Shown here: one piece after another, positions 1 to 64,000 of the stretch
How the letters are laid out: the number at the start of each line of letters is the position of its first letter
How positions within the stretch are numbered: the first letter of the stretch is position 1
Source: Rhizomicrobium sp.
GTDB lineage: Bacteria; Pseudomonadota; Alphaproteobacteria; Micropepsales; Micropepsaceae
Direction of reading: 5' to 3'
Assembly (NCBI GenBank): GCA_035548975.1
Contig: DASZRY010000001.1
Coordinates: 1,439 to 65,438 of the forward strand
Length of the DNA stretch: 64,000 bases
Made by a program: the position numbers and the translations under genes
The notes under the pieces: model-generated
Database searches by the model: none
What the model was told of the DNA's origin: nothing
What the model saw: only the letters and a program-made list of their open reading frames with translations

Positions 1-1
1 G

Positions 2-226
2 AAGCCATCGATCGTCGCGGCAGGCCTCGATCCTGACAATCTTCCGCAATCCGATCCGTCGAAAATGAACTTCGGTTCGGGCGGCAACACGGAGAAGAAG
101 GCATGGAAAGACATTTGGGGCTGCGGTCAGGGCATCGGCCTTGTGAAAGATGTGGTTCCCGCCGCGGAATTCGTCGCTCGCCTCGAGCGAGAATACTACG
201 CAGCGAGGAAGCATCTGTGTGCTTGA
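2..226 (+). CDS. Nitronate monooxygenase (2-nitropropane dioxygenase) family protein, 3' end only
   Basis: Hand translation of frame 2: KPSIVAAGLDPDNLPQSDPSKMNFGSGGNTEKKAWKDIWGCGQGIG...ARLEREY, TGA at 224-226; typical NMO C-terminus. Runs off the window edge. Confidence 0.85.
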   Translation, partial: KPSIVAAGLDPDNLPQSDPSKMNFGSGGNTEKKAWKDIWGCGQGIGLVKDVVPAAEFVARLEREYYAARKHLCA

Positions 227-405
227 TTGGATTCCTCGATGATGCGGGCTGAATGCGCCGGGGAACTTGACCGGTCTCAAAACCCTTCCGGCGTAGGGCG
301 ACTACCTGTGCCGTGGGGCCGGCAGAGCTCACGCACCGTCAATAAAATGGATGATTTTTTTACTCGCGAGTTTTAGGTTGCCACTGTGGCAAGAATGGAA
401 AAAAC

Positions 406-1017
406 TTGAAAATCAAGCTACACAAGGGCGATCTGCCGGACGGCCTTGACCTCGGTCCGGTGGTTGCGATCGACACTGAAACGTTGGGCTTGTCCTATGT
501 CCGCGATCGCCTGTGTCTCGCGCAACTTTCGTCGGGCGATGACGTCTGCCATGCGGTCCAGTTTGCGCCTGGTGCATACAGCGCGCCGAATCTCAAGCGG
601 CTTCTGACCGATCCAAAGGTGCTGAAGATCTTTCATTTCGCGCGTTTCGATGTTGCGATGTTCCAACGCCATCTCGGCGTTGTGACCTCACCGATTTACT
701 GCACCAAGATCGCGTCGAAGCTGGTGCGAACCTACACTGACAAGCACGGCCTCAAGGATCTTGTGAAGGAGCTTCTCAACGTCGATCTGTCGAAGGAACA
801 GCAAAGCTCGGATTGGGGAGCGCCGGAGCTGTCTGACCGTCAGCTCGCCTATGCTGCCAACGACGTGGCCTATCTTCATCGGTTGAAGGATTCGCTCGAC
901 ACCATGCTGGTTCGCGAGGGTCGGACCGCTTTGGCCAAGGCGTGCTTCGAATTTCTACCAGCCCGCGCCGCACTCGATCTCGCCGGGTGGGATGAGGTCG
1001 ATATATTCGCGCATTAA
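406..1017 (+). CDS. rnd: Ribonuclease D (short DEDD 3'-5' exonuclease)
   Basis: DTET, FHFARFD, YAANDV exonuclease motifs; TTG start; usual neighbour of kdsD in Alphaproteobacteria. Confidence 0.92.
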   Translation: MKIKLHKGDLPDGLDLGPVVAIDTETLGLSYVRDRLCLAQLSSGDDVCHAVQFAPGAYSAPNLKRLLTDPKVLKIFHFARFDVAMFQRHLGVVTSPIYCTKIASKLVRTYTDKHGLKDLVKELLNVDLSKEQQSSDWGAPELSDRQLAYAANDVAYLHRLKDSLDTMLVREGRTALAKACFEFLPARAALDLAGWDEVDIFAH

Positions 1018-1096
1018 ACAGTTAATGCCGCCGAATCGGCTGTTAACTCCTTGAAAAATTTTAAGACTTGAACACCGTCGGGTGATCGGCCACATT

Positions 1097-1111
1097 TGGC
1101 ACGATTTTCGC
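1097..1111 (+). promoter_or_regulatory. Putative sigma54 -24/-12 element upstream of kdsD-lptCAB-rpoN
   Basis: TGGCACGATTTTCGC vs consensus TGGCACG-N4-TTGC; GG and GC correctly spaced; ~60 nt before ATG 1172. Confidence 0.55.
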
Positions 1112-1171
1112 GTGGGAAATATTCTCGCGCCTGCGGTAGCCCCGCTCCGCCAAGCACCCGAAGGATATTCG

Positions 1172-2164
1172 ATGCGTTCCGCCGCGACTGCTACCGCCAC
1201 TCCCGAGCAGGCCCCTGATCTGAAGGCCGCCCGCAGGGTGTTTGAAATGGCCGGGGAGGCCATCGCGGCGCTCAGCCAATCGCTCGATGGCGAATTCTCC
1301 AAGGCTATCGACGCGATTCTCGGAATTAAAGGCCGGGTGATCGTGAGCGGCATGGGTAAGAGCGGCCATGTGGCCCGTAAAATTGCTGCGACCTTGGCGT
1401 CCACGGGTACGCCCGCCTATTTCGTTCACCCGGGCGAAGCAAGTCATGGCGATCTCGGCATGGTCACGCGCGAAGATGCTGTGTTGATGCTCTCATACCG
1501 AGGAGAGACCGTCGAGCTTGGCGATCTGATGACACACGCCAAAAGATTGCGCATCCCTCTGATTGGTATCGCTGGCAATCCCAATTCTACACTTCTGCAA
1601 ACGGCTGACATCGCAGTGGTCCTGCCCAATGCGCGCGAGGCCTGTCCGATGGGGCTGGCGCCTACTACGTCCACCACTATGATGCTGGTGCTCGGCGATG
1701 CGCTCGCAGTTGCCCTTATGGAGCGTCGCGGATTCACGGCGGATCAATACCGCGATTTCCACCCGGGCGGTTCCCTTGGTAGAGCGCTAATTCGCGTAAG
1801 TGATCTTATGCACACTGGCGAAGAGCTACCGCTGGTGGACGAAGATGCATCAATGCAGCAGGTCGTACTTACAATGGTAGCGCGTCGCTTCGGCTGCGTC
1901 GGAATCACCGAAAAGAGCGGTACGCTGAAGGGAGTTATCACTGACGGCGATCTTTCCCGCCACATGGATCGCGAGCTTCTCGACCGCAAGCCCCTGGAAG
2001 TGATGACATCTAATCCGAAAATCATAGCGGCAGATCGCCTTGCCGCCGAAGCGCTCGCCCTAATGAATGAGAAAAAGATCACCCAACTGTTCGTGCTGGA
2101 CGAGTCCAAACGCCCTCTGGGCATATTGCACATGCACGACTGCTTGCGGGCCGGGGTGAACTGA
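1172..2164 (+). CDS. kdsD: KpsF/GutQ family arabinose-5-phosphate isomerase (SIS + 2 CBS)
   Basis: GMGKSGHVARKIAATLASTGTPA, HPGEASHGDLG, APTTSTT, HPGGSLG, C-terminal CBS pair; start taken at ATG 1172. Confidence 0.93.
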   Translation: MRSAATATATPEQAPDLKAARRVFEMAGEAIAALSQSLDGEFSKAIDAILGIKGRVIVSGMGKSGHVARKIAATLASTGTPAYFVHPGEASHGDLGMVTREDAVLMLSYRGETVELGDLMTHAKRLRIPLIGIAGNPNSTLLQTADIAVVLPNAREACPMGLAPTTSTTMMLVLGDALAVALMERRGFTADQYRDFHPGGSLGRALIRVSDLMHTGEELPLVDEDASMQQVVLTMVARRFGCVGITEKSGTLKGVITDGDLSRHMDRELLDRKPLEVMTSNPKIIAADRLAAEALALMNEKKITQLFVLDESKRPLGILHMHDCLRAGVN

Positions 2165-2826
2165 TGGTTGATCGTGCGGCGGCGCTTAAACCGAAACGAC
2201 GTGATTGGGGCGCGCGGCCGCGAGCTACGATGCTCGATGCGGAGCGTTATACCCGCTTTGTCACCTTGATGAAGCGCGCGCTTCCCATTGGGGCTTTAGT
2301 GTTGCTTGCCGTTGTTGCAATCTATGTTTTCCAGCCACGCCAACAGGATCGCGTTGCAATGACGTTTGAGAGCGTGGGCGAGGTTGCCAACGACCTTGCA
2401 ATGATCAAGCCGCGTCTTTCCGGAAGCGATAGCAAGGGTAATCCGTTCGTTGTCACTGCGGATCGCGCTATCCAGCAAGGTCGCAATTCGCGCAAAGCTC
2501 GCCTGGTGAACGTTGATGCCGACATGACGCTGGATCACGGCCGCTGGCTCAATGCCACTGCCGCCAGCGGATTGTTCGATGCCGATGCAAAATCCTTGAT
2601 GCTCGATGGCGGAATTTCCGTTTATTCCGACAACGGCTATGAACTGCACACAAAAAGCGCGCGGTTCGATTTGAAGAAGGGCTTCGTCCGTGGCGAGCAA
2701 ACGGTCACTGGCCAAGGCCCTCTCGGCACAGTGCGCGCAGATAGATTCGAAGTCGACAAGACATCCCAACAAATCCGGCTCTACGGAAACGTTCACACCA
2801 CAATTCTGAAAGCGGATAAGACGTGA
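2164..2826 (+). CDS. lptC: LPS export ABC transporter periplasmic protein LptC
   Basis: N-terminal TM (LKRALP...), beta-jellyroll-type sequence, position between kdsD and lptA. Confidence 0.88.
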   Translation: MVDRAAALKPKRRDWGARPRATMLDAERYTRFVTLMKRALPIGALVLLAVVAIYVFQPRQQDRVAMTFESVGEVANDLAMIKPRLSGSDSKGNPFVVTADRAIQQGRNSRKARLVNVDADMTLDHGRWLNATAASGLFDADAKSLMLDGGISVYSDNGYELHTKSARFDLKKGFVRGEQTVTGQGPLGTVRADRFEVDKTSQQIRLYGNVHTTILKADKT

Positions 2827-3350
2827 CGCGCAGTCTATCTTTGTTTGCCTTATGCCTGTTTGCAGCGCCCGCTTTTGCGGCGAACACGCCGCTCGACTTC
2901 GGTAAGCACAACGCGAACGAACCAATCAATGTCTCGGCGGATGCTTTTCTCGCCGACATCAAAGGGAAAACTGGCACTTATTCCGGCAACGTCATCGTCA
3001 CCCAGGGGAGTGTACGGCTGCGCGCCGACAAGGTTCGCGTAAAAGTGGTCGACAACAAGCCTGACAAGATCGAAGCCACCGGTCATGTTGTATTCGACTC
3101 GACGTCCGGCACGGCACAGGGTGATATTGGCGTGTACGATGTGGGGCCGCGAACGATCACATTGAACGGCCATGTTGTCTTGGCAAAAGACAAGAACGTG
3201 ATGCGCGGAACGACGCTCGTTGTAAACTTGGTGACGGGCGCCGCGACTTTGAAATCCATCGGCGCAAATGGCGGGCGCGTTCAGGGACTGTTTACCCCAC
3301 CGGCTCAGAAACAACCTCAGTCGCTAAAGCCGGCGCCAACCAATCCGTAA
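2823..3350 (+). CDS. lptA: LPS transport periplasmic protein LptA (OstA family)
   Basis: Signal peptide, PINVSAD...GNVIVTQG...LRAD motifs, GRVQGLF C-terminus. Confidence 0.88.
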   Translation: MTRSLSLFALCLFAAPAFAANTPLDFGKHNANEPINVSADAFLADIKGKTGTYSGNVIVTQGSVRLRADKVRVKVVDNKPDKIEATGHVVFDSTSGTAQGDIGVYDVGPRTITLNGHVVLAKDKNVMRGTTLVVNLVTGAATLKSIGANGGRVQGLFTPPAQKQPQSLKPAPTNP

Positions 3351-3376
3351 CCATTCATGGTTCCTTAAACACGAAT

Positions 3377-3391
3377 AGGCACAGTTCTTGC
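3377..3391 (+). promoter_or_regulatory. Putative sigma54 -24/-12 element overlapping the lptB start region
   Basis: AGGCACAGTTCTTGC matches GG-N10-GC spacing with CAC and TTGC. Confidence 0.5.
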
Positions 3392-3393
3392 CC

Positions 3394-4185
3394 ATGACCG
3401 CAAACGCTACAGAAGTCAGCACCAAGGCGCCCCGCGCGGAACCACCGCGTGTGGTTGAGGGCAGTCAGGGGCTCGTGGTGTCGCGCATTGGTAAGAGTTT
3501 CCGGAAGCGACCTGTGGTCCGTTCGGTTAGCCTGTCGCTTAGGCGCGGCGAAGTCGTGGGCCTGCTTGGGCCCAACGGCGCGGGCAAAACGACCTGCTTC
3601 TACATGATCAGCGGCCTTATTCCTGCAGACACCGGTACCATCGAAGTAGATGGCCACGATGTAACGCATCTACCGATGTATCGCCGCGCGCGCCTAGGTA
3701 TCGGATATTTGCCGCAAGAAGCATCGATTTTCCGCGGTCTTACGGCAGAGGAGAATATCCGCGCAACGGCGGAATTGATTGAACAAGACCCCGGCCGTCT
3801 CGAATCAATGGTCGAAGAATTGCTAGCCGAATTCGGATTGACGCATGTGCGTCACACACCGGCCATTGCGTTATCGGGAGGCGAACGCAGGCGTGTTGAA
3901 ATTGCCCGCGCCTTGGCGACCCATCCATCGTACATCCTACTCGATGAACCGCTCGCCGGAATCGATCCCATCGCTGTCGGTGAAATCCGCGATCTTGTGA
4001 AACATTTGAAGGATCGGGGGATCGGGGTGCTCATCACCGATCACAATGTGCGCGACGCATTAGAGATGATCGATCGTGCCTACATCATCCATGAGGGCCA
4101 TGTACTGAAAGAAGGGCTTCCGTCCGATATTGTGGGCGACCGCGATGTGCGCCGGGTCTATCTCGGCGAAAGGTTTTCGTTGTGA
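3394..4185 (+). CDS. lptB: LPS export ABC transporter ATP-binding protein LptB
   Basis: Walker A GPNGAGKTT, LSGGERRRVEIARAL, Walker B LLDEP; start uncertain (3388/3394/3451). Confidence 0.95.
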   Translation: MTANATEVSTKAPRAEPPRVVEGSQGLVVSRIGKSFRKRPVVRSVSLSLRRGEVVGLLGPNGAGKTTCFYMISGLIPADTGTIEVDGHDVTHLPMYRRARLGIGYLPQEASIFRGLTAEENIRATAELIEQDPGRLESMVEELLAEFGLTHVRHTPAIALSGGERRRVEIARALATHPSYILLDEPLAGIDPIAVGEIRDLVKHLKDRGIGVLITDHNVRDALEMIDRAYIIHEGHVLKEGLPSDIVGDRDVRRVYLGERFSL

Positions 4186-4209
4186 CCGGAGATTTGTGAG
4201 GCATAGGTC

Positions 4210-5727
4210 ATGGCGATTTCACAACGCTTGGAGATAAGGCAAGGGCAATCCCTTGTTATGACCCCACAGTTGCAGCAAGCAATCAAGCTACTGCAACTTT
4301 CGAATCTTGAGCTTGCTGCTTATGTGGAGCAGGAGCTGGAAAGAAATCCGCTACTCGAGCGCGATGATAGCACACCTGCAGAAGCTGAACGCCAACCCGA
4401 AGAAAATTCTACTGCAGCCGAGGCTCTCGACACCGCACTCACCCGAGATGATTTTTCCAAAGCTGAAGACATGGATGCAGGCGCCGACGATCTTTATCCC
4501 GACGAAGTGCCCGCTCGCGTGGAGAATGATGCGTCGCATCCATTGACCGATTGGTCAACAGTGCGCTCTTCCGGGCCGAGGTTCGAGGGTGACGAGGAAG
4601 GACTCGAAAATATTCTGGGATCCGGCGAGTCGCTCAAGGACCATCTGCTTGACCAACTATCCATTGCTGCGCTTGACCCCGATCTTCGATTGATTTGTCT
4701 TTCGCTCATTGATGCGGTTGATGAAACGGGTTATCTGCGCGGCGACTTATCGGAAATTGCCGAACGGCTAGGTACTTCGCTCGATCAGGTCCACTCGGTT
4801 CTTGAGGTCTTACAGGGATTTGATCCGCCCGGAGTTGCAGCACGCGACCTTGCGGAGTGTCTCGCCATTCAATTGCGCGCCAATAACCGTTTCGACCCTG
4901 CAATGGAGATGATGCTAGCGCGTCTCGATCTAGTGGCGCGACGCGACATAAATGGCCTTAGCACTGCCTGCGGCGTCGACCACGACGATATCAACGACAT
5001 GATTGCGGAAATTCGCGCGCTGACGCCGAAGCCCGGTCTCGCATTCGGTTCCGAACCGATCCAGCCTGTGGTTCCGGATGTGTTTGTACGCGAGGGTCCG
5101 GATGGCGGATGGCATGTTGAATTGAATGGCGACACTCTTCCGCGTCTGCTTGTCAATTCACGTTACTATTCCAAGGTTTCAAAAGAAGCTCGCGAGAAAG
5201 ATGCCAAGAACTATCTTACCGATTGTCTGAATAGCGCCAACTGGCTGGTTAAGAGTCTCGATCAGCGTGCGCGTACTATCTTAAAAGTGGCAACCGAGCT
5301 GGTTCGCCAACAAGACGGATTTCTTACTTACGGCGTCCGACACTTGCGGCCGTTGAATTTACGCACCATCGCCGACGCTATTGGCATGCACGAATCGACG
5401 GTGAGCCGCGTCACATCGAATAAATATATTTCGACACCCCGGGGTGTTTTCGAAATGAAATATTTTTTCACCGCTGCGATCCAATCGGTGAACGGCGCTG
5501 AAGCCCATTCGGCGGAGTCGGTGCGTGACCGCATCCGGGAAATGATCGACAACGAAGGCTGCGACGAGATCCTTTCGGATGACAGGATTGTGGCTCTTTT
5601 GACGGCCGACGGTGTTAATATTGCGCGCCGCACAGTGGCCAAGTACCGCGAAGCAATGCGCATACCCTCGTCGGTTGAACGCCGCCGCCTAAAGTCAAGC
5701 GAAATTTCGGCCCCGGCCCACCCCTGA
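4210..5727 (+). CDS. rpoN: RNA polymerase sigma-54 factor
   Basis: Region I QLQQAIKLLQL, HESTVSR helix-turn-helix, RpoN box ARRTVAKYRE. Confidence 0.97.
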   Translation: MAISQRLEIRQGQSLVMTPQLQQAIKLLQLSNLELAAYVEQELERNPLLERDDSTPAEAERQPEENSTAAEALDTALTRDDFSKAEDMDAGADDLYPDEVPARVENDASHPLTDWSTVRSSGPRFEGDEEGLENILGSGESLKDHLLDQLSIAALDPDLRLICLSLIDAVDETGYLRGDLSEIAERLGTSLDQVHSVLEVLQGFDPPGVAARDLAECLAIQLRANNRFDPAMEMMLARLDLVARRDINGLSTACGVDHDDINDMIAEIRALTPKPGLAFGSEPIQPVVPDVFVREGPDGGWHVELNGDTLPRLLVNSRYYSKVSKEAREKDAKNYLTDCLNSANWLVKSLDQRARTILKVATELVRQQDGFLTYGVRHLRPLNLRTIADAIGMHESTVSRVTSNKYISTPRGVFEMKYFFTAAIQSVNGAEAHSAESVRDRIREMIDNEGCDEILSDDRIVALLTADGVNIARRTVAKYREAMRIPSSVERRRLKSSEISAPAHP

Positions 5728-5749
5728 AAAACGTCATCGTTGACATTCC

Positions 5750-5784
5750 CGCCCGACGCGCCTACACGGCGGGCGCTTTTTTTT
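5750..5784 (+). terminator. Possible intrinsic terminator after rpoN
   Basis: cgcccg...cgggcg stem followed by a run of T. Confidence 0.45.
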
Positions 5785-5845
5785 GAAACGGCACGGGCTG
5801 AAAGGGATTATAGTTAAACCGGTACCTGAGGGCCGTGGTTGGAAC

Positions 5846-6175
5846 ATGCGCGTTCGCGTTTCAGGAAAGCAGATAGAAATTGGGGAAGCACTTCCGGAAC
5901 AAGTGAAAGCGCGGATCAAAACCGCCATCGAAAAACACTTCGACGGAGGCGCCAGTGCCAGTGTCGTTTTTTCGCGCGAGGGGGCTTTTTATCGCGCCGA
6001 CTGCAAGGTGCATCTGGATTCAGGTGCAGTGCTGACGGCGGTTGGAGAAGCAAACGATGCTTATCGAGCTTTCGACGATGCACTTGGCAAGGTTGAAAAG
6101 CAGGCTCGCCGCTACAAACGCAAGCTAAAGAACCATCATGAAAAGGGCCGGCCGAACAAAGGCGCCCTTTTCTAA
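5846..6175 (+). CDS. hpf: Ribosome hibernation promoting factor, short form (S30AE/RaiA)
   Basis: MRVRVSGKQIEIGEAL...DAYRAFDDALGKVEKQARRYKRKLKNHH; between rpoN and ptsN. Confidence 0.9.
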   Translation: MRVRVSGKQIEIGEALPEQVKARIKTAIEKHFDGGASASVVFSREGAFYRADCKVHLDSGAVLTAVGEANDAYRAFDDALGKVEKQARRYKRKLKNHHEKGRPNKGALF

Positions 6176-6193
6176 TTCAAGGCCCCCAGTCTC

Positions 6194-6667
6194 ATGGAAA
6201 TCACCGATTTGCTGACGCCAGAGTCCGTTATTGCGGCATTGAAGGCGCAAGGAAAGAAGCAATTGCTGCAGGAACTGGCGGCACGAGCCGCCCCCCTGAC
6301 AGGCCTGCCGGAGCGGCGCATCTTCGAGACGCTGACGGAGCGTGAACGTCTGGGCACGACCGGCGTGGGGCAGGGCATTGCCATCCCGCACGGGCGGCTG
6401 GCCGGACTGACCAAGATCACCGGACTGTTCGCGCGGTTGGAAACGCCCATCGATTACGACGCCGTGGACAACCAGCCGGTAGATCTCGTCTTCCTGCTGC
6501 TCGCGCCGGAACAGGCTGGCGCAGATCACCTCAAGGCGTTAGCGCGGGTTTCGCGGTTGCTACGCAATCAGACCGTTTGCGAGAAGCTGCGTGCGGCGAG
6601 CAAGCCGGAAGCTCTTTACGCCATTCTCACTGAACCAAGCGTAGGCCCAACCACTCAGGCCGCATAG
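6194..6667 (+). CDS. ptsN: PTS nitrogen regulatory IIA protein
   Basis: RERLGTTGVGQGIAIPHG phosphorylation motif, GADHLKALARVSRLLR. Confidence 0.95.
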   Translation: MEITDLLTPESVIAALKAQGKKQLLQELAARAAPLTGLPERRIFETLTERERLGTTGVGQGIAIPHGRLAGLTKITGLFARLETPIDYDAVDNQPVDLVFLLLAPEQAGADHLKALARVSRLLRNQTVCEKLRAASKPEALYAILTEPSVGPTTQAA

Positions 6668-6694
6668 AAGCGACAATTGCGCTTAGGAAAAACA

Positions 6695-6725
6695 AAAGGG
6701 CCGAAGCTCGATGCTCCGGCCCTTT
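6695..6725. terminator. Bidirectional intrinsic terminator between convergent ptsN and DUF1150
   Basis: aaagggccg...cggcccttt inverted repeat with A/T flanks. Confidence 0.7.
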
Positions 6726-6747
6726 GCATTTCAGCGATACGCAATGC

Positions 6748-7005
6748 CTAGTGAACGCTAACCGGCGTCATATCGTTTTGTACCGCGGCGCCGTAGGCGC
6801 TGTCCCAGTCATCCGTGAAGCCGAGCACGCTGCCGTCCATCGCATGCAGCACATACAGCATCGTTTCCTTCGGCAGCTTGATGCCTTGCGGCACGATGCC
6901 GAGCCTCTTGGCCTCTTCAAGCCCGGTAGGCTTGATGTAGGTGATGCGGGACGGATCGAATGTCATCCGGTCTTCGGCATCGTCGAATTCTTTTCTCACG
7001 GTCAT
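6748..7005 (-). CDS. DUF1150 family protein
   Basis: ITYIKP...LYVLHAMDGSVLGFTDDWDSAYGAAVQNDMTPVSVH; RBS AAGGAGG before ATG 7005; standard partner downstream of alphaproteobacterial Hsp20. Confidence 0.85.
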   Translation of the reverse strand: MTVRKEFDDAEDRMTFDPSRITYIKPTGLEEAKRLGIVPQGIKLPKETMLYVLHAMDGSVLGFTDDWDSAYGAAVQNDMTPVSVH

Positions 7006-7033
7006 TTTGACCTCCTTGGACGCTGGAAGCGCC

Positions 7034-7459
7034 TCATTTAGATGTGGCGTTCCCGCCACGGATTTCAATGGTTCTAATCTGCGGTTCCAATTTGCGCCGC
7101 TTTAGTTCCACAACAAGCAATCCATTTTCCAACGAAGCACCGTCGACCTCGATTCCTTCCGCGAGCACGAATGCCCGCTGGAATTGCCGCGCGGCGATGC
7201 CGCGATGGAGGAAGACTTTCTCGTCGGAGTCGACCTGTTTGCCTCGGATAACAAGCTGGTTTTCTTCGACCGTGATGTTCAATTCATCGCGGTTAAAACC
7301 TGCTACCGCAAGCGTGATGCGAAGGCGATCGTCCGACAGTTCTTCGATGTTATAGGGCGGATAACCGTCGCTGGCGGCCTTCGCCGTACGTTCCAGCAAA
7401 CGTTCCAGATGGTCGAAGCCCAGAAGAAATGGGCTGTTGAAATATACGTTTCGATTCAC
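7034..7459 (-). CDS. ibpA: Hsp20/IbpA small heat shock protein
   Basis: FNSPFLLGFD, YPPYNIE, LHRGIAARQFQRAFVLA, ASLENGLL; GTG start with GGAGG RBS. Confidence 0.92.
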   Translation of the reverse strand: MNRNVYFNSPFLLGFDHLERLLERTAKAASDGYPPYNIEELSDDRLRITLAVAGFNRDELNITVEENQLVIRGKQVDSDEKVFLHRGIAARQFQRAFVLAEGIEVDGASLENGLLVVELKRRKLEPQIRTIEIRGGNATSK

Positions 7460-7550
7460 GTCCAAAGCCCTCCAGGCGCTTTGCCGGCCCCAATTGCGGC
7501 CACCGGAAACTGTACGGGCGGCCTCGCGAAGGAGCGCCGCATCCACATCA

Positions 7551-7580
7551 AGAGATGGGAACTTGCGGGCCAGTTTCAAG
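7551..7580 (-). promoter_or_regulatory. Sigma32 (RpoH) heat-shock promoter of hsp20-DUF1150
   Basis: Minus strand CTTGAAA-N14-CCCATCT, near-consensus RpoH -35/-10. Confidence 0.8.
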
Positions 7581-7654
7581 CAGGGTGGAACTTTGCCTGC
7601 GCAACTTTATGTCCGGAGATTGCCCCCCTGCCCGGAACCGGGCAAAAGCCCCTC

Positions 7655-9400
7655 GTGAGCACCCCGATTGTCCTCCTGGATGGGCCTGAGAGCGGCCGAC
7701 TCCTGCGGTTTGCCGCGCCCTTGGCCATTGTCAGGGCCGACGATCCGGCTGATGTCGGGCCGGCTTTGGCCGTGTTGGAGGAGGTGCGCGCTCAGGGCCG
7801 GTTTGTGGCGGGCTACTTCGCCTACGAGCTGGGCTATCTGCTGGAACCCCGGTTGGCGCCGATGCTTCCCGAGGACCGGCACGGGCCGATGTTGTGGTTT
7901 GGGGTATTCGACGGAGTTGAGGCGGTCGACGCACCTCGGGCCGAAGGCAGGGCTTATGCGGGACCATTGCGGCATGAGTGGCCGAGCGAGGCTTATCGGG
8001 CCCGTTTCGACCGCACGCATCGCTACATCGCCGACGGAGACATATACCAGGCCAATCTCTCCTTTCGGTCGCGCTTCCGGTTCGCTGGCGATCCCATGGC
8101 GCTGTGGCTGGCTCTGCGGGCGCAATCGTCGGTGGCACACGGCGCGTTCGTTGCCGATGGCGAACGCCATATCCTCAGCCTCTCGCCAGAGCTCTTCTTC
8201 CGTATCTCTCAGTCGGGAGCGCTGACGGCAAAGCCCATGAAGGGTACAGCGCCGCGCGCGTCTGAGCACTCCGCTGATGCCGCCGCGCGTGCGCACCTGT
8301 CCATGAGCGCCAAGGACCGGGCGGAGAACCTGATGATCGTAGACCTCCTGCGCAACGATCTCGGTCGCATCGCACGGACGGGAAGCGTCGCGGTGGAGGA
8401 CCTGTTTGCGGTCGAGACTTATCCCACGCTCCACACGATGGTCTCGACGGTCACTGCCCAACTCAAGCCGCGCACGACCATATCCGAGATCGTACACGCT
8501 CTCTTTCCCTGCGGCAGCATCACGGGCGCGCCAAAGATACGTGCAATGGAGATCATCCGCGAGTTGGAGGCCAGTCCGCGCGGCGTCTATTGCGGCGCCA
8601 TCGGGTATTTCGCTCCCGATGGCAGCGCCAGCTTCAACGTCGCCATACGCACGCTTACCTTGCAGGGGAACGAGGGCGAACTCGGCATTGGCGGCGGAAT
8701 CGTCTGGGATTCCCACGCCGGCGCGGAATACGACGAGTGCCTGCTGAAGGCGAGATACTACGAGGCGGCGCGAAAGCCGCTCGGACTGATAGAGACATTG
8801 CGCTTCGATCCGGGCAAAGGGTTCACGCGGCTCCATCTGCATCTGGAACGCATGGAGGCGAGCGCAGAAGCCTTCGGCATTGCGTTCGATCGTTCGGCGG
8901 CGTTGCATGCGCTGGAGAATGCCGTTGCCGGCGCCGGCGATGCGCGCCGCGTTCGGCTGACGCTGGACGAGCAGGGGCTATTTGCCTGTACGACGGCAGC
9001 ATTGGACGAATGCATGCAGCACTGGACATATGCAGTTTCGCCGTTGCGCGCGAACAGCCAAGATCTGCTTCTTCGGCACAAGACGACATGGCGTGAGATG
9101 TACGATGCCGAACACTCAAGGCTTGCGCGCGAGACAGGCTGCGATGAGGTGTTGTTCCTCAACGAGCGAGGAGAGGTCACGGAAGGAAGCCGGACGAATG
9201 TGTTCGTGCGGATCGGCGGAATGCTGTTCACGCCATTTCAGTCTTGCGGGTTGCTGAACGGTTGCTTGCGGCAAGAAATGCTATCAAGCGGGAAGTGCGA
9301 GGAACGATCGCTCACGCTCGCCGAACTCGAAAAGAATGAAGTCTGGCTCGGCAATTCATTGCGCGGCCTCATTCGGGCTCAGCCGGTTTCTTCGGTCTGA
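7655..9400 (+). CDS. pabB: Aminodeoxychorismate synthase component I fused to a class IV aminotransferase (ADC lyase) domain
   Basis: GDIYQANLS, SPELFF, PMKGT, KDRAENLMIVDLLRNDL, FPCGSITGAPK; C-terminal HKTT...NERGEVTEGSRTN...GLLNG; GTG start 7655 (longer ORF overlaps hsp20). Confidence 0.9.
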   Translation: MSTPIVLLDGPESGRLLRFAAPLAIVRADDPADVGPALAVLEEVRAQGRFVAGYFAYELGYLLEPRLAPMLPEDRHGPMLWFGVFDGVEAVDAPRAEGRAYAGPLRHEWPSEAYRARFDRTHRYIADGDIYQANLSFRSRFRFAGDPMALWLALRAQSSVAHGAFVADGERHILSLSPELFFRISQSGALTAKPMKGTAPRASEHSADAAARAHLSMSAKDRAENLMIVDLLRNDLGRIARTGSVAVEDLFAVETYPTLHTMVSTVTAQLKPRTTISEIVHALFPCGSITGAPKIRAMEIIRELEASPRGVYCGAIGYFAPDGSASFNVAIRTLTLQGNEGELGIGGGIVWDSHAGAEYDECLLKARYYEAARKPLGLIETLRFDPGKGFTRLHLHLERMEASAEAFGIAFDRSAALHALENAVAGAGDARRVRLTLDEQGLFACTTAALDECMQHWTYAVSPLRANSQDLLLRHKTTWREMYDAEHSRLARETGCDEVLFLNERGEVTEGSRTNVFVRIGGMLFTPFQSCGLLNGCLRQEMLSSGKCEERSLTLAELEKNEVWLGNSLRGLIRAQPVSSV

Positions 9401-9750
9401 TCCGCAACGATCGCGCAAGCGAGCGCGAGCGATTCCGGCAAGACCCATCCGCCCGCTTCCAGCATTTTTCCCTGCTTCAGGTCGGCCTTCGCCAATTCGG
9501 CCAGCGTGCCGTTGCGGGTACGCAGACTATTGGCGGCTTTCGCGGACTCGAATTTGCCAAGGCTTGCAATCACAGTGCGGCCGACCTTTGCGGCCTGGTC
9601 CTGATCCGGGATTTGGCCGGTGATGTCGTCGTAGGGAGAGTGGATGCGTTTCCTGAGCAGGCGCGGGGCTTCGACCGCAATTCCTGCAGCCATGCCGACA
9701 CCGGCGATGGCCAGCGCGCTCAACACGATGGGTCTGCGCGTCACGCTCAT
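9379..9750 (-). CDS. Small Tat-signal-like protein, probable partner subunit of the adjacent GMC oxidoreductase
   Basis: MSVTRRPIVLSALAIAGVG twin-Arg-like leader; C-terminal GGWVLPESLALAC; ATGA overlap with GMC stop. Confidence 0.65.
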   Translation of the reverse strand: MSVTRRPIVLSALAIAGVGMAAGIAVEAPRLLRKRIHSPYDDITGQIPDQDQAAKVGRTVIASLGKFESAKAANSLRTRNGTLAELAKADLKQGKMLEAGGWVLPESLALACAIVADQTEETG

Positions 9751-11240
9751 TTGAACAGGCCTTTCAAATGGTCTGCAAGCCGCAATGTCAACGCCACCAA
9801 ATTCATTGTCGGATTCGATGCCCCGTAAGTCGGAAACAGGCCGCTGCCAGACACGAACAGATTGCCTATTCCATGCACGAGACCGTTTGCGTCTGTTACG
9901 CCGCGCTTCGGGTCTGCGTGCATGCGCGTGGTGCCCATGTGGTGATTGCCCCAGTCCAGCCCCTGCAGCCATTCCTCGCGTGTCGAATGATGAATCTGCA
10001 GCAGACCCGCGCCGGAGGCGAGAAGTTGGCGTCCCCATTCCTTCAACGTCGCGCGATAGCGCGCGAAATCGTCATCCGAGATCGTGTTGTTGAGACTGAC
10101 GCGCGGCATGCCAAGCGCATCGCGCGCCGCATCGAGCGTGACGCGGCGGCCGGGATCGGGCGCTGGCTCGAAGCCGCAGCCGATTGTGTAAGCATGTGCC
10201 CGGCTCGCGTCATATCCCATGGCCTCAGCCGCGGTTTGAACGGCCGCTTCGCCCAACGAGTCGAGTTTTGCGCCGCCATCCACGGTGATGAGCGAGCCAA
10301 GAACGTGGCGCAATCGGCGGAATTTTTCGGTCGGCGCAAAGGCAGCCCGCACATGTGCACCGCCCGCATGCTGTGTGCCGAGATAGAAAGGCGACAGCCT
10401 GCCGGCGAAAGTCACAAGCGTGGCGTTGTTGCCCGGTATCGGATGATCGGAGAAATAGCGGCCGACCAGATCGTTCGCATTGCCGACGCCGGATTTCATC
10501 ACATCGTTCGAGGCGAGCATCAGTCGCGCATTCTCGATGGCACCCGCGCCGAGCACGACATATTTCGGAACGACAGTAAATCTCACGCCGGAAAGCGTCG
10601 CAGCTTCGACATGTTTCAATAGCTTGCCGTCTGACGTCAGACGCAAGGCCGTGGCGTTGGCATGCGTATAGAGTTTCAGGTTCGGTATTTTTTTGAGGTC
10701 GTTCGCGTAACGCTCGCCAAAATGTGTCGGCAAAACGCTGCCGCGCATCTTGCTGAACTGAAACCAGACCGTTTCCAACCCGCCGTCCCCCATTGCAAGG
10801 GTGGTGACGGAGAACCTTTTCGGCGCATCGTCGTAGATGAAGGGCCCAGCTTCCACCAATTCCTGCGCTTGGGGGTAATAGGGTTCGAGAACCTCGCGCC
10901 CGAACGGCCAGCCGGAATGGGCGAGCCAATCGCGCTGTTCGAAGTCGATCTTTTCCAGCGGGCGGCACCAGCCACCCCAGTGGTTGGTGCTGCCGCCCAG
11001 GAAGCGCATGCGCGAACCGTTGAGCGGCAGATAGGGCGTGCCTGTTTCGGGGCCATCGTAGAGATTTTGTGTCGGCCCATCGAACTCCATGCCCCCGCTT
11101 TCGAGAAGCGTGACCGCGATCGGTGAGTCCTTCAGCGCAAGCGCAAGTGTGATCCCGGCGGGGCCGCCGCCGATGATGAGGAGATCGGTTTCCAGTGTGG
11201 TGCCGGAGGGGAGGGCACGGGCGTCGATAAAACTGTTCAA
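9747..11240 (-). CDS. GMC family FAD oxidoreductase
   Basis: GGGPAG Rossmann fold, RFLGGSTNHWGG, GAIENARLML, NHHMGTTRM, SNPTMNLVAL; TTG start. Confidence 0.9.
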   Translation of the reverse strand: MNSFIDARALPSGTTLETDLLIIGGGPAGITLALALKDSPIAVTLLESGGMEFDGPTQNLYDGPETGTPYLPLNGSRMRFLGGSTNHWGGWCRPLEKIDFEQRDWLAHSGWPFGREVLEPYYPQAQELVEAGPFIYDDAPKRFSVTTLAMGDGGLETVWFQFSKMRGSVLPTHFGERYANDLKKIPNLKLYTHANATALRLTSDGKLLKHVEAATLSGVRFTVVPKYVVLGAGAIENARLMLASNDVMKSGVGNANDLVGRYFSDHPIPGNNATLVTFAGRLSPFYLGTQHAGGAHVRAAFAPTEKFRRLRHVLGSLITVDGGAKLDSLGEAAVQTAAEAMGYDASRAHAYTIGCGFEPAPDPGRRVTLDAARDALGMPRVSLNNTISDDDFARYRATLKEWGRQLLASGAGLLQIHHSTREEWLQGLDWGNHHMGTTRMHADPKRGVTDANGLVHGIGNLFVSGSGLFPTYGASNPTMNLVALTLRLADHLKGLFK

Positions 11241-11384
11241 AGCGGGAGGTCCGTCAGCATGAGTTTTGATTTATCACATGATTCCATGCGGTTAGTCGTT
11301 TTTCAGAATCCGGATACCCCCCTCCCCCCGGTAGAGGTTCGGACCTCGCTTTTCGGGGAGGAGCCAGGGGCCGGCGTTGAACAC

Positions 11385-11452
11385 CGCCCCCACCCGAAAA
11401 ATCTTCGCGACGCTCAGATTTGTTCGATCTGCCCACAAGGGGGAGGTGGGCG
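11385..11452. repeat. REP-like palindromic intergenic element
   Basis: Nested inverted repeats cgcccccacc...cgaaaaatct/agatttgttcg...aagggggaggtgggcg; resembles alphaproteobacterial extragenic palindromes; one copy in window. Confidence 0.5.
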
Positions 11453-11522
11453 GGGGGAACTGGGAGGCCACAGAGCTTTTCCATCCGCCTATCCTAACCC
11501 AGCTTTCGAGGCGTTCGATTGC

Positions 11523-12548
11523 TCAGTGCGGCTGCGGGCGGTTGCGGATATCGAGGGCTGCAAAGCGGTCGCGGTACTCGGCAGGCGTCATGCCGGTCGT
11601 GCGCTTGAACAGGGAACGGAAGAAGGCGTTGTCGTCGTAACCCACTCTCATGCTCACTGTCTGGATGGGGGCGTTGCCGTGCTCCAGCAGCGTCTTGGCG
11701 GCTTCCATTCGCACTGCCTGGAGATATGCGCCGGGCATACGGCCGGTGGCGGATTTGAAGCGGCGGACGAATGTGCGCGGGCTCATGCCTGCCCGTTCGG
11801 CCAGGTCTTCCGTCGAATGAGTGTCGCTGTAGTTTTTTTGCAGGAAGGCTTCGATTTCGCGCACGCGATCGTCTTCGTGAGGGGGCGAGAGAGGCAGCAG
11901 CGCATAGCCATTCTGATGTTTGCGCGGCATATTCAGGAGAAGAGCTTTCGCCGTCTGCACAGCCACGTCGTGCCCGCAAAGTTTTTCCACCAGATACAAG
12001 CTGACATCTGCAGAGGCCATTACGCCGCCGCTGCACAACACGCGATTGTCTTCGGTGACAACGTGGTCGGATCGCCAGTCCACTTTGGGATAGCGCCGCG
12101 CAAAATCCCCCGCCACGGCCCAATGCGTGGTTGCCTTGCGCCCGTCCAGCAATCCCGCATCCGCCAGATAGAGCGATCCCATGCAAGCACCTGCGACATA
12201 TGCTCCACGTTCGTGATGTTTGCGCAGCCAGGGCGCGAGCAGGTGATTGTCGATCAACTTCTGTTCGATGGTGAGGCCGGAAGTCGGCACCACGATAATG
12301 TCAGTGCTCTCTATCTCAGCTATTCCGCATTCCGGCGTCATCTTGAGTCCGGCATAGGGACTGCGCACCGGTTTGCCGGTGATGGACGCCGCCGTGACTT
12401 TGAAGCGCGGCTCCGGGTTCTCACCGACGAGCGCGGCCCACAGCGTGCCGGCGGAATGAAAAACTTCAATCGGCATGATGGCGGTCGAGGCGTAACCGTC
12501 GTCCAGGAGGACGACGGTTACATCGTATTTGCGAGCCTCGTCCGCCAT
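11523..12548 (-). CDS. GlxA family transcriptional regulator (DJ-1/PfpI + AraC HTH)
   Basis: GACMGSLYLADAGLLDGRKATTHW, GMSPRTFVRRFK, VGYDDNAFFRSLFKRTTGMTPAEYR. Confidence 0.92.
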   Translation of the reverse strand: MADEARKYDVTVVLLDDGYASTAIMPIEVFHSAGTLWAALVGENPEPRFKVTAASITGKPVRSPYAGLKMTPECGIAEIESTDIIVVPTSGLTIEQKLIDNHLLAPWLRKHHERGAYVAGACMGSLYLADAGLLDGRKATTHWAVAGDFARRYPKVDWRSDHVVTEDNRVLCSGGVMASADVSLYLVEKLCGHDVAVQTAKALLLNMPRKHQNGYALLPLSPPHEDDRVREIEAFLQKNYSDTHSTEDLAERAGMSPRTFVRRFKSATGRMPGAYLQAVRMEAAKTLLEHGNAPIQTVSMRVGYDDNAFFRSLFKRTTGMTPAEYRDRFAALDIRNRPQPH

Positions 12549-12556
12549 GCGCCGGA

Positions 12557-12850
12557 TCAGGCGTTGGCCGTGGTGGGATCGATGATCCCGCCGATCTCGG
12601 TGATCTTGTTCGCCGGGAAGCCAGAGATTTTCGCGTGTTCGCGGATCACGTCTTCGTTCTCCGCGAGGTAGATGCAAAAAGTCTTGTCCTTCGCGACAAA
12701 GGATTGCTGCCACTGCACCGCCGGGCCGAGCTTGCACAGAGCGGCGTTCGAGGTATCGGCCGCGCCGCGGAGCTGGTCTTTGGTCATCGCGCCGACGCCG
12801 GGGATGTCGCGTTCAATCATGTAGCGTTTGAGCATGTGCGTCTCCATCAA
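12557..12850 (-). CDS. DUF4242 (SCO4226-like) domain protein
   Basis: RYMIERDIPG...KTFCIYLAENEDVIREHAKISGFPANKITEI. Confidence 0.85.
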   Translation of the reverse strand: MMETHMLKRYMIERDIPGVGAMTKDQLRGAADTSNAALCKLGPAVQWQQSFVAKDKTFCIYLAENEDVIREHAKISGFPANKITEIGGIIDPTTANA

Positions 12851-12898
12851 GTGAAGAGACTAGGCCACAGGCAGCATAGCCTGCATAAGAGGGTGATA

Positions 12899-12926
12899 CT
12901 GCCATAATGAGGGGACGGTTCTGCCA
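12899..12926 (-). promoter_or_regulatory. Candidate AraC/GlxA-type operator (direct repeat)
   Basis: TGGCAG repeated 22 bp apart upstream of the DUF4242-glxA pair. Confidence 0.35.
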
Positions 12927-12932
12927 GAGCAA

Positions 12933-13082
12933 TCACAGGCGTTTCCGGGAGAAGGGTCGGCCGGCGTGACTTTTCAGGTATTTCTCGACCGCAACGGTCC
13001 GCTGTTCGCCGGAGAAAGCGGTATAGACGTTCAATTTCAGGGGTTTGAGCTTGGAGGTGTGATAGACGCGGCCTGAGCTATG
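12933..13082 (-). pseudogene. C-terminal remnant of a small GIY-YIG nuclease (UPF0213-like)
   Basis: HSSGRVYHTSKLKPLKLNVYTAFSGEQRTVAVEKYLKSHAGRPFSRKRL resembles the family C-terminal half (HN.G...HT.K.RPW.L..Y.AF..E..A..FEKYLKS.SGRAF..KR); GIY/YIG N-terminus absent. Confidence 0.6.
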
Positions 13083-13138
13083 GACTTCGCCCGGACGGGC
13101 TACGCCGCGGCAGCCTCCACAACTAGCGCTGCGAAGCC

Positions 13139-13214
13139 TGGTGGAGCCAAGCGGGATCGAACCGCTGACCTCCTGCATGCCATGCAGGCGCTCTCCCAGC
13201 TGAGCTATGGCCCC
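13139..13214 (-). tRNA. tRNA-Ala (GGC)
   Basis: GGGGCCATAGCTCAGCTGGGAGAGCGCCTGCATGGCATGCAGGAGGTCAGCGGTTCGATCCCGCTTGGCTCCACCA, 76 nt with CCA. Confidence 0.97.
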
Positions 13215-13234
13215 GAACCCTGGGTGGACGACGC

Positions 13235-13723
13235 TTAACGGTCGTCCTTTTCTATGTCCGCGTCGATGATGTCGCTGACGTCGTCCTCGTCTTCGTCTTC
13301 TTCCAGAAGACCGGCCGCATCGTCGTCCTCGTCATCTTCGACTTCGATATCTTCGATCTCGGGATCGGCGTCGGCGTCGACAACCGTCATTCCCGCATCC
13401 TCTTCCTCAACCGCTTCGGCTTCTTCTTCGTCATCGTCGCCCGGAACGATCAAGGGCGCCTCATCGACCACTGCTTCTTCCTCAGCCTCTTCTTCGGCCT
13501 CGGTCTCTTCGGCCTCTGCTTCCTCGGCCTCTTCTTCTTCTTCCTCGGCGACCGGTTGCGGCGAAACGGCTTCGGCTACCCGCGGGCGCCGCTGCTTGTA
13601 CAGTGCCTCAGGCTCGAACGTGAATTCGCACTTCGGGCACTCGATGGGCCGCTTCTGAAGATCGTAGAAACGCGCCGTGCAATTGGGGCACACGCGCTTC
13701 GTTCCCAAATCCGCCTTGACCAA
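13235..13723 (-). CDS. TIGR02300 (FYDLN_acid) family protein
   Basis: LGTKRVCPNCTARFYDL...IECPKC zinc ribbon plus highly acidic tail; TTG start. Confidence 0.9.
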   Translation of the reverse strand: MVKADLGTKRVCPNCTARFYDLQKRPIECPKCEFTFEPEALYKQRRPRVAEAVSPQPVAEEEEEEAEEAEAEETEAEEEAEEEAVVDEAPLIVPGDDDEEEAEAVEEEDAGMTVVDADADPEIEDIEVEDDEDDDAAGLLEEDEDEDDVSDIIDADIEKDDR

Positions 13724-13802
13724 GGTCACTCTTCCCGCATGAAGTCGGTTTCGTAAGGCCGGGTCGTTTGCCACTTCCGGCCCCGCCTGTCAAAGGAGCT
13801 TT

Positions 13803-15128
13803 ATGAGCACGTCTCAACCCCCGCGCCCTCTCGCGGCAAGAGGTTCCCGCGTCCTGCGTGGAGAGGCCCCTGTGGCTGGCGACAAGTCCATTTCCCACCG
13901 GGCCCTGATCCTTGGGGCGCTGACAGTCGGGGAAACCCGCGTTACGGGGCTTCTGGAGGCAGAAGATGTGCTGAACACCGCCCAGGCCATGCGGGCATTC
14001 GGGGCGATCGTGACCCGCGACGGCCCCGGAAACTGGCGGGTCAATGGGGTGGGCGTTGGCGGTTTCGGTACGCCGGAGGCGACGCTCGATTTCGGCAATT
14101 CGGGAACCGGCTCACGGCTGGTTATGGGGGCGATGGCCACCACGCCGATCAAGGCTGCCTTCACCGGCGACGCAAGCCTGCGCAAGCGCCCGATGAAGCG
14201 GGTGCTCGACCCGCTGACGAAATTCGGCGCGACCTATGACAATGGAACGATGCCTTTGACGGTGACAGGCGCAAGCCCGGCACTTTGCATCGACTATGAA
14301 GTCACGGTGGCGTCCGCGCAGGTGAAATCGGCATTGCTCCTGGCGGCATTGAATGCGGCGGGGCGCACACGCATCGTGCAACGCGCACTCACCCGCGATC
14401 ATACCGAAAAGATGCTCAGGGCATTCGGTGCGGATATTCGCGTGAATGCGCTGGAGGATGGCGGCGAGGAAATTCTTTTGACGGGCGAGGCGGAGCTGAA
14501 GCCTTGTGCGGTAGAAGTGCCGCGCGATCCGTCTTCGGCCGCGTTTCCGATGGTGGCGGCGTTGATCGTACCAGGCTCCGAAATCACCATTCCCTCGGTG
14601 CTCCTGAACGCGCGACGCATCGGGCTGATCGTCACGCTGAAGGAAATGGGCGCCGATATTCAGGTCAAGAATGTGCGAGAAAGCGGTGGTGAGCAGATCG
14701 GCGATCTGTTTGTGCGCCATTCCCGATTGAAGGGTGTCGATGTTCCGGCGGCGCGCGCGCCGTCGATGATCGATGAATATCCGGTGCTGGCAATCGCGGC
14801 CTCGTTCGCGAGCGGCACGACAAGAATGAGCGGGCTGGACGAATTGCGCGTGAAAGAAAGCGACCGATTATCGGCCATTGTGGCGGGATTGAGAGCCAAT
14901 GGCGTGACAGTCGAGGAATTGCCCGACGGAATGATCGTGACGGGGCAGGGCGGCGTGAAGGGCGGCGGCACAGTGGTCACGCATATGGATCACCGCATTG
15001 CGATGTCGTTTCTGGTGATGGGGATGGCATCCGACGCGCCCGTCGCCGTGGACGATGTGACGATGATCGCCACGAGCTTTCCGGAATTCGAGCCGCTGAT
15101 GCGCGGGCTCGGTGCCCAGTTTTTGTAG
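13803..15128 (+). CDS. aroA: 3-phosphoshikimate 1-carboxyvinyltransferase
   Basis: [40 protein letters not shown]. Confidence 0.97.
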
Positions 15129-15191
15129 CCGCCATTGAGTGGTGAGCAGTGGCGCGCTAGGACAGCCGCAGAAGCGCCGCGCGACGTTCGC

Positions 15192-15854
15192 ATGCCCAAA
15201 CCTGTCGTCATTGCCGTCGATGGTACTGCCGCCTCGGGCAAGGGAACGCTCGCCAAGAAACTTGCGCGGCATTTCAATTTTCCGCACCTGGATTCGGGTG
15301 CGCTCTACCGGCTGACGGCGCTGGCGGTGCTGGAGAAGAAGGGCGATCCGGCCAACGAGGCCGACGCGTTGAAAGGCGCGCGGTCGATCGATCTTTCGCG
15401 TGCGGGCGATCCCGCCATCCGCCGCGACGATGTAGGGGCGGCTGCGTCCAAAGTTGCAGCGATCGGCGTGGTGCGGCAGGCACTGTTCGATTTTCAGCGC
15501 GATTTCCTGATGAGCCCGCCCGGCCATGCCGAAGGCGCGGTAATGGATGGGCGCGATATCGGCACCGTAATCGCGCCGGATGCGGCAGCGAAGCTTTTCG
15601 TGGATGCCGCGCCTGCGGTCCGGGCACATCGCCGCTGGCTGGAACTCAAGGGGCTCGGTATCGAGCGGGCGGAAGCCGAGGTATTGGCCGAAATAAATGC
15701 CCGGGACGCGGCCGACCGGAGCCGTCCGATCTCGCCTCTGAAGCAGGCCCCGGACGCTGCCTTGCTCGACACCACCAATTTGGATATAGACGCGGCCTTC
15801 GCGGCCGCCCTGTCTTTGGTCGAAACCAAGGTCAGGTCCGCTCTCAAGCGCTAA
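15192..15854 (+). CDS. cmk: Cytidylate kinase
   Basis: IAVDGTAASGKGT, LDSGALYR, DGRDIGTV. Confidence 0.96.
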   Translation: MPKPVVIAVDGTAASGKGTLAKKLARHFNFPHLDSGALYRLTALAVLEKKGDPANEADALKGARSIDLSRAGDPAIRRDDVGAAASKVAAIGVVRQALFDFQRDFLMSPPGHAEGAVMDGRDIGTVIAPDAAAKLFVDAAPAVRAHRRWLELKGLGIERAEAEVLAEINARDAADRSRPISPLKQAPDAALLDTTNLDIDAAFAAALSLVETKVRSALKR

Positions 15855-16006
15855 GCCACAGGGGTTGAAGGAGACCCGGCTTCGCTTCCTGGGCTGGTGC
15901 GCGAGAAATTTCCAAATCCGGAACCACCGCCTTGCGGACGCATGTCCGCCGGGAAGTCCGCCGCGAACGCGGCTGGCATGAATGTTCGAACCAACCAAGG
16001 AACCCA

Positions 16007-17725
16007 ATGGCAAGAGCCGCAACCGCCCCTTCCATCGCCACACCGAGCCGCGACGACTTCGCGGCCATGCTGGACGCCAGCTTCCAGAGCCAGACCCCCG
16101 CCGAAGGCAATGTCATCAAAGGCACTGTCGTGGCCATCGAAAACGATTTCGCCATCGTCGATGTGGGTTTGAAGACCGAAGGCCGCGTCAGCCTCAAGGA
16201 ATTCTCCATGCCGGGCCAGCCGGCGAATGTGAACGTCGGCGATGAGGTAGAGGTTTATCTGGAGCGGATCGAGAATGCGATGGGTGAAGCCGTGCTCTCG
16301 CGCGACAAGGCCCGCCGCGAGGAAAGCTGGATCCGTCTCGAGAAGGCGTTCAACGATCAGACGCGCGTGCACGGCGTGATCTTCGGCCGCGTGAAGGGCG
16401 GGTTCACCGTCGATCTGGACGGTGCTGTCGCGTTCCTTCCGGGTTCGCAGGTGGACGTTCGCCCGATGCGCGATGTCGGCCCGCTGATGAACCAGCAGCA
16501 GCTTTTCCAGATTCTGAAAATGGATCGCCGCCGCGGCAATATCGTGGTGTCGCGCCGCGCCGTGCTCGAAGAGCGCCGCGCCGAGGAACGCACCTCGCTC
16601 GTCGCCTCGCTTCAGGAGAAGCAGGTGGTCGAAGGCGTGGTCAAGAACATCACCGACTACGGCGCGTTCGTGGATCTGGGCGGTGTGGACGGGCTTCTGC
16701 ACGTCACCGATATCGCATGGCGCCGCGTCAGCCATCCGACGGAAGTTCTGTCGGTCGGCCAGACGGTCACCGTGCAGATCATCAAGATCAATCACGACAC
16801 GCAGCGCATCTCGCTCGGCATGAAGCAGTTGCAGACCGATCCGTGGGAAGGCGTTGCCGCAAAATACCCGCCGGGCGCCAAGTTCACCGGCAAAGTCACC
16901 AACGTCACCGATTACGGCGCATTCGTGGAATTGGAGCCGGGCGTCGAAGGACTTGTGCACGTTTCCGAAATGTCATGGGTCAAGAAGAACGTCGCCCCTT
17001 CGAAGATCGTGCAGCCGGGCCAGGATGTGGAAGTGCAGGTGCTGGAAGTCGATTCCAACAAGCGCCGCATCAGCCTCGGCCTCAAACAGACTCAGGACAA
17101 TCCGTGGCAATCGTTTGCCGCCAACCATCCCGTCGGCAGCGTTATCGAAGGCGAGATCAAATCGATCACCGAATTCGGACTCTTTGTCGGTCTCGACGGC
17201 GATATCGACGGAATGGTTCACCTGTCCGACCTGTCGTGGGACAAGACCGGCGAACAGGCAGTGCAGGACTATCAGAAGGGCCAGATCGTCAAGGCGAAGG
17301 TGCTCGAAATCGACGTCGAGAAGGAACGCATCGGCTTGGGTATCAAGCAGCTCGGCGAAGATCCCCTGGACAAAGCCGGCCCCATCAAGAAAGGCAGCGT
17401 GGTGACGGTCACCGTGACCGAAGTCAACGACGGGGGCATCGAAGTGCAGCTTGCCGACGGCATAAAGAGCTTCATCCGCCGCTCCGACCTCGCGCGCGAC
17501 CGCAACGACCAGCGCCCCGAACGCTTTGGCGTCGGCGACAAGGTCGATGCGCTCGTTACGAGCTTCGACAAGACGAGCCGCAAGCTGTCGCTCTCCATCA
17601 AGGCGCGCGAAATCTCCGAAGAGAAGGAGGCCGTGGCGCAGTACGGCTCATCGGATTCCGGCGCGAGCCTCGGCGACATTCTGGGCGCGGCGCTCAAACG
17701 CAAGAAGGGCGAAGCGGACGAATAA
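16007..17725 (+). CDS. rpsA: 30S ribosomal protein S1
   Basis: Repeated S1 domains (DYGAFVDLG, DYGAFVELE, EFGLFVGL); follows cmk. Confidence 0.97.
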   Translation: MARAATAPSIATPSRDDFAAMLDASFQSQTPAEGNVIKGTVVAIENDFAIVDVGLKTEGRVSLKEFSMPGQPANVNVGDEVEVYLERIENAMGEAVLSRDKARREESWIRLEKAFNDQTRVHGVIFGRVKGGFTVDLDGAVAFLPGSQVDVRPMRDVGPLMNQQQLFQILKMDRRRGNIVVSRRAVLEERRAEERTSLVASLQEKQVVEGVVKNITDYGAFVDLGGVDGLLHVTDIAWRRVSHPTEVLSVGQTVTVQIIKINHDTQRISLGMKQLQTDPWEGVAAKYPPGAKFTGKVTNVTDYGAFVELEPGVEGLVHVSEMSWVKKNVAPSKIVQPGQDVEVQVLEVDSNKRRISLGLKQTQDNPWQSFAANHPVGSVIEGEIKSITEFGLFVGLDGDIDGMVHLSDLSWDKTGEQAVQDYQKGQIVKAKVLEIDVEKERIGLGIKQLGEDPLDKAGPIKKGSVVTVTVTEVNDGGIEVQLADGIKSFIRRSDLARDRNDQRPERFGVGDKVDALVTSFDKTSRKLSLSIKAREISEEKEAVAQYGSSDSGASLGDILGAALKRKKGEADE

Positions 17726-17745
17726 TCCGCAACGTCTTACAAACG

Positions 17746-17777
17746 AAAACGCCCGGCCGAAAGCCGGGCGTTTTTTT
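17746..17777. terminator. Intrinsic terminator after rpsA (bidirectional)
   Basis: aaaacgcccggc-cgaaa-gccgggcgttttttt. Confidence 0.88.
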
Positions 17778-17796
17778 GTTCGGTCGGTCGCGCCGC

Positions 17797-18057
17797 CTAT
17801 TCCACCGGCATCGACATAGTGCGCAAAAGCTTTTCCTTCACGCTTTCCAGCCCGCCGATAATGCCGCAACCGTGGACGGCGCCGGCGTGCGAGTAGGAGA
17901 CGAAGTTGTCCCGGTGCAGATAAGAGCCGGCCAAGCCGACGATGTCGCCCGAACGGGCCGATTCCAGCAGGCGCTCCAGCTCTTCGATCACCCTCTGGTT
18001 CGGGCGCCGGCGTTCTGGTTCGTAAGGGCCGTACAGGCCAACCACTTCTGCAGACAT
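17797..18057 (-). CDS. Small hypothetical protein, phage-like
   Basis: 86 aa with GGAG RBS; VIEELERLLESARSGDIVGLAG resembles small alphaproteobacterial phage/prophage hypotheticals (from memory, unverified). Confidence 0.6.
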   Translation of the reverse strand: MSAEVVGLYGPYEPERRRPNQRVIEELERLLESARSGDIVGLAGSYLHRDNFVSYSHAGAVHGCGIIGGLESVKEKLLRTMSMPVE

Positions 18058-18711
18058 TCGGTCTCCCCCCAGGCCTTACGCCCCCCGCGCGGCCTGTTAT
18101 CAACAACAATGTAAATCAGTTTCGGCCAAATTTCAAAAAGAGCGAGCCGGCGATCCCCCATTTTCCTAAGCGCATGAAAATTGCCGGCGTACCGACGCTG
18201 TGCGGCTGGCCATGTTTGCAATTGGTCCACGGGACCTTTCGTACAGACTGCTATGAACACCCGAAATAATGTGAAAGCAGGGGCGATAGGCCCATGTTTT
18301 TTGCGGATCGAGATGGGGGAGACCGGGTGTTATCGCTGCAAGCAGGATGCGCGCGATGATGGTGCCGGACAACTTTGGGGCGCACGATCGTCGCCGACTG
18401 CGGCTGCGTCGGCGTCAATTTTTTCCTGCCGGTAGGGCGTTACAAAATCGACACACCGGCAGAGGAATTGAGCAGGACGACCTCTTGGCGCCGTCGGGAC
18501 CGCCAACCATCCGTTCGGACTTGCAGGGCGAATCGCGCGCTGTTGACTGTCGCGCAATCGGGGCGATGACAGGCCGCATCGCATTTCCTTCCAGCGCGGT
18601 CTGAATGCTGACGACGTGACGCTTTCGAAGCTTGCAGTGAAAGCAATTATTCCGGCAGATGAGGAAGCCGCAACCGCGGTACGCCGTCTCGCCAATGAGT
18701 AGAAAGCCGTT

Positions 18712-19488
18712 ATGGAAGCCGTATATCGCCTTGAAGGTACCAGAGCACACACAAGCAAATGGGCGGGCGGTCCGTGGGATCGCTCGATGCAGCACGGTTC
18801 CGCCCCAACGTCGCTGATTGCTCGCATCGCGGAGCACATCCCCACCCTTGCTCCCATGCGCGTCGCCCGCATGACCGTAGATCTCATGCGACCGGTACCG
18901 ATCGCGGCATTGGATATCGAGACCGAAATCGTTCGTGAGGGGCGCAAAATTCAATTGTTGTCGATTCGCCTGCTTGCGGGCAGCTCGGAAGTCGTCCGTG
19001 CGAGCGTTTTGAAAATTCGTAAGACAGACCTGCCGCTGCCGCCCGAAGCAGGTGAGCGAAGGGTGGGAGTGCCGCTGCCGGAAGAATTATCGGATGCGGT
19101 CTTCGGCGATGACCCCGTGCCATTTCTTGCAGGTCTTTCGTTGCGTGAAGCGAAAGGTGCATTTTGGGCGCTTGGACCGGCGGCGATTTGGTATCGCGCC
19201 AACCGTCCCATCGTCGATGGTGAAGCGATTTCGCCGTTGATGCGTGCTGCCATCGCGGCGGATTTCTGCAATGGCGCATCGAGCCCGCTGCCGTGGGATG
19301 CGTGGACGTTCATCAATGCGGATCTGACCATCACCCTCGCACGCGACCCGGTGGGCGAATGGGTGTTGCTGGATGCAGAAACCTGGCTGGGGCCGGAGGG
19401 GGGCGGGATCGCCTTCGCGAAGCTGGCCGATTCGCGCGGCTATTTCGGCAGGGCGGTACAAAACCTCGTCGTTGAGAAGCGCGGTTGA
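18712..19488 (+). CDS. Acyl-CoA thioesterase (double hot-dog, TesB-like) family protein
   Basis: GPWDRSMQHGSAP, RMTVDLMRPVP, ADFCNG, FINADLTITLARDPVGEW. Confidence 0.85.
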   Translation: MEAVYRLEGTRAHTSKWAGGPWDRSMQHGSAPTSLIARIAEHIPTLAPMRVARMTVDLMRPVPIAALDIETEIVREGRKIQLLSIRLLAGSSEVVRASVLKIRKTDLPLPPEAGERRVGVPLPEELSDAVFGDDPVPFLAGLSLREAKGAFWALGPAAIWYRANRPIVDGEAISPLMRAAIAADFCNGASSPLPWDAWTFINADLTITLARDPVGEWVLLDAETWLGPEGGGIAFAKLADSRGYFGRAVQNLVVEKRG

Positions 19489-19533
19489 TCTTGGCCGGAC
19501 GTCAATTTCACAGACATCCGCCGTCTCAAATTG

Positions 19534-19550
19534 TGTAAAAAGTGTAAACA
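19534..19550 (+). promoter_or_regulatory. Candidate enhancer (bEBP) site upstream of PEP-CTERM gene
   Basis: TGTAAAAAGTGTAAACA = TGT-N11-ACA in an AT-rich tract ~45 bp before the -24 element. Confidence 0.35.
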
Positions 19551-19593
19551 GTGTTGTCGAGATTAACAGTAAAAAGTGGCGGAAAACGGGGAT

Positions 19594-19609
19594 TGGCCCT
19601 CAACTTGCT
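19594..19609 (+). promoter_or_regulatory. Sigma54 -24/-12 promoter of the PEP-CTERM gene
   Basis: TGGCCCTCAACTTGCT with correct GG/GC spacing, ~38 nt before ATG 19647. Confidence 0.65.
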
Positions 19610-19646
19610 GCTTTTATTGCCGTAAGTGTTGGCGTATGAGTCAAAA

Positions 19647-20252
19647 ATGCTTAAGAAAATCGTAAGTGCGTTCGGGGGCCTGTCTCTTGCTGCGTTCGTT
19701 ACCGCAGCCCATGCCACGCCGGTCACTACCGCTCCTGAGGCGTTGTCGGTCAACGGCAATGTCCAGTTGGTTTTCATCGGATCCGATGCCGGCGACACCA
19801 GCTATCTGTCCCTCGTTGATGGTCTGCAGAACATTTTCTGCAACCACACGACATCGAGCTGCACCGCAGCTCATGCAGGCGATACGGTCGACCTCGGAAC
19901 CCTGAGCGGAGATCTCGTCTTCCAGCTGCGCGATATTACGGTCCCGAATACGTTCGATACCGAAAATACGAGCTCGGACGGCTACTACCACGCCAAGATT
20001 TCAACGAATTATACCGACCTCGGTGTGTTCAGCATTCCGAAAGCTGCAGCCGATGCGATCGCGGCAATCCTCACATCCGACGGAATTGTCAGATATATTG
20101 GGTTCGAAGATCGCCTCCACGGCGATTACGATTACAACGACTTCGTGTTTGCGGTCGTCGATCCTCCTCGAGCTCCGATTCCGGAGCCCGCATCGCTATT
20201 CATTCTCGGCGCGGGATTGGCAGGCATTGCCGCCAAACGCCGCCGGCGCTGA
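19647..20252 (+). CDS. PEP-CTERM sorting domain protein with DUF4114-like domain
   Basis: Signal peptide (AAHA), IGFEDRLHGDYDYNDFVFAV, C-terminal IPEPASLFILGAGLAGIAAKRRRR. Confidence 0.88.
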   Translation: MLKKIVSAFGGLSLAAFVTAAHATPVTTAPEALSVNGNVQLVFIGSDAGDTSYLSLVDGLQNIFCNHTTSSCTAAHAGDTVDLGTLSGDLVFQLRDITVPNTFDTENTSSDGYYHAKISTNYTDLGVFSIPKAAADAIAAILTSDGIVRYIGFEDRLHGDYDYNDFVFAVVDPPRAPIPEPASLFILGAGLAGIAAKRRRR

Positions 20253-20279
20253 ACCAACATAAGTTGGGGGCAAGCCTCG

Positions 20280-20317
20280 TGGCCCGCGGACATTGTCCGT
20301 CGGGCCATGATGCTTTT
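20280..20317 (+). terminator. Probable terminator after PEP-CTERM gene
   Basis: tggcccg-cggac-att-gtccg-t-cgggcca stem followed by tgatgctttt. Confidence 0.55.
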
Positions 20318-20608
20318 GGGGGATGATATCTGTCCTGGCCGGTTCGTGGGCGAGGCCAGAAGAAGTAGCGACAGTTCGAGGTCCCACAATATCTGGGGAG
20401 CTCACCGTCTTCAGCGGTCGGAAATTTTCCAACAGATTCAAGGGTGCGCCAGCCCCCGCGATTGCGTGAATTCGGCCACAGCGTGAAAAAAGCACTGGCG
20501 ATACAGGGGCTTCCATTGACGCCCCCGGTATGCTCTGACAACAATTCGCATCTGGAAGCGGCCCATTGGCCGATTCCACAGGAGGGGTGCCCGGCCGGGG
20601 CCTGGGGG

Positions 20609-20890
20609 ATGATCAAATCGGAACTTGTTGCGAAGCTCACGCAACGTTACCCGCATCTCTATCACCGCGACGTCGAACGGATCGTGTCCACCGTGCTTGA
20701 CGAGATCACGAAGGCCTTGTCCCAAGGCCATCGCGTCGAATTGCGCGGTTTTGGCGCCTTCTCGGTGAAGGTCCGGCCTGCGAGACAGGGCCGTAACCCG
20801 CGCACCGGTGAACCCGTCACGGTTGAGGAAAAGCGCGCGCCGTTTTTTCGCACCGGCAAGGAACTTCGCGAGCGTCTGAACAAGTCATAG
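20609..20890 (+). CDS. ihfB: Integration host factor subunit beta
   Basis: [41 protein letters not shown]. Confidence 0.96.
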
Positions 20891-20933
20891 CGTCAGCTTG
20901 CAGCGGGCGCGCGGGCAGACTACGACGCTGGCC

Positions 20934-21644
20934 ATGCACCCTGCGAGAATTGAGAACCCCATCTTTGTAGCGCTCGATACACCCGATCTGGGCCGCGCTC
21001 TCGAAATTGCACAGGCGGTCAAGCCGCATGTCGGCGGGCTGAAAGTAGGCCTCGAATTCATCACCGCACTCGGTCCGGATGCGGTCGCGCAAATCGTGGA
21101 AATCGGACTGCCGGTGTTCGCGGATACCAAATTCCACGACATTCCGAACACGGTTTTGGGCGCCTCGCGCGCCATTGCAAGTCTGGGCGTGGCGATGTTC
21201 AACATTCATGCCTCAGGCGGCCTCGCCATGATGCATGCGGCACGCAATGCCGCCGCCGAATCCGAATCCAGGCCGAAAGTACTGGGCGTCACGGTTTTGA
21301 CCAGCCTGGAAGATGGCGACCTCGAGATGGTCGGTCAGATGTGGCCGGCAACGGATCAGGTGGTCAAACTTGCGACCCTGGCAAAGGTGGCGGGACTCGA
21401 CGGCGTTGTCTGCTCCGCCCACGAAATCGCGCAGGTCCGCGCGGCGTGCGGACCCGATTTTCTGCTGGTGATCCCAGGTATCCGGCCTGCCGGGGCCGAT
21501 ATCGCCGACCAGCGCCGGGTCGTAACCCCGCGCGAGGCCGTGAAGGCCGGGGCTGATATTCTGGTGATCGGCCGGCCGATAACGGGGGCCAAGGATCCCG
21601 CGGCTGCCGCCCATGCCATAGCGGAAGACCTGTCCATTCCTTGA
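20934..21644 (+). CDS. pyrF: Orotidine 5'-phosphate decarboxylase
   Basis: VALD, KVGLE, DTKFHDIPNTV, PGIRP, VIGRPIT. Confidence 0.95.
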   Translation: MHPARIENPIFVALDTPDLGRALEIAQAVKPHVGGLKVGLEFITALGPDAVAQIVEIGLPVFADTKFHDIPNTVLGASRAIASLGVAMFNIHASGGLAMMHAARNAAAESESRPKVLGVTVLTSLEDGDLEMVGQMWPATDQVVKLATLAKVAGLDGVVCSAHEIAQVRAACGPDFLLVIPGIRPAGADIADQRRVVTPREAVKAGADILVIGRPITGAKDPAAAAHAIAEDLSIP

Positions 21645-21679
21645 TTTCCTGGCGGGGCGCGGGCGATAAGGCCCGCCCC

Positions 21680-22342
21680 ATGGCTCTGATGGTCAAAATC
21701 TGTGGAATTAACAGCGTCGAAGCGGCGGACGCAGCTGCGCGCGCGGGCGCCGATTTTGCCGGCCTCGTGTTTCACCCCAAATCGCCCCGCCATTTAACGC
21801 CAGATGCGGCGCGGGCGCTTTCCCAGCGATTGCGGGGACGGTTGCGGCTGGTTGTGCTGATGGCCGATCCGCATGACGAGGATGTACTGCACGCCGTGAA
21901 CAATACCGTGCCCGATTTTCTGCAGCTCCACGGGGCAGAGAGTCCGGCGCGCGTGAGCGAATTGCGCGCGAAGTTCGGGTTACCCATCATCAAGGCTCTG
22001 CCGATCGCCGATGCGTCGGACTTTGGCGCGCTTCCAGCTTATGAAGATGCGGCCGACATGCTCTTGTTCGATGCGAAGGCGCCTGCAAATGCGGAACGTG
22101 GGGGCGGGCATGGCGTGGCCTTCGACTGGCAGTTGCTCCGTTCACGGACGATTTCGCGGCCATGGTTTCTGGCGGGCGGGCTCAATGCGGAAAATGTAGC
22201 CCGTGCGGTAGCCGCTTCGAATCCGCCGGGAGTCGATGTGTCGTCCGGCGTGGAGACAGCGCCCGGCGTGAAAAACGCAGACATGATCCAGGCTTTCGTT
22301 GCGGCCGCGCGCAACGCCCATTTCGCCGGAGCGGCCGCATGA
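21680..22342 (+). CDS. trpF: Phosphoribosylanthranilate isomerase
   Basis: [40 protein letters not shown]. Confidence 0.96.
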
Positions 22343-23550
22343 CAACGCCCAATTCCTATCGCAGCGGACCTGACAATCGCGGGCATTTCGGCGCCTATGG
22401 CGGGCGCTTCGTCGCCGAAACTCTGATGCCGCTGATCCTCGATCTGGAACAGGCTTATGAGGAAGCGCGGCGCGATCCCAATTTCCAGGCCGAACTCGAT
22501 GGCTTGCTCAAGAATTATGTCGGGCGGGAAAGCCCGCTCTATTTTGCCGAACGGCTGACCGAGCATCTGGGCGGGGCGAAGATCTATTTGAAGCGCGAAG
22601 ACCTCAACCATACGGGCGCGCACAAGATCAACAATTGCATCGGGCAGATTCTGCTTGCCCGCCGCATGCGCAAGACGCGCATCATCGCGGAAACGGGCGC
22701 GGGCCAACACGGCGTGGCGACGGCGACCGTCGCGGCTCGGTTCGGTCTGCCATGCGTTGTCTATATGGGCGAGGTCGATATCGAGCGGCAGAAACCCAAC
22801 GTGTTCCGTATGCGCCTGCTTGGAGCGGAAGTGCGCGGCGTCACCTCCGGCTCGAAGACGCTGAAGGACGCAATGAACGAGGCATTGCGCGATTGGGTCG
22901 CCAATGTGCATGACACGTTCTACATCATCGGCAGTGCAGCCGGACCGCATCCCTATCCGCAAATCGTGCGCGATTTCCAATGCGTGATCGGCAATGAAAT
23001 ACGCTCCCAGATCGTTGCAGTGGAGAAGCGCCAGCCCGATCTGCTGATCGCCTGTGTTGGCGGCGGGTCGAACGCGATCGGGACATTCCATCCGTTTCTT
23101 GATGACAACGACGTGGAAATCCATGGCGTGGAAGCCGCGGGCGAGGGGACCGATACGCCGCGCCACGCGGCAACGATTTCCAAAGGCTCGCCGGGCGTGT
23201 TGCATGGCGCGCGGTCTTATCTGTTGCAGGACGCGGACGGGCAAATTCTCGAAGCACATTCGATTTCGGCGGGCCTCGACTATCCGGGCGTAGGACCGGA
23301 GCATTCGTGGCTGAAAGATATCGGTCGGGTGAAGTATTTTTCGGCGACCGACAAGGAAGCGATGGACGCTTTTGTGGCGTTGAGCCGGTTCGAGGGCATC
23401 ATCCCCGCGCTCGAATCCGCTCACGCGATTGCGCACGCCATGCGCGTGGCTCCGGAGATGGGCAAGGACAAGGTGATTGTCGTCACGCTGTCGGGACGCG
23501 GCGACAAGGACGTGTTTACCGCTGCTGCTGCGCTGGGTGAAAAGATATGA
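22339..23550 (+). CDS. trpB: Tryptophan synthase beta chain
   Basis: [15 protein letters not shown] (PLP Lys), [30 protein letters not shown]. Confidence 0.97.
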
Positions 23551-23813
23551 ATCGATCTCCAGACTCAATACTGCCCGGTGATGTTGTGAAGCTGAAATCG
23601 GGTGGTCCTCAAATGACTGTAAAGTCCGTTGAAGGCGACGAGGCCGATTTGGACTGGTTCGATAAGAGTGAGAAGCATCACACTCAGCGATTTAAGCTCG
23701 TTGAGCTCCAGGTAGTTACCGATTCAATGCAGATCAACTGGGATCGATGGTCCTCACAAGAACTGGAAACGCTAGAAGCCCTGATTTCGAAAGCGTTGGG
23801 AGAAAGGCAATGA
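23547..23813 (+). CDS. YodC/DUF2158-like small protein with extra C-terminal helix, inserted between trpB and trpA
   Basis: [15 protein letters not shown]...WF motif; ATGA overlaps with both trpB stop and trpA start. Confidence 0.8.
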
Positions 23814-24631
23814 GCCGGATTGCCCGACGGTTCGAAGAATTGAAGAGCGCAAATCGCGCGGCGTTCATGCCGTTCATTACGGCGGGCGATCCCGACTTCG
23901 AGACGAGCTTTCGGATTCTCGAGAAGCTTCCTGCGATGGGCGCCGACCTGATTGAACTTGGCGTGCCGTTTTCCGATCCAATGGCGGATGGCCCCTCGGT
24001 ACAGGCGTCGAGCTTGCGTGCGCTCGCGGCAGGCACGACGGTGGTGAAGGTGCTTGAGCTTGTGCGCCGTTTCCGCAGGCAAGACCAGAAGACGCCGATC
24101 ACATTGATGGGCTATTACAATCCAATCCATGCCTATGGAACGGCACGATTTGCGAAAGACGCCGCGGAAGCCGGCGCCGATGGGCTCATCACTGTCGATT
24201 TGCCGCCGGAAGAAGACGAAGTGCTGCGCGTGCCGGCGAAGGCGCAATCGCTCGATATCGTGCGTCTGGCGACGCCGACGACGAACGACAAGCGGCTTCC
24301 GACCGTACTCGATGGCGCAAGCGGATTTCTCTATTATGTCTCCATCGCGGGGGTAACGGGCACGAAGAGTTTCACCGAAAGCGATGTGCGCGCGGCGGTT
24401 GCGCGGTTGAAGGAAAAAAGCGGTCTGCCAATCGCGGTGGGCTTCGGCATCAAGACGCCGGAGCAGGCCCAGGCCATTGCCCGCTTTGCCGACGGTGCGG
24501 CGGTGGGGTCGGCCATTGTCGATCTCGTGAAGAAACATGCTGCGAACGGTGGAAACCGTGAGACTCTTGTCTCCGAGACGCTGAATTTCTGTCAGAAGCT
24601 TGCCAACGCGGTGCATGCAGCGCGCGGTTGA
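23810..24631 (+). CDS. trpA: Tryptophan synthase alpha chain
   Basis: FITAGDP, ELGVPFSDPMADGP, GVTG, VGFGI. Confidence 0.97.
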   Translation: MSRIARRFEELKSANRAAFMPFITAGDPDFETSFRILEKLPAMGADLIELGVPFSDPMADGPSVQASSLRALAAGTTVVKVLELVRRFRRQDQKTPITLMGYYNPIHAYGTARFAKDAAEAGADGLITVDLPPEEDEVLRVPAKAQSLDIVRLATPTTNDKRLPTVLDGASGFLYYVSIAGVTGTKSFTESDVRAAVARLKEKSGLPIAVGFGIKTPEQAQAIARFADGAAVGSAIVDLVKKHAANGGNRETLVSETLNFCQKLANAVHAARG

Positions 24632-24650
24632 CCTGTGCTAGAGTGAGCGC

Positions 24651-25565
24651 ATGAATTGGATCGCAAATTTCGTTCGCCCGAAGATCAAGAGCTGGATCGC
24701 CCGGCGCAGCGAGACGCCGGAAAACCTCTGGACCAAATGTCCGGGTTGCGGCGAGATGATTTTTCACAAGGATCTCGTAGCTGCACTTTACGTGTGCCCG
24801 CAGTGCGGATTTCACATGCGCGTGGGCCCGAAGGAACGTTTTGCGTGGACGTTCGATGCCGGCTCCTATGAAGAGCTTCCGCAGCCGCCTGTTGCTGCCG
24901 ATCCCCTGAAATTCCGAGACGAGAAGCGTTATTCGGACCGCATAAAGGATGCACGCGCCAAGACCGGACGGCAGGATGCTTTGGTAGCCGCGCGCGGCAC
25001 TCTGGACGGTCTTCCTGTGATGATCGCAGTGCAGCCGTTCGATTTCATGGGCGGCTCGCTCGGCATGGCCGTCGGCGAGGCTCTGGTGCAGGCAATGCAG
25101 GCCGCAGTGAACGAGCGCCGTGCGTTTATTCTCTATTCGTCCTCCGGCGGCGCGCGAATGCAGGAAGGCATTCTTTCGCTGATGCAAATGCCGCGCGTGA
25201 CCATTACGGTCGATATGCTCGACGAGGCGCGGCTGCCATATATCGTCGTACTCACCGATCCTACGACCGGCGGAGTGAGCGCGTCTTATGCGATGCTGGG
25301 CGATATTCAGCTTGCGGAGCCCGGTGCATTGATCGGCTTCGCGGGGCAGCGCGTGATTGAACAGACGATCCGCGAGAAGCTTCCGGAAGGATTTCAGCGC
25401 GCGGAATATCTGCGCGATCACGGCATGGTGGATATGGTCGTGCATCGCCATGAGATGCGCGCCACGCTTTCGCGCCTTGTCCACATTCTGATGAAGAAGC
25501 CCAAGCCCAAATCGCGCCAGCCCGCGCAGACCGTAACGGGTACGGCGCTTCGCGTGCGCGCATGA
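24651..25565 (+). CDS. accD: Acetyl-CoA carboxylase carboxyltransferase beta subunit
   Basis: Zn finger KCPGC...[29 protein letters not shown]. Confidence 0.96.
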
Positions 25566-26878
25566 GCGTGGCCGCCGAAAGCGACCTGATCCTTCAACGC
25601 CTGCTGTCGCTGCACCCCAAGAAGATCGATCTTGTGCTGGATCGCATACAGCGCCTGCTCGCCGATCTCGGACATCCCGAATTGCGGTTGCCGCCAATCC
25701 TTCATGTGGCGGGAACAAACGGGAAGGGATCAACCTGCGCGTTTGCGCGCGCAATGCTGGAAGCGCAAGGCCTGAAGGTGCATGTTTATACTTCGCCGCA
25801 TCTGGTGCAATTCAACGAACGTATTCGCCTGGCGGGACGTCTCATCACCGAAGAGGAGCTTTCCGCCACGCTTGCGGAATGCGAGAGTGTGAATGACGGA
25901 GCGCCCATTACGTTCTTCGAAATCACGACCGCTGCGGCATTTCTCGCTTTCGCGCGGCATCCGGCCGACGCGCTGGTGCTGGAAGTGGGATTGGGCGGAA
26001 AGTATGACGCCACCAATGTGATTGCAAATCCGCAAGCCGCCATCATCACGCCGGTCGGACTGGATCATGCGGAATTCCTCGGCACTTCGATTGCCGATAT
26101 TGCGGCGGAAAAGGCGGGCATCATCAAGCGTGGGATTCCGGTGATCGTAGGCGCGCAGGACGACATCCCGCGAGATGTCATCACGCGCCGCGCGGATGCA
26201 TTGGATGCGCCCTTGATCGCGTTCGGGCAGGATTTCTTTGCGCATCAGGAACACGGGCGCATGGTCTATCAGGATATGGATGGGCTGCTGGATTTACCGC
26301 TGCCGAAGTTGATCGGCCGGCATCAAATTGAAAATGCGGCGACAGCCATTGCAGCTCTACGCCACGCCAACAAAGGTTGGGGCGAAGACGCGGCGATTGA
26401 GAAAGGTCTGAGAACCGTCGAATGGCCGGCGCGGTTGCAGCGGTTGACACATGGGCCGCTCATCGATCTTGCGCCCAAGGGTTCCGAAGTCTGGCTGGAT
26501 GGAGGACACAATCCGCACGGGGCGCAGGCTCTCGCACGCGCTATCGCCGATCTCGAAGATCGCGCGGAGCGGCCGCTTTATCTGATTTGCGGAATGCTGC
26601 GCACGAAGGACGCGGTTGGATATCTTTCAGCGTTCCAGGGGCTGGCGCGACATGTCACGACTGTTCCCATAGAAGGCGAGGCCGCAAGCCAGGGATCGGG
26701 TGCGCTTTACGACGCAGTGCGCGAGGCAGGGCTTGAAGCCTCTCCCGCCGACGATCTCGAAGACGCGATGATGCAGGTAAACGCCTGGGCAAGGTCGCGG
26801 CCTTCGGAACCCGCACCCCGTATCTTGATATGCGGGTCGCTATATCTTGCGGGGCAGGTGCTGGCGGAAAACGGATAA
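25562..26878 (+). CDS. folC: Folylpolyglutamate synthase/dihydrofolate synthase
   Basis: [43 protein letters not shown]. Confidence 0.96.
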
Positions 26879-26985
26879 CCATACAGACCAGCAAGCTTGC
26901 AATCGTTACTGGTTTGTAAATCCCTAAAACTTTCAACAAATCTCAGCGTACCCGGTAAGCGGCTGGCATCGCATTTTGTAGCAGG

Positions 26986-29900
26986 ATGGAGCAGCGGCCG
27001 CGGACAACTCGCGGGCAGAACTGGGGCTTTTGCGCAATGGCGCAGCGCGCGACGAAGTTTGCCAAGAAGACGTCACGCCACGTTGAAGTGGGCGCGCTTG
27101 CGCGCGCGCCGTCCACTGCGAAAGACGAAATGCGCAGCGTGCCTCTCGATCTGCTGCCGTTGCTGCAGCCCTTCAAGAAGCGCGGGCGGCTCTCGGTGCG
27201 GGTCGAGAAGCTGCCGATCCAGGCACGCCTTTCCGCGGGCCGCAACAATGGCGACCGTTCCTACTCGTTGATGATGGACGAGTTGGAGGATCTCGAATAT
27301 CTCGCTCCCGAAGGCACCGATCCGCGGCCGGTTCTATCGGTGCGTGTGATCAGCCTCGATGACGGCGACGCTTCGACCATCGCGGTGAAGGAAATCACCG
27401 TGGAATTCGGCGAGGAAGAGAATTTCGGCGAAATAGATCTCGCGAACATCAGCAATGATGAGCTGCGCCGCCTGATCGAAGAATTGACGCGCGTGAAATC
27501 CACACTGTCGCTGCGCGAAGCGGAATTGAACGAAATTCGTTCCAAGAACAGCGCCAACGGTAAATTGCCGCCGGGAACTTTCGAGGCTGAACTCGCCGCC
27601 GCACGCGCGGCTTGGAAGGTCGAGATGGACGAGAAGATCGCCAAGGTCAAAGCCGAGGCGGCCGCAAATCTCGAACGGAGCTGGAGCGCCTGGCAGGCCG
27701 AGCAGGAAAAGAAATCCGGCGCCGCCGATATCGAGAAAGAACGCATCCGCTGGCAGCAGGAAAGCGTGGCAGCCATAGCGCGCGCGGAAAAGGAGTGGAA
27801 AGCGGCCGAAGAGCGGCGCTTCGTGGCGGCCGAAGCCAAGTGGCGCGAGCACACCGAAGCCCAGGTGGAAAAGACGCGCGCTTCCTCCCGCGCGATGCGC
27901 GAGCATGGCGATCAGATCGAGTTGCGGCGCCTGCGCGACGAATTGCTGGCAATGCAAAATCTGCTTGCCGAGCGCGACGCGGAAATTGCGCAGATGCGGG
28001 CGTCCGGCCCCAAAGCGGCTCCGCAGGGCAGGCAGGAGATCGAAGCCGCCGTCGCAAAGGCGCAGAAAGAATGGAAGGAAGCAGAAGCGGCTCGCTTTTC
28101 GGCCGCCGAAGCGCGCTGGAAGGAACTGACGGAGAAAGCCGTTGCGGAAGCACTGTCCAACTCCAAACCCGGGCGCGATCAGGGCGAAGCGGAATTGCGC
28201 CGCCTGCGCGAGGAGTTGTCCACAACACAGGCCAAGCTTGCCAATCGCGAAAAGGAGTTGGCGCAATCCCACTCGACGTCGAAGTCCGGCCGCGAGCAAA
28301 CCGATTCCGAATTGCGGCGCCTGCGGGATCAGGCATCCACGCTCCAGGTCAAACTCATCGAGCGGGAAAAGGAGCTGGCACAGGCACAGGTCGCGATACG
28401 CGAGGCGCAGGAAAGCGAGCGGCGGAACGCGGAAGCCGTTCTGAACAAGGCCGAGCAGAGCTGGAAGGCGCGCGAAGCGGAGCGCTTCGCCGCCGCCCAG
28501 GCGCAATGGCAGGAAAAGACCGCCAAAGCGATCGCAGAAGCGCACGCGCAAGCCAAAGCCGAACTTGCGAAGGAACGCGAGCGCTGGAAAGCGGAAGCCG
28601 ATGCGACGCTTGCAAAAGCCGAAGCGGTTTGGAAGGCGCGGGAAGCCGATCGCCTTGCCGCCGCCGAATCCCAGTGGCAGCAGAAATCGTCAAGCGCGCT
28701 GTCTGAGGCGCGCGCGCAGATCCAGGCGGCCCGCGATCAGAGCGAACTCGAACTGACGCGTCTGCGCACAGAACTCACCATCGCACAGACCAGGCTCTCC
28801 GAACGCGACGCCTCTCTGGCCGAGGCGCGCGCCACCATTGAGCGCGTGCGCGAAGAAAGCAAAGCCAATCTTATCAATGCTGAGAAAGCGTGGCGAACCG
28901 AAGAAAACGCGCGTGCCGCTGCTGTCGAGAAGCGGATGCGCGAACAGGCAGGCTCCGCGCTCACGGAGGCTGAGATAGCGCGCAAGGAAGCAGAGGCCGA
29001 ACTTCGCAAATTGCGGGAACACTCCGCGGTTATCGAAGCCACGCTAGCCGACCGCGAACTGGAACTCACACAGGCCATCGCCCGCATCAATGCCACCGAG
29101 CGCCAGCTCGACGATTTGCGAGAGAACGAAGACATCCAGGTGCGCCGCGTGAAAGGCGAGGTCGCCGCGCTCGAAAAGCAGCTTGCGGAACGCGACGAAG
29201 AACTCGCGCAGGCCCGTCTCTTTGCCGAACGGTCCTACGAGCGTTGGCAAAAACAGGCAGAAGCCGAACTTGCCAAGGCGCAGAAGGCATGGAAGTCCGC
29301 GGAAGCTTCGCGATTGGCTGCAGCACGCGCCGAATGGCAGGAAGAATCCCGCAAGGCGTTGCAGGAATCGCTAGAAGCAGAGCGACGTTCCGGCCGATTG
29401 CCGCCCGTGCGCGCGCCGGAAGAAGCCGTCAGCGTCGATATCGCGGGGATTGCCGAAGACCGTCCAATGCCGGAATTCGCGCCGCCGCCGCAGAACGCTC
29501 CTTATGCGCCGCCGAGAGCGCCCATCGTCGATGCGCGCCATGCCGCCGACGAGGCGCTCGACCGTCTGGCGATGGATGCGTATCAATTGCTGGCCAGCGC
29601 CGGTTCTGTGGATGCCGTCAGCCCCACCGATACGAAGATCATCAAGGGGGGATTCATCGAGCGCCGCAAGGCCGACCGCGCAAAGAATGACAACACCACC
29701 TGGATCATGGCAGGCGCGGCGGCCGGCGTTGCAGCCCTCGTTGCCGTCATCGCACTATTCTTCTTGCCATCGTCCTCGGGAAGCGATGTCGCCGCAATGT
29801 CGCAGCAGCCTGTTCCGAAAGCGGCGCCCGCGTCCTTGCCGCAGAAGCCCGTGCTGCCAAAGGCCACGATGCTGCGCACGATGAATGTGCGCTCAGGTCC

Positions 29901-30330
29901 TTCGACCTCGGACGAAATCGTCACCACATTGAAGGAGGGCGAGCTTGTCACGCCGGGCGAGCGTAAGGGGAATTGGATACACATCGATATCGATGCGGCG
30001 AACGGCATGCCGGCAATGAAGGGGTGGGTGCTGGCCAGCTCGCTGCAGCTGCCCGCTGGTCTGCCAGAGGGACCTGCTCCCGAGACTGCAGCCCCCGAAG
30101 CCGCCACAGACACTGCGGAGCCCGCCTCACCACCCGCCACAGCGCCGGAAAAGGTCGAGGCCCAGGCCCCGGAGCCTGCGCAAACGACCGCGCCGCCGCC
30201 CGAAGAGGCTCAGACGCCTGCACCGCCACAGCCGCAGGCCTCCACCCCGGAGCCAGAGCCGCAGTCTCCCGTGCCGGCCGCCCCGGCCGCAGACCCATCG
30301 GCGGCCCCAGCTCCCTCTCCGGCCCAGTAG
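26986..30330 (+). CDS. Giant hypothetical protein: Ig/cadherin-like N domain, long repeat coiled coil, single TM, SH3b domain, Pro/Ala-rich tail
   Basis: LSAGRNNGDRSYSL..ELEDL N-domain; repeated WK..E..R.AAAE..W and ELRRLR.E......L..RE.ELAQ units; TM at ~29701-29769; NVRSGPST...GNWIHI...GWV SH3b; start 26986 or 27037. Confidence 0.85.
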   Translation: MEQRPRTTRGQNWGFCAMAQRATKFAKKTSRHVEVGALARAPSTAKDEMRSVPLDLLPLLQPFKKRGRLSVRVEKLPIQARLSAGRNNGDRSYSLMMDELEDLEYLAPEGTDPRPVLSVRVISLDDGDASTIAVKEITVEFGEEENFGEIDLANISNDELRRLIEELTRVKSTLSLREAELNEIRSKNSANGKLPPGTFEAELAAARAAWKVEMDEKIAKVKAEAAANLERSWSAWQAEQEKKSGAADIEKERIRWQQESVAAIARAEKEWKAAEERRFVAAEAKWREHTEAQVEKTRASSRAMREHGDQIELRRLRDELLAMQNLLAERDAEIAQMRASGPKAAPQGRQEIEAAVAKAQKEWKEAEAARFSAAEARWKELTEKAVAEALSNSKPGRDQGEAELRRLREELSTTQAKLANREKELAQSHSTSKSGREQTDSELRRLRDQASTLQVKLIEREKELAQAQVAIREAQESERRNAEAVLNKAEQSWKAREAERFAAAQAQWQEKTAKAIAEAHAQAKAELAKERERWKAEADATLAKAEAVWKAREADRLAAAESQWQQKSSSALSEARAQIQAARDQSELELTRLRTELTIAQTRLSERDASLAEARATIERVREESKANLINAEKAWRTEENARAAAVEKRMREQAGSALTEAEIARKEAEAELRKLREHSAVIEATLADRELELTQAIARINATERQLDDLRENEDIQVRRVKGEVAALEKQLAERDEELAQARLFAERSYERWQKQAEAELAKAQKAWKSAEASRLAAARAEWQEESRKALQESLEAERRSGRLPPVRAPEEAVSVDIAGIAEDRPMPEFAPPPQNAPYAPPRAPIVDARHAADEALDRLAMDAYQLLASAGSVDAVSPTDTKIIKGGFIERRKADRAKNDNTTWIMAGAAAGVAALVAVIALFFLPSSSGSDVAAMSQQPVPKAAPASLPQKPVLPKATMLRTMNVRSGPSTSDEIVTTLKEGELVTPGERKGNWIHIDIDAANGMPAMKGWVLASSLQLPAGLPEGPAPETAAPEAATDTAEPASPPATAPEKVEAQAPEPAQTTAPPPEEAQTPAPPQPQASTPEPEPQSPVPAAPAADPSAAPAPSPAQ

Positions 30331-30443
30331 CTGCCGACAACACGGATTGCGGAAACTTCACCTGCGGGATAGCCGCTCGGGAGGTTGCTCTGCTAATCTG
30401 AGTCCATAGGTCCGCGCTTGCAGACCGCCGAGGAGGAGTTTGT

Positions 30444-30779
30444 ATGCTTCGCAAGATTTTTATCGGGGCTGCCTGCGGCCTTTCCATCGTGACGATTTCC
30501 TCGCCGTCAATGGCGCTGGACGCGCTGATGCTCCCCAATGCGCAAACTGCAAGTACGCCCAATTCGGCGGCGCTCATCCAAACACCGGATGACAAGAAGG
30601 ACGACAAGAGTTCCTGGCACTTCAGCGTTTCCGGCAATTCCGGCGGATATGCCGGTCGGAACATGTTCGCACCCGGCGCATTCGGCCCGAATTCCGATCC
30701 GTCGAACCCGATGGGACCGATGAAGACCTATGGCCCGCCGGATAGCCAGCAGACGAGCGACCCTTTTTTCCATAACTGA
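30444..30779 (+). CDS. Small secreted hypothetical protein
   Basis: GAGGAGGAG RBS; N-terminal signal peptide; Gly/Pro/Ser-rich body. Confidence 0.7.
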   Translation: MLRKIFIGAACGLSIVTISSPSMALDALMLPNAQTASTPNSAALIQTPDDKKDDKSSWHFSVSGNSGGYAGRNMFAPGAFGPNSDPSNPMGPMKTYGPPDSQQTSDPFFHN

Positions 30780-30903
30780 ACCAGCGGGCGTATAGTTGTT
30801 CCATCACGAAGGTTGCGGGTTTCTCGCGACCGACGGCGAGTTCGGCCGCCTGGCCAGCAGCGATTCCCGCATCCCGAAAGCAAACGCTTTGGGAGGAACG
30901 CTT

Positions 30904-31770
30904 ATGACCATCAGAAACCCCATCGAGTGGAGCGGTTCGCAATTGGTGAATGCCGCCAATGCCGTGCGTTACGCGACCGATTCCCTGCATCACATCCAGG
31001 AAACCATCCACTCTCCCGCCCCTGCAGTGCGCCACATCCATTTCGCCGATATCACGGAGTCGCTGAAGCAGGGCTTTGCGGATTTTCAGGCCTATCGCAC
31101 CGACGTGATCTTCCTGTGCGTGATCTATGTCGTGCTCGGACTTGTGTTCGCGCGGCTGGCATTTGGCATGGATCTGCTGCCGCTTCTCTTCCCGCTTGCT
31201 TCCGGGTTCGCGATCATCGGACCGTTCGCCGCGGTCGGCCTCTATGAAATGAGCCGTCTGCGCGAGCAGGGCATCGAAGCGAAATGGACAAATGCGTTCG
31301 ACGTGTTTCGCGCGCCCGCAGTGGGAGCGATTTCGGTCTTGGGTCTATTACTGATCGTAACCTTCCTTGTTTGGGTTGCCGTGGCCTGGCTTATCTATAA
31401 TGCCACGCTTGGGCCGGCCCAGCCGCAATCGCTGGGATCGTTCCTGCACGACGTGTTTTTCACTGCACCGGGTCAGATTATGATTGCGGCCGGCGTGGGC
31501 GCAGGGTTCCTTTTTGCGCTGTTTGCAATGTCGGTCAGCATTGTTTCATTTCCGCTGCTGCTCGATCGCGATGTTGGCCTCGACACCGCGGTGCGCACCT
31601 CGGTGCGCGCAGTAAAAGCCAACGTCCTGCCGATGGCGATATGGGGGATGATTGTCGCCGGGGCACTGGTGCTGGGTTCGCTTCCGCTGTTCGTAGGGCT
31701 TGTCGTCGTACTGCCCGTGCTTGGCCATGCGACGTGGCACCTCTACCGAAGGTTGGTTGCCTCCGCCTAA
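30904..31770 (+). CDS. DUF2189 family integral membrane protein
   Basis: LFPLASGFAIIGPFAAVGLYEMSR, VLPVLGHATWHLYRR; multiple TMs. Confidence 0.9.
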   Translation: MTIRNPIEWSGSQLVNAANAVRYATDSLHHIQETIHSPAPAVRHIHFADITESLKQGFADFQAYRTDVIFLCVIYVVLGLVFARLAFGMDLLPLLFPLASGFAIIGPFAAVGLYEMSRLREQGIEAKWTNAFDVFRAPAVGAISVLGLLLIVTFLVWVAVAWLIYNATLGPAQPQSLGSFLHDVFFTAPGQIMIAAGVGAGFLFALFAMSVSIVSFPLLLDRDVGLDTAVRTSVRAVKANVLPMAIWGMIVAGALVLGSLPLFVGLVVVLPVLGHATWHLYRRLVASA

Positions 31771-31778
31771 ACCTGGAA

Positions 31779-31792
31779 TTGATCGAAATCAC
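31779..31792 (+). promoter_or_regulatory. FNR/FixK-like box upstream of chaB
   Basis: TTGATCGAAATCAC (one mismatch), centred ~60 nt before the chaB start. Confidence 0.5.
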
Positions 31793-31845
31793 AGAAACCG
31801 CCTGCCGCGCGTGCACAAATTCCACGCCGGCTGACGGAGACGAAC

Positions 31846-32058
31846 GTGCCCTATCAGACCAATGCGGAGTTACCCATTTCGGTGCGCCATCATTTGCCCG
31901 CGCATGCCCAAAGCATCTATCGCGAGGCGTTCAACCACGCATTTGAGGCCCATGCCGGTGAGGCGGATCGGGAAATCCGCTCTCACAAAATCGCGTGGTC
32001 GGCGGTAAAGCGGTCTTACGAAAAGGTCGGGGACGATTGGGTTCCTCGCGGTACTTGA
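31846..32058 (+). CDS. chaB: ChaB family protein
   Basis: MPYQTNAELP.SVRHHLPAHAQSIYREAFN...AHKIAWSAVKRSYEK.GD.W. Confidence 0.92.
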   Translation: MPYQTNAELPISVRHHLPAHAQSIYREAFNHAFEAHAGEADREIRSHKIAWSAVKRSYEKVGDDWVPRGT

Positions 32059-32106
32059 TTTGATGAATCGCAAAGTGGCGCGCCCGGGCGGTGACAGTAT
32101 CCCCGC

Positions 32107-33828
32107 ATGACGATTCACAATCCCGAGATTGCAAAGCTGTTCGATCGTTACGCGGTGCTTCTGGAGATTCAAGGCGCCAATCCTTTCCGGATTCGTGCCT
32201 ATCGAAACGCAGCGCGAACGATCGAGAATTTGCCGCGCGATATTCCGGCCATGCTGGCGGAGGGCGCCGATCTCGCAGAACTTCCGGGCATCGGCGAGGA
32301 CCTGGCCCACAAGATTGCGAACATCGTCGCCACCGAGCAATTCGCAGAACTGGAAAAGCTCAAACATCGAATGCCGATCGCGTTGGCAGACCTTACCGAA
32401 GTACCGGGAATCGGGCCGCATCGCGTCAAGACGCTTTATCGTCTTCTGAAAATCAAATCGCTGAAGGATCTTGCCGCGGCTGCGCGCAAGGGCCGTTTGA
32501 AGGAACTCCCGGGGTTCGGCCCGAGGATTGAAGCCAATATCCTGAAGAACGTCGAACAGCAATTGACCGAGCACCATCGCTACAAGCTCTCCGACGCGCA
32601 ACATATCGCGGAGTCTCTTGTCGCCTATCTCAAGGCGATACCCGGCGTGGACAAGGCCCAGGTGGCGGGCAGCTATCGCCGCCGAAAGGAAACGGTGGGC
32701 GATCTCGATATTCTCGTGACGTGCGCCAGGAGTGCGACAGTCATCGAGAAGTTCGTTTCCTATTCGGAAGTGAAAGAGGTTCTCGCGAAAGGATCGACGC
32801 GCGCTTCTGTCAAGCTGAGATCTGGCATCCAGATCGATCTAAGGGTGGTGCCGGAGCGCAGCTATGGCGCAGCGCTCGTTTATTTCACGGGTTCCAAGGC
32901 GCACAACATTGCAATACGGGCGCTGGGCCTGAAGCGCCATCTCAAATTCAATGAATATGGCGTATTTCGCGGCAAGAGATGGATCGCAGGGCGCAGCGAG
33001 AAGGACGTATATGCGCAAGTGGGACTTCCCTACATCGAGCCTGAATTGCGTGAAAACCAGGGAGAGCTAGAGGCTGCAAAACTCGGACAGCTTCCCGAAC
33101 TGATCCGCATGGAGGACATAAAGGGCGATCTTCACGTTCACACCGATGCGAGCGATGGCGAAGCCACTCTTGAAGAAATGGTGAAAGCGGCGAAAGAGCT
33201 CGGCTATCGCTATATCGCCATCACCGATCATTCCAAACACATCGGCATAACGCATGGCCTCGACACGCGCAGGCTTGCAGCCCAAATGCGAGCGATCGAC
33301 AGGCTCAACGGCAAGCTGCGTGGCATCGAAATTTTGAAGTCGGCGGAAGTCGATATCATGGCGGATGGATCGCTCGCGCTGCCGGACGGCATTCTCGAAG
33401 ATCTCGATCTTGTGGTCGCCGCAGTACATTCGAAATTCGATCTCGATGCGCAGGCCCAGACCGATCGCATGATTCGCGCGATGGACAACCCTCACGTCAA
33501 TATCATAGCCCACCCATTCGGCCGGCTTTTGGAGGAACGGGCGCCCTGTCAGCTCGATATACAGAGGTTGATGAAAGCTGCGCTCGAGCGTGGATGCCAT
33601 CTGGAAGTGAACGGCCAGCCGGCGCGGCTGGATTTGTCCGACGTGCATTGCCGCATGGCCAAACAGCTCGGCCTGAAACTTGCGATCTCGACCGATGCAC
33701 ACACGCCTGAAACGCTCGGCTATATGCGTTATGGTGTGGATCAGGCCAGGCGGGGCTGGCTTGAACCTTCCGACGTGCTCAATACCCGCGATCTTTCCGA
33801 CTTGCGGCGCCTGCTCAAGCGCCGGTAG
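32107..33828 (+). CDS. polX: DNA polymerase X with PHP 3'-5' exonuclease/phosphoesterase domain
   Basis: GANPFRIRAYR, HhH LPGIG, GSYRRRKETVGDLD, IDLRVV, YFTGSK.HN; PHP DLHVHT, TDH, STDAH. Confidence 0.95.
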   Translation: MTIHNPEIAKLFDRYAVLLEIQGANPFRIRAYRNAARTIENLPRDIPAMLAEGADLAELPGIGEDLAHKIANIVATEQFAELEKLKHRMPIALADLTEVPGIGPHRVKTLYRLLKIKSLKDLAAAARKGRLKELPGFGPRIEANILKNVEQQLTEHHRYKLSDAQHIAESLVAYLKAIPGVDKAQVAGSYRRRKETVGDLDILVTCARSATVIEKFVSYSEVKEVLAKGSTRASVKLRSGIQIDLRVVPERSYGAALVYFTGSKAHNIAIRALGLKRHLKFNEYGVFRGKRWIAGRSEKDVYAQVGLPYIEPELRENQGELEAAKLGQLPELIRMEDIKGDLHVHTDASDGEATLEEMVKAAKELGYRYIAITDHSKHIGITHGLDTRRLAAQMRAIDRLNGKLRGIEILKSAEVDIMADGSLALPDGILEDLDLVVAAVHSKFDLDAQAQTDRMIRAMDNPHVNIIAHPFGRLLEERAPCQLDIQRLMKAALERGCHLEVNGQPARLDLSDVHCRMAKQLGLKLAISTDAHTPETLGYMRYGVDQARRGWLEPSDVLNTRDLSDLRRLLKRR

Positions 33829-33936
33829 GCGGCGGCGCAATTTAATTTCCAAAAATCCCGGAGGGATTTTGCCCGCCGATCCGTGGTTAGGGATGTGGAC
33901 ATAGCCGTAAACCCCGAAAGGCAGGGTGCCCAAGGG

Positions 33937-34533
33937 ATGGCAGACAGGCCAAAAACAGAGGCGGGAGAACCAGCGTTGCCGCGCATCGGCGATGCGCCGG
34001 GAATGGACGCGCTCAAGGCCTGGTTTGTTCGCGAAGTGCTGCCGCTGGAGGCCGTGTTGATTCAATATTTGAGTCGCGGTGGACGCAGCAAATCCGACGT
34101 CGAGGATTTGCGCCAGGACCTCTACATGCGCGTCTGCCTGGCGGCGCAGCAGGAGCTTCCACGCGCCACGCGGCCGTTCGTTTTCAAGATTGCGCGCAAT
34201 CTTCTGATCGACCGGGTGCGCCACGAGCAGGTGGTACCTATCGACCAGGCGGAGAACCTAGAAGACCTCAACATCGCCATCGATGAACCAACGCCCGACC
34301 GCACGGTTATCGCGCGACAGGAGCTGCGGCGCCTGCAGCGCATTCTCGACAAGCTGCCAGAACGCTTCCGCAACGCCATCGTGATGCGCAAGGTGGAAGG
34401 GTTATCCGTGCGCGAAATCTCCGAACGCACCGGCGCGGCTGAAAAGACCGTGGAAAAACATCTGACCGAAGGGATGCGCGCGCTCGCCGAAGAACTGTAT
34501 CGGGATACGGCCGAAACGGGGAGGTCGACTTGA
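33937..34533 (+). CDS. ECF (FecI-like) RNA polymerase sigma factor
   Basis: Region 2 DVEDLRQDLYMRV...FKIARNLLIDRVR; region 4 LDKLPERFR...EGLSVREIS. Confidence 0.9.
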   Translation: MADRPKTEAGEPALPRIGDAPGMDALKAWFVREVLPLEAVLIQYLSRGGRSKSDVEDLRQDLYMRVCLAAQQELPRATRPFVFKIARNLLIDRVRHEQVVPIDQAENLEDLNIAIDEPTPDRTVIARQELRRLQRILDKLPERFRNAIVMRKVEGLSVREISERTGAAEKTVEKHLTEGMRALAEELYRDTAETGRST

Positions 34534-35513
34534 CCGGCCTCGAACAGACATCACCCAGTTCCGCCGACGAGACCGACGCGCGTGCTGCGGCATTTCTCTA
34601 CAAGCAGCACGATGTCGGAACGTGGAGCGATGACGATCAGGCGGAGCTGGACGGTTGGCTTAATGAGTCGTTCGCGAACCGTACGGCCTATTGGCGTCTG
34701 GAAGCGGCGTGGGAACGCGCCAACCGGTTGAACGCATTGCGGCCGATGGCTCGCCAGCTAAGGGCCGCCAAGCCGGAAAAAACAGGTGGACTTCCAATCA
34801 AAATTGCGGCCGCCGCCGTTTTGATTACGGCAGTAGGGGCGAGTATCTGGAAATTTCCCGCGCGGGAGAGCACGGGGTCTTATGCGACACCGATTGGCGC
34901 GCATGAGCGTATCACGCTTGCGGACGGTACGCGTATCGAATTGAACACGAATTCCGAATTGCGTCTCGAAAAGAACGCCCGCAACCGCGTCGTGCGTTTG
35001 GTGCGCGGCGAGGCGTTTTTCGAAGTGCGTCATGACGCGGCCCGGCCGTTCATCGTGTTGGCCCAAGGCCATCGTGTGGTCGATCTCGGCACCAAGTTCG
35101 TTGTTCGCGAGCAACAGGGTGGAATTCGTGTTTCCGTGCTGGAGGGAAGTGCGCGGCTGGAAGCGGGAGAGGCGGGAACATCAGCCAAAGCTGCGGTGCT
35201 GAAGCCGGGTGACGTCGCGCTTGCCACCGAGGGCTCTATCAGGATCGAGAAGGAGCATATCGACACTCTGCAGACGCAGCTGGGATGGCAGCGGGGCGTG
35301 CTCGTTTTCCATCACGCCACGCTCGCCGAGGTCGCCTCGGAATACAACCGATACAACGACCGGCGGATTGTGATCGCAGATCCCGAAGTCGCAAAACTCA
35401 CGATCAGCGCCACGCTGCCAACCAATGACGTCGATGGTTTTGCCCGCATGGCGCAGAACTTCCTGGGACTTCACGTCAAGAACGGCACCGATCGTGTCGT
35501 CATCACGCATTGA
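34530..35513 (+). CDS. FecR family anti-sigma/transmembrane sensor
   Basis: N-terminal AAA..W helix, TM, LADGTRIELNTNS, LVRGEAFFEVRHD, WQRGVLVF, EYNRYN. Confidence 0.92.
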   Translation: MTGLEQTSPSSADETDARAAAFLYKQHDVGTWSDDDQAELDGWLNESFANRTAYWRLEAAWERANRLNALRPMARQLRAAKPEKTGGLPIKIAAAAVLITAVGASIWKFPARESTGSYATPIGAHERITLADGTRIELNTNSELRLEKNARNRVVRLVRGEAFFEVRHDAARPFIVLAQGHRVVDLGTKFVVREQQGGIRVSVLEGSARLEAGEAGTSAKAAVLKPGDVALATEGSIRIEKEHIDTLQTQLGWQRGVLVFHHATLAEVASEYNRYNDRRIVIADPEVAKLTISATLPTNDVDGFARMAQNFLGLHVKNGTDRVVITH

Positions 35514-35533
35514 GTCATCGAAGAGGGGGTAAG

Positions 35534-38500
35534 ATGAGCAACAGGTATCTTCATATATTGGCCGCGACGACGATGTTCACCGCGGTTGCACCGCCTGCGC
35601 AGGCCGGGACCTTCAATATTCCGGGCGGCGATCTCGATGCCGCGCTGGAGTCCTATAGCGCACAATCCGGCGTTCAACTGATGGTTCCGAATGCGGCCGT
35701 CCATGGAATTCGCACGAAGGGCGTGCGCGGCGACCTTTCGGACGGAGAGGCCCTTTCGCGAATCCTGAGCGGTACGGGATTCACCTCGCAACAGGATGAA
35801 TCCGGCGTGATCGGGATTGTACGAGAGCGGCACAGTCAATCCGAGATTCCCGACATTCAATTGGCGCAGGCAATGGCGCCGCGTGCTTCCGTGGAAACCG
35901 TAACCGTTACGTCGTCGAAACTCGGTGGCGCGGATGTGCAGAGCGTGCCGATCGCCATTACCGCGATGAGCCAGGAACAGCTTACCTCGACGCAGACTGC
36001 GGGCGGGCCCGACCTGGTGAAACAGGTGCCGAACCTCACTTTCACCAAGACGAATTTCACAGGATACAACATTCAGATCCGCGGTATCGGCACGCAGGCG
36101 ATTTCGGTTTCGACAGACCCCGCAGTTGCCGTGGCGTTCAACGACACGCCGTTCCTGCGCAATCATTTCTTCGAGCAGGAATTCTTCGACGTCCAGAGCG
36201 TGCAGGTGCTGCGCGGACCTCAAGGCACGTTGTTCGGGCGAAATGCAACCGCCGGCGTCGTCAATGTGATTTCGGCAAAACCCAGCGACCAGTGGGAGGC
36301 ACGCGCCTCCGTGGACGTGGGAAATTATAACAACCGCCGGCTGGAGGGGATGGTCAATATCCCTATTGTGGGTGACATGCTCGATCTGCGCATCGCGGGC
36401 GAATGGACGAAGCGCGACGGCTATGCCTTCAATGAAGAGACCGACAAATCGATCGATGGACGCGATCTTTGGTCGGGACGTGTGTCGTTGTTGATACATC
36501 CCATTCGGGAATTGTCGGCCACCTTCATCTGGGAACATTTCCAGGAAGACGACGACCGGATGCGTTCGACAAAGCAGTTGTGCAAGCGGGACAACCCGCC
36601 GTCCGTTGTGGACGGCCCCGGCGGCCCGATTGTACCCGACGTGAACAATTTCGGCGCGATGTGGTTGACGCAGGGATGCCAGGCGGAGTCGCTTTATTCG
36701 CCGCAATCATACGAAACGCCGAATGCTTCCGGCATTCCGTTCATCCTGGCGCTTGAGGCGTTCACGGGTTACCTGCCGTTCGGCAACGATCCCTATGGGG
36801 GGATCACTCAAACGCCCGATTTGCGCAAGATCAGCGCGCAGATCAATCCCAAATACCGCGCGCGGAACAATACGTATGAATTCAATGTCGATTACAATGT
36901 CACGCCCGATCTGAAGGTGACTTCGCAAACCGGCTATAACGGCGACACCCTCTATTCGACGGAAGACTACAACCGCTTCAACACTGCCGCCGGAATCTGG
37001 AGCGATCCGGGCGGAAACACGCTGGTCGGTCAGGACGGCGAATATTGCGATCCGCAGCTCGGTTGTTCGAGCAGGTTCATCGCACAGGACGTTTCCGAGG
37101 AAACCGCGAGCCAGTTCTACCAGGAAATCCGGATGAGTTCGAGTTTCAGCGGACCGTTCAATTTTGTGGCGGGTGGAAACTATCTCACCTATCACACGCG
37201 GGAGAACTACTACGTCTTCGCGAATGCCATCACGATGACGACGGAATTTTTCAATGCGGCATTTGCCGGTGGCGATCCGCCACCCGCCGATGCACCGCAT
37301 ATTCCGTTCGATCCTGTCAACGCCAATTCCTGCGATCCGCAGCCGGCCGATCCGCAGGCAATCTCGGCGCTGTTCGGACTGGGGTGCGCCTATGTCGATC
37401 CCAATCCGCTCGGCAGCATAGACGGGCAGGGCCACAACTATTTCCGCAGCAACAATCCCGCAGGCTTGAGTTCGTGGGCCTTGTTCGGCGAGGCGTACTA
37501 CAATGTTAGCCCGGATATCAAACTGACGGGCGGCTTGCGCTATACCGACGACAAGAAGAGTTTCGAAGTCATTCCGAGCTGGACGCTGGTGAACGGCATG
37601 GGCTATGTGGTCACCGACAGGATCAAGCAGGAGTGGAAGGAATTCACCGGGCGTGCCGTCGTAAACTGGACGCCGAAGCTCGATTTCACCGACGAGTCGC
37701 TCTTTTACGCATCCTATGCACATGGATATAAAAGCGGCGGGGCCAATCCGCCGGGCGTGATTCCGCTACCTGCATTCGATGGCGGATTTTACAGTTCGCC
37801 CAGCAATCTGACGCATCCGGCAACGTTCAAGCCGGAATACAATAATGCGTTCGAAGTGGGCACGAAGAACACGCTGCTCGACGGCGGGCTGACCGTAAAT
37901 GGGGATGTCTTCTTCTACAAATACAAAGACTATCAGATTTCGCAGATCGTGGACCGCACGGCGATCAACCTGAATTTCAATGCCACGGTCCGAGGTGCCG
38001 AAATCGAGACGAACTGGGAGCCGCTTCCTGGTCTGAAACTGGGATTCAACGGCGGTTATGAAAACGCGACGTTCGACGACAATCAGTATGCAATCGACTT
38101 GATGGACCGGACGGCAGGCCATCCCGGCTGGATCGTGTTGAAGCCGGCGATCACAGAGACTTCTAACTGTGTTCTACCGACCTATGTCATTAACGCAATT
38201 CTGGCCAGTCCGTTTGCTTCGCCTCTCGCGGTTGCCTGCGGCGTGGCCTATGGCGGCGGTTCAAGTTTGCTTGCCGGGACCGCAGGCGGTTACGATCCGG
38301 TTACGGCAAATCCGTACACACCGAACCCGAATCCGGTACAGTTTCCCAATTATCCAGGCTTCGACCCGCTGGCGGGAACAGCCGGCGATCCCTATACCGG
38401 ACAAAACACGTTCAACGGCGTGGACTACGGCCCCGTGCCCAACAGCGGTGAAGGATTTGAGAAAAGCGTCGGCGGCAATCAGCTTCCCAATTCACCGCAC

Positions 38501-38830
38501 TTCACCACCAGCATCTCGGCCGATTACACAATGCCTCTGTCCGCCGATTGGGCCGGAACGCTGCACGGCGATTTCTACTGGCAGTCGAGATCCTACTGGC
38601 GAATTTTCAACGACAGCGAGTACGACAAGCTGGAAGGCTATACGAACCTGAACTTCGCCCTGATCTTCACAAACCAGGACGGCTGGCAAGCAATGGCCTA
38701 CGTCAAGAATGTTCTCGATACCACTGCGATCACAGGCGCGTTTCTGAACTCCGACGACTCGGCATTGACGACCAACGTCTTCGTCACCGATCCGCGGCTG
38801 TTCGGCATCCGCATCACCAAGAACTGGTAG
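35534..38830 (+). CDS. TonB-dependent receptor with N-terminal signalling (STN) domain
   Basis: Signal peptide, STN domain, VETVTVTS TonB box, VLRGPQGTLFGRNA plug motif, C-terminal PRLFGIRITKNW. Confidence 0.93.
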   Translation: MSNRYLHILAATTMFTAVAPPAQAGTFNIPGGDLDAALESYSAQSGVQLMVPNAAVHGIRTKGVRGDLSDGEALSRILSGTGFTSQQDESGVIGIVRERHSQSEIPDIQLAQAMAPRASVETVTVTSSKLGGADVQSVPIAITAMSQEQLTSTQTAGGPDLVKQVPNLTFTKTNFTGYNIQIRGIGTQAISVSTDPAVAVAFNDTPFLRNHFFEQEFFDVQSVQVLRGPQGTLFGRNATAGVVNVISAKPSDQWEARASVDVGNYNNRRLEGMVNIPIVGDMLDLRIAGEWTKRDGYAFNEETDKSIDGRDLWSGRVSLLIHPIRELSATFIWEHFQEDDDRMRSTKQLCKRDNPPSVVDGPGGPIVPDVNNFGAMWLTQGCQAESLYSPQSYETPNASGIPFILALEAFTGYLPFGNDPYGGITQTPDLRKISAQINPKYRARNNTYEFNVDYNVTPDLKVTSQTGYNGDTLYSTEDYNRFNTAAGIWSDPGGNTLVGQDGEYCDPQLGCSSRFIAQDVSEETASQFYQEIRMSSSFSGPFNFVAGGNYLTYHTRENYYVFANAITMTTEFFNAAFAGGDPPPADAPHIPFDPVNANSCDPQPADPQAISALFGLGCAYVDPNPLGSIDGQGHNYFRSNNPAGLSSWALFGEAYYNVSPDIKLTGGLRYTDDKKSFEVIPSWTLVNGMGYVVTDRIKQEWKEFTGRAVVNWTPKLDFTDESLFYASYAHGYKSGGANPPGVIPLPAFDGGFYSSPSNLTHPATFKPEYNNAFEVGTKNTLLDGGLTVNGDVFFYKYKDYQISQIVDRTAINLNFNATVRGAEIETNWEPLPGLKLGFNGGYENATFDDNQYAIDLMDRTAGHPGWIVLKPAITETSNCVLPTYVINAILASPFASPLAVACGVAYGGGSSLLAGTAGGYDPVTANPYTPNPNPVQFPNYPGFDPLAGTAGDPYTGQNTFNGVDYGPVPNSGEGFEKSVGGNQLPNSPHFTTSISADYTMPLSADWAGTLHGDFYWQSRSYWRIFNDSEYDKLEGYTNLNFALIFTNQDGWQAMAYVKNVLDTTAITGAFLNSDDSALTTNVFVTDPRLFGIRITKNW

Positions 38831-38852
38831 GCCGACCCCAGACGGCCTGACA

Positions 38853-38887
38853 GGGGCGGCGGGCATTCGCCGCCCCTTCCTCTTTTT
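38853..38887. terminator. Intrinsic terminator after TonB-dependent receptor
   Basis: ggggcggcg-ggcatt-cgccgcccc stem followed by ttcctcttttt. Confidence 0.75.
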
Positions 38888-38993
38888 GAACGATCTGCGT
38901 TCCGGGCAATATGTACTCAAAAAGAAACTCCCGGTTCTGCGGAAGCAGAACCGGGAGAGTGATAGGCGCTAGATGGAGGGGGATTGAAAGCGC

Positions 38994-40106
38994 CTATTCG
39001 GCCGCCATGGCCTGCGGATTACCGCCCTCCATGGCATTGAGGATGCGCGGGTCGTCGAAGATCGGAATTCCCACTTCCTCGTATTTCTTGCGAACGGCTG
39101 GAGTAATGAGCCCGACGCGCGCGATGGCCGGCAGCATCAGGTCCTTCAGCGAATGCACCTGTCCGGGCGGCAGTTCCTGCAAAAGGCCCATGTCTTTGGC
39201 TTCTTCGAGCCCCTTGAAGAAATCATCCGCGTCGATGCCCGCATTGGCCAGAACTTCCATGAAGCCGGGGTCCATTCGATTGGCCAGCCCCTGTGCCTCG
39301 CCCATGCTCGTTGCCTGCACAATGATGTTGATGGCGTTGAAGGCGAATTCGGCGAGGTCTTCACGCGCGGCTTCGTCGAGCTTCGCGATCACCGGTTCCA
39401 GATAGACATATCCGAAGGAAACATGCCGCGATTCGTCGCGCATCACGTTGTAAGTAATGGCCTTCAAAAGCGGGCAAGTGGTGGAATGATACATGTTGCT
39501 GAAGGCGCCAAGAGCCAGCCCTTCGACAATCATGTTCATGCCGATCATCACCTTTTCGTAGCGGTCCGATTTCAGCGTCGCATCGATGATCGCCTTGAGC
39601 CAGGGCGACATCGGGTAGACCATCGCTATCTTGTCGCAATATTTGGCGTAAACCTCCACGTGCCGTGCCTCGTCCATGGTCTGCGACGCCGCGTACAATT
39701 TGGCCTTCGCATCCGGGACGGAGTGCGTCACGCATGCCGCCGTCATCAACGCACCCTGTTCGCCATGCAGGAATTGCGAAAGAAGTTGGGCGGTCGAGTG
39801 CGCAGTGAATGTTTCGCGTTGCGATTTCGACAGCTTGTTGAAGAACGGCATCTTGTGGAAAAGCGATGCGCGATCCGAAACCAGCGGTTTGGACGGATCG
39901 ACCTGCGTGTTCCACGGCAGGATTTCGTCGGAATCCCACTGCTGCTGTTTCGCCCGCTTGTAAAGATCTTCGACCTTGCCGCGCCCGAGCGCGTAGTCGA
40001 AAGTCCAGGCAATTTCCATCGGATTGCGATAGCAATCGTCGGGGGTCATCGTGACTTTCCAGTCGCCTTTGGTGACGATCCTGGCGGTGTTGTCCTGAGC
40101 CATCAT
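38994..40106 (-). CDS. Ferritin-like diiron-carboxylate protein (AurF-like/diiron oxygenase family)
   Basis: Ligand pattern HGEQGA / DEARH / VEGLA / DESRH (E...ExxH twice). Confidence 0.8.
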   Translation of the reverse strand: MMAQDNTARIVTKGDWKVTMTPDDCYRNPMEIAWTFDYALGRGKVEDLYKRAKQQQWDSDEILPWNTQVDPSKPLVSDRASLFHKMPFFNKLSKSQRETFTAHSTAQLLSQFLHGEQGALMTAACVTHSVPDAKAKLYAASQTMDEARHVEVYAKYCDKIAMVYPMSPWLKAIIDATLKSDRYEKVMIGMNMIVEGLALGAFSNMYHSTTCPLLKAITYNVMRDESRHVSFGYVYLEPVIAKLDEAAREDLAEFAFNAINIIVQATSMGEAQGLANRMDPGFMEVLANAGIDADDFFKGLEEAKDMGLLQELPPGQVHSLKDLMLPAIARVGLITPAVRKKYEEVGIPIFDDPRILNAMEGGNPQAMAAE

Positions 40107-40157
40107 CTTCTCCCTTCTGGCCGTGGAAATAGTTGACACCTGCGTCACGTTTAGAAG

Positions 40158-40171
40158 TTGATCCATGTCAA
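40158..40171 (-). promoter_or_regulatory. FNR/FixK box of the diiron protein gene
   Basis: TTGATCCATGTCAA (minus strand TTGAC-N4-ATCAA), centre ~58 nt upstream of start. Confidence 0.7.
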
Positions 40172-40214
40172 TCGCGCAACGATTTTCCGGATTTTGCGAT
40201 TGCTTCTCAGTGGC

Positions 40215-41726
40215 TTACTCATAGACAAATACCGGGTCATCCAGATTGATTTCTGGGAGTTCTTTCCTCTCCCGCCAATAGTCTTGCGTGTGCTGCCACT
40301 CCGGCTTGTCGCCGCGCTTGGGCAGAAGATGCATGGAGCGCATCAGGTAGTTGGGATTGAAATTCTGCGGATCCATCCACGGCAGAAGCGGCATATTTTT
40401 GTCCTCGGGCCTGAGTGCGACAGAGACTTTCTTCGCGCTCTTTTTCTGCATGTGCTTCAAGAGACGGCACACAAAATCGCCCAGCAGATCGACGCGCAAC
40501 GTCCAGCTCGCACGGAAATAGCCGAACACCCACACAAGATTTGGAAGTCCAGTGAACATCATCCCGCGATACGTCACGGTATCGGCGAAATCGAGCGGCT
40601 TGCCGTCCACAGTGAACGCAATGTCGCCCAAAATGCTTAAATTGAATCCGGTAGCGGTGATGACGATGTCCGCCTTCAGCTCTTTACCCGAACGCAGCAA
40701 GATTCCATTTTCGGTAAAGGTCTCGATTTCGTCAGTCACCATCGAAGCCTTGCCGGATGCGATGCCCCGAAAGAGATCGCCTTCCGGAACGAAGGCAAGC
40801 CGCTGCTGCCATGGCCGGTATTTCGGCGTGAAGTGAGTTTCGATGTCGTAGTCGGGGCCCAAATAGGCACGTACGCCCGCCAGCAGTTCTTGCTTGACTG
40901 CCTCCGGCTCCTCGATGGAGCGCCGCGTAAACTCATCCTGATCGCGCAGGATCTTCCTGCGGACGATTTCGTGAATCCACTTTTCATCGACTTCCAGCTC
41001 CCGCAGCTGATTTGCCAGATCATTTTCATTGCGCGCGGGAATGAAATAGGTAGGCGATCGCTGCAAGACCGTAACGTGCGCACAATCGGCGGCGATGGCC
41101 GGCACCACCGTTGCGGTGGTGGCACCCGAACCGATGACGATGACGTTCTTGCCCTTGTAGTCGAGGTCTTCGGGCCAGGTTTGCGGATGGACGATCTTTC
41201 CCTTGAACTTCTCCATTCCCTTCCACTGCGGCGTGTAGCCCTCCGAATGGCGATAGTAGCCCTGGCACATCCAAAGGAAGTTTGTCGTGAACAGCAATTG
41301 CTCGCCGGTGTCGGTCCGGATGACTTCCAGGGTCCAGAGGTTGTCTCTACTGGACCAACTTGCCGACACGATCTTATGACGATAACGGATATGAGGGGCG
41401 AGATCGTTCTCCTCGATCACCTCGCCCATATATTTGAGAATCTCGTCCGCAGTCGCTATCGGTGCGCCGACCCAAGGCTTAAAGCGATATCCGAACGTGT
41501 AAAGATCGCTATCGGAACGCACGCCGGGATAGCGGTGCATCCACCACGTTCCACCAAAACTTTCCAGGCCTTCCAGAATCACGAAACTCTTGTCAGGACA
41601 TTGCTCTTTCAAATGATACGCAGAACCAATTCCGGAAATGCCCGCGCCCACGATCAGGACGTCGAAGTATTCGGCCTTTTGCCGTGCGGCCGGTTGCGGT
41701 CTCTCAAGTGTTGCGGTGTCAGTCAC
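40215..41726 (-). CDS. Flavin-containing (Baeyer-Villiger, EthA-like) monooxygenase
   Basis: GAGISG, GGTWWMHRYPGVRSDSD, FKGKIVHPQTW, IGSGATT, QRSPTY, TATGF; GTG start with GGAG RBS. Confidence 0.92.
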   Translation of the reverse strand: MTDTATLERPQPAARQKAEYFDVLIVGAGISGIGSAYHLKEQCPDKSFVILEGLESFGGTWWMHRYPGVRSDSDLYTFGYRFKPWVGAPIATADEILKYMGEVIEENDLAPHIRYRHKIVSASWSSRDNLWTLEVIRTDTGEQLLFTTNFLWMCQGYYRHSEGYTPQWKGMEKFKGKIVHPQTWPEDLDYKGKNVIVIGSGATTATVVPAIAADCAHVTVLQRSPTYFIPARNENDLANQLRELEVDEKWIHEIVRRKILRDQDEFTRRSIEEPEAVKQELLAGVRAYLGPDYDIETHFTPKYRPWQQRLAFVPEGDLFRGIASGKASMVTDEIETFTENGILLRSGKELKADIVITATGFNLSILGDIAFTVDGKPLDFADTVTYRGMMFTGLPNLVWVFGYFRASWTLRVDLLGDFVCRLLKHMQKKSAKKVSVALRPEDKNMPLLPWMDPQNFNPNYLMRSMHLLPKRGDKPEWQHTQDYWRERKELPEINLDDPVFVYE

Positions 41727-41780
41727 GTGCGATGCTCCCGATAATTTGTCAGCATCTTCACGCAAGCCGCTCTGCGATCG

Positions 41781-41794
41781 TTGATCAGGATCAA
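41781..41794 (-). promoter_or_regulatory. Perfect FNR/FixK box upstream of the monooxygenase
   Basis: TTGATCAGGATCAA, centre ~61 nt upstream of GTG 41726. Confidence 0.82.
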
Positions 41795-41808
41795 ATGCGG
41801 TGAGACGT

Positions 41809-41961
41809 TCAGGCGCGGTCGTTATCGTCTTCGAGCAGGATTCGTTCGGCGGCGCCGTCGAGATCCTCATACTGGCCGCTGCCGAGCGACCACAAAAGCA
41901 AAACGAGTGCGCCAAGCCCCAAGATGAGGGCCGCACCGATGATTGGCGCAACCGCGCTCAT
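41809..41961 (-). CDS. ccoS: cbb3 oxidase maturation protein CcoS/FixS (absent from ORF track)
   Basis: Hand translation MSAVAPIIGAALILGLGALVLLLWSLGSGQYEDLDGAAERILLEDD; ATGA overlap with ccoI. Confidence 0.92.
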   Translation of the reverse strand: MSAVAPIIGAALILGLGALVLLLWSLGSGQYEDLDGAAERILLEDDNDRA

Positions 41962-44144
41962 TTTGCCTTTCCCGATGCAAGCCTGAGCGCGTTCGTCGTC
42001 ACGGCGAGAGAGGAGCCCGCCATCATGAAAGCTGCCAAAAGCGGTGAGACCAGCCCGAGCATGGCGAGCGGAATTGCGGCCACATTGTAGACTGCGGCGA
42101 ATCCGAAATTCTGGTTAACCAATCGGCGCGCCTTTCGCGCAACGTCGATGGATTCAACAATCGGCATCAAGCTGTCGCCGCGCAACACGAAATCCGCCGC
42201 CAATTGGCTGATATCTGCGGCGGTTCCCGGCGCCATCGAGACGTCTGCAAGCGCCAGCGCGCCGGTATCGTTCAATCCGTCGCCCACCATCAGGATTTTC
42301 CGGCCCTTGCGACGCAACTCTTCCAGATGCGAGGCTTTCTCCATGGGGCCGACGCGAGATTTCCAGATTGCGATTCCTGCCGCTTGCGCGATTTCCCTTG
42401 CAGGTCCTTCCCTGTCCCCGGTCAGCATTTCAACGGCCACGCCGCGTGACTCGAGTGCCGCGAGCATGCTCTTCAAATCGGGCCGCGGACTGTCGTGGAA
42501 CACAAATCGCACTGGGGGTTGTTCGCCGGCGCGATACCACAACTCGCTGCCTTCCGATGCCGTGTCCGCGCCACACCAGGCAGCGCTTCCGAGACGGCAG
42601 ATCGTTCCGCCAATCTTGGCTTCCAGGCCAAATCCAGGCTGTTCGATTGTGCCGAGGGCAACTGGCCCTTCCCCGGCAGCCTTTGCAAGCGCGCGGGCGA
42701 ATGGGTGGCGGCTCGCTCGGGCAAGCGACGCGGCGTTCTGAAGCGTGGCAGGCGAAATAGATGATTTGTTCTGCAGTTCCGGCTCGCCGAATGTAAGCGT
42801 GCCGGTTTTATCGAAGACTGCCATATCGACTGTTGCAAGCCGCTCCAGCGCGTCTCCCGATTTGACGAGCACGCCACGCTCGAACAAACGACCGGTTCCC
42901 ACAATCTGAACCGCGGGAACGGCGAGCCCCAGCGCGCATGGGCAGGTGATAATCAATACCGTTATCGCGTTCGTGATCGAGGTTGTCAGCGGTGCACCAC
43001 CAATCGACCAGACGGCAAAGACAAGAAGCGCGGCGCCGGTGACGAAGGGAACATAGGCCCGCGCCGCCTTGTCTGCGAGGCGCACATAGCGGCCTTTCGA
43101 TTGCTGGCCCGCCTCCAGCAGCCGCGTCAGATCGGCAACCAGCGAGTCCTCCACGCGCGCGGTGACTCGCAAGACCGTAGATCGCCCGATTACTACAGAT
43201 CCTGAACGCAAGACAGCGCCCGGCTTGATCGCAACAGGCGTTGTTTCTCCCGTCACAAGCGAAATGTCTGCGTCGGTTTCAGTTTCCGTGGTCCCGTCCG
43301 CCGGCACGCGCTCCCCGCTTGAAAGGACGATGCGGTCTCCCGGCAGCAGTTCGCGCGCCGCAACGGTATCGAGATTGCCGTCGGCCTTTAAGCGCCGCGC
43401 GAGCATGGATTGCATGGCAATCAGTTGCTGCGCGGCCCCGCGCGCGCGATCGCGCAGGTGAAAGTCAAGGTAGCGGCCGATCAGCAACAGGAATGCCAGC
43501 ATCACCGCCGCATCGAAATAGGTATGCTGCTGATGGGCAATCGTCTGATAAATGCTCAAGCCCAACGACAGCACGATGGCGAGGCTTATCGGGACGTCCA
43601 TATTGGTATGCCCCGCGGTCAACACACGCCAAGCGGATCGGAAAAAAGGCTGGCTCGCGTATAGGGCAACCGGGACCGAAATAATGGCCGCAAGCCAGAA
43701 GAATAGATTGCGCGTGGCCTCGCTCATGTCTTCGCCGCCATACCAGACGGCGTCGGTAAGTCCGACGACGAAGGCGGTGCCGAAACCCGCGACGGCCATG
43801 CAGCGGAGGAGGAATTTTCCTTCGCCTTGTCCGGCGGATTTCACAGCGCCCATATCGAATGGCTGCGCCTGATATCCCAGTGCACGCACGCGGGCCAGCA
43901 CCGCTGCGGGATCGGCGCGCCCCTTCCATGCCACCGCCAGTTTGCCGGTCGAAAGATTAAGTCGCGCTTGTTTTACACCCTCCAGCGCAGCGACGCCGGA
44001 TTCGATTTTGGCGATACAATTGGCGCAACGCGCACCCACGACTGCCGCCTCGAATGTTTGCGTTCCGTCGCTATCCTTGCGGATGAAGCGACTCAGATCC
44101 CGCAGGGGATACTCTTGATCGTGCGAAAGCGTTAAGGCACCCAT
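41958..44144 (-). CDS. ccoI: Copper-translocating P1B ATPase CcoI/FixI
   Basis: CANC metal-binding domain, TGE, CPCALGLAVP, DKTGTLT, GDGLND. Confidence 0.95.
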   Translation of the reverse strand: MGALTLSHDQEYPLRDLSRFIRKDSDGTQTFEAAVVGARCANCIAKIESGVAALEGVKQARLNLSTGKLAVAWKGRADPAAVLARVRALGYQAQPFDMGAVKSAGQGEGKFLLRCMAVAGFGTAFVVGLTDAVWYGGEDMSEATRNLFFWLAAIISVPVALYASQPFFRSAWRVLTAGHTNMDVPISLAIVLSLGLSIYQTIAHQQHTYFDAAVMLAFLLLIGRYLDFHLRDRARGAAQQLIAMQSMLARRLKADGNLDTVAARELLPGDRIVLSSGERVPADGTTETETDADISLVTGETTPVAIKPGAVLRSGSVVIGRSTVLRVTARVEDSLVADLTRLLEAGQQSKGRYVRLADKAARAYVPFVTGAALLVFAVWSIGGAPLTTSITNAITVLIITCPCALGLAVPAVQIVGTGRLFERGVLVKSGDALERLATVDMAVFDKTGTLTFGEPELQNKSSISPATLQNAASLARASRHPFARALAKAAGEGPVALGTIEQPGFGLEAKIGGTICRLGSAAWCGADTASEGSELWYRAGEQPPVRFVFHDSPRPDLKSMLAALESRGVAVEMLTGDREGPAREIAQAAGIAIWKSRVGPMEKASHLEELRRKGRKILMVGDGLNDTGALALADVSMAPGTAADISQLAADFVLRGDSLMPIVESIDVARKARRLVNQNFGFAAVYNVAAIPLAMLGLVSPLLAAFMMAGSSLAVTTNALRLASGKAK

Positions 44145-44611
44145 AGGCGGCGGCTCGCTTCGAACGGTTGTTTGGAATCCAGCGCGGTAACGACCACATC
44201 CCACGTTCCGGCGCTTACACCCGGAATCTCGGCACGGTAGCTGTCGGGACCAATTGCCGTCAGCGCAAAGGCGCGATCCTTGTTTTCGTCCGCCGGGTGG
44301 CGGAGCTCCCCTTTGAGCGCAACCTGCGATTCAGGAGAGCCATTTGGCCTTTTAAGTGAAACGGAAATCCGCACTGCACCCGACGCCTCGCGCACCGCAC
44401 CGATGGCCGCACGCCATCCGGCTTTTTCCTGTTCGGCGCGCAGCGCCAACGTTCGGTTGTATTCCACGCCCTGCAGATACGGTTTCTGCTCGTCCTCGCC
44501 GCGAAACGTCTTCAGCGACACCGCAATAAAGACCGTGTTTACGGCCATGACGAGCGCGAAGAACCCGACCAGCCAAATCAGAACCTGACGACCGGTTATT
44601 TCGCGGGTCAT
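44132..44611 (-). CDS. ccoH: FixH/CcoH family protein
   Basis: ITGRQVLIWLVGFFALVMAVN..., YLQGVEYN; in fixGHIS order. Confidence 0.92.
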   Translation of the reverse strand: MTREITGRQVLIWLVGFFALVMAVNTVFIAVSLKTFRGEDEQKPYLQGVEYNRTLALRAEQEKAGWRAAIGAVREASGAVRISVSLKRPNGSPESQVALKGELRHPADENKDRAFALTAIGPDSYRAEIPGVSAGTWDVVVTALDSKQPFEASRRLWVP

Positions 44612-46122
44612 TCGCCGTCTCCGGCAACGAACACTGCGGAAACATCCCGAGTCTCACGATTGGCTGCATCTCTGAGGGTAAACGTCAGCCGTTGCTCGCC
44701 TGGTGTGAGGTCAGGTTTGGCAACCGTCAAAAGGACACGCACGGCGCGCACCTTGTCGGCTTCGACATTCAATTTTACCGGCAGCGTGACATTGCCGAGC
44801 CCGATCACATTTACGGAACGCGCCCGAATTCCGGAAACCGAGAGCAGGAAATCGCGCGGCTTGTCGAACCGGTTCATCAATTTCAGCGTGTAGGCGTTGC
44901 GCACAGCGCCATCCGCCAGAACGACGTAATTGGGATTACGGTCGCGCAGCACGTCCAGCTCCAGCGTGTGCCGTGTCGAAAGGCCGAACAGCATGATCGC
45001 CGAAACAATTGCCAGCACGACCGCGTAAAGAACGGTTCTCGGCCGCACGAAACGGTAGCGTGCCTTGCGTCCCTGTTGCCGGAGTTTGACATTGGCATCG
45101 TTGTCGTAGGCGATCAGGCCCTTCGGCAAGCCGATGCGCGTCATCACGTCATCGCAAGCGTCGATACAAAGACCGCAATTTATGCATTCAAGCTGCAGCC
45201 CGTCACGGATATCGATGCCCATGGGGCAGGCGGCAACGCATTGGTTGCAATCGATGCAAGCCCCGCGGCCCTCCCAGCTCTGTCCCTTCTTATGGGGACC
45301 GCGCGGCTCGCCGCGGTCATAGCGATAGGTGACGGCAAGCGCTTCCTTGTCCACCATCGCGCCCTGAATGCGCGGCCACGGGCACATGTAGGTGCAGACC
45401 TGCTCGCGCATCAGCCCGCCGAGCGAATAGGTCGTAAAAGTGAATATGCCGATACCAGCATAGACCGTCGCCGGCGCCGACATGGCGAGAAGCTGCTGCG
45501 CCAGCGTGGGTGCATCGGTGAAATAGAACACCCATGCACCGCCTGTCGCGATCGCAATCAAAAGCCAGATCGTGTGCTTCGATACACGTTTTGCGACCTT
45601 TTCCGCCGACCATGGCGCGGCCGCCAGACGAATGCGCGCGCTGCGATCGCCCTCGATTAAATTCTCCACGTAGATGAAAAGATCGGTCCACACCGTTTGC
45701 GGGCAGGCATAACCGCACCACAGGCGGCCGAACAGGGCGGTGACGAGAAACAGAGATACCGCCGCAAGGATCAGGAGTCCCGTGATGTAATATACTTCCT
45801 GCGGCCAGATCTCGATGAAGAAGAAATAAAGGCGTTGGTGCGCCAGATCGACAAGCACTGCCTGATTCGGGGCGGAAGGGCCGCGATCCCATCTGACCCA
45901 CGGCAAAAGGTAATAGATGCCGAGCGTGACCGCCATCACCGCCCATTTGATCTTGCGGTATGTGCCATGCACCAGTTTCGGGTAAATCGGTATCCGCGCC
46001 TTGTAGAACTTTCGGTTCGCCGCGCTGTTGCTGGCAAGCGCATCCGAGCGCGCAACGCCTTCCGCCGCCATCGCCGGAAGGGGTTGCGTACCGTTCAAGG
46101 TGAATTTGACGCGCTCATCCAT
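44608..46122 (-). CDS. ccoG: cbb3 oxidase accessory ferredoxin-like protein CcoG/FixG
   Basis: GRLWCGYACPQTVW, CTYMCPWPR, CIDCNQCVAACP, CINCGLCIDAC. Confidence 0.95.
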   Translation of the reverse strand: MDERVKFTLNGTQPLPAMAAEGVARSDALASNSAANRKFYKARIPIYPKLVHGTYRKIKWAVMAVTLGIYYLLPWVRWDRGPSAPNQAVLVDLAHQRLYFFFIEIWPQEVYYITGLLILAAVSLFLVTALFGRLWCGYACPQTVWTDLFIYVENLIEGDRSARIRLAAAPWSAEKVAKRVSKHTIWLLIAIATGGAWVFYFTDAPTLAQQLLAMSAPATVYAGIGIFTFTTYSLGGLMREQVCTYMCPWPRIQGAMVDKEALAVTYRYDRGEPRGPHKKGQSWEGRGACIDCNQCVAACPMGIDIRDGLQLECINCGLCIDACDDVMTRIGLPKGLIAYDNDANVKLRQQGRKARYRFVRPRTVLYAVVLAIVSAIMLFGLSTRHTLELDVLRDRNPNYVVLADGAVRNAYTLKLMNRFDKPRDFLLSVSGIRARSVNVIGLGNVTLPVKLNVEADKVRAVRVLLTVAKPDLTPGEQRLTFTLRDAANRETRDVSAVFVAGDGE

Positions 46123-46131
46123 CGCAGCGCT

Positions 46132-47001
46132 TTATTCGCCTCCGCCAAGGCTGTGCACATAGACCGCCAGCGATTTAATTGTTTCGGGCGTAAGTCGTCC
46201 CGCCCAGGTCGGCATCACGCCGCCGCGGCCGTTCCAAATCTGGTCGTGAATGTTTTCCCGCGTCGGACCGTAAAGCCAGTCATTATCCGTCAGATTGGGT
46301 GCGCCGAATGCACGGTCGCCTTTGCCCTGCGCGCCGTGGCATTGGGCGCAATTGTCGGCGAACAGTTTCGCGGCCCGCTTTATCGCGGCTGCATTGGCCG
46401 GACGGCCGGACAGGTGAACGATATACTCCGTCAGATCGTCAATTTCCGCGGGCTTCAGGATTGCATCGCGGCCAAATGCCGGCATCTGCGATTGCCTGGT
46501 ATTCGGGTCTGTGGAACGCACGCCAACGGTGATCGTGTGCTGGATATCGTTGAGCGTGCCGCCCCACAGCCAGAAATCGTCGTTCAGATTGGGATAGCCG
46601 CGCGCCCCTTGCCCGCCGGATCCATGGCATGGCGCGCAGTTGTCGCCGAACGCGGCCTTGCCTTCAGCCATGGCGAATTGCTGCAAATCCGGATTGGATT
46701 GAATCTGTTGCAGCGTCGCGCCGCTCAATTCTTTTTCCTTCGCATGGCGCGCGATCTTGAGCGCCTGAACATTAGCCGTCACCGCATCGCGCTGGGAATG
46801 ATTGAGTAGACCGTGCGTGTAGCCGTTAATGGTAGGCCAGGCGGGCATCGCAATCCAGTATCCGATTGCCCACACGATGGTCGCGTAGAAAATAACCAGC
46901 CACCAACGCGGCAGCGGCGTGTTCAATTCCTTGATCCCGTCCCATTCGTGGCCGGTCGTCTCGGTACCGGAATGCTGGTCGATTTCCCTCTTGTCGCTCA
47001 C
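46132..47001 (-). CDS. ccoP: cbb3-type cytochrome c oxidase subunit III
   Basis: TTGHEWDGIKELN.PLPRWW; two heme c motifs CAPCH and CAQCH. Confidence 0.96.
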   Translation of the reverse strand: MSDKREIDQHSGTETTGHEWDGIKELNTPLPRWWLVIFYATIVWAIGYWIAMPAWPTINGYTHGLLNHSQRDAVTANVQALKIARHAKEKELSGATLQQIQSNPDLQQFAMAEGKAAFGDNCAPCHGSGGQGARGYPNLNDDFWLWGGTLNDIQHTITVGVRSTDPNTRQSQMPAFGRDAILKPAEIDDLTEYIVHLSGRPANAAAIKRAAKLFADNCAQCHGAQGKGDRAFGAPNLTDNDWLYGPTRENIHDQIWNGRGGVMPTWAGRLTPETIKSLAVYVHSLGGGE

Positions 47002-47168
47002 AGCGCATCTCCGTCGTCATTGAGCGGAATGCGCGCGGCCCTATCGAATCTCGATCTGTTCGAGGGCCACAGCGCATAGGCAAGCGCCGCCGCGAACATC
47101 AGAGTGAAATAAACGGCATCCCAGCTGCGGGTGAAAGCCAGCACGTCCTCATACGCCCAGTTTTCCAC
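46998..47168 (-). CDS. ccoQ: cbb3-type cytochrome c oxidase subunit CcoQ (absent from ORF track)
   Basis: Hand translation MENWAYEDVLAFTRSWDAVYFTLMFAAALAYALWPSNRSRFDRAARIPLNDD; GGAGG RBS, GTG start. Confidence 0.92.
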   Translation of the reverse strand: MENWAYEDVLAFTRSWDAVYFTLMFAAALAYALWPSNRSRFDRAARIPLNDDGDAL

Positions 47169-47170
47169 GT

Positions 47171-47899
47171 CTACCTCCGATTTTCCGGTGCGTCGGCGCG
47201 ATAGGATTTGAAATCGACCAGCGTGCCCAGCATCTGCAAATAGGCGATCAACGCATCGGCTTCGGTGATGCGGTTCGGATCGCCGTCGAAATCTCGCGCT
47301 TGCGCTTTTGGATAGCGCTTTTGCAGGGCTTCCACGCCGTCGCTGTTGGGATCGGCCTGCGCTTCGAGATCGGCCTTGGCGTTTTCGATCTGCTCTTTGG
47401 TATAGGGCACGCCGACGGCTTTGTTCGCTTCCAGTTGCTTTTCGATATCGCGATAGTCGAGCGGTGTGATCGATAGAAATTTGTAAGGCGGCATTACCGA
47501 TTCCGGAACGACCGAGCGGGGATCCTCAAGATGGGCGCGCTGCCACTCGTCGGAATATTTGCCGCCGACGCGCGCAAGATCGGGGCCGGTGCGTTCGGAG
47601 CCCCACTGGAACGGATGGTCATACATGCTTTCAGCGGCAAGGCTGTAATGCCCGTAGCGTTCCACTTCGTCACGCAGCGAGCGGATCATTTGGCTATGGC
47701 AGACATAGCAACCTTCGCGGATATAGATGTTGCGTCCTTCGAGCTCGAGCGGTGTGTAGGGCCGCATGCCGTTCACTTTCTCGACCGTTCCGTTTACCCA
47801 GAAGAGCGGCGCTATTTCCACCGCGCCGCCGATGGCGACGACGATCAGAATTCCGATCAGCAGGAGGATGGAGTTCTTCTCCAGAGCTTCGTGGTTCAC
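47171..47899 (-). CDS. ccoO: cbb3-type cytochrome c oxidase subunit II
   Basis: [36 protein letters not shown]. Confidence 0.96.
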
Positions 47900-49542
47900 G
47901 ACACAGCCTCCGCAACGAGCTGGGGCTGTGCCGTAGCGCTCACTTGCGGAACGCTGCGAACGGTGCGCCACAGATTGTATGCCATGATCAGAACGCCGGT
48001 GAGATAGAGAAATCCGCCAAGCGCTCGGATGATGTAATAGGGATGCATCGCCTGTACCGCTTCCACGAAGGAATATTCAAGGAAACCGAAGTCGTTATAG
48101 GCGCGCCACATCAAACCCTGCATGATGCCGGCCACCCACATTGAGGTGATGTAGAGAAGAATGCCCAGCGTCGAAATCCAGAAATGCCATTCGACAAGCG
48201 CATTTGAATAAAGTCTTTGTTTCTTCCACAGCCATGGCACCAGGCAGTACAGCGCGCCGAAGCTGACATATCCCACCCAGCCGAGCGCGCCGGAATGAAC
48301 GTGCCCGACGGTCCAGTTGGTGTAGTGCGAAAGCGCGTTGACCGTCTTCACGCTCATCACCGGGCCTTCGAATGTGCTCATGCCGTAGAAAGCAACTGAA
48401 ACGACAAGCATACGCACGACGGGATCTGTTCTGAGCTTGTCCCACGCACCCGACAGCGTCATCAAACCGTTGATCATCCCGCCCCAGGACGGCATCCAAA
48501 GGATTATCGAAAACGTCATGCCGAGTGTCTGCGTCCATTCGGGGAGCGCCGTGTACAGCAGGTGATGCGGGCCGGCCCAGATATAGATGAAAATCAGGCT
48601 CCAGAAATGAACGATGGAAAGCCGGTAGGAATAGATCGGGCGTTCCACGCGCTTCGGAATGAAATAGTACATGATCCCCAGAAAACCCGCCGTCAGGAAG
48701 AATCCCACGGCGTTGTGGCCATACCACCATTGCGTCAGCGCATCCTGCACGCCGGAGAACAGCGAGACGCTTTTCGACTCCCAAATGGAAACAGGAAGCG
48801 AAAGGTTGTTCACGATATGCAACATCGCAATCGTCACGATAAAAGACAGATAAAACCAGTTCGCGACGTAGATGTGCGGTTCTTTCCGCTTGATGATCGT
48901 GCCGAGGAAGGTGATCAGATAGCAGACCCAGACGAGCGTCAGCCAGATATCGGCATACCATTCGGGCTCGGCGTATTCTCGCGACTCCGTGATGCCCAGG
49001 AGATAACCGGTTCCTGCCAAAAGGATGAAGGTGTTGTAGCCCCAAAACACGAACCACGGCAGCGATCCGCCGAAAAGCCGCGCCCTAGATGTGCGTTGCA
49101 CGACATAGAAAGATGTCGCGATTAGAACATTGCCGCCGAACGCGAAGATAACAGCCGACGTGTGCAGGGGCCTCATGCGGCCGAAATTCGTCCAGGGCAG
49201 ATCGGGAAAGTAGAAGAGGTTAGGGAATGAAAGTTGCAGCGCTATGATGACGCCCACGAGCATGCCTGCGATGCCCCAGAACATCGAGGCGATGACGCCT
49301 GCCTTGACGACGTTGTTGGCATAGCCGCTGCGTTCGTCTTCCGGCAATCCGCCGCCATAGGTGACGAGATACCAGATGCCTATGCCAAGCATCGCGACGG
49401 CAAACGTCCAGCCCTGCACAACCATACGCGGGTCGGGCGAACGCGCAGCTTCGAAAATTCCGGCAAAGAACGAGAGTGTGATGATAATGGGAAACAGCGC
49501 CAGGTCGAATCGCCAGGGCTGTTCAGTTGCGGCGGGGTTCAT
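47896..49542 (-). CDS. ccoN: cbb3-type cytochrome c oxidase subunit I
   Basis: [39 protein letters not shown]. Confidence 0.97.
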
Positions 49543-49672
49543 CAGGTTGGTCCTGGCAGTGTTGGAGATTGAAGAAGCGGAATATTGCACCGGTACTGTT
49601 CTCGCCTGCCGGCTTTGCCCTTGCTGCTGAACAATAGGCAATCCATCCACCGCTCTCGCATGGAGCTGAATG

Positions 49673-49686
49673 TTGATAGCGGTCAG
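49673..49686 (-). promoter_or_regulatory. Degenerate FNR/FixK box proximal to ccoN
   Basis: TTGATAGCGGTCAG (two mismatches). Confidence 0.4.
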
Positions 49687-49757
49687 GCGAGGTAGAGTGC
49701 ATTGATCGAGTCCTTCACGTGACGTCCGGCATCGTGCGAAAATCGAGCCTTATGCGC

Positions 49758-49771
49758 TTGATTTGGATCAA
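49758..49771 (-). promoter_or_regulatory. Perfect FNR/FixK box upstream of ccoNOQP
   Basis: TTGATTTGGATCAA; cco operons are canonical FNR/FixK targets. Confidence 0.85.
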
Positions 49772-49833
49772 CGATTTCGAGAGTCGCGCAGGTCATGTTG
49801 TCGCTGCGCCACAGCGACATCTTTATCTTCCGA

Positions 49834-50112
49834 TTAATTGTGCACGGATGCAGGTGGCGCGATTCCGAAGGCCGAACAGATGCGGTTGTGACGGAGGCTT
49901 CCAAGCGCAGAATTCTGCGTCGAATAGGCATATGCAAGTCCGCCTCCCAGCAGGCACAACCCCAACGCCGCAGAGGCAATGGCCAGAAGGCCCATTCGTG
50001 GTAGGCCTTCACGCAGATGAAGAAATGTACTGTTCGAACGATCAATCTTCACGATGCCTGCAACGGCCGCGAGCTGCGTAAGAAGAAGTCCGATGAAGGT
50101 ACAGCAAAGCAT
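49834..50112 (-). CDS. Possible small two-TM membrane protein (or relic)
   Basis: Two hydrophobic stretches; lies just downstream of the perfect box at 50148; no family recognised. Confidence 0.35.
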   Translation of the reverse strand: MLCCTFIGLLLTQLAAVAGIVKIDRSNSTFLHLREGLPRMGLLAIASAALGLCLLGGGLAYAYSTQNSALGSLRHNRICSAFGIAPPASVHN

Positions 50113-50147
50113 TGTTAAAATATAGGCACTTCCAGTCAGTTAGGGGA

Positions 50148-50161
50148 TTGATTCGGATCAA
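50148..50161 (-). promoter_or_regulatory. Perfect FNR/FixK box
   Basis: TTGATTCGGATCAA in AT-rich intergenic DNA. Confidence 0.78.
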
Positions 50162-50166
50162 GTTTT

Positions 50167-51726
50167 TCAAAGGTGCTGCTTGGCCTGCCGAACAATGTCC
50201 CGGCTTTGTCCACTGGCTTCTATCATGGTCCAATTCTCAGGTTGGGAGAAGGTGGCAATCTGATTGGCCAGAACCCTGACATCGGCATCCGAAGCATCTC
50301 CTTGCCGCTTCCTGAGCCGATCCTCGAGAATCGCGCGAGGGGCCGTAAGCCAAAAGCCGCTGAAGGCAACAGAGTTGACGGCGGCCACCAATTCAATCGC
50401 CCGTCTTTCCTCATCGTCACCGAACGTTGCATCGGCAATGACCGAATGGCCCGCCTTAAGAGCCGCCTCGGCCAACAATCGAAGTCGCGCATATACTGCG
50501 CGGCTCGTTTTGCGACTGTACGCGCATTCCCCGAGCTTCGAGGTTTTGGGAACATTGAGCATTTCTTTGCGGATGACATCGGTGCGCAGCACCACTGCGC
50601 CGGGCGCGGCGCCAATCGTAGGCGCAAGCTCGCGTGCAACGCTGCTTTTTCCGGCTCCCGAGAATCCGCCTATAGCAATCATGACGGGCGTTTGCGGTTC
50701 AAGATAAATCGCCGCTTTCTCAAGAAGGGCGCGTGAATCCGAGCCTGATCCGGAAGACCGCGTCTTCTGCATGGCCAGCGTTACGTGGGCGCGTATACCG
50801 GCGCGGCAGGAAAGCAAAAGCGGCAAGGGCGCCAATAGCGAATAATCGCCAGAGCATTCCAGGTAGCGGTTCAGAAGCGCATTGGCATGCCCGCGGAGAT
50901 TCTTGAAGTCCAGATCCATGAGTAGAAAGGCGAGGTCGTAAGCCACATCGATGCAACTGAAGGCATCCTGAAATTCTACGGCGTCGAATGGTTGGGGGCT
51001 TCCGCCGATCATGCAGATATTGTTCAGATGCAGATCGCCATGGCAGCGTCTTACCAGTCCCTGTGAACGCCGATTGTCGAGAGTCGTTCGCAGTCGATTC
51101 AGCCAATGTTGCGAAAGCGCCGCATAGCGGTCGACAAGTCCAGCCGGAAAGGCCTCCGGGGTTGCACGCAGGATGGAAATGTTCTCTTCAACAACGGCTT
51201 GAATGCCCGCGCTTCCGCCGAAGGAGGGCGTCAGTTCAGCCTTCGCATGAAATTCCGCCAACACTTCGCCCAAACGTATCGCATCAGCGATTGCAAGCGT
51301 TCCGTTTTTCCGGCGTTCTTCCAGAAGATCGCGCTGGTCAAAACGCTTCATCACGACAACCCAATCGATGGCGCGAGGATCGTCCTTGGAACCGAATTGC
51401 AGGACGTTGTCGTCATCGACAATGCTATGAACGGTTTCGTACATCTCCGGAGCCATTCGCCGGTTGATTTCAAATTCCCGTTGACACATTGCTTTGCGAA
51501 GCGCCTGCGTCGAATAATCCATGTAGGGAAACTTGACTGCGCGTTTCAGCTTGTGCGCGTGCGTCTTGGAAAGGAAAACGATGGAACCGTGGGTTTCACA
51601 AATTTCAACGGGTTCGGATTGACCGTAGGTTGCTGAATTGGAGAGGAACGCGATGACCCTTTTCTGCGGGTCTCCCACGGAGGGCGAGGCAGAATACGTG
51701 GCAGGGGCGAATTGCGACTTGGCCAT
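50167..51726 (-). CDS. Bifunctional aminoglycoside-phosphotransferase-like kinase / AAA_33 P-loop protein (Rv2004c-like)
   Basis: HGDLHLNNI, DAVEF, DVAYDLAFLLMDL; C-terminal GGFSGAGKS and VIADATF. Confidence 0.9.
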   Translation of the reverse strand: MAKSQFAPATYSASPSVGDPQKRVIAFLSNSATYGQSEPVEICETHGSIVFLSKTHAHKLKRAVKFPYMDYSTQALRKAMCQREFEINRRMAPEMYETVHSIVDDDNVLQFGSKDDPRAIDWVVVMKRFDQRDLLEERRKNGTLAIADAIRLGEVLAEFHAKAELTPSFGGSAGIQAVVEENISILRATPEAFPAGLVDRYAALSQHWLNRLRTTLDNRRSQGLVRRCHGDLHLNNICMIGGSPQPFDAVEFQDAFSCIDVAYDLAFLLMDLDFKNLRGHANALLNRYLECSGDYSLLAPLPLLLSCRAGIRAHVTLAMQKTRSSGSGSDSRALLEKAAIYLEPQTPVMIAIGGFSGAGKSSVARELAPTIGAAPGAVVLRTDVIRKEMLNVPKTSKLGECAYSRKTSRAVYARLRLLAEAALKAGHSVIADATFGDDEERRAIELVAAVNSVAFSGFWLTAPRAILEDRLRKRQGDASDADVRVLANQIATFSQPENWTMIEASGQSRDIVRQAKQHL

Positions 51727-51767
51727 GGCTTGATCGAATATCTCATGCGCGTTCCATTCGCGAAAAT

Positions 51768-51781
51768 GTGACCTACATCAA
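51768..51781. promoter_or_regulatory. FNR/FixK-like box between divergent kinase and hsp20 genes
   Basis: GTGACCTACATCAA (perfect ATCAA half, variant left half), central in the 114-nt intergenic gap. Confidence 0.6.
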
Positions 51782-51840
51782 GAACGCGACCTCACTTCAG
51801 GCGCAGTCTTTCAGCGTCGTCTCTTAGGAGGAGATACCTG

Positions 51841-52365
51841 ATGGCTGAACTCGCAACCAAACTTCCAGCGAAATCCGAATCCCGTGGCATCTTTGCGACG
51901 GGCTTCAACCCGTTCCAGGCGTTGCACCGCGAAATCGATCGGCTGTTCGGCGAATTTGATGGGGACTTCTGGCGTGCGCCGTTCCGCGGCTCGGTTTTCG
52001 ACCGGCTTCCCATGACCCGCGTGGAAACCATCTCCATGCCGGCCGTCGATGTGGCGGAGAAGGATAATGCCTATGAAATCACGGCAGAACTGCCTGGAAT
52101 CGAGGAAAAAGACATCGACGTGAAACTTTCCAACGGCAGGCTGACGATCAAAGGTGAGAAGAAAGCCGAGAAAGAAGAGAAGAAAAAGGACTACTATCTT
52201 TCCGAACGGACTTACGGCTCCTTCGAGCGGAGTTTCTCCGTTCCCGATGGAATTGAGGCCGACAAGATCGCAGCGACATTCAAGAACGGCGTGCTTACCA
52301 TTACGATCCCGAAGTCGCCCGAGGCGCACAAAGAGGAAAAGAGGATCGCGGTGAAGGCTTCCTGA
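51841..52365 (+). CDS. Hsp20/alpha-crystallin family protein
   Basis: NPFQALHREIDRLF, PAVDVAE, ELPGI, SERTYGSFERSFSVP, ATFKNGVLTITIPK; AGGAGGAG RBS. Confidence 0.95.
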   Translation: MAELATKLPAKSESRGIFATGFNPFQALHREIDRLFGEFDGDFWRAPFRGSVFDRLPMTRVETISMPAVDVAEKDNAYEITAELPGIEEKDIDVKLSNGRLTIKGEKKAEKEEKKKDYYLSERTYGSFERSFSVPDGIEADKIAATFKNGVLTITIPKSPEAHKEEKRIAVKAS

Positions 52366-52372
52366 TGTGTAT

Positions 52373-52404
52373 GCCGGATGGCGGGCACTTGCCCGCCATC
52401 CGGC
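52373..52404. other. Perfect 14-bp GC-rich hairpin between hsp20 and the host-attachment gene
   Basis: gccggatggcgggc-actt-gcccgccatccggc; no U-tract, so more likely an mRNA stabilising/processing stem than a terminator. Confidence 0.6.
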
Positions 52405-52460
52405 GGGGAAGTTGGACCGTTCCCACGACGCTGGCGTATCCACTATCGCAGGAGGCATGA

Positions 52461-52913
52461 ATGCCCAAAATTCCACTCTCGAACGGCACATGGGTGGTTG
52501 CCTGCGACGGTGCCAAAGCCGTCGTCTTCGAGAATACGGGTGATTGGGAGTACCCCCATCTCGAATTGCGTCAGGAGATGGCACAACCCGATCCGCCCGA
52601 CCGGGAGATTTACACTGGCCCAAAGGGCCGCGTTTTCAATCGCGCCGATGGAGCAGGCAGCACAATCGAGCGCGATGATGCGCATCAGCGCGCCGAGATG
52701 CAGTTCATGAAGAGTGTCGCACACTATCTCGACAAGGCAGTGGCCGACGGCAAGATCAAAAAGATGGTCGTGGCGGCAGCGCCGCGCGCGCTCGGCGTTC
52801 TCAGGGCCGCGCTCTCCAAGCGGGCGCATGCCGCAATCATCGCCGAAATCGACCGGGACTATGTCAAGATGCCTGCCTATGAAATCGAGTCCGTATTGTC
52901 GAAGAAGCAATAG
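52461..52913 (+). CDS. Host attachment (AtsE-like / baeRF12) family protein, aeRF1-fold
   Basis: TWVVACDGAKAVVFEN, GRVF, F...VA..L, MVVAAAPRALGVLRAAL...I.AEIDRDYVK; no GGQ. Confidence 0.88.
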   Translation: MPKIPLSNGTWVVACDGAKAVVFENTGDWEYPHLELRQEMAQPDPPDREIYTGPKGRVFNRADGAGSTIERDDAHQRAEMQFMKSVAHYLDKAVADGKIKKMVVAAAPRALGVLRAALSKRAHAAIIAEIDRDYVKMPAYEIESVLSKKQ

Positions 52914-52939
52914 TTGTTTCCCATCCGGCGGGGGCAGAT

Positions 52940-54307
52940 ATGACCGTGACGCTCACATTCCTTGGCGGCGTCGGGACTGTCACCGGTTCGAAATATCTTC
53001 TGGAGAATAACGGCCGTCGGTTGTTGGTCGATTGCGGGCTTTTCCAAGGCTACAAGACTTTGCGCCTGCGCAACTGGGCAGCGCTTCCCGTCGCAGCCAG
53101 CAGCATCGACGCAGTGGTCTTGACCCACGCCCATCTCGATCACACGGGATACCTGCCGTTGCTTGTCAAGCATGGATTTGACGGGCCAGTATTTTGCACC
53201 GACGCAACACAAGATTTGTGTTCCATCCTGCTTCCCGATTCCGCACACCTGCAGGAGCGAGATGCCGAATCCGCCAATCGTTTTGGCTATTCCAAGCATC
53301 ATCCTGCGTTGCCGCTCTATACGGAAGAAGATGCGCAGCGCGCGCTCAAGCTGTTGCAGAAGAAGAAAATCGGCGAAACCTTCAACGTTCTGGAAGATGC
53401 GCGCGTCAAGTTTACGCGTGCCGGGCACATTCTCGGCGCTTCTTCCATTTCGTTAAACTGGGGCGGTGTGACGATCGTCATTTCCGGCGATATCGGACGC
53501 TATGACGATCCTCTGATGCCTGATCCAGAAACGCCGGAGCGGGCCGATTATCTGTTGATGGAATCGACCTACGGCGACAGAGTTCACGAAAAACGGGATC
53601 CGGCGGACGCGCTGGCCGAAATAATAGAAAAAACAATTCGTCGCGGCGGCACCATTGTGGTTCCTGCATTTGCGGTGGGGCGAGCGCAGATCTTACTTTA
53701 CCACATCGGACGACTAAGAGCTGCAAAACGCCTGCCGGACTGGTTGCCCATTTATCTGGACAGCCCTATGGCCATTGAAGCAACCGAGATTTTTCAACGC
53801 CATTTTGACGATCAGAAGCTATCTTCCACCGAACTCCGCTCATTGGATTCAAGCGTACAATATGTTCATACGGGCCAGGAATCGAAGGATGTAACCGACA
53901 ACCCGATGCCGAAGATCGTTATCTCGGCAAGCGGCATGGCGACAGGCGGGCGGGTTCTGCACCATCTCAAGCAATATGCGCCGGATCCGAAGAATGCGAT
54001 CATTTTTGCGGGCTTTCAGGCTGGCGGTACGCGCGGCGCATCCATGGTGGCGGGCGCGGAAAGCGTGAAAATACATGGAGCCTATATTCCCGTTCGCGCC
54101 GACGTGCACAATTTGAACATGCTGTCCGCACACGCCGACCGCGACGAACTCCTTCGCTGGGCGGGAGCGATGAAGGCGCCACCGCGCACGACCTTCATTG
54201 TACATGGTGAACCGTCAGGCGCGGACGTTTTGCGTCATACACTCGAGGAAAAGCTGCATTGGAACTGCGTGGTGCCGGATTATCGCGAAACGGTGATCCT
54301 CTCATGA
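52940..54307 (+). CDS. MBL-fold beta-CASP ribonuclease (YSH1-like)
   Basis: THAHLDHTG, GDIG, ESTYGDR, PAFAVGRAQ, SGMATGGRVLHH, SAHAD, VHGE. Confidence 0.93.
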   Translation: MTVTLTFLGGVGTVTGSKYLLENNGRRLLVDCGLFQGYKTLRLRNWAALPVAASSIDAVVLTHAHLDHTGYLPLLVKHGFDGPVFCTDATQDLCSILLPDSAHLQERDAESANRFGYSKHHPALPLYTEEDAQRALKLLQKKKIGETFNVLEDARVKFTRAGHILGASSISLNWGGVTIVISGDIGRYDDPLMPDPETPERADYLLMESTYGDRVHEKRDPADALAEIIEKTIRRGGTIVVPAFAVGRAQILLYHIGRLRAAKRLPDWLPIYLDSPMAIEATEIFQRHFDDQKLSSTELRSLDSSVQYVHTGQESKDVTDNPMPKIVISASGMATGGRVLHHLKQYAPDPKNAIIFAGFQAGGTRGASMVAGAESVKIHGAYIPVRADVHNLNMLSAHADRDELLRWAGAMKAPPRTTFIVHGEPSGADVLRHTLEEKLHWNCVVPDYRETVILS

Positions 54308-55824
54308 TCGATCCGACCGGCCAGCATCCGCAACAACTGAAGGTGCGCCACCTGGGCATTGACACCCATTCCGATGCGGTAGTCTTCATGCGAAAGGATT
54401 CGCCGGTGTGCCGGTCGGAAGGTTTTGCCTCCCACAATCGCATCATGCTTTGCGCCGGGGACCGCTACATCATTGCGACGCTCTATCAGGTGGAATCCGG
54501 TCTGCTTGCGGCCGACGAAGCCGGCCTTTCAAGCGCCGCCTGGCAGCGCCTGGAGGCAAAGGATGGCGAAATTGTCATCGCGAAACACGCGCCGCCGCTG
54601 GAATCGCTGAGCCTCGTGCGCAGCCGCATTTACGGACACACGCTCGGCGATGACGCGTTGCATGCAATTGTTGCCGATATTGTGGACGGCCGCTATTCGA
54701 CCATCGAAATTTCGTCTTTTGTCACTACCTGCGCCACGCGTCCGCTAGTCCGTTCTGAAGTGCTGGGTCTCACGCGCGCCATGGTCCGGACCGGCGGGCG
54801 TCTTTCGTGGGATGTTCCGGTTGTCGCTGACAAGCATTCCGTCGGAGGCCTGCCCGGAAATCGTACAACGCCGATAATCGTTTCGATTATCGCGTCGCTT
54901 GGTCTTATTATGCCAAAAACGTCTTCTCGAGCCATCACATCGCCTGCTGGTACTGCCGACACAATGGAGACGCTTGCACCTGTCGTCTTGGATGCCAAAA
55001 AAATCCATGACGTTGTTGAACGCGAAGGCGGTTGCATCGCCTGGGGAGGGGCAGTCGGTCTCAGCCCGGCCGACGACATTCTGATTCGTGTCGAACGCGC
55101 GCTCGATCTCGATACCGAAGGTCAGATGATTGCCTCAGTCCTTTCGAAAAAGATCGCGGCCGGGTCAACACATCTGGTGCTCGATATTCCCGTGGGCCCC
55201 ACCGCGAAAGTTCGCAATGAAGATGCTGCCAAATCGATGACGGCCGGTCTCATGGCAGTCGCAGAATCGTTCGGCATTCGCACGCACATTGTCTGCGGGG
55301 ACGGTACGCAACCCATCGGCCGGGGGATAGGACCCGCACTTGAAGCAAGAGACGTGTTGAGCGTGCTCAAGAATGAAGCGCACGCGCCGCAGGATTTACG
55401 GCAACGCGCACTGAAATTGGCGGGAGCACTTCTCGAATTGGGCGGTAAGGCGCAAGCAGGAATGGGCGAGGACGTGGCGGCCAAGACATTGGATGACGGC
55501 AGAGCATGGAACAAATTCCAGCGCATCTGCGAAGCGCAGGGTGGGATGCGCACACCGCCGATCTCCAGCCATCGAAGGGCGTTATCGGCGGCTCGTCACG
55601 GCGCAGTTGGAACAATCGACAATCGCAAGATTGCGCGGCTGGCCAAACTCGCCGGTGCGCCCGAAGACAAGGCCGCAGGCGTCGAACTGCACGTCAAGGC
55701 CGGCGACACCGTGGTGCGCGGACAGCCACTTTGCACTGTCCACGCGGAATCGCCGGGCGAATTGGCGTATGCGCTGAATTATGCCGAGGCCAATCCCGAT
55801 ATCTTCCAGATCGAAGATATATGA
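54304..55824 (+). CDS. Thymidine phosphorylase family protein of the AMP-phosphorylase type
   Basis: N-terminal extension (LGIDT...VFMR) typical of AMP phosphorylases; DKHSVGGLPGNRTT, KTSSRAITSPAGTAD, SVLSKKIAAGS, GRGIGPALEA. Confidence 0.9.
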   Translation: MIDPTGQHPQQLKVRHLGIDTHSDAVVFMRKDSPVCRSEGFASHNRIMLCAGDRYIIATLYQVESGLLAADEAGLSSAAWQRLEAKDGEIVIAKHAPPLESLSLVRSRIYGHTLGDDALHAIVADIVDGRYSTIEISSFVTTCATRPLVRSEVLGLTRAMVRTGGRLSWDVPVVADKHSVGGLPGNRTTPIIVSIIASLGLIMPKTSSRAITSPAGTADTMETLAPVVLDAKKIHDVVEREGGCIAWGGAVGLSPADDILIRVERALDLDTEGQMIASVLSKKIAAGSTHLVLDIPVGPTAKVRNEDAAKSMTAGLMAVAESFGIRTHIVCGDGTQPIGRGIGPALEARDVLSVLKNEAHAPQDLRQRALKLAGALLELGGKAQAGMGEDVAAKTLDDGRAWNKFQRICEAQGGMRTPPISSHRRALSAARHGAVGTIDNRKIARLAKLAGAPEDKAAGVELHVKAGDTVVRGQPLCTVHAESPGELAYALNYAEANPDIFQIEDI

Positions 55825-56708
55825 GCGTGCCGCTACTCTTCGCTATGCCCGGCAACGAGGCGATGACGCAGCGGCTCGTGCCGCTCACGCGGGGCGATGT
55901 GGGAACACTGCAGGTTCGCAATTTTCCCGACCGGGAAACCTATTTGCGATTTCGCGACAAGCTTTCCGGCCGTTCGGTTGCTTTAGTTTGCACACTCGCA
56001 GATCCCGATCCCAAAATACTTCCGTTGCTTTTTGCGGCCGACACTGCGCGCGAGTTGGGCGCAGTAAAAGTGGGTCTCGTTGCACCATACCTTGCCTATA
56101 TGCGGCAGGACCGCCGTTTCCATCCGGGCGAAGCGATCACCTCGCAGCGATTTGCGGCAATCCTTTCGCAATCCCTCGATTGGCTTGTCACGATCGATCC
56201 GCATTTGCACCGCTACAAATCGCTTGCCGAACTCTACAGTATTCCCACCCGTGTTCTGCACAGCGGCACGACTCTGTCGAAATGGATTGTCGAAAAGGTC
56301 CCCAATCCGTTCATTGTTGGACCGGACGAGGAAAGTGAACAATGGGTGGCTGAGATCGCAAGAGAGTCCGGCGCACCATATAGCGTGTTGCATAAACGGC
56401 GACTGGAAGACGAACGGGTGGAGATCGACGTAGGCCACCTCGGACCTATTGGAAACAAAACACCGATTCTGGTGGACGATATCATCTCAAGCGGCGGCAC
56501 AATGCTGGAAGCTATTCGAAAGCTTGCGGAGCTCGTTCGAATTCCGCCAGTCTGCCTTGCCGTGCACGGGATATTTGCAAATCACTCGGACCAGCTTCTC
56601 GTCGATGCCGGCGCACGCTTGGTCACTACCGACAGCATTGAAAATCCTCACGCCGAAATCGGCATTGCTCCTTTGCTGGCGTCTGCCATCTCCGAATTCG
56701 TGTCTTGA
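55821..56708 (+). CDS. prs: Ribose-phosphate pyrophosphokinase (accessory, archaeal-like short type)
   Basis: FPDRETY, PYLAYMRQDRRF, DPHLH, GPDEES, HKRR, VDDIISSGGT. Confidence 0.9.
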   Translation: MSVPLLFAMPGNEAMTQRLVPLTRGDVGTLQVRNFPDRETYLRFRDKLSGRSVALVCTLADPDPKILPLLFAADTARELGAVKVGLVAPYLAYMRQDRRFHPGEAITSQRFAAILSQSLDWLVTIDPHLHRYKSLAELYSIPTRVLHSGTTLSKWIVEKVPNPFIVGPDEESEQWVAEIARESGAPYSVLHKRRLEDERVEIDVGHLGPIGNKTPILVDDIISSGGTMLEAIRKLAELVRIPPVCLAVHGIFANHSDQLLVDAGARLVTTDSIENPHAEIGIAPLLASAISEFVS

Positions 56709-56724
56709 AGAAGCGGGAATATTC

Positions 56725-57183
56725 GTGCCCCAGGTCAGCGCAGGAATTCTTCTCTACCGGAGAAAGGGCGGCGAATTGCAGGTGTTTCTTGTTCATCCGG
56801 GGGGTCCTTTCTGGGCGGGGAAAGATGTTGCCGCCTGGTCGATTCCCAAGGGCTTGATCGGCCCCGATGAAAACACGCTTGACGCCGCCAGACGCGAATT
56901 TTTCGAGGAAACCGGATTTCGCCTGGATGGCGAGGCTCATGAACTTGGCGTTTTCCGTCAACCAAGCGGAAAGCGAATCCATGTTTGGATCCAGAAAGGC
57001 AATTGCAATCCTTCGCGCCTCGTGAGCAACAGATTTAAGATGATTTGGCCGCCGAAGTCCGGCAAGACGAAGACTTTTCCCGAAGTCGATCGTGGCGGGT
57101 GGTTCAAAAGGCAAGAAGCCATGGCGAAAGTCGCCAAAGGCCAACGGCCAATCATCGAAGCGCTTTTCAAAAAGTTTGGCTAG
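56725..57183 (+). CDS. Nudix hydrolase
   Basis: Nudix box GLIGPDENTLDAARREFFEETG; HPGGPFW, FPEVDR; GTG start. Confidence 0.9.
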   Translation: MPQVSAGILLYRRKGGELQVFLVHPGGPFWAGKDVAAWSIPKGLIGPDENTLDAARREFFEETGFRLDGEAHELGVFRQPSGKRIHVWIQKGNCNPSRLVSNRFKMIWPPKSGKTKTFPEVDRGGWFKRQEAMAKVAKGQRPIIEALFKKFG

Positions 57184-57186
57184 GGG

Positions 57187-59574
57187 TCATTGAGATGCAG
57201 GCTGCTCCGGCGAAAGGCCGGCTGCAATTGCATCCTTCAAATGTTCGAGCCAGATAAATTCCAACTTATCGCGCGCTTCGGTGGGAATGTCGTCAAAATC
57301 CTTCCGGTTGCGTGCAGGCAGCATGACGCGTTTGATACCGGCACGCGCGGCAGCAGCGACTTTCTCCTTTATGCCGCCCACGGGAAGCACCAGCCCCCGC
57401 AAACTGATTTCGCCCGTCATCGCGGTGTCGCTACGAACGGTGCGATCCGTCATCAAAGAAATCAGCGCCATGAACATTGCAACGCCTGCGCTTGGTCCGT
57501 CTTTGGGCGTGGCGCCCGCCGGTACGTGAATATGAATATCGCTCTTCTCGAAACGGGCGGGATCTATGCCTAGGGAAGCCGCCGAGCCTTTCACAACGCT
57601 CAACGCCGCTTGCGCACTTTCGCGCATCACTTCGCCGAGCTGGCCGGTCAGGATCAGCTTGCCGCTGCCAGGAATGCGCGTTGCCTCGATAAAAAGTATG
57701 TCTCCACCCACGGGAGTCCAGGCAAGGCCGGTGGCCACCCCCGGAATGCTTGTGCGCAATGCGACTTCATCTTCGAACACTGGCGGCCCCAGGATTTCTT
57801 TGAGATCGCTTGCACCAATGTGCACCGTGCCCGGCCGGCCTTCGGCAATGCGCACGGCGGCATGGCGCAATGCCTTTCCAATCTGCCGCTCGAGGCTGCG
57901 AACGCCGGCTTCGCGCGTGTAGTGATCGATTATGTCGCGAATCGCATCATCGCCAAGTTCCGCCTGACCTTCCTTCAGACCGTTGGCTTCCATTTGCCGT
58001 CCAACGAGGTAGCGTTTGGCAATTTCGAACTTTTCGGTGGCTGTGTAACCGCTGAGGTTGATGATCTCCATGCGGTCGCGCAGCGGACCTGGAACTGTAT
58101 CCAACACATTTGCTGTAGTTATAAATACGACGCGGCTCAGGTCGAACGGCACAGCCAGATAGTTGTCCCGGAATGTCGCGTTCTGTTCGGGGTCGAGTAC
58201 TTCAAGCAAGGCTGCACTGGGGTCGCCCTGTATACCTGCGCCGAGTTTATCGATTTCATCGAGCATCATCACGCAATCGCGTGAGCCCGCCTTGCGGATC
58301 GCCTGAATGATATTGCCCGGCAGCGAACCGATGTAAGTCCGCCGATGACCGCGAATCTCCGCCTCATCGTGCACACCGCCAAGGCTGACGCGCACGAATT
58401 TGCGCTTCATTGCGCGCGCGATGGACTGGCCAAGCGATGTTTTTCCCACGCCTGGCGGTCCAACGAAACACAAGATCGGCGCCTTGCCCGTTGGCGCCAA
58501 TTTGCGAACCGCGAGATATTCCACGATTCGCTGCTTAATCTTTTCGAGACCATAGTGGTCCGCGTCCAGAACGCGGCGCGCCTCCGCCATGTCGATAGGC
58601 GCTTCTTCCGGCAATGCCCAAGGAAGTTCGATCAACCAGTCGAGATAGGTGCGCACCATGCTGTATTCGCCTGCGGCTTCCGGCATGCGCTCCAGCCGCT
58701 TCAATTCCTTGCGGGCCTGGTCTTCGACCTCGCGCGGCATTTTTGCTTTGGCGATCGCCTCCGACAGTTCTGCTAATTCAGCGGCCTTGCCTTGCTCGCC
58801 GCCTTCGCCGAGCTGACGCTGGATTGCCGCCATTTGTTCGCGCAACAAGACTTCGCGTTGCCGTTCGTCCAGGGCGGCTTTCGTTTGCCGGCCGATTTCC
58901 TGCGAGAGGCGCTGGACCTCGATCCGGTGGGCAAGGAGCTTGGACACCTTTTCCATGCGCGCGGAAATATCGATCGTTTCGAGGATCTCCTGCTTTTCCT
59001 CCGGCTTGATATCCATGTAAGCCGCAGAAAGATCCGCAAGCGCTCCTGGAGAATCAATTGCTTCGATCGCAGCGATCAATTCCGTGGGCGCTTGCGGAAG
59101 CAATTGGACGGATTCCAGTGCCTGCTGTTTGAGTACCGAAAGCCGCGCTTCGATCTCGGATGATTTCGCAGTGGGCTCCGAAATTCGCAGGACACGCGCT
59201 GCCATGAACGGCCAACCGTCAAGAAATTCCGTAATTTGAAATCGCTGTTCGCCCTGACAAACGAGATGGGTCGACCCATCTGGCGCTGTGAGATAGCGCA
59301 CGATATTGGCGACGGTCCCAACTCGATGCATGTCCAAAGGAGACGGCTCGGCAACTTCGGATTCGCGTTGCAGCAAAATGCCGACGGGTGTCTGCAGTCG
59401 CACCGCCTGCTGCGCCGCGGCCAATGACCGCGGACGTCCAACAGTCACGGGAAATACAATTCCCGGAAACAGCACGAGATTGCGTACTGGCACGATGATC
59501 AAAGCATCCGATGGCAATGGCTTTTCTTGCGCCGTCCCGCCGCCGCCACCCGTGTCATTACGCAAATCAGCCAC
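57187..59574 (-). CDS. lon: Lon (La) ATP-dependent protease
   Basis: DADHYGLEKIK, GPPGVGKTS, RGHRRTYIG, PKDGPSAG catalytic Ser, VGGIKEK; GTG start with GGAG RBS. Confidence 0.96.
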   Translation of the reverse strand: MADLRNDTGGGGGTAQEKPLPSDALIIVPVRNLVLFPGIVFPVTVGRPRSLAAAQQAVRLQTPVGILLQRESEVAEPSPLDMHRVGTVANIVRYLTAPDGSTHLVCQGEQRFQITEFLDGWPFMAARVLRISEPTAKSSEIEARLSVLKQQALESVQLLPQAPTELIAAIEAIDSPGALADLSAAYMDIKPEEKQEILETIDISARMEKVSKLLAHRIEVQRLSQEIGRQTKAALDERQREVLLREQMAAIQRQLGEGGEQGKAAELAELSEAIAKAKMPREVEDQARKELKRLERMPEAAGEYSMVRTYLDWLIELPWALPEEAPIDMAEARRVLDADHYGLEKIKQRIVEYLAVRKLAPTGKAPILCFVGPPGVGKTSLGQSIARAMKRKFVRVSLGGVHDEAEIRGHRRTYIGSLPGNIIQAIRKAGSRDCVMMLDEIDKLGAGIQGDPSAALLEVLDPEQNATFRDNYLAVPFDLSRVVFITTANVLDTVPGPLRDRMEIINLSGYTATEKFEIAKRYLVGRQMEANGLKEGQAELGDDAIRDIIDHYTREAGVRSLERQIGKALRHAAVRIAEGRPGTVHIGASDLKEILGPPVFEDEVALRTSIPGVATGLAWTPVGGDILFIEATRIPGSGKLILTGQLGEVMRESAQAALSVVKGSAASLGIDPARFEKSDIHIHVPAGATPKDGPSAGVAMFMALISLMTDRTVRSDTAMTGEISLRGLVLPVGGIKEKVAAAARAGIKRVMLPARNRKDFDDIPTEARDKLEFIWLEHLKDAIAAGLSPEQPASQ

Positions 59575-59983
59575 GGCCGCGCTCCGTTTTGTGAAGCGTG
59601 ACGACGATGCAGCCGTCCAGTGATGCTCTTTCGACGCCGCTGTATCGTCCCGCCGGCACCACAATCCGCCGGCTGAACCGGCCTTGCGGAAGCTCCAGCC
59701 GGTGGATGGTCGCCGTCGCAAGTTCGCGCGGCAGATGACGCGCGCCCGAAATCACGAGACAGCCCCCGTCGATTCTCGCTTCCACACTTTCGGGATTGAC
59801 GCCTGGCAGGGCAGCGAAGATCAGAATCTTGCTGGCCGTTTCGATGATGTCGACCGGCGGTTCCCAACTGGGTCCCGCCGATCCATGTTGGGGCTCAAAA
59901 AATTGACGGTGCAAGCGCTCCGCGCGCGTGAGCATCTCCACGGCTTCGGACCACATCCAGCTTCGCGGATAGCGATCTTCCAT
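59567..59983 (-). CDS. Hsp20 family protein co-transcribed with lon
   Basis: WEPPVDIIET, AALPGV, HRLELPQGRFSRRI; GAGGAG RBS; overlaps lon start. Confidence 0.88.
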   Translation of the reverse strand: MEDRYPRSWMWSEAVEMLTRAERLHRQFFEPQHGSAGPSWEPPVDIIETASKILIFAALPGVNPESVEARIDGGCLVISGARHLPRELATATIHRLELPQGRFSRRIVVPAGRYSGVERASLDGCIVVTLHKTERGRG

Positions 59984-60094
59984 CGCGGCACTCCTCATTC
60001 CTTTGAACTTATTCCATACCTATCGCCAGAGCGGTTCAAGCCGGGTCGCACTTCCCCATCCCCAGGACAGGTTCCAGAATTTCAATTTGTGACC

Positions 60095-60310
60095 TTAGTG
60101 TTTGCTCAGATGACGCTCGACATACCAAAGCGCTCCGAGCCAAACAGCGATGCCAAGGCCGGCTGCCGCCACCAGCGCATACAAGAGATCGACGTCGCCC
60201 GTAATGCTGAATACGGCTAGAAAAACGAAGGCGGCAAAGCCAATTCCGATGATATGAGCGATCCGGCGAAGGCGCCCTCTTGCTGCTGAATGTTCTGCGT
60301 CGGGCGTCAC
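60095..60310 (-). CDS. Small two-TM membrane protein
   Basis: 71 aa with two hydrophobic helices; follows a perfect FNR box. Confidence 0.6.
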   Translation of the reverse strand: MTPDAEHSAARGRLRRIAHIIGIGFAAFVFLAVFSITGDVDLLYALVAAAGLGIAVWLGALWYVERHLSKH

Positions 60311-60364
60311 ATGAGCCGATCGTTAAACTCCATCACCATTGTGGCGGTTAGATGCCGGAGGGCC

Positions 60365-60378
60365 TTGATTCAAATCAA
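60365..60378 (-). promoter_or_regulatory. Perfect FNR/FixK box
   Basis: TTGATTCAAATCAA, centre ~61 nt upstream of GTG 60310. Confidence 0.8.
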
Positions 60379-60499
60379 CCTTTTCGAGCCCTTTGGGCGT
60401 GAGCAGGTCTCAGGTCCATTGCAGGCGGAAGAGATCGTATTTCATCGCCGCAGTTACCGATTTCTGCTGCAGGAGTTTTCGGCGATTGAAGATGTGGCG

Positions 60500-60690
60500 C
60501 TTGTCATAATTCTGGCCGACGAACCAACCGGGATTCTCGATACCACATCGGTTGCCACTGTTCGGGACATCCCAATGGTTTTGGCACGCCAGCGCGGGCG
60601 AACATTCGCATTCGTTACCCACGGCCAGCAATTCGCAAGCGAGGCCGATCGCACGATCATGGTCACGCACGGCCGCATCGCGCGACCTTC
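60500..60690 (+). pseudogene. Remnant of a LolD/MacB-type ABC ATPase C-terminus
   Basis: ILADEPTGILD...LARQRGRTFAFVTHGQQFASEADRTIMVTHGRI (Walker B, D-loop and H-loop) without Walker A or a start. Confidence 0.7.
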
Positions 60691-60713
60691 ATGCCGACTT
60701 CAGCGTGGAGGCT

Positions 60714-60788
60714 TGGCTGGGGCGGAAGGATTCGAACCTTCGAATGCCGGAATCAAAATCCGGTGCCTTACCACTTGGCGACGCCCCA
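60714..60788 (-). tRNA. tRNA-Gln (TTG)
   Basis: TGGGGCGTCGCCAAGTGGTAAGGCACCGGATTTTGATTCCGGCATTCGAAGGTTCGAATCCTTCCGCCCCAGCCA, 75 nt with CCA. Confidence 0.97.
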
Positions 60789-60964
60789 ACAGGCCCGAAA
60801 CTCAAGGGCTTCCGGGCAGATCCTTCGGCCCGGGCGGGCGCGGAGGCGGCGGACCATAGGGCCTCACCCAGCGCCGTTCAATGTGCCCTAACCACTCCCA
60901 CGCCCAGGCACTGACATTCCGTCACAGGATTGCTAAGGAGGCCCGCCCCAAAGAGAGGCCATTC

Positions 60965-61858
60965 ATGTCTGTCCAGCTTTTCGTCGCTGACAAGGTCGTC
61001 CGGCTCACAATGAAGCGCCGGTTCCGCCGAAATCCCAGCGTGATGGAACTGCGGGCCATTATGGCCCAGATGCCGATTCGCCCCGCACCCCGGCACATCA
61101 GGGTGGAGACGGTGGAGCTGGATGGCATTGCCGCCGAATTGCTGACTTCGCGGTCGGCCAACGAAAACCGGGCCTTACTCTATATTCATGGCGGCGGCTT
61201 CGTGGCGGGCGTCCCTGCGAACCACCGCCCGCTTACCTGGCGGTTGGCAGAGGGCGTGGGCGTGCCTGTTTACGCTATCGATTATCGGCTGGCGCCGGAG
61301 CATCCCCATCCGGCCGCGCTGGACGATTGTGTCACAGCCTATCGGGCGCTCCTTGCGAAAGGTTTGTCTCCGGAGAATATCGCCATTGGCGGAGATAGCG
61401 CAGGGGGTAATCTCACCCTCGCCACCGCGCTGAAGCTCAAGGCGCTTGGCCTGCCGTTACCGGCGGCGCTCGTCTGCTTGTCGCCCGTTACAGATCATGA
61501 AGGATTTGAATCACGTATCGAAAACATCAAGCGCGATGCGATGTTCGATGCGCGAATGATCCCCACCGTGTCGCCTCTGTATTGCCCGGACACCGATCCG
61601 GCGGATCCTTTCATTTCGCCATACCGCGGCGATGTTTCGGGCTTGCCGCCGACGCTGTTCCATTGCTCGCGCGACGAGCTGCTGCGTGATGACAGCATCC
61701 GGATGGCCGAGAAGATGAAAGCCGCTGGCGTGGATACGACCATCGAAGTATGGCCGGGCGTGTTCCATGTTTGGCAGGTCACTGCCGACGTGCTGCCGGA
61801 AGCGAAGAGGGCAGTCGCCAATATCGTCAATTTCCTCAAAGAAAGGCTTGGGCAATAA
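60965..61858 (+). CDS. Alpha/beta hydrolase, hormone-sensitive lipase family esterase
   Basis: HGGGF, YRLAPEHP, GDSAGG nucleophile, HVWQ. Confidence 0.93.
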   Translation: MSVQLFVADKVVRLTMKRRFRRNPSVMELRAIMAQMPIRPAPRHIRVETVELDGIAAELLTSRSANENRALLYIHGGGFVAGVPANHRPLTWRLAEGVGVPVYAIDYRLAPEHPHPAALDDCVTAYRALLAKGLSPENIAIGGDSAGGNLTLATALKLKALGLPLPAALVCLSPVTDHEGFESRIENIKRDAMFDARMIPTVSPLYCPDTDPADPFISPYRGDVSGLPPTLFHCSRDELLRDDSIRMAEKMKAAGVDTTIEVWPGVFHVWQVTADVLPEAKRAVANIVNFLKERLGQ

Positions 61859-62396
61859 ACCAAACACCCAGCGCCGCAAACAGTATGGCACCGCCGATGT
61901 GGATGGCACGCATCGGCAGGCTCGCAGCAAAGTTGTGACCCAGAAAAACCGCAGGCATGTTGGCAACCATCATGCCCGACGTACTGCCAGCCACCACGGC
62001 GAACAGGTCGTGATAACCGGCGGCCAGCGCTGCCGTTGCAATCTGGGTCTTGTCTCCCATCTCGGCGATGAAGAAAGCGATCAGCGTGGCCGTAAATGCG
62101 CTGCGGCCTTCGAGCTTTTCGTTTTCATCGATCTTGTCGGGAATCATCGTCCAGATCGACATGCCGATGAGGCTGACGCCTACGATCGAATTCAGTAAAA
62201 AGGGAGTGAGGTATTTCGCAAATTCCACGCCAATCAGTGCGGCAAGCGCATGATTGGCAATGGTGGCCAGCAAAATGCCCGCGATGATCGGCCAGGGCTT
62301 TCGGAAACGGGCGGCGAGCAGCATCGACAGAAGCTGCGTGCGGTCGCCCATTTCGGCGACGGCGACCGTCGAGACGGAAACGAGAAAGGCCTGCAT
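61836..62396 (-). CDS. TMEM165/GDT1 (UPF0016) Mn2+/Ca2+ exporter
   Basis: Two E-x-G-D-[RK]-T-Q motifs (AEMGDRTQ, AEMGDKTQ); preceded by Mn riboswitch. Confidence 0.93.
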   Translation of the reverse strand: MQAFLVSVSTVAVAEMGDRTQLLSMLLAARFRKPWPIIAGILLATIANHALAALIGVEFAKYLTPFLLNSIVGVSLIGMSIWTMIPDKIDENEKLEGRSAFTATLIAFFIAEMGDKTQIATAALAAGYHDLFAVVAGSTSGMMVANMPAVFLGHNFAASLPMRAIHIGGAILFAALGVWFIAQAFL

Positions 62397-62464
62397 TCAA
62401 GACTCCGGGCCGAGCGGTGAGCGCACAACGGTCGCTGCTTCCCGCTCGGCGCGAGGAAGTGCGA

Positions 62465-62585
62465 ACCGTTGGTCTCGCCAAGTCCCGAAGGCCCCGCACG
62501 CCATGGCTTGAGCTGCAATCGCTACCGCCAAGTATGTTGACGCGCGGCCCGATCAAAGCCGGGCGGCTACTCCCCAATGGGAGCC
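62465..62585 (-). ncRNA. yybP-ykoY manganese riboswitch
   Basis: Minus strand GGGGAGTAGC...CAACATACTTGG...CCATGG...GCGAGACC conserved elements, upstream of a UPF0016 gene. Confidence 0.92.
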
Positions 62586-62617
62586 CGCATTTAGCACGAG
62601 GCAGGTGGATAATCCAA

Positions 62618-63073
62618 TCAGCGGTAGATAAGGCTCATCGTCTCAGCGACGCAGGCCGGACGATCCTGGCCCTGGATTTCTATGGTCACTTCGTTGATGA
62701 GCTGCATTCCGCCCGACTTGGGTTCTGCCGATAGAAGCTTGGCGCGGGCCCGCACTTTCGATCCCACCGGCACCATATTGGTGAAGCGGATCTTGTTCGA
62801 GCCGTAATTGATGCCGCGCGTTACGCCTGCCACCTTCAAAAAGCCGCCCGTCAGCCAGGGGATGAGCGAGAGCGTGAGATAGCCGTGCGCAATGGTCTTG
62901 CCGCCGGGCATTTCCTTCTTCGCGCGTTCAACATCGACGTGTATCCATTGATGGTCGCCCGTGGCATCGGCGAATTTGTTGATCCGATCCTGCGTGATTT
63001 CCACCCAATCGGAAACGCCGGTTTCCTTTCCCACCAGCTTGGGCAGGTCTTCAAATGTCGTCGCGGTGCTCAT
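62618..63073 (-). CDS. MaoC family dehydratase (NodN-like)
   Basis: FADATGDHQWIHVD, IAHGYLTLSL, NYGSNKIRF..VPVGS. Confidence 0.92.
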   Translation of the reverse strand: MSTATTFEDLPKLVGKETGVSDWVEITQDRINKFADATGDHQWIHVDVERAKKEMPGGKTIAHGYLTLSLIPWLTGGFLKVAGVTRGINYGSNKIRFTNMVPVGSKVRARAKLLSAEPKSGGMQLINEVTIEIQGQDRPACVAETMSLIYR

Positions 63074-63795
63074 GATCCATTTCCTTCCTTTGTTATCTCT
63101 CTGACGAGACCGGCGATGACGTGCAGCGGTCCGTCCGTCACGCCGATCTCGCTCAAATGCGATACCGTGCGAAACAGGTAGTCGCGGTTGGTGCCGATGA
63201 AACCCTCCGCCTCGGCAATGCGTTGCGCAATCGTTTCTTCGTCCAGAATGCCTTCATAGCGCGGATTCTTGCGATTGACGGCGAAAGTCAGGGCACGTTG
63301 CGGTCCTTCGCCGTCCATCTCGGCGTCCACCCATACCGGAAGATACGCGCCGGAAAACATTTCACGGAGCCAAAGCACGGTGAGTTCGCTGTCCACGTGT
63401 TCCGGCGCCACTCTGTGCGCAATCCCGATGCAGTAATCACCTTCATCGAGGCCCAGCATCAGACCGGGCTTTTCCCGTGTCCCCCGGCCCATGCGGATAC
63501 TCAGGCAGAAACGCGCCGTGTATCCTGAAATGCGCGCCTTGCGGCTTTCGGCAACTTTTATGGCGGGATTCCACATCAGCGAGCCATAACCGAACACCCA
63601 TAGGTCTGCACCCGGCGCGATGGCGGCTCGGACGGTATCCAGAAGTTCGGCGCGCTCGACATCGGTGATAAACGGCGTTTCGCCCGACGCAGCCATAGCC
63701 TTTGCAATCAGCTGCAAACGATCGGAATTGAAATCGTCGCGCTGGAGCAATCGCCCCAGTGATTGCGGTAGTTCTGCCGGTGGTTCGTCAGACAA
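63070..63795 (-). CDS. chaC: ChaC family gamma-glutamylcyclotransferase
   Basis: WVFGYGSLMW, RGTREKPGLMLGLD, LWLREM, GTNRDYL; TTG start uncertain. Confidence 0.9.
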   Translation of the reverse strand: MSDEPPAELPQSLGRLLQRDDFNSDRLQLIAKAMAASGETPFITDVERAELLDTVRAAIAPGADLWVFGYGSLMWNPAIKVAESRKARISGYTARFCLSIRMGRGTREKPGLMLGLDEGDYCIGIAHRVAPEHVDSELTVLWLREMFSGAYLPVWVDAEMDGEGPQRALTFAVNRKNPRYEGILDEETIAQRIAEAEGFIGTNRDYLFRTVSHLSEIGVTDGPLHVIAGLVREITKEGNGS

Positions 63796-64000
63796 TGCGC
63801 GAATCGCGTTTCCCCCAATAACGGTCGCGGATCAAACGCTTGTAGAGCTTGCCCGTCGGATGACGCGGCAGCTCGCGCTCGAAATCGACCGAGCGCGGGC
63901 ATTTGATGGGAGAAAGGTGCTGGCGGCAATAGGCAATTAGTTCTTCCGCCAATGCAGGTCCTGCATCGTTCCAATTCGCGGGCTGGACGACGGCTTTTAC
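63788..64000 (-). CDS. Acyl-CoA synthetase (AMP-binding) 3' end, partial
   Basis: Hand translation VKAVVQP...CPRSVDFERELPRHPTGKLYKRLIRDRYW; TGA at 63788-63790. Confidence 0.9.
   Translation of the reverse strand, partial: VKAVVQPANWNDAGPALAEELIAYCRQHLSPIKCPRSVDFERELPRHPTGKLYKRLIRDRYWGKRDSRIV

Follow-up and report, generated by a model that had tools for sequence, protein, structure and literature searches.

A bacterial gene pair for an AMP/NMP-phosphorylase-like enzyme and a PRPP synthase paralogue, in an operon with a predicted ribonuclease and a low-oxygen setting

The locus and its transcription unit

The window analysed here, a stretch of 64,000 nucleotides from Rhizomicrobium sp., carries a series of closely packed genes that a first-pass annotation had described as an operon for a beta-CASP RNase, an AMP phosphorylase, a PRPP synthase (PRS) and a Nudix protein. 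These genes and the features upstream of them are as follows.

51768..51781, no strand assigned: FNR/FixK-type box GTGACCTACATCAA, one mismatch to TTGAY-N4-RTCAA
51841..52365, + strand: hsp20, small heat-shock protein (Pfam HSP20, 103.9 bits)
52375..52405, + strand: perfect 13-bp hairpin in the hsp20/baeRF12 interval, without a T tract (read from the sequence)
52461..52913, + strand: baeRF12/Host_attach protein, bacterial aeRF1-like, single domain (Pfam PF18856, 128 bits; PF10116, 110 bits)
52940..54307, + strand: predicted beta-CASP metallo-beta-lactamase ribonuclease, TTHA0252 type (Pfam domains, structure match)
54304..55824, + strand: AMP/NMP-phosphorylase-like enzyme with an extra N-terminal domain (profile scores, structure match)
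55821..56708, + strand: PRS paralogue, subfamily PRK07199, class III-like (NF005537, structure match)
56725..57183, + strand: Nudix hydrolase, Nudix box intact (Pfam NUDIX, 57.7 bits)

The four genes at 52940-57183 are all intact, and the coordinates and junctions first given for them hold: the beta-CASP and phosphorylase genes share an ATGA in which the TGA stop of the first overlaps the ATG start of the second, the phosphorylase and PRS-like genes are joined by an identical overlap, and the GTG start of the Nudix gene at 56725 lies 16 nt past the PRS stop. The catalytic motifs of all four products are likewise intact, as judged from structure and family alignments or, for the Nudix box (G-x5-E-x7-REFFEETG), by direct reading. 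The transcription unit extends upstream as far as the baeRF12/Host_attach gene, which lies 26 nt before the nuclease gene, and hsp20 is probably its first gene. The hairpin at 52375..52405 is absent from the terminator list, and may serve in attenuation, processing or stabilisation.

The Nudix gene is probably co-transcribed with the PRS-like gene in this genome. Its proposed membership of the pathway did not survive a survey of 80 related loci from other species, as it accompanies the operon in none of them and is thus a partner only in the window's genome, while its homologues (152-154 aa, fully covering the window's protein) occur in unrelated contexts.

The encoded enzymes and their relatives

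The nuclease gene encodes the Pfam domains Lactamase_B, Beta-Casp and RMMBL, and the closest solved structure is the T. thermophilus RNase TTHA0252 (268 bits), with which HAHLDH, SGDIG, ESTYGD, LHHLK, SAHAD and VHGE align, comprising all of the metal and beta-CASP motifs. This homology in domain set and motifs points to RNase activity. Where the two differ is in context, as translation of the window's nuclease gene is coupled to that of nucleotide-catabolic genes, in a setting of low-oxygen control.

The phosphorylase combines Glycos_trans_3N, Glycos_transf_3 and PYNP_C (Pfam), and databases list it as a 'thymidine phosphorylase family protein'. Comparison of profiles places it, as had been proposed, with the archaeal AMP/NMP type and not with DeoA: it scores 668.7 bits on NF003338 (cut-off 434), 590.4 on TIGR02645 (cut-off 434.6) and 487.5 on TIGR03327, the last being below the curated AMP-phosphorylase cut-off of 535, as against 127-195 bits on the thymidine/pyrimidine phosphorylase models, whose cut-offs are 269-571. 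It is 44% identical to the NMP phosphorylase of T. kodakarensis and 27% identical to E. coli DeoA, and at the columns invariant within the bacterial clade the archaeal enzyme is identical at 103 of 153 and DeoA at 60 of 145. The closest structures are 4GA4-4GA6, and the loops DKHSVGGLPGNRT and PKTSSRAITSPAGTAD agree with the T. kodakarensis enzyme. By homology, then, the enzyme would be expected to phosphorolyse NMPs; as far as literature searches reached, no assay of any enzyme from this bacterial clade was found.

The PRS-like gene (Pfam Pribosyltran_N and Pribosyltran) scores 350.2 bits on NF005537 (cut-off 322), and its best structural relatives are the class III PRPP synthases of Methanocaldococcus jannaschii (1U9Y), Sulfolobus (4TWB) and Thermoplasma (3LPN), whose catalytic motifs it shares. 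FPDxE, RQD, DPH, K-x-R and DDIISSGGT are all present in the family alignment, and every PRS catalytic residue is kept. In contrast to the class III enzymes, the paralogue falls in a subfamily of its own (NF005537) and has characteristic invariant residues (H128-L-H-R131, E171-S172, Q174-W175 and D197 in the family alignment), which lie next to the catalytic His and to the Mg site. It differs also in being found with the phosphorylase (in 32 of 33 genomes) and, in the window's genome, alongside a canonical prs located elsewhere.

The expected product of such a phosphorylase is ribose-1,5-bisphosphate (R15P). In the archaeal 'NMP shunt', or pentose bisphosphate pathway, the NMP phosphorylase of T. 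kodakarensis acts with R15P isomerase and type III RuBisCO, and the bacterial phosphorylase is of the same type in its N-terminal domain, active-site loops and overall identity. Both archaeal partners had been reported as missing from the window, and they are also absent from the whole genome, which is 97% complete and in which the only IF-2B member is MtnA. R15P isomerase was found in none of 301 Pseudomonadota genomes, an evenly drawn sample, whereas phosphorylase and isomerase were both detected in three archaeal control genomes. None of these controls has a member of the PRS subfamily over the cut-off, so that the constant partner of the bacterial phosphorylase is without counterpart there, and the setting of the bacterial module differs too in being hypoxia-controlled. 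One other possible fate of R15P is its conversion by E. coli PhnN (R15P + ATP -> PRPP + ADP), as discussed in one published account (PMC9700705). PhnN, likewise unseen in the window, is missing from the genome as well (best match 54.9 bits, cut-off 156), and if the step exists here it is carried out by an unrelated protein of the PRS fold. DeoB, DeoC, DeoD and Amn are also absent from the window's genome; apt is present.

Distribution and low-oxygen setting

Among the 301 sampled genomes the phosphorylase occurs in 35 and the PRS paralogue in 33; both are found in 32, leaving three genomes with the phosphorylase alone and one with the paralogue alone (co-occurrence assessed with a Fisher test). 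The pair is thus present in about an eighth of the sampled proteobacterial genomes, and its genes are adjacent in 29 of the 32 genomes that have both, the phosphorylase being without an adjacent paralogue in three sampled genomes and in one related locus (L083). Co-occurrence in 32 of the 36 genomes with either gene, together with the canonical prs elsewhere in the window's genome, supports the view that the paralogue is the phosphorylase's dedicated partner, and the phosphorylase-PRS pair is the conserved core of the module. The gene arrangement is far beyond chance, since a PRS-like gene is present in 73 of the 80 related loci and a beta-CASP gene accompanies the pair in 60; seven sampled genomes have a beta-CASP gene without the pair. 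A divergent phosphoketolase-like gene is found in 21 of the 80 loci, often inside the operon and often with acetate kinase, and genes for acetate kinase (12 of 80) and type II GAPDH (6 of 80) are often within the operon. Neither phosphoketolase nor acetate kinase was found in the window's own genome. In one genus a Na/Pi cotransporter gene lies downstream of the pair, consistent with a Pi-using phosphorylase.

The unit adjoins ccoNOQP, the cbb3 oxidase genes, and stands amid FNR/FixK boxes, with perfect FNR boxes in the window at 41781, 49758, 50148 and 60365, and seven matches with at most one mismatch where 1.97 are expected. The nearest FNR-like box upstream of the unit, at 51768..51781, lies between a divergent APH/AAA_33 kinase gene and hsp20. 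FNR/FixK regulation of the unit in the window may be proposed from this setting, but the only upstream box has one mismatch and precedes hsp20, and the hairpin intervenes before the operon genes. In close relatives the operon adjoins fixL/fixJ-like, Crp/Fnr, Usp, baeRF12 and pta-ackA genes; the baeRF12 family is also present in a FixLJ-FixK island of a close relative, and pta-ackA stands next to the operon in locus L085.

The three-gene unit occurs widely, and in B. diazoefficiens it has already been listed among the targets of FixK2: there bll3117-bll3116-bll3115 has a FixK2 box and is expressed at 6.6- to 30.6-fold lower levels when fixK2 is deleted, and its proteins are up in microoxia (PMC9104804, PMC6515984). 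These genes represent the same three families (thymidine phosphorylase family protein, ribose-phosphate pyrophosphokinase and MBL-fold hydrolase) in one predicted operon, their orthology to the window's genes being judged by product names and gene order. The window's unit differs in that the nuclease comes first and falls in another beta-CASP subclade (the two nucleases are about 40% identical), and in being headed by baeRF12 with the Nudix gene after. The order phosphorylase-PRS-nuclease is also found in two of the sampled genomes (G056 and G172).

A possible route from RNA to PRPP

The reading we favour, with a probability of about 40%, is a hypoxia-induced route from RNA through NMPs to base and R15P, in which the PRS paralogue is a dedicated partner that replaces the isomerase and RuBisCO. 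The RNase, under FixK/FNR control, would degrade RNA to 5'-NMPs, and this RNA would probably come from ribosomes withdrawn from service, because a baeRF12 gene heads the unit. The phosphorylase would then convert NMP and Pi to base and R15P, and the paralogue would take the ribose bisphosphate onward, most likely to PRPP, which could be reused with the freed bases since apt is present in the window's genome. In the loci where phosphoketolase, often with acetate kinase, shares the operon (about a quarter), this company suggests that the pentose may also be spent for ATP. It is genomic coupling that suggests action of the paralogue on R15P. Ordinary PRPP synthase chemistry involves attack by the C1 hydroxyl group of ribose-5-phosphate, and phosphorylation of the 1-phosphate of R15P by the ordinary PRPP-synthase residues would need a changed geometry, which argues against the favoured reading. 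So do the phosphorylase score below the AMP-phosphorylase cut-off, the phosphorylase genes that have no paralogue beside them, the beta-CASP genes found apart from the pair, and the lack of phosphoketolase and acetate kinase in the window's genome. As the pair recurs without the archaeal users of its expected product, bacterial nucleotide breakdown probably includes a step that has yet to be described.

A plainer explanation, doubtful but to be taken seriously, is that the paralogue is a non-allosteric PRPP synthase of class III type, which maintains the supply of PRPP when low energy charge stops the housekeeping class I enzyme, with the phosphorylase clearing or recycling AMP (AMP + Pi -> adenine + R15P) or trimming the adenylate pool like E. 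coli AMP nucleosidase, and with no step from R15P to PRPP. Such an enzyme would suit the invariance of all PRS catalytic motifs in the family, the class III synthases as nearest structures, the canonical prs in the same genome, the lack of Amn and the low-oxygen setting. However, it provides no outlet for R15P in a genome that lacks isomerase, RuBisCO, PhnN and DeoB, and explains neither the family-specific invariant active-site residues nor the near-obligate co-occurrence with the phosphorylase, nor the RNase partner. It is unlikely that the paralogue instead reverses PRS-type chemistry (R15P + AMP or ADP -> ribose-5-phosphate + ADP or ATP), with the ribose-5-phosphate entering the pentose phosphate pathway or, in genomes that have them, being used by phosphoketolase and acetate kinase, in a fermentation of RNA for low-oxygen maintenance; if true, this would retain the bond energy of phosphorolysis as a phosphoanhydride. 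The recurrence of phosphoketolase-like, acetate kinase and type II GAPDH genes in or beside the operon, pta-ackA in L085, and the extra invariant His and Arg adjoining the catalytic His are in keeping with it, as is the attack geometry, which by the established PRS mechanism would be the same in reverse. Against it, phosphoryl transfer to AMP from a ribosyl 1-phosphate is endergonic under standard conditions (an estimate from textbook values), we know of no biochemical precedent for transfer from R15P to AMP or ADP, and the window's genome lacks phosphoketolase and acetate kinase.

Other readings turn on the phosphorylase itself. It shares a fold family with anthranilate phosphoribosyltransferase (a weak TIGR01245 match), has a loop, RAITSPAGTAD, that we take to resemble the ribose-phosphate loop of TrpD, and has a PRPP synthase homologue as its constant neighbour, so that it might use the paralogue's PRPP to ribosylate a base or other acceptor by TrpD-type chemistry; this too is improbable, given that a proven NMP phosphorylase is 44% identical to it and shares its phosphate loops, that the TrpD model scores just 36.6 bits, and that the cotransporter gene fits Pi use. 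Ordinary pyrimidine nucleoside salvage, with a thymidine/pyrimidine-nucleoside phosphorylase next to prs by chance, would match the database name and the NP-II Pfam domains, but is very improbable for a protein that has an extra N-terminal domain, falls far below the cut-off of every thymidine/pyrimidine phosphorylase model, goes strictly together with one particular PRS subfamily, and is encoded in a genome without DeoB or DeoC to consume (deoxy)ribose-1-phosphate. Least credible of all is an anti-phage system acting by nucleotide depletion, which the resemblance of the nuclease to Cas14 and the combination of a nuclease with nucleotide-degrading enzymes might bring to mind: PADLOC matched none of six proteins, the genes lie on the chromosome in a respiratory and stress-related setting, and the orthologous operon is FixK2-dependent.

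Extent of the operon and its nuclease

The four genes singled out in the first-pass annotation were found at the positions it had given, with the same overlaps and the same 16-nt gap, but its left boundary was too narrow, as a baeRF12/Host_attach gene ends 26 nt upstream of the nuclease gene and is itself preceded by hsp20. The features of the extended unit are as follows.

51841-52365, hsp20, upstream of the baeRF12 gene
52375-52405, perfect 13-bp GC-rich hairpin without a T tract, between hsp20 and baeRF12
52461-52913, baeRF12/Host_attach gene
52940-54307, beta-CASP nuclease gene, sharing ATGA with the phosphorylase gene
54304-55824, phosphorylase gene, sharing ATGA with the PRS-like gene
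55821-56708, PRS-like (PRPP synthase-like) gene
56725, GTG start of the Nudix gene, 16 nt past the PRS-like stop codon

The hairpin could serve in attenuation or processing of the transcript. The GTG start of the Nudix gene is backed by homologues of 152-154 aa. Pfam and NCBIfam returned the expected domains for all four proteins, and alignments with structural relatives and family members bore out the earlier description of their catalytic motifs as intact. To the right of the unit lies a convergent Lon protease gene, and to the left of the region holding hsp20 and a divergent kinase gene lie the ccoNOQP, ccoG and copper ATPase genes. This kinase gene (50167-51726, minus strand) encodes a fusion of an APH-type kinase and an AAA_33 P-loop kinase domain, and diverges from hsp20 around a box at 51768. 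A role for its product in the pathway as a sugar-phosphate kinase was considered and rejected, as the gene occurs in one of 80 related loci, and there away from the phosphorylase/PRS pair.

The nuclease carries MBL, beta-CASP and RMMBL domains (Pfam), and its nearest solved relative is the Thermus thermophilus ribonuclease TTHA0252 (2DKF, 268 bits), with which motifs 1-4 and A-C, both metal-binding and beta-CASP, all align. In one related locus (L085:6636-8004) the beta-CASP gene is called as pieces of 188 and 263 aa, which may reflect a frameshift or an assembly error. In the Nudix protein the Nudix box is intact, and resemblance to characterised enzymes is only weak; the suggestion that this protein acts on ribose-1,5-bisphosphate (R15P) or PRPP was not upheld, as the gene is not conserved with the pair.

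An archaeal-type phosphorylase and its bacterial partner

The comparison of AMP phosphorylase with DeoA that the first-pass annotation had proposed came out on the archaeal side, with 487.5 bits for TIGR03327, the AMP/NMP phosphorylase equivalog (EC 2.4.2.57), against 127-195 bits for the thymidine and pyrimidine-nucleoside models. The TIGR03327 score lies below the curated cut-off of 535, and the broader models NF003338 (669 bits) and TIGR02645 (590 bits) are passed. All DeoA/Pdp models were missed (cut-offs in brackets): NF004490 at 195 (269), TIGR02644 at 185 (409), TIGR02643 at 127 (571) and NF004747 at 142 (559) bits. The nearest solved structure is the Thermococcus kodakarensis AMP/NMP phosphorylase (4GA4-4GA6). 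Residues 11-498 align to positions 1-488 of TIGR03327, including an extra N-terminal domain ahead of the nucleoside-phosphorylase-II core, and the alignment to DeoA begins only at about residue 100. The protein has the loops HS(V/I)GG(L/V)PGN(R/K)T and PKTSSRAITSxAGTAD in common with 4GA5, and its phosphate and ribose loops are of the archaeal kind. In an alignment with 21 bacterial relatives it shares 44% identity with the archaeal enzyme and 27% with E. coli DeoA; the invariant columns of the bacterial clade are identical in the archaeal enzyme at 103 of 153 positions and in DeoA at 60 of 145. Its nearest named relatives, at about 65% identity, come from Rhizomicrobium and Xanthobacteraceae MAGs.

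The PRS-like protein exceeds the cut-off of NF005537 (PRK07199 ribose-phosphate diphosphokinase; 350.2 bits against 322) and does not reach NF002320, the model for the housekeeping class I PRPP synthase (117.6 bits against 297). It is nearest to the class III synthases 1U9Y, 4TWB and 3LPN, and shares 25% identity with the product of the true class I prs gene, which the genome carries on another contig (C75). Across 44 family members the PRS catalytic residues F35, D37, E39, R95-Q96-D97, H128, D169, K192, R194 and D219-D220 are invariant. So too are residues specific to the paralogue family, namely L129-H130-R131 beside the catalytic His, E171-S172 and Q174-W175 beside the PD motif, and D197, which would leave room for a changed substrate.

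The assembly (2.9 Mb, 127 contigs, 97% complete) contains no RuBisCO large subunit; its sole IF-2B protein is MtnA (TIGR00512, 423 bits; TIGR00511, 163 against a cut-off of 314), and the best match to PhnN reaches 54.9 bits against 156. Therefore the standard R15P isomerase/RuBisCO pathway, whose presence elsewhere in the genome had been named as evidence against an uncharacterised salvage route, is not found there. Since tblastn was insensitive here (an E. coli DeoA query missed the phosphorylase gene, which blastp on the translated protein matched at 4e-29), absence calls from tblastn alone are not to be trusted, and the searches of the genome were redone with phmmer on all six-frame ORFs. 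DeoB, DeoC, DeoD, Amn, phosphoketolase, acetate kinase and type II GAPDH were not found among these ORFs; apt and the canonical prs were, and the sole match to E. coli DeoA was the phosphorylase gene under study.

The strongest result of the analysis is an exchange of partners. Among 301 evenly sampled Pseudomonadota genomes, with presence called by score over cut-off, the phosphorylase family occurs in 35 and the PRS subfamily in 33; 32 genomes hold both, three the phosphorylase alone and one the PRS subfamily alone. Judged by coordinates, 29 of the 32 have the two genes side by side. The value from Fisher's test, 1.5e-38, overstates independence because one family supplies 14 of the genomes. 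None of the 301 has R15P isomerase above cut-off, whereas in the archaeal controls Methanocaldococcus jannaschii, Haloferax volcanii and Methanosarcina acetivorans both phosphorylase and isomerase were detected, and the PRS subfamily passed its cut-off in none of the three. Since the two patterns are opposite, the bacterial phosphorylase has swapped partners. An archaeal-type NMP phosphorylase is thus present in about one in eight sampled proteobacterial genomes; the enzymes that follow it in archaea never accompany it, and a PRS paralogue of its own nearly always does. This suggests that bacteria have an as yet undescribed enzyme activity towards R15P or PRPP.

A degenerate-pattern scan in which each species was represented by a single genome yielded at least 598 loci encoding a relative of the phosphorylase. 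Gene counts in the best 80 of these, which belong to Alpha-, Beta- and Gammaproteobacteria and a few other bins, were made by phmmer against six-frame ORFs.

Table. Genes accompanying the phosphorylase gene in the best 80 of at least 598 related loci (gene; loci with the gene; loci with the gene within 3.5 kb of the phosphorylase gene)
PRS-like; 73/80; 63
beta-CASP; 60/80; 59
phosphoketolase-like; 21/80; 19
acetate kinase; 12/80; 5
type II GAPDH; 6/80; 3
hsp20; 5/80; 1
baeRF12; 4/80; 3
Nudix; 0/80; 0

The nuclease is more loosely linked to the pair: it forms two subclades, one encoded upstream of the pair and the other downstream, its orthologue occurs without the pair in seven sampled genomes, and the bare pair is found in many. 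Apparent fusions in three genomes (G241, 1252 aa; G236, 738 aa; G129, 747 aa) were discarded as Rosetta-stone evidence, being chance GC-rich extensions or overlapping separate genes.

A possible route for RNA-derived ribose

R15P metabolism is seen either as archaeal, in the form of the NMP shunt, or, in E. coli, as an offshoot of phosphonate utilisation. The unit studied here resembles the first step of the archaeal shunt but departs from it in two respects, the score against the equivalog model and the partnership with isomerase and RuBisCO. In the favoured route the RNase would, at low oxygen, turn RNA into 5'-NMPs, from which the phosphorylase would release, with inorganic phosphate, the base and R15P; these two steps are predicted from homology to characterised enzymes. 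The PRS paralogue would act next, as is suggested by its genomic coupling, the lack of another R15P user and its own invariant residues, and its most likely product would be PRPP, which could be re-used with the freed bases since apt is present. Where a phosphoketolase-like enzyme is encoded, the pentose might also be spent on acetyl phosphate and ATP. The co-occurrence pattern is clean and general, and the key chemistry is put forward as a hypothesis.

The main reason for supposing that the paralogue acts on the product or the substrate of the phosphorylase is the exchange of partners. Alternatively, the paralogue might be an ordinary PRPP synthase for low-energy conditions, with the phosphorylase removing the AMP that it forms, an unlikely but serious alternative that accords with the invariant PRS catalytic residues and leaves the family-specific invariants to be accounted for. 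In the most far-reaching reading, Proteobacteria could possess a RuBisCO-independent 'NMP shunt' with a PRS-fold enzyme handling R15P, which in its boldest form would have the paralogue move the 1-phosphate to AMP or ADP by reverse PRS chemistry; we put the probability of this proposal at about 0.12. Were the boldest form true, the energy of the N-glycosidic bond, caught by phosphorolysis, would be kept as ATP, ribose-5-phosphate would be fermented via the divergent phosphoketolase and acetate kinase, and ribosomal RNA would constitute an energy reserve in hypoxic dormancy. As a rival to the favoured route, an energy-conserving reaction of reverse type, in which AMP or ADP receives the 1-phosphate, is improbable.

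The remaining explanations change the role of the phosphorylase or of the whole unit. That the phosphorylase-like protein is a PRPP-dependent transferase is a doubtful notion, which would suit its pairing with a PRS fold and is countered by the phosphate loops that it shares with the archaeal enzyme. Ordinary pyrimidine salvage, which the shared nucleoside-phosphorylase-II core might recall, is very unlikely given the scores against the DeoA/Pdp models, and phage defence, with no PADLOC match for any of six proteins, is scarcely credible.

The gene set as such is already known, being annotated in thousands of genomes and recorded as a FixK2 target (PMC9104804, PMC6515984). A literature search covering few subscription journals turned up no paper in which the set is given a biochemical role or the exchange of partners is pointed out. 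The Burkholderia cenocepacia lxa locus was dismissed as a known home of the triad, as its paper names none of the three genes.

Probable low-oxygen control and recurrent neighbours

The FNR/FixK-type box nearest to the unit, GTGACCTACATCAA (one mismatch, 51768-51781), lies between hsp20 and the divergent APH/AAA_33 kinase gene, and no such box stands directly ahead of baeRF12. Perfect boxes occur in the window at 41781, 49758, 50148 and 60365, the ccoNOQP/GHIS genes are accompanied by perfect boxes, and boxes with at most one mismatch number seven against 1.97 expected. Among related loci, 10 of 59 operon starts have an FNR box against about three expected, a modest signal from crudely placed starts. 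In two close relatives, with phosphorylases 77% and 70% identical, the operon adjoins genes for a PAS histidine kinase and for FixJ-type and Crp/Fnr regulators, together with Usp, PNPOx, MgtC/DUF4010, baeRF12 and pta-ackA; fixLJ-like, Crp/Fnr and Usp genes lie next to it in loci L083 and L085. These boxes and neighbours suggest that the window unit is regulated by low oxygen.

In Bradyrhizobium diazoefficiens, bll3117-bll3116-bll3115 form a predicted operon with a FixK2 box at -74, encoding a thymidine phosphorylase family protein, a ribose-phosphate pyrophosphokinase and an MBL-fold hydrolase; deletion of fixK2 lowers its expression 6.6- to 30.6-fold at 0.5% O2, the three proteins increase in microoxia, and the same lists include a phosphoketolase-acetate kinase pair, a 'translational machinery protein' and a 'host attachment protein' (PMC9104804, PMC6515984). 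Burroughs and Aravind, in their release-factor paper, tie baeRF families to hibernation factors and do not mention the phosphorylase/PRS context. The overall pattern also points to a defined route of RNA disposal in low-oxygen dormancy, and since FixK2 controls the module in a nitrogen-fixing symbiont, and relatives have it within FixLJ-FixK islands, it is relevant to microoxic survival in nodules, biofilms and sediments.

Two short ORFs of the window are associated with perfect FNR boxes. One of 120 aa (49683-50045, minus strand), flanked by the APH/AAA_33 kinase gene and ccoN, has a box about 100 nt upstream (50148-50161) and no family match on either strand. The other, of 189 aa (60290-60859, plus strand), has no Pfam match; because its box (60365-60378) falls inside its 5' part, translation probably begins further downstream. 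Three other loci have a homologue no more than 3.5 kb from the phosphorylase gene, and the ORF is a candidate extra member of the low-oxygen set.

In 19-21 of the 80 related loci the phosphoketolase-like gene is embedded in the phosphorylase/PRS operon, often with acetate kinase; the order is AckA-XFP-nuclease-phosphorylase-PRS in L006 and PRS-XFP-nuclease-phosphorylase in L025, L034, L040 and L041 (XFP, phosphoketolase-like). The protein is very divergent (about 795 aa, e.g. L026:6214-8601; 118 bits against phosphoketolase cut-offs of 777-1518) and may use a substrate other than the usual Xu5P or F6P; the window's own genome lacks it. In six loci it is accompanied by an archaeal type II GAPDH. 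A 453-aa protein without a Pfam or NCBIfam match (e.g. L006:12625-13986) recurs in eight of the 80 loci, in four cases at most 3.5 kb from the phosphorylase gene. Finally, in two loci (L095:2849-4528 and L097:3937-5664) the PRS-like gene overlaps at its end with a Na+/Pi cotransporter gene, giving the order phosphorylase-PRS-NaPi; this arrangement belongs to one genus of the sampled family f33, was not seen in other genera, and fits a phosphate-consuming reaction.
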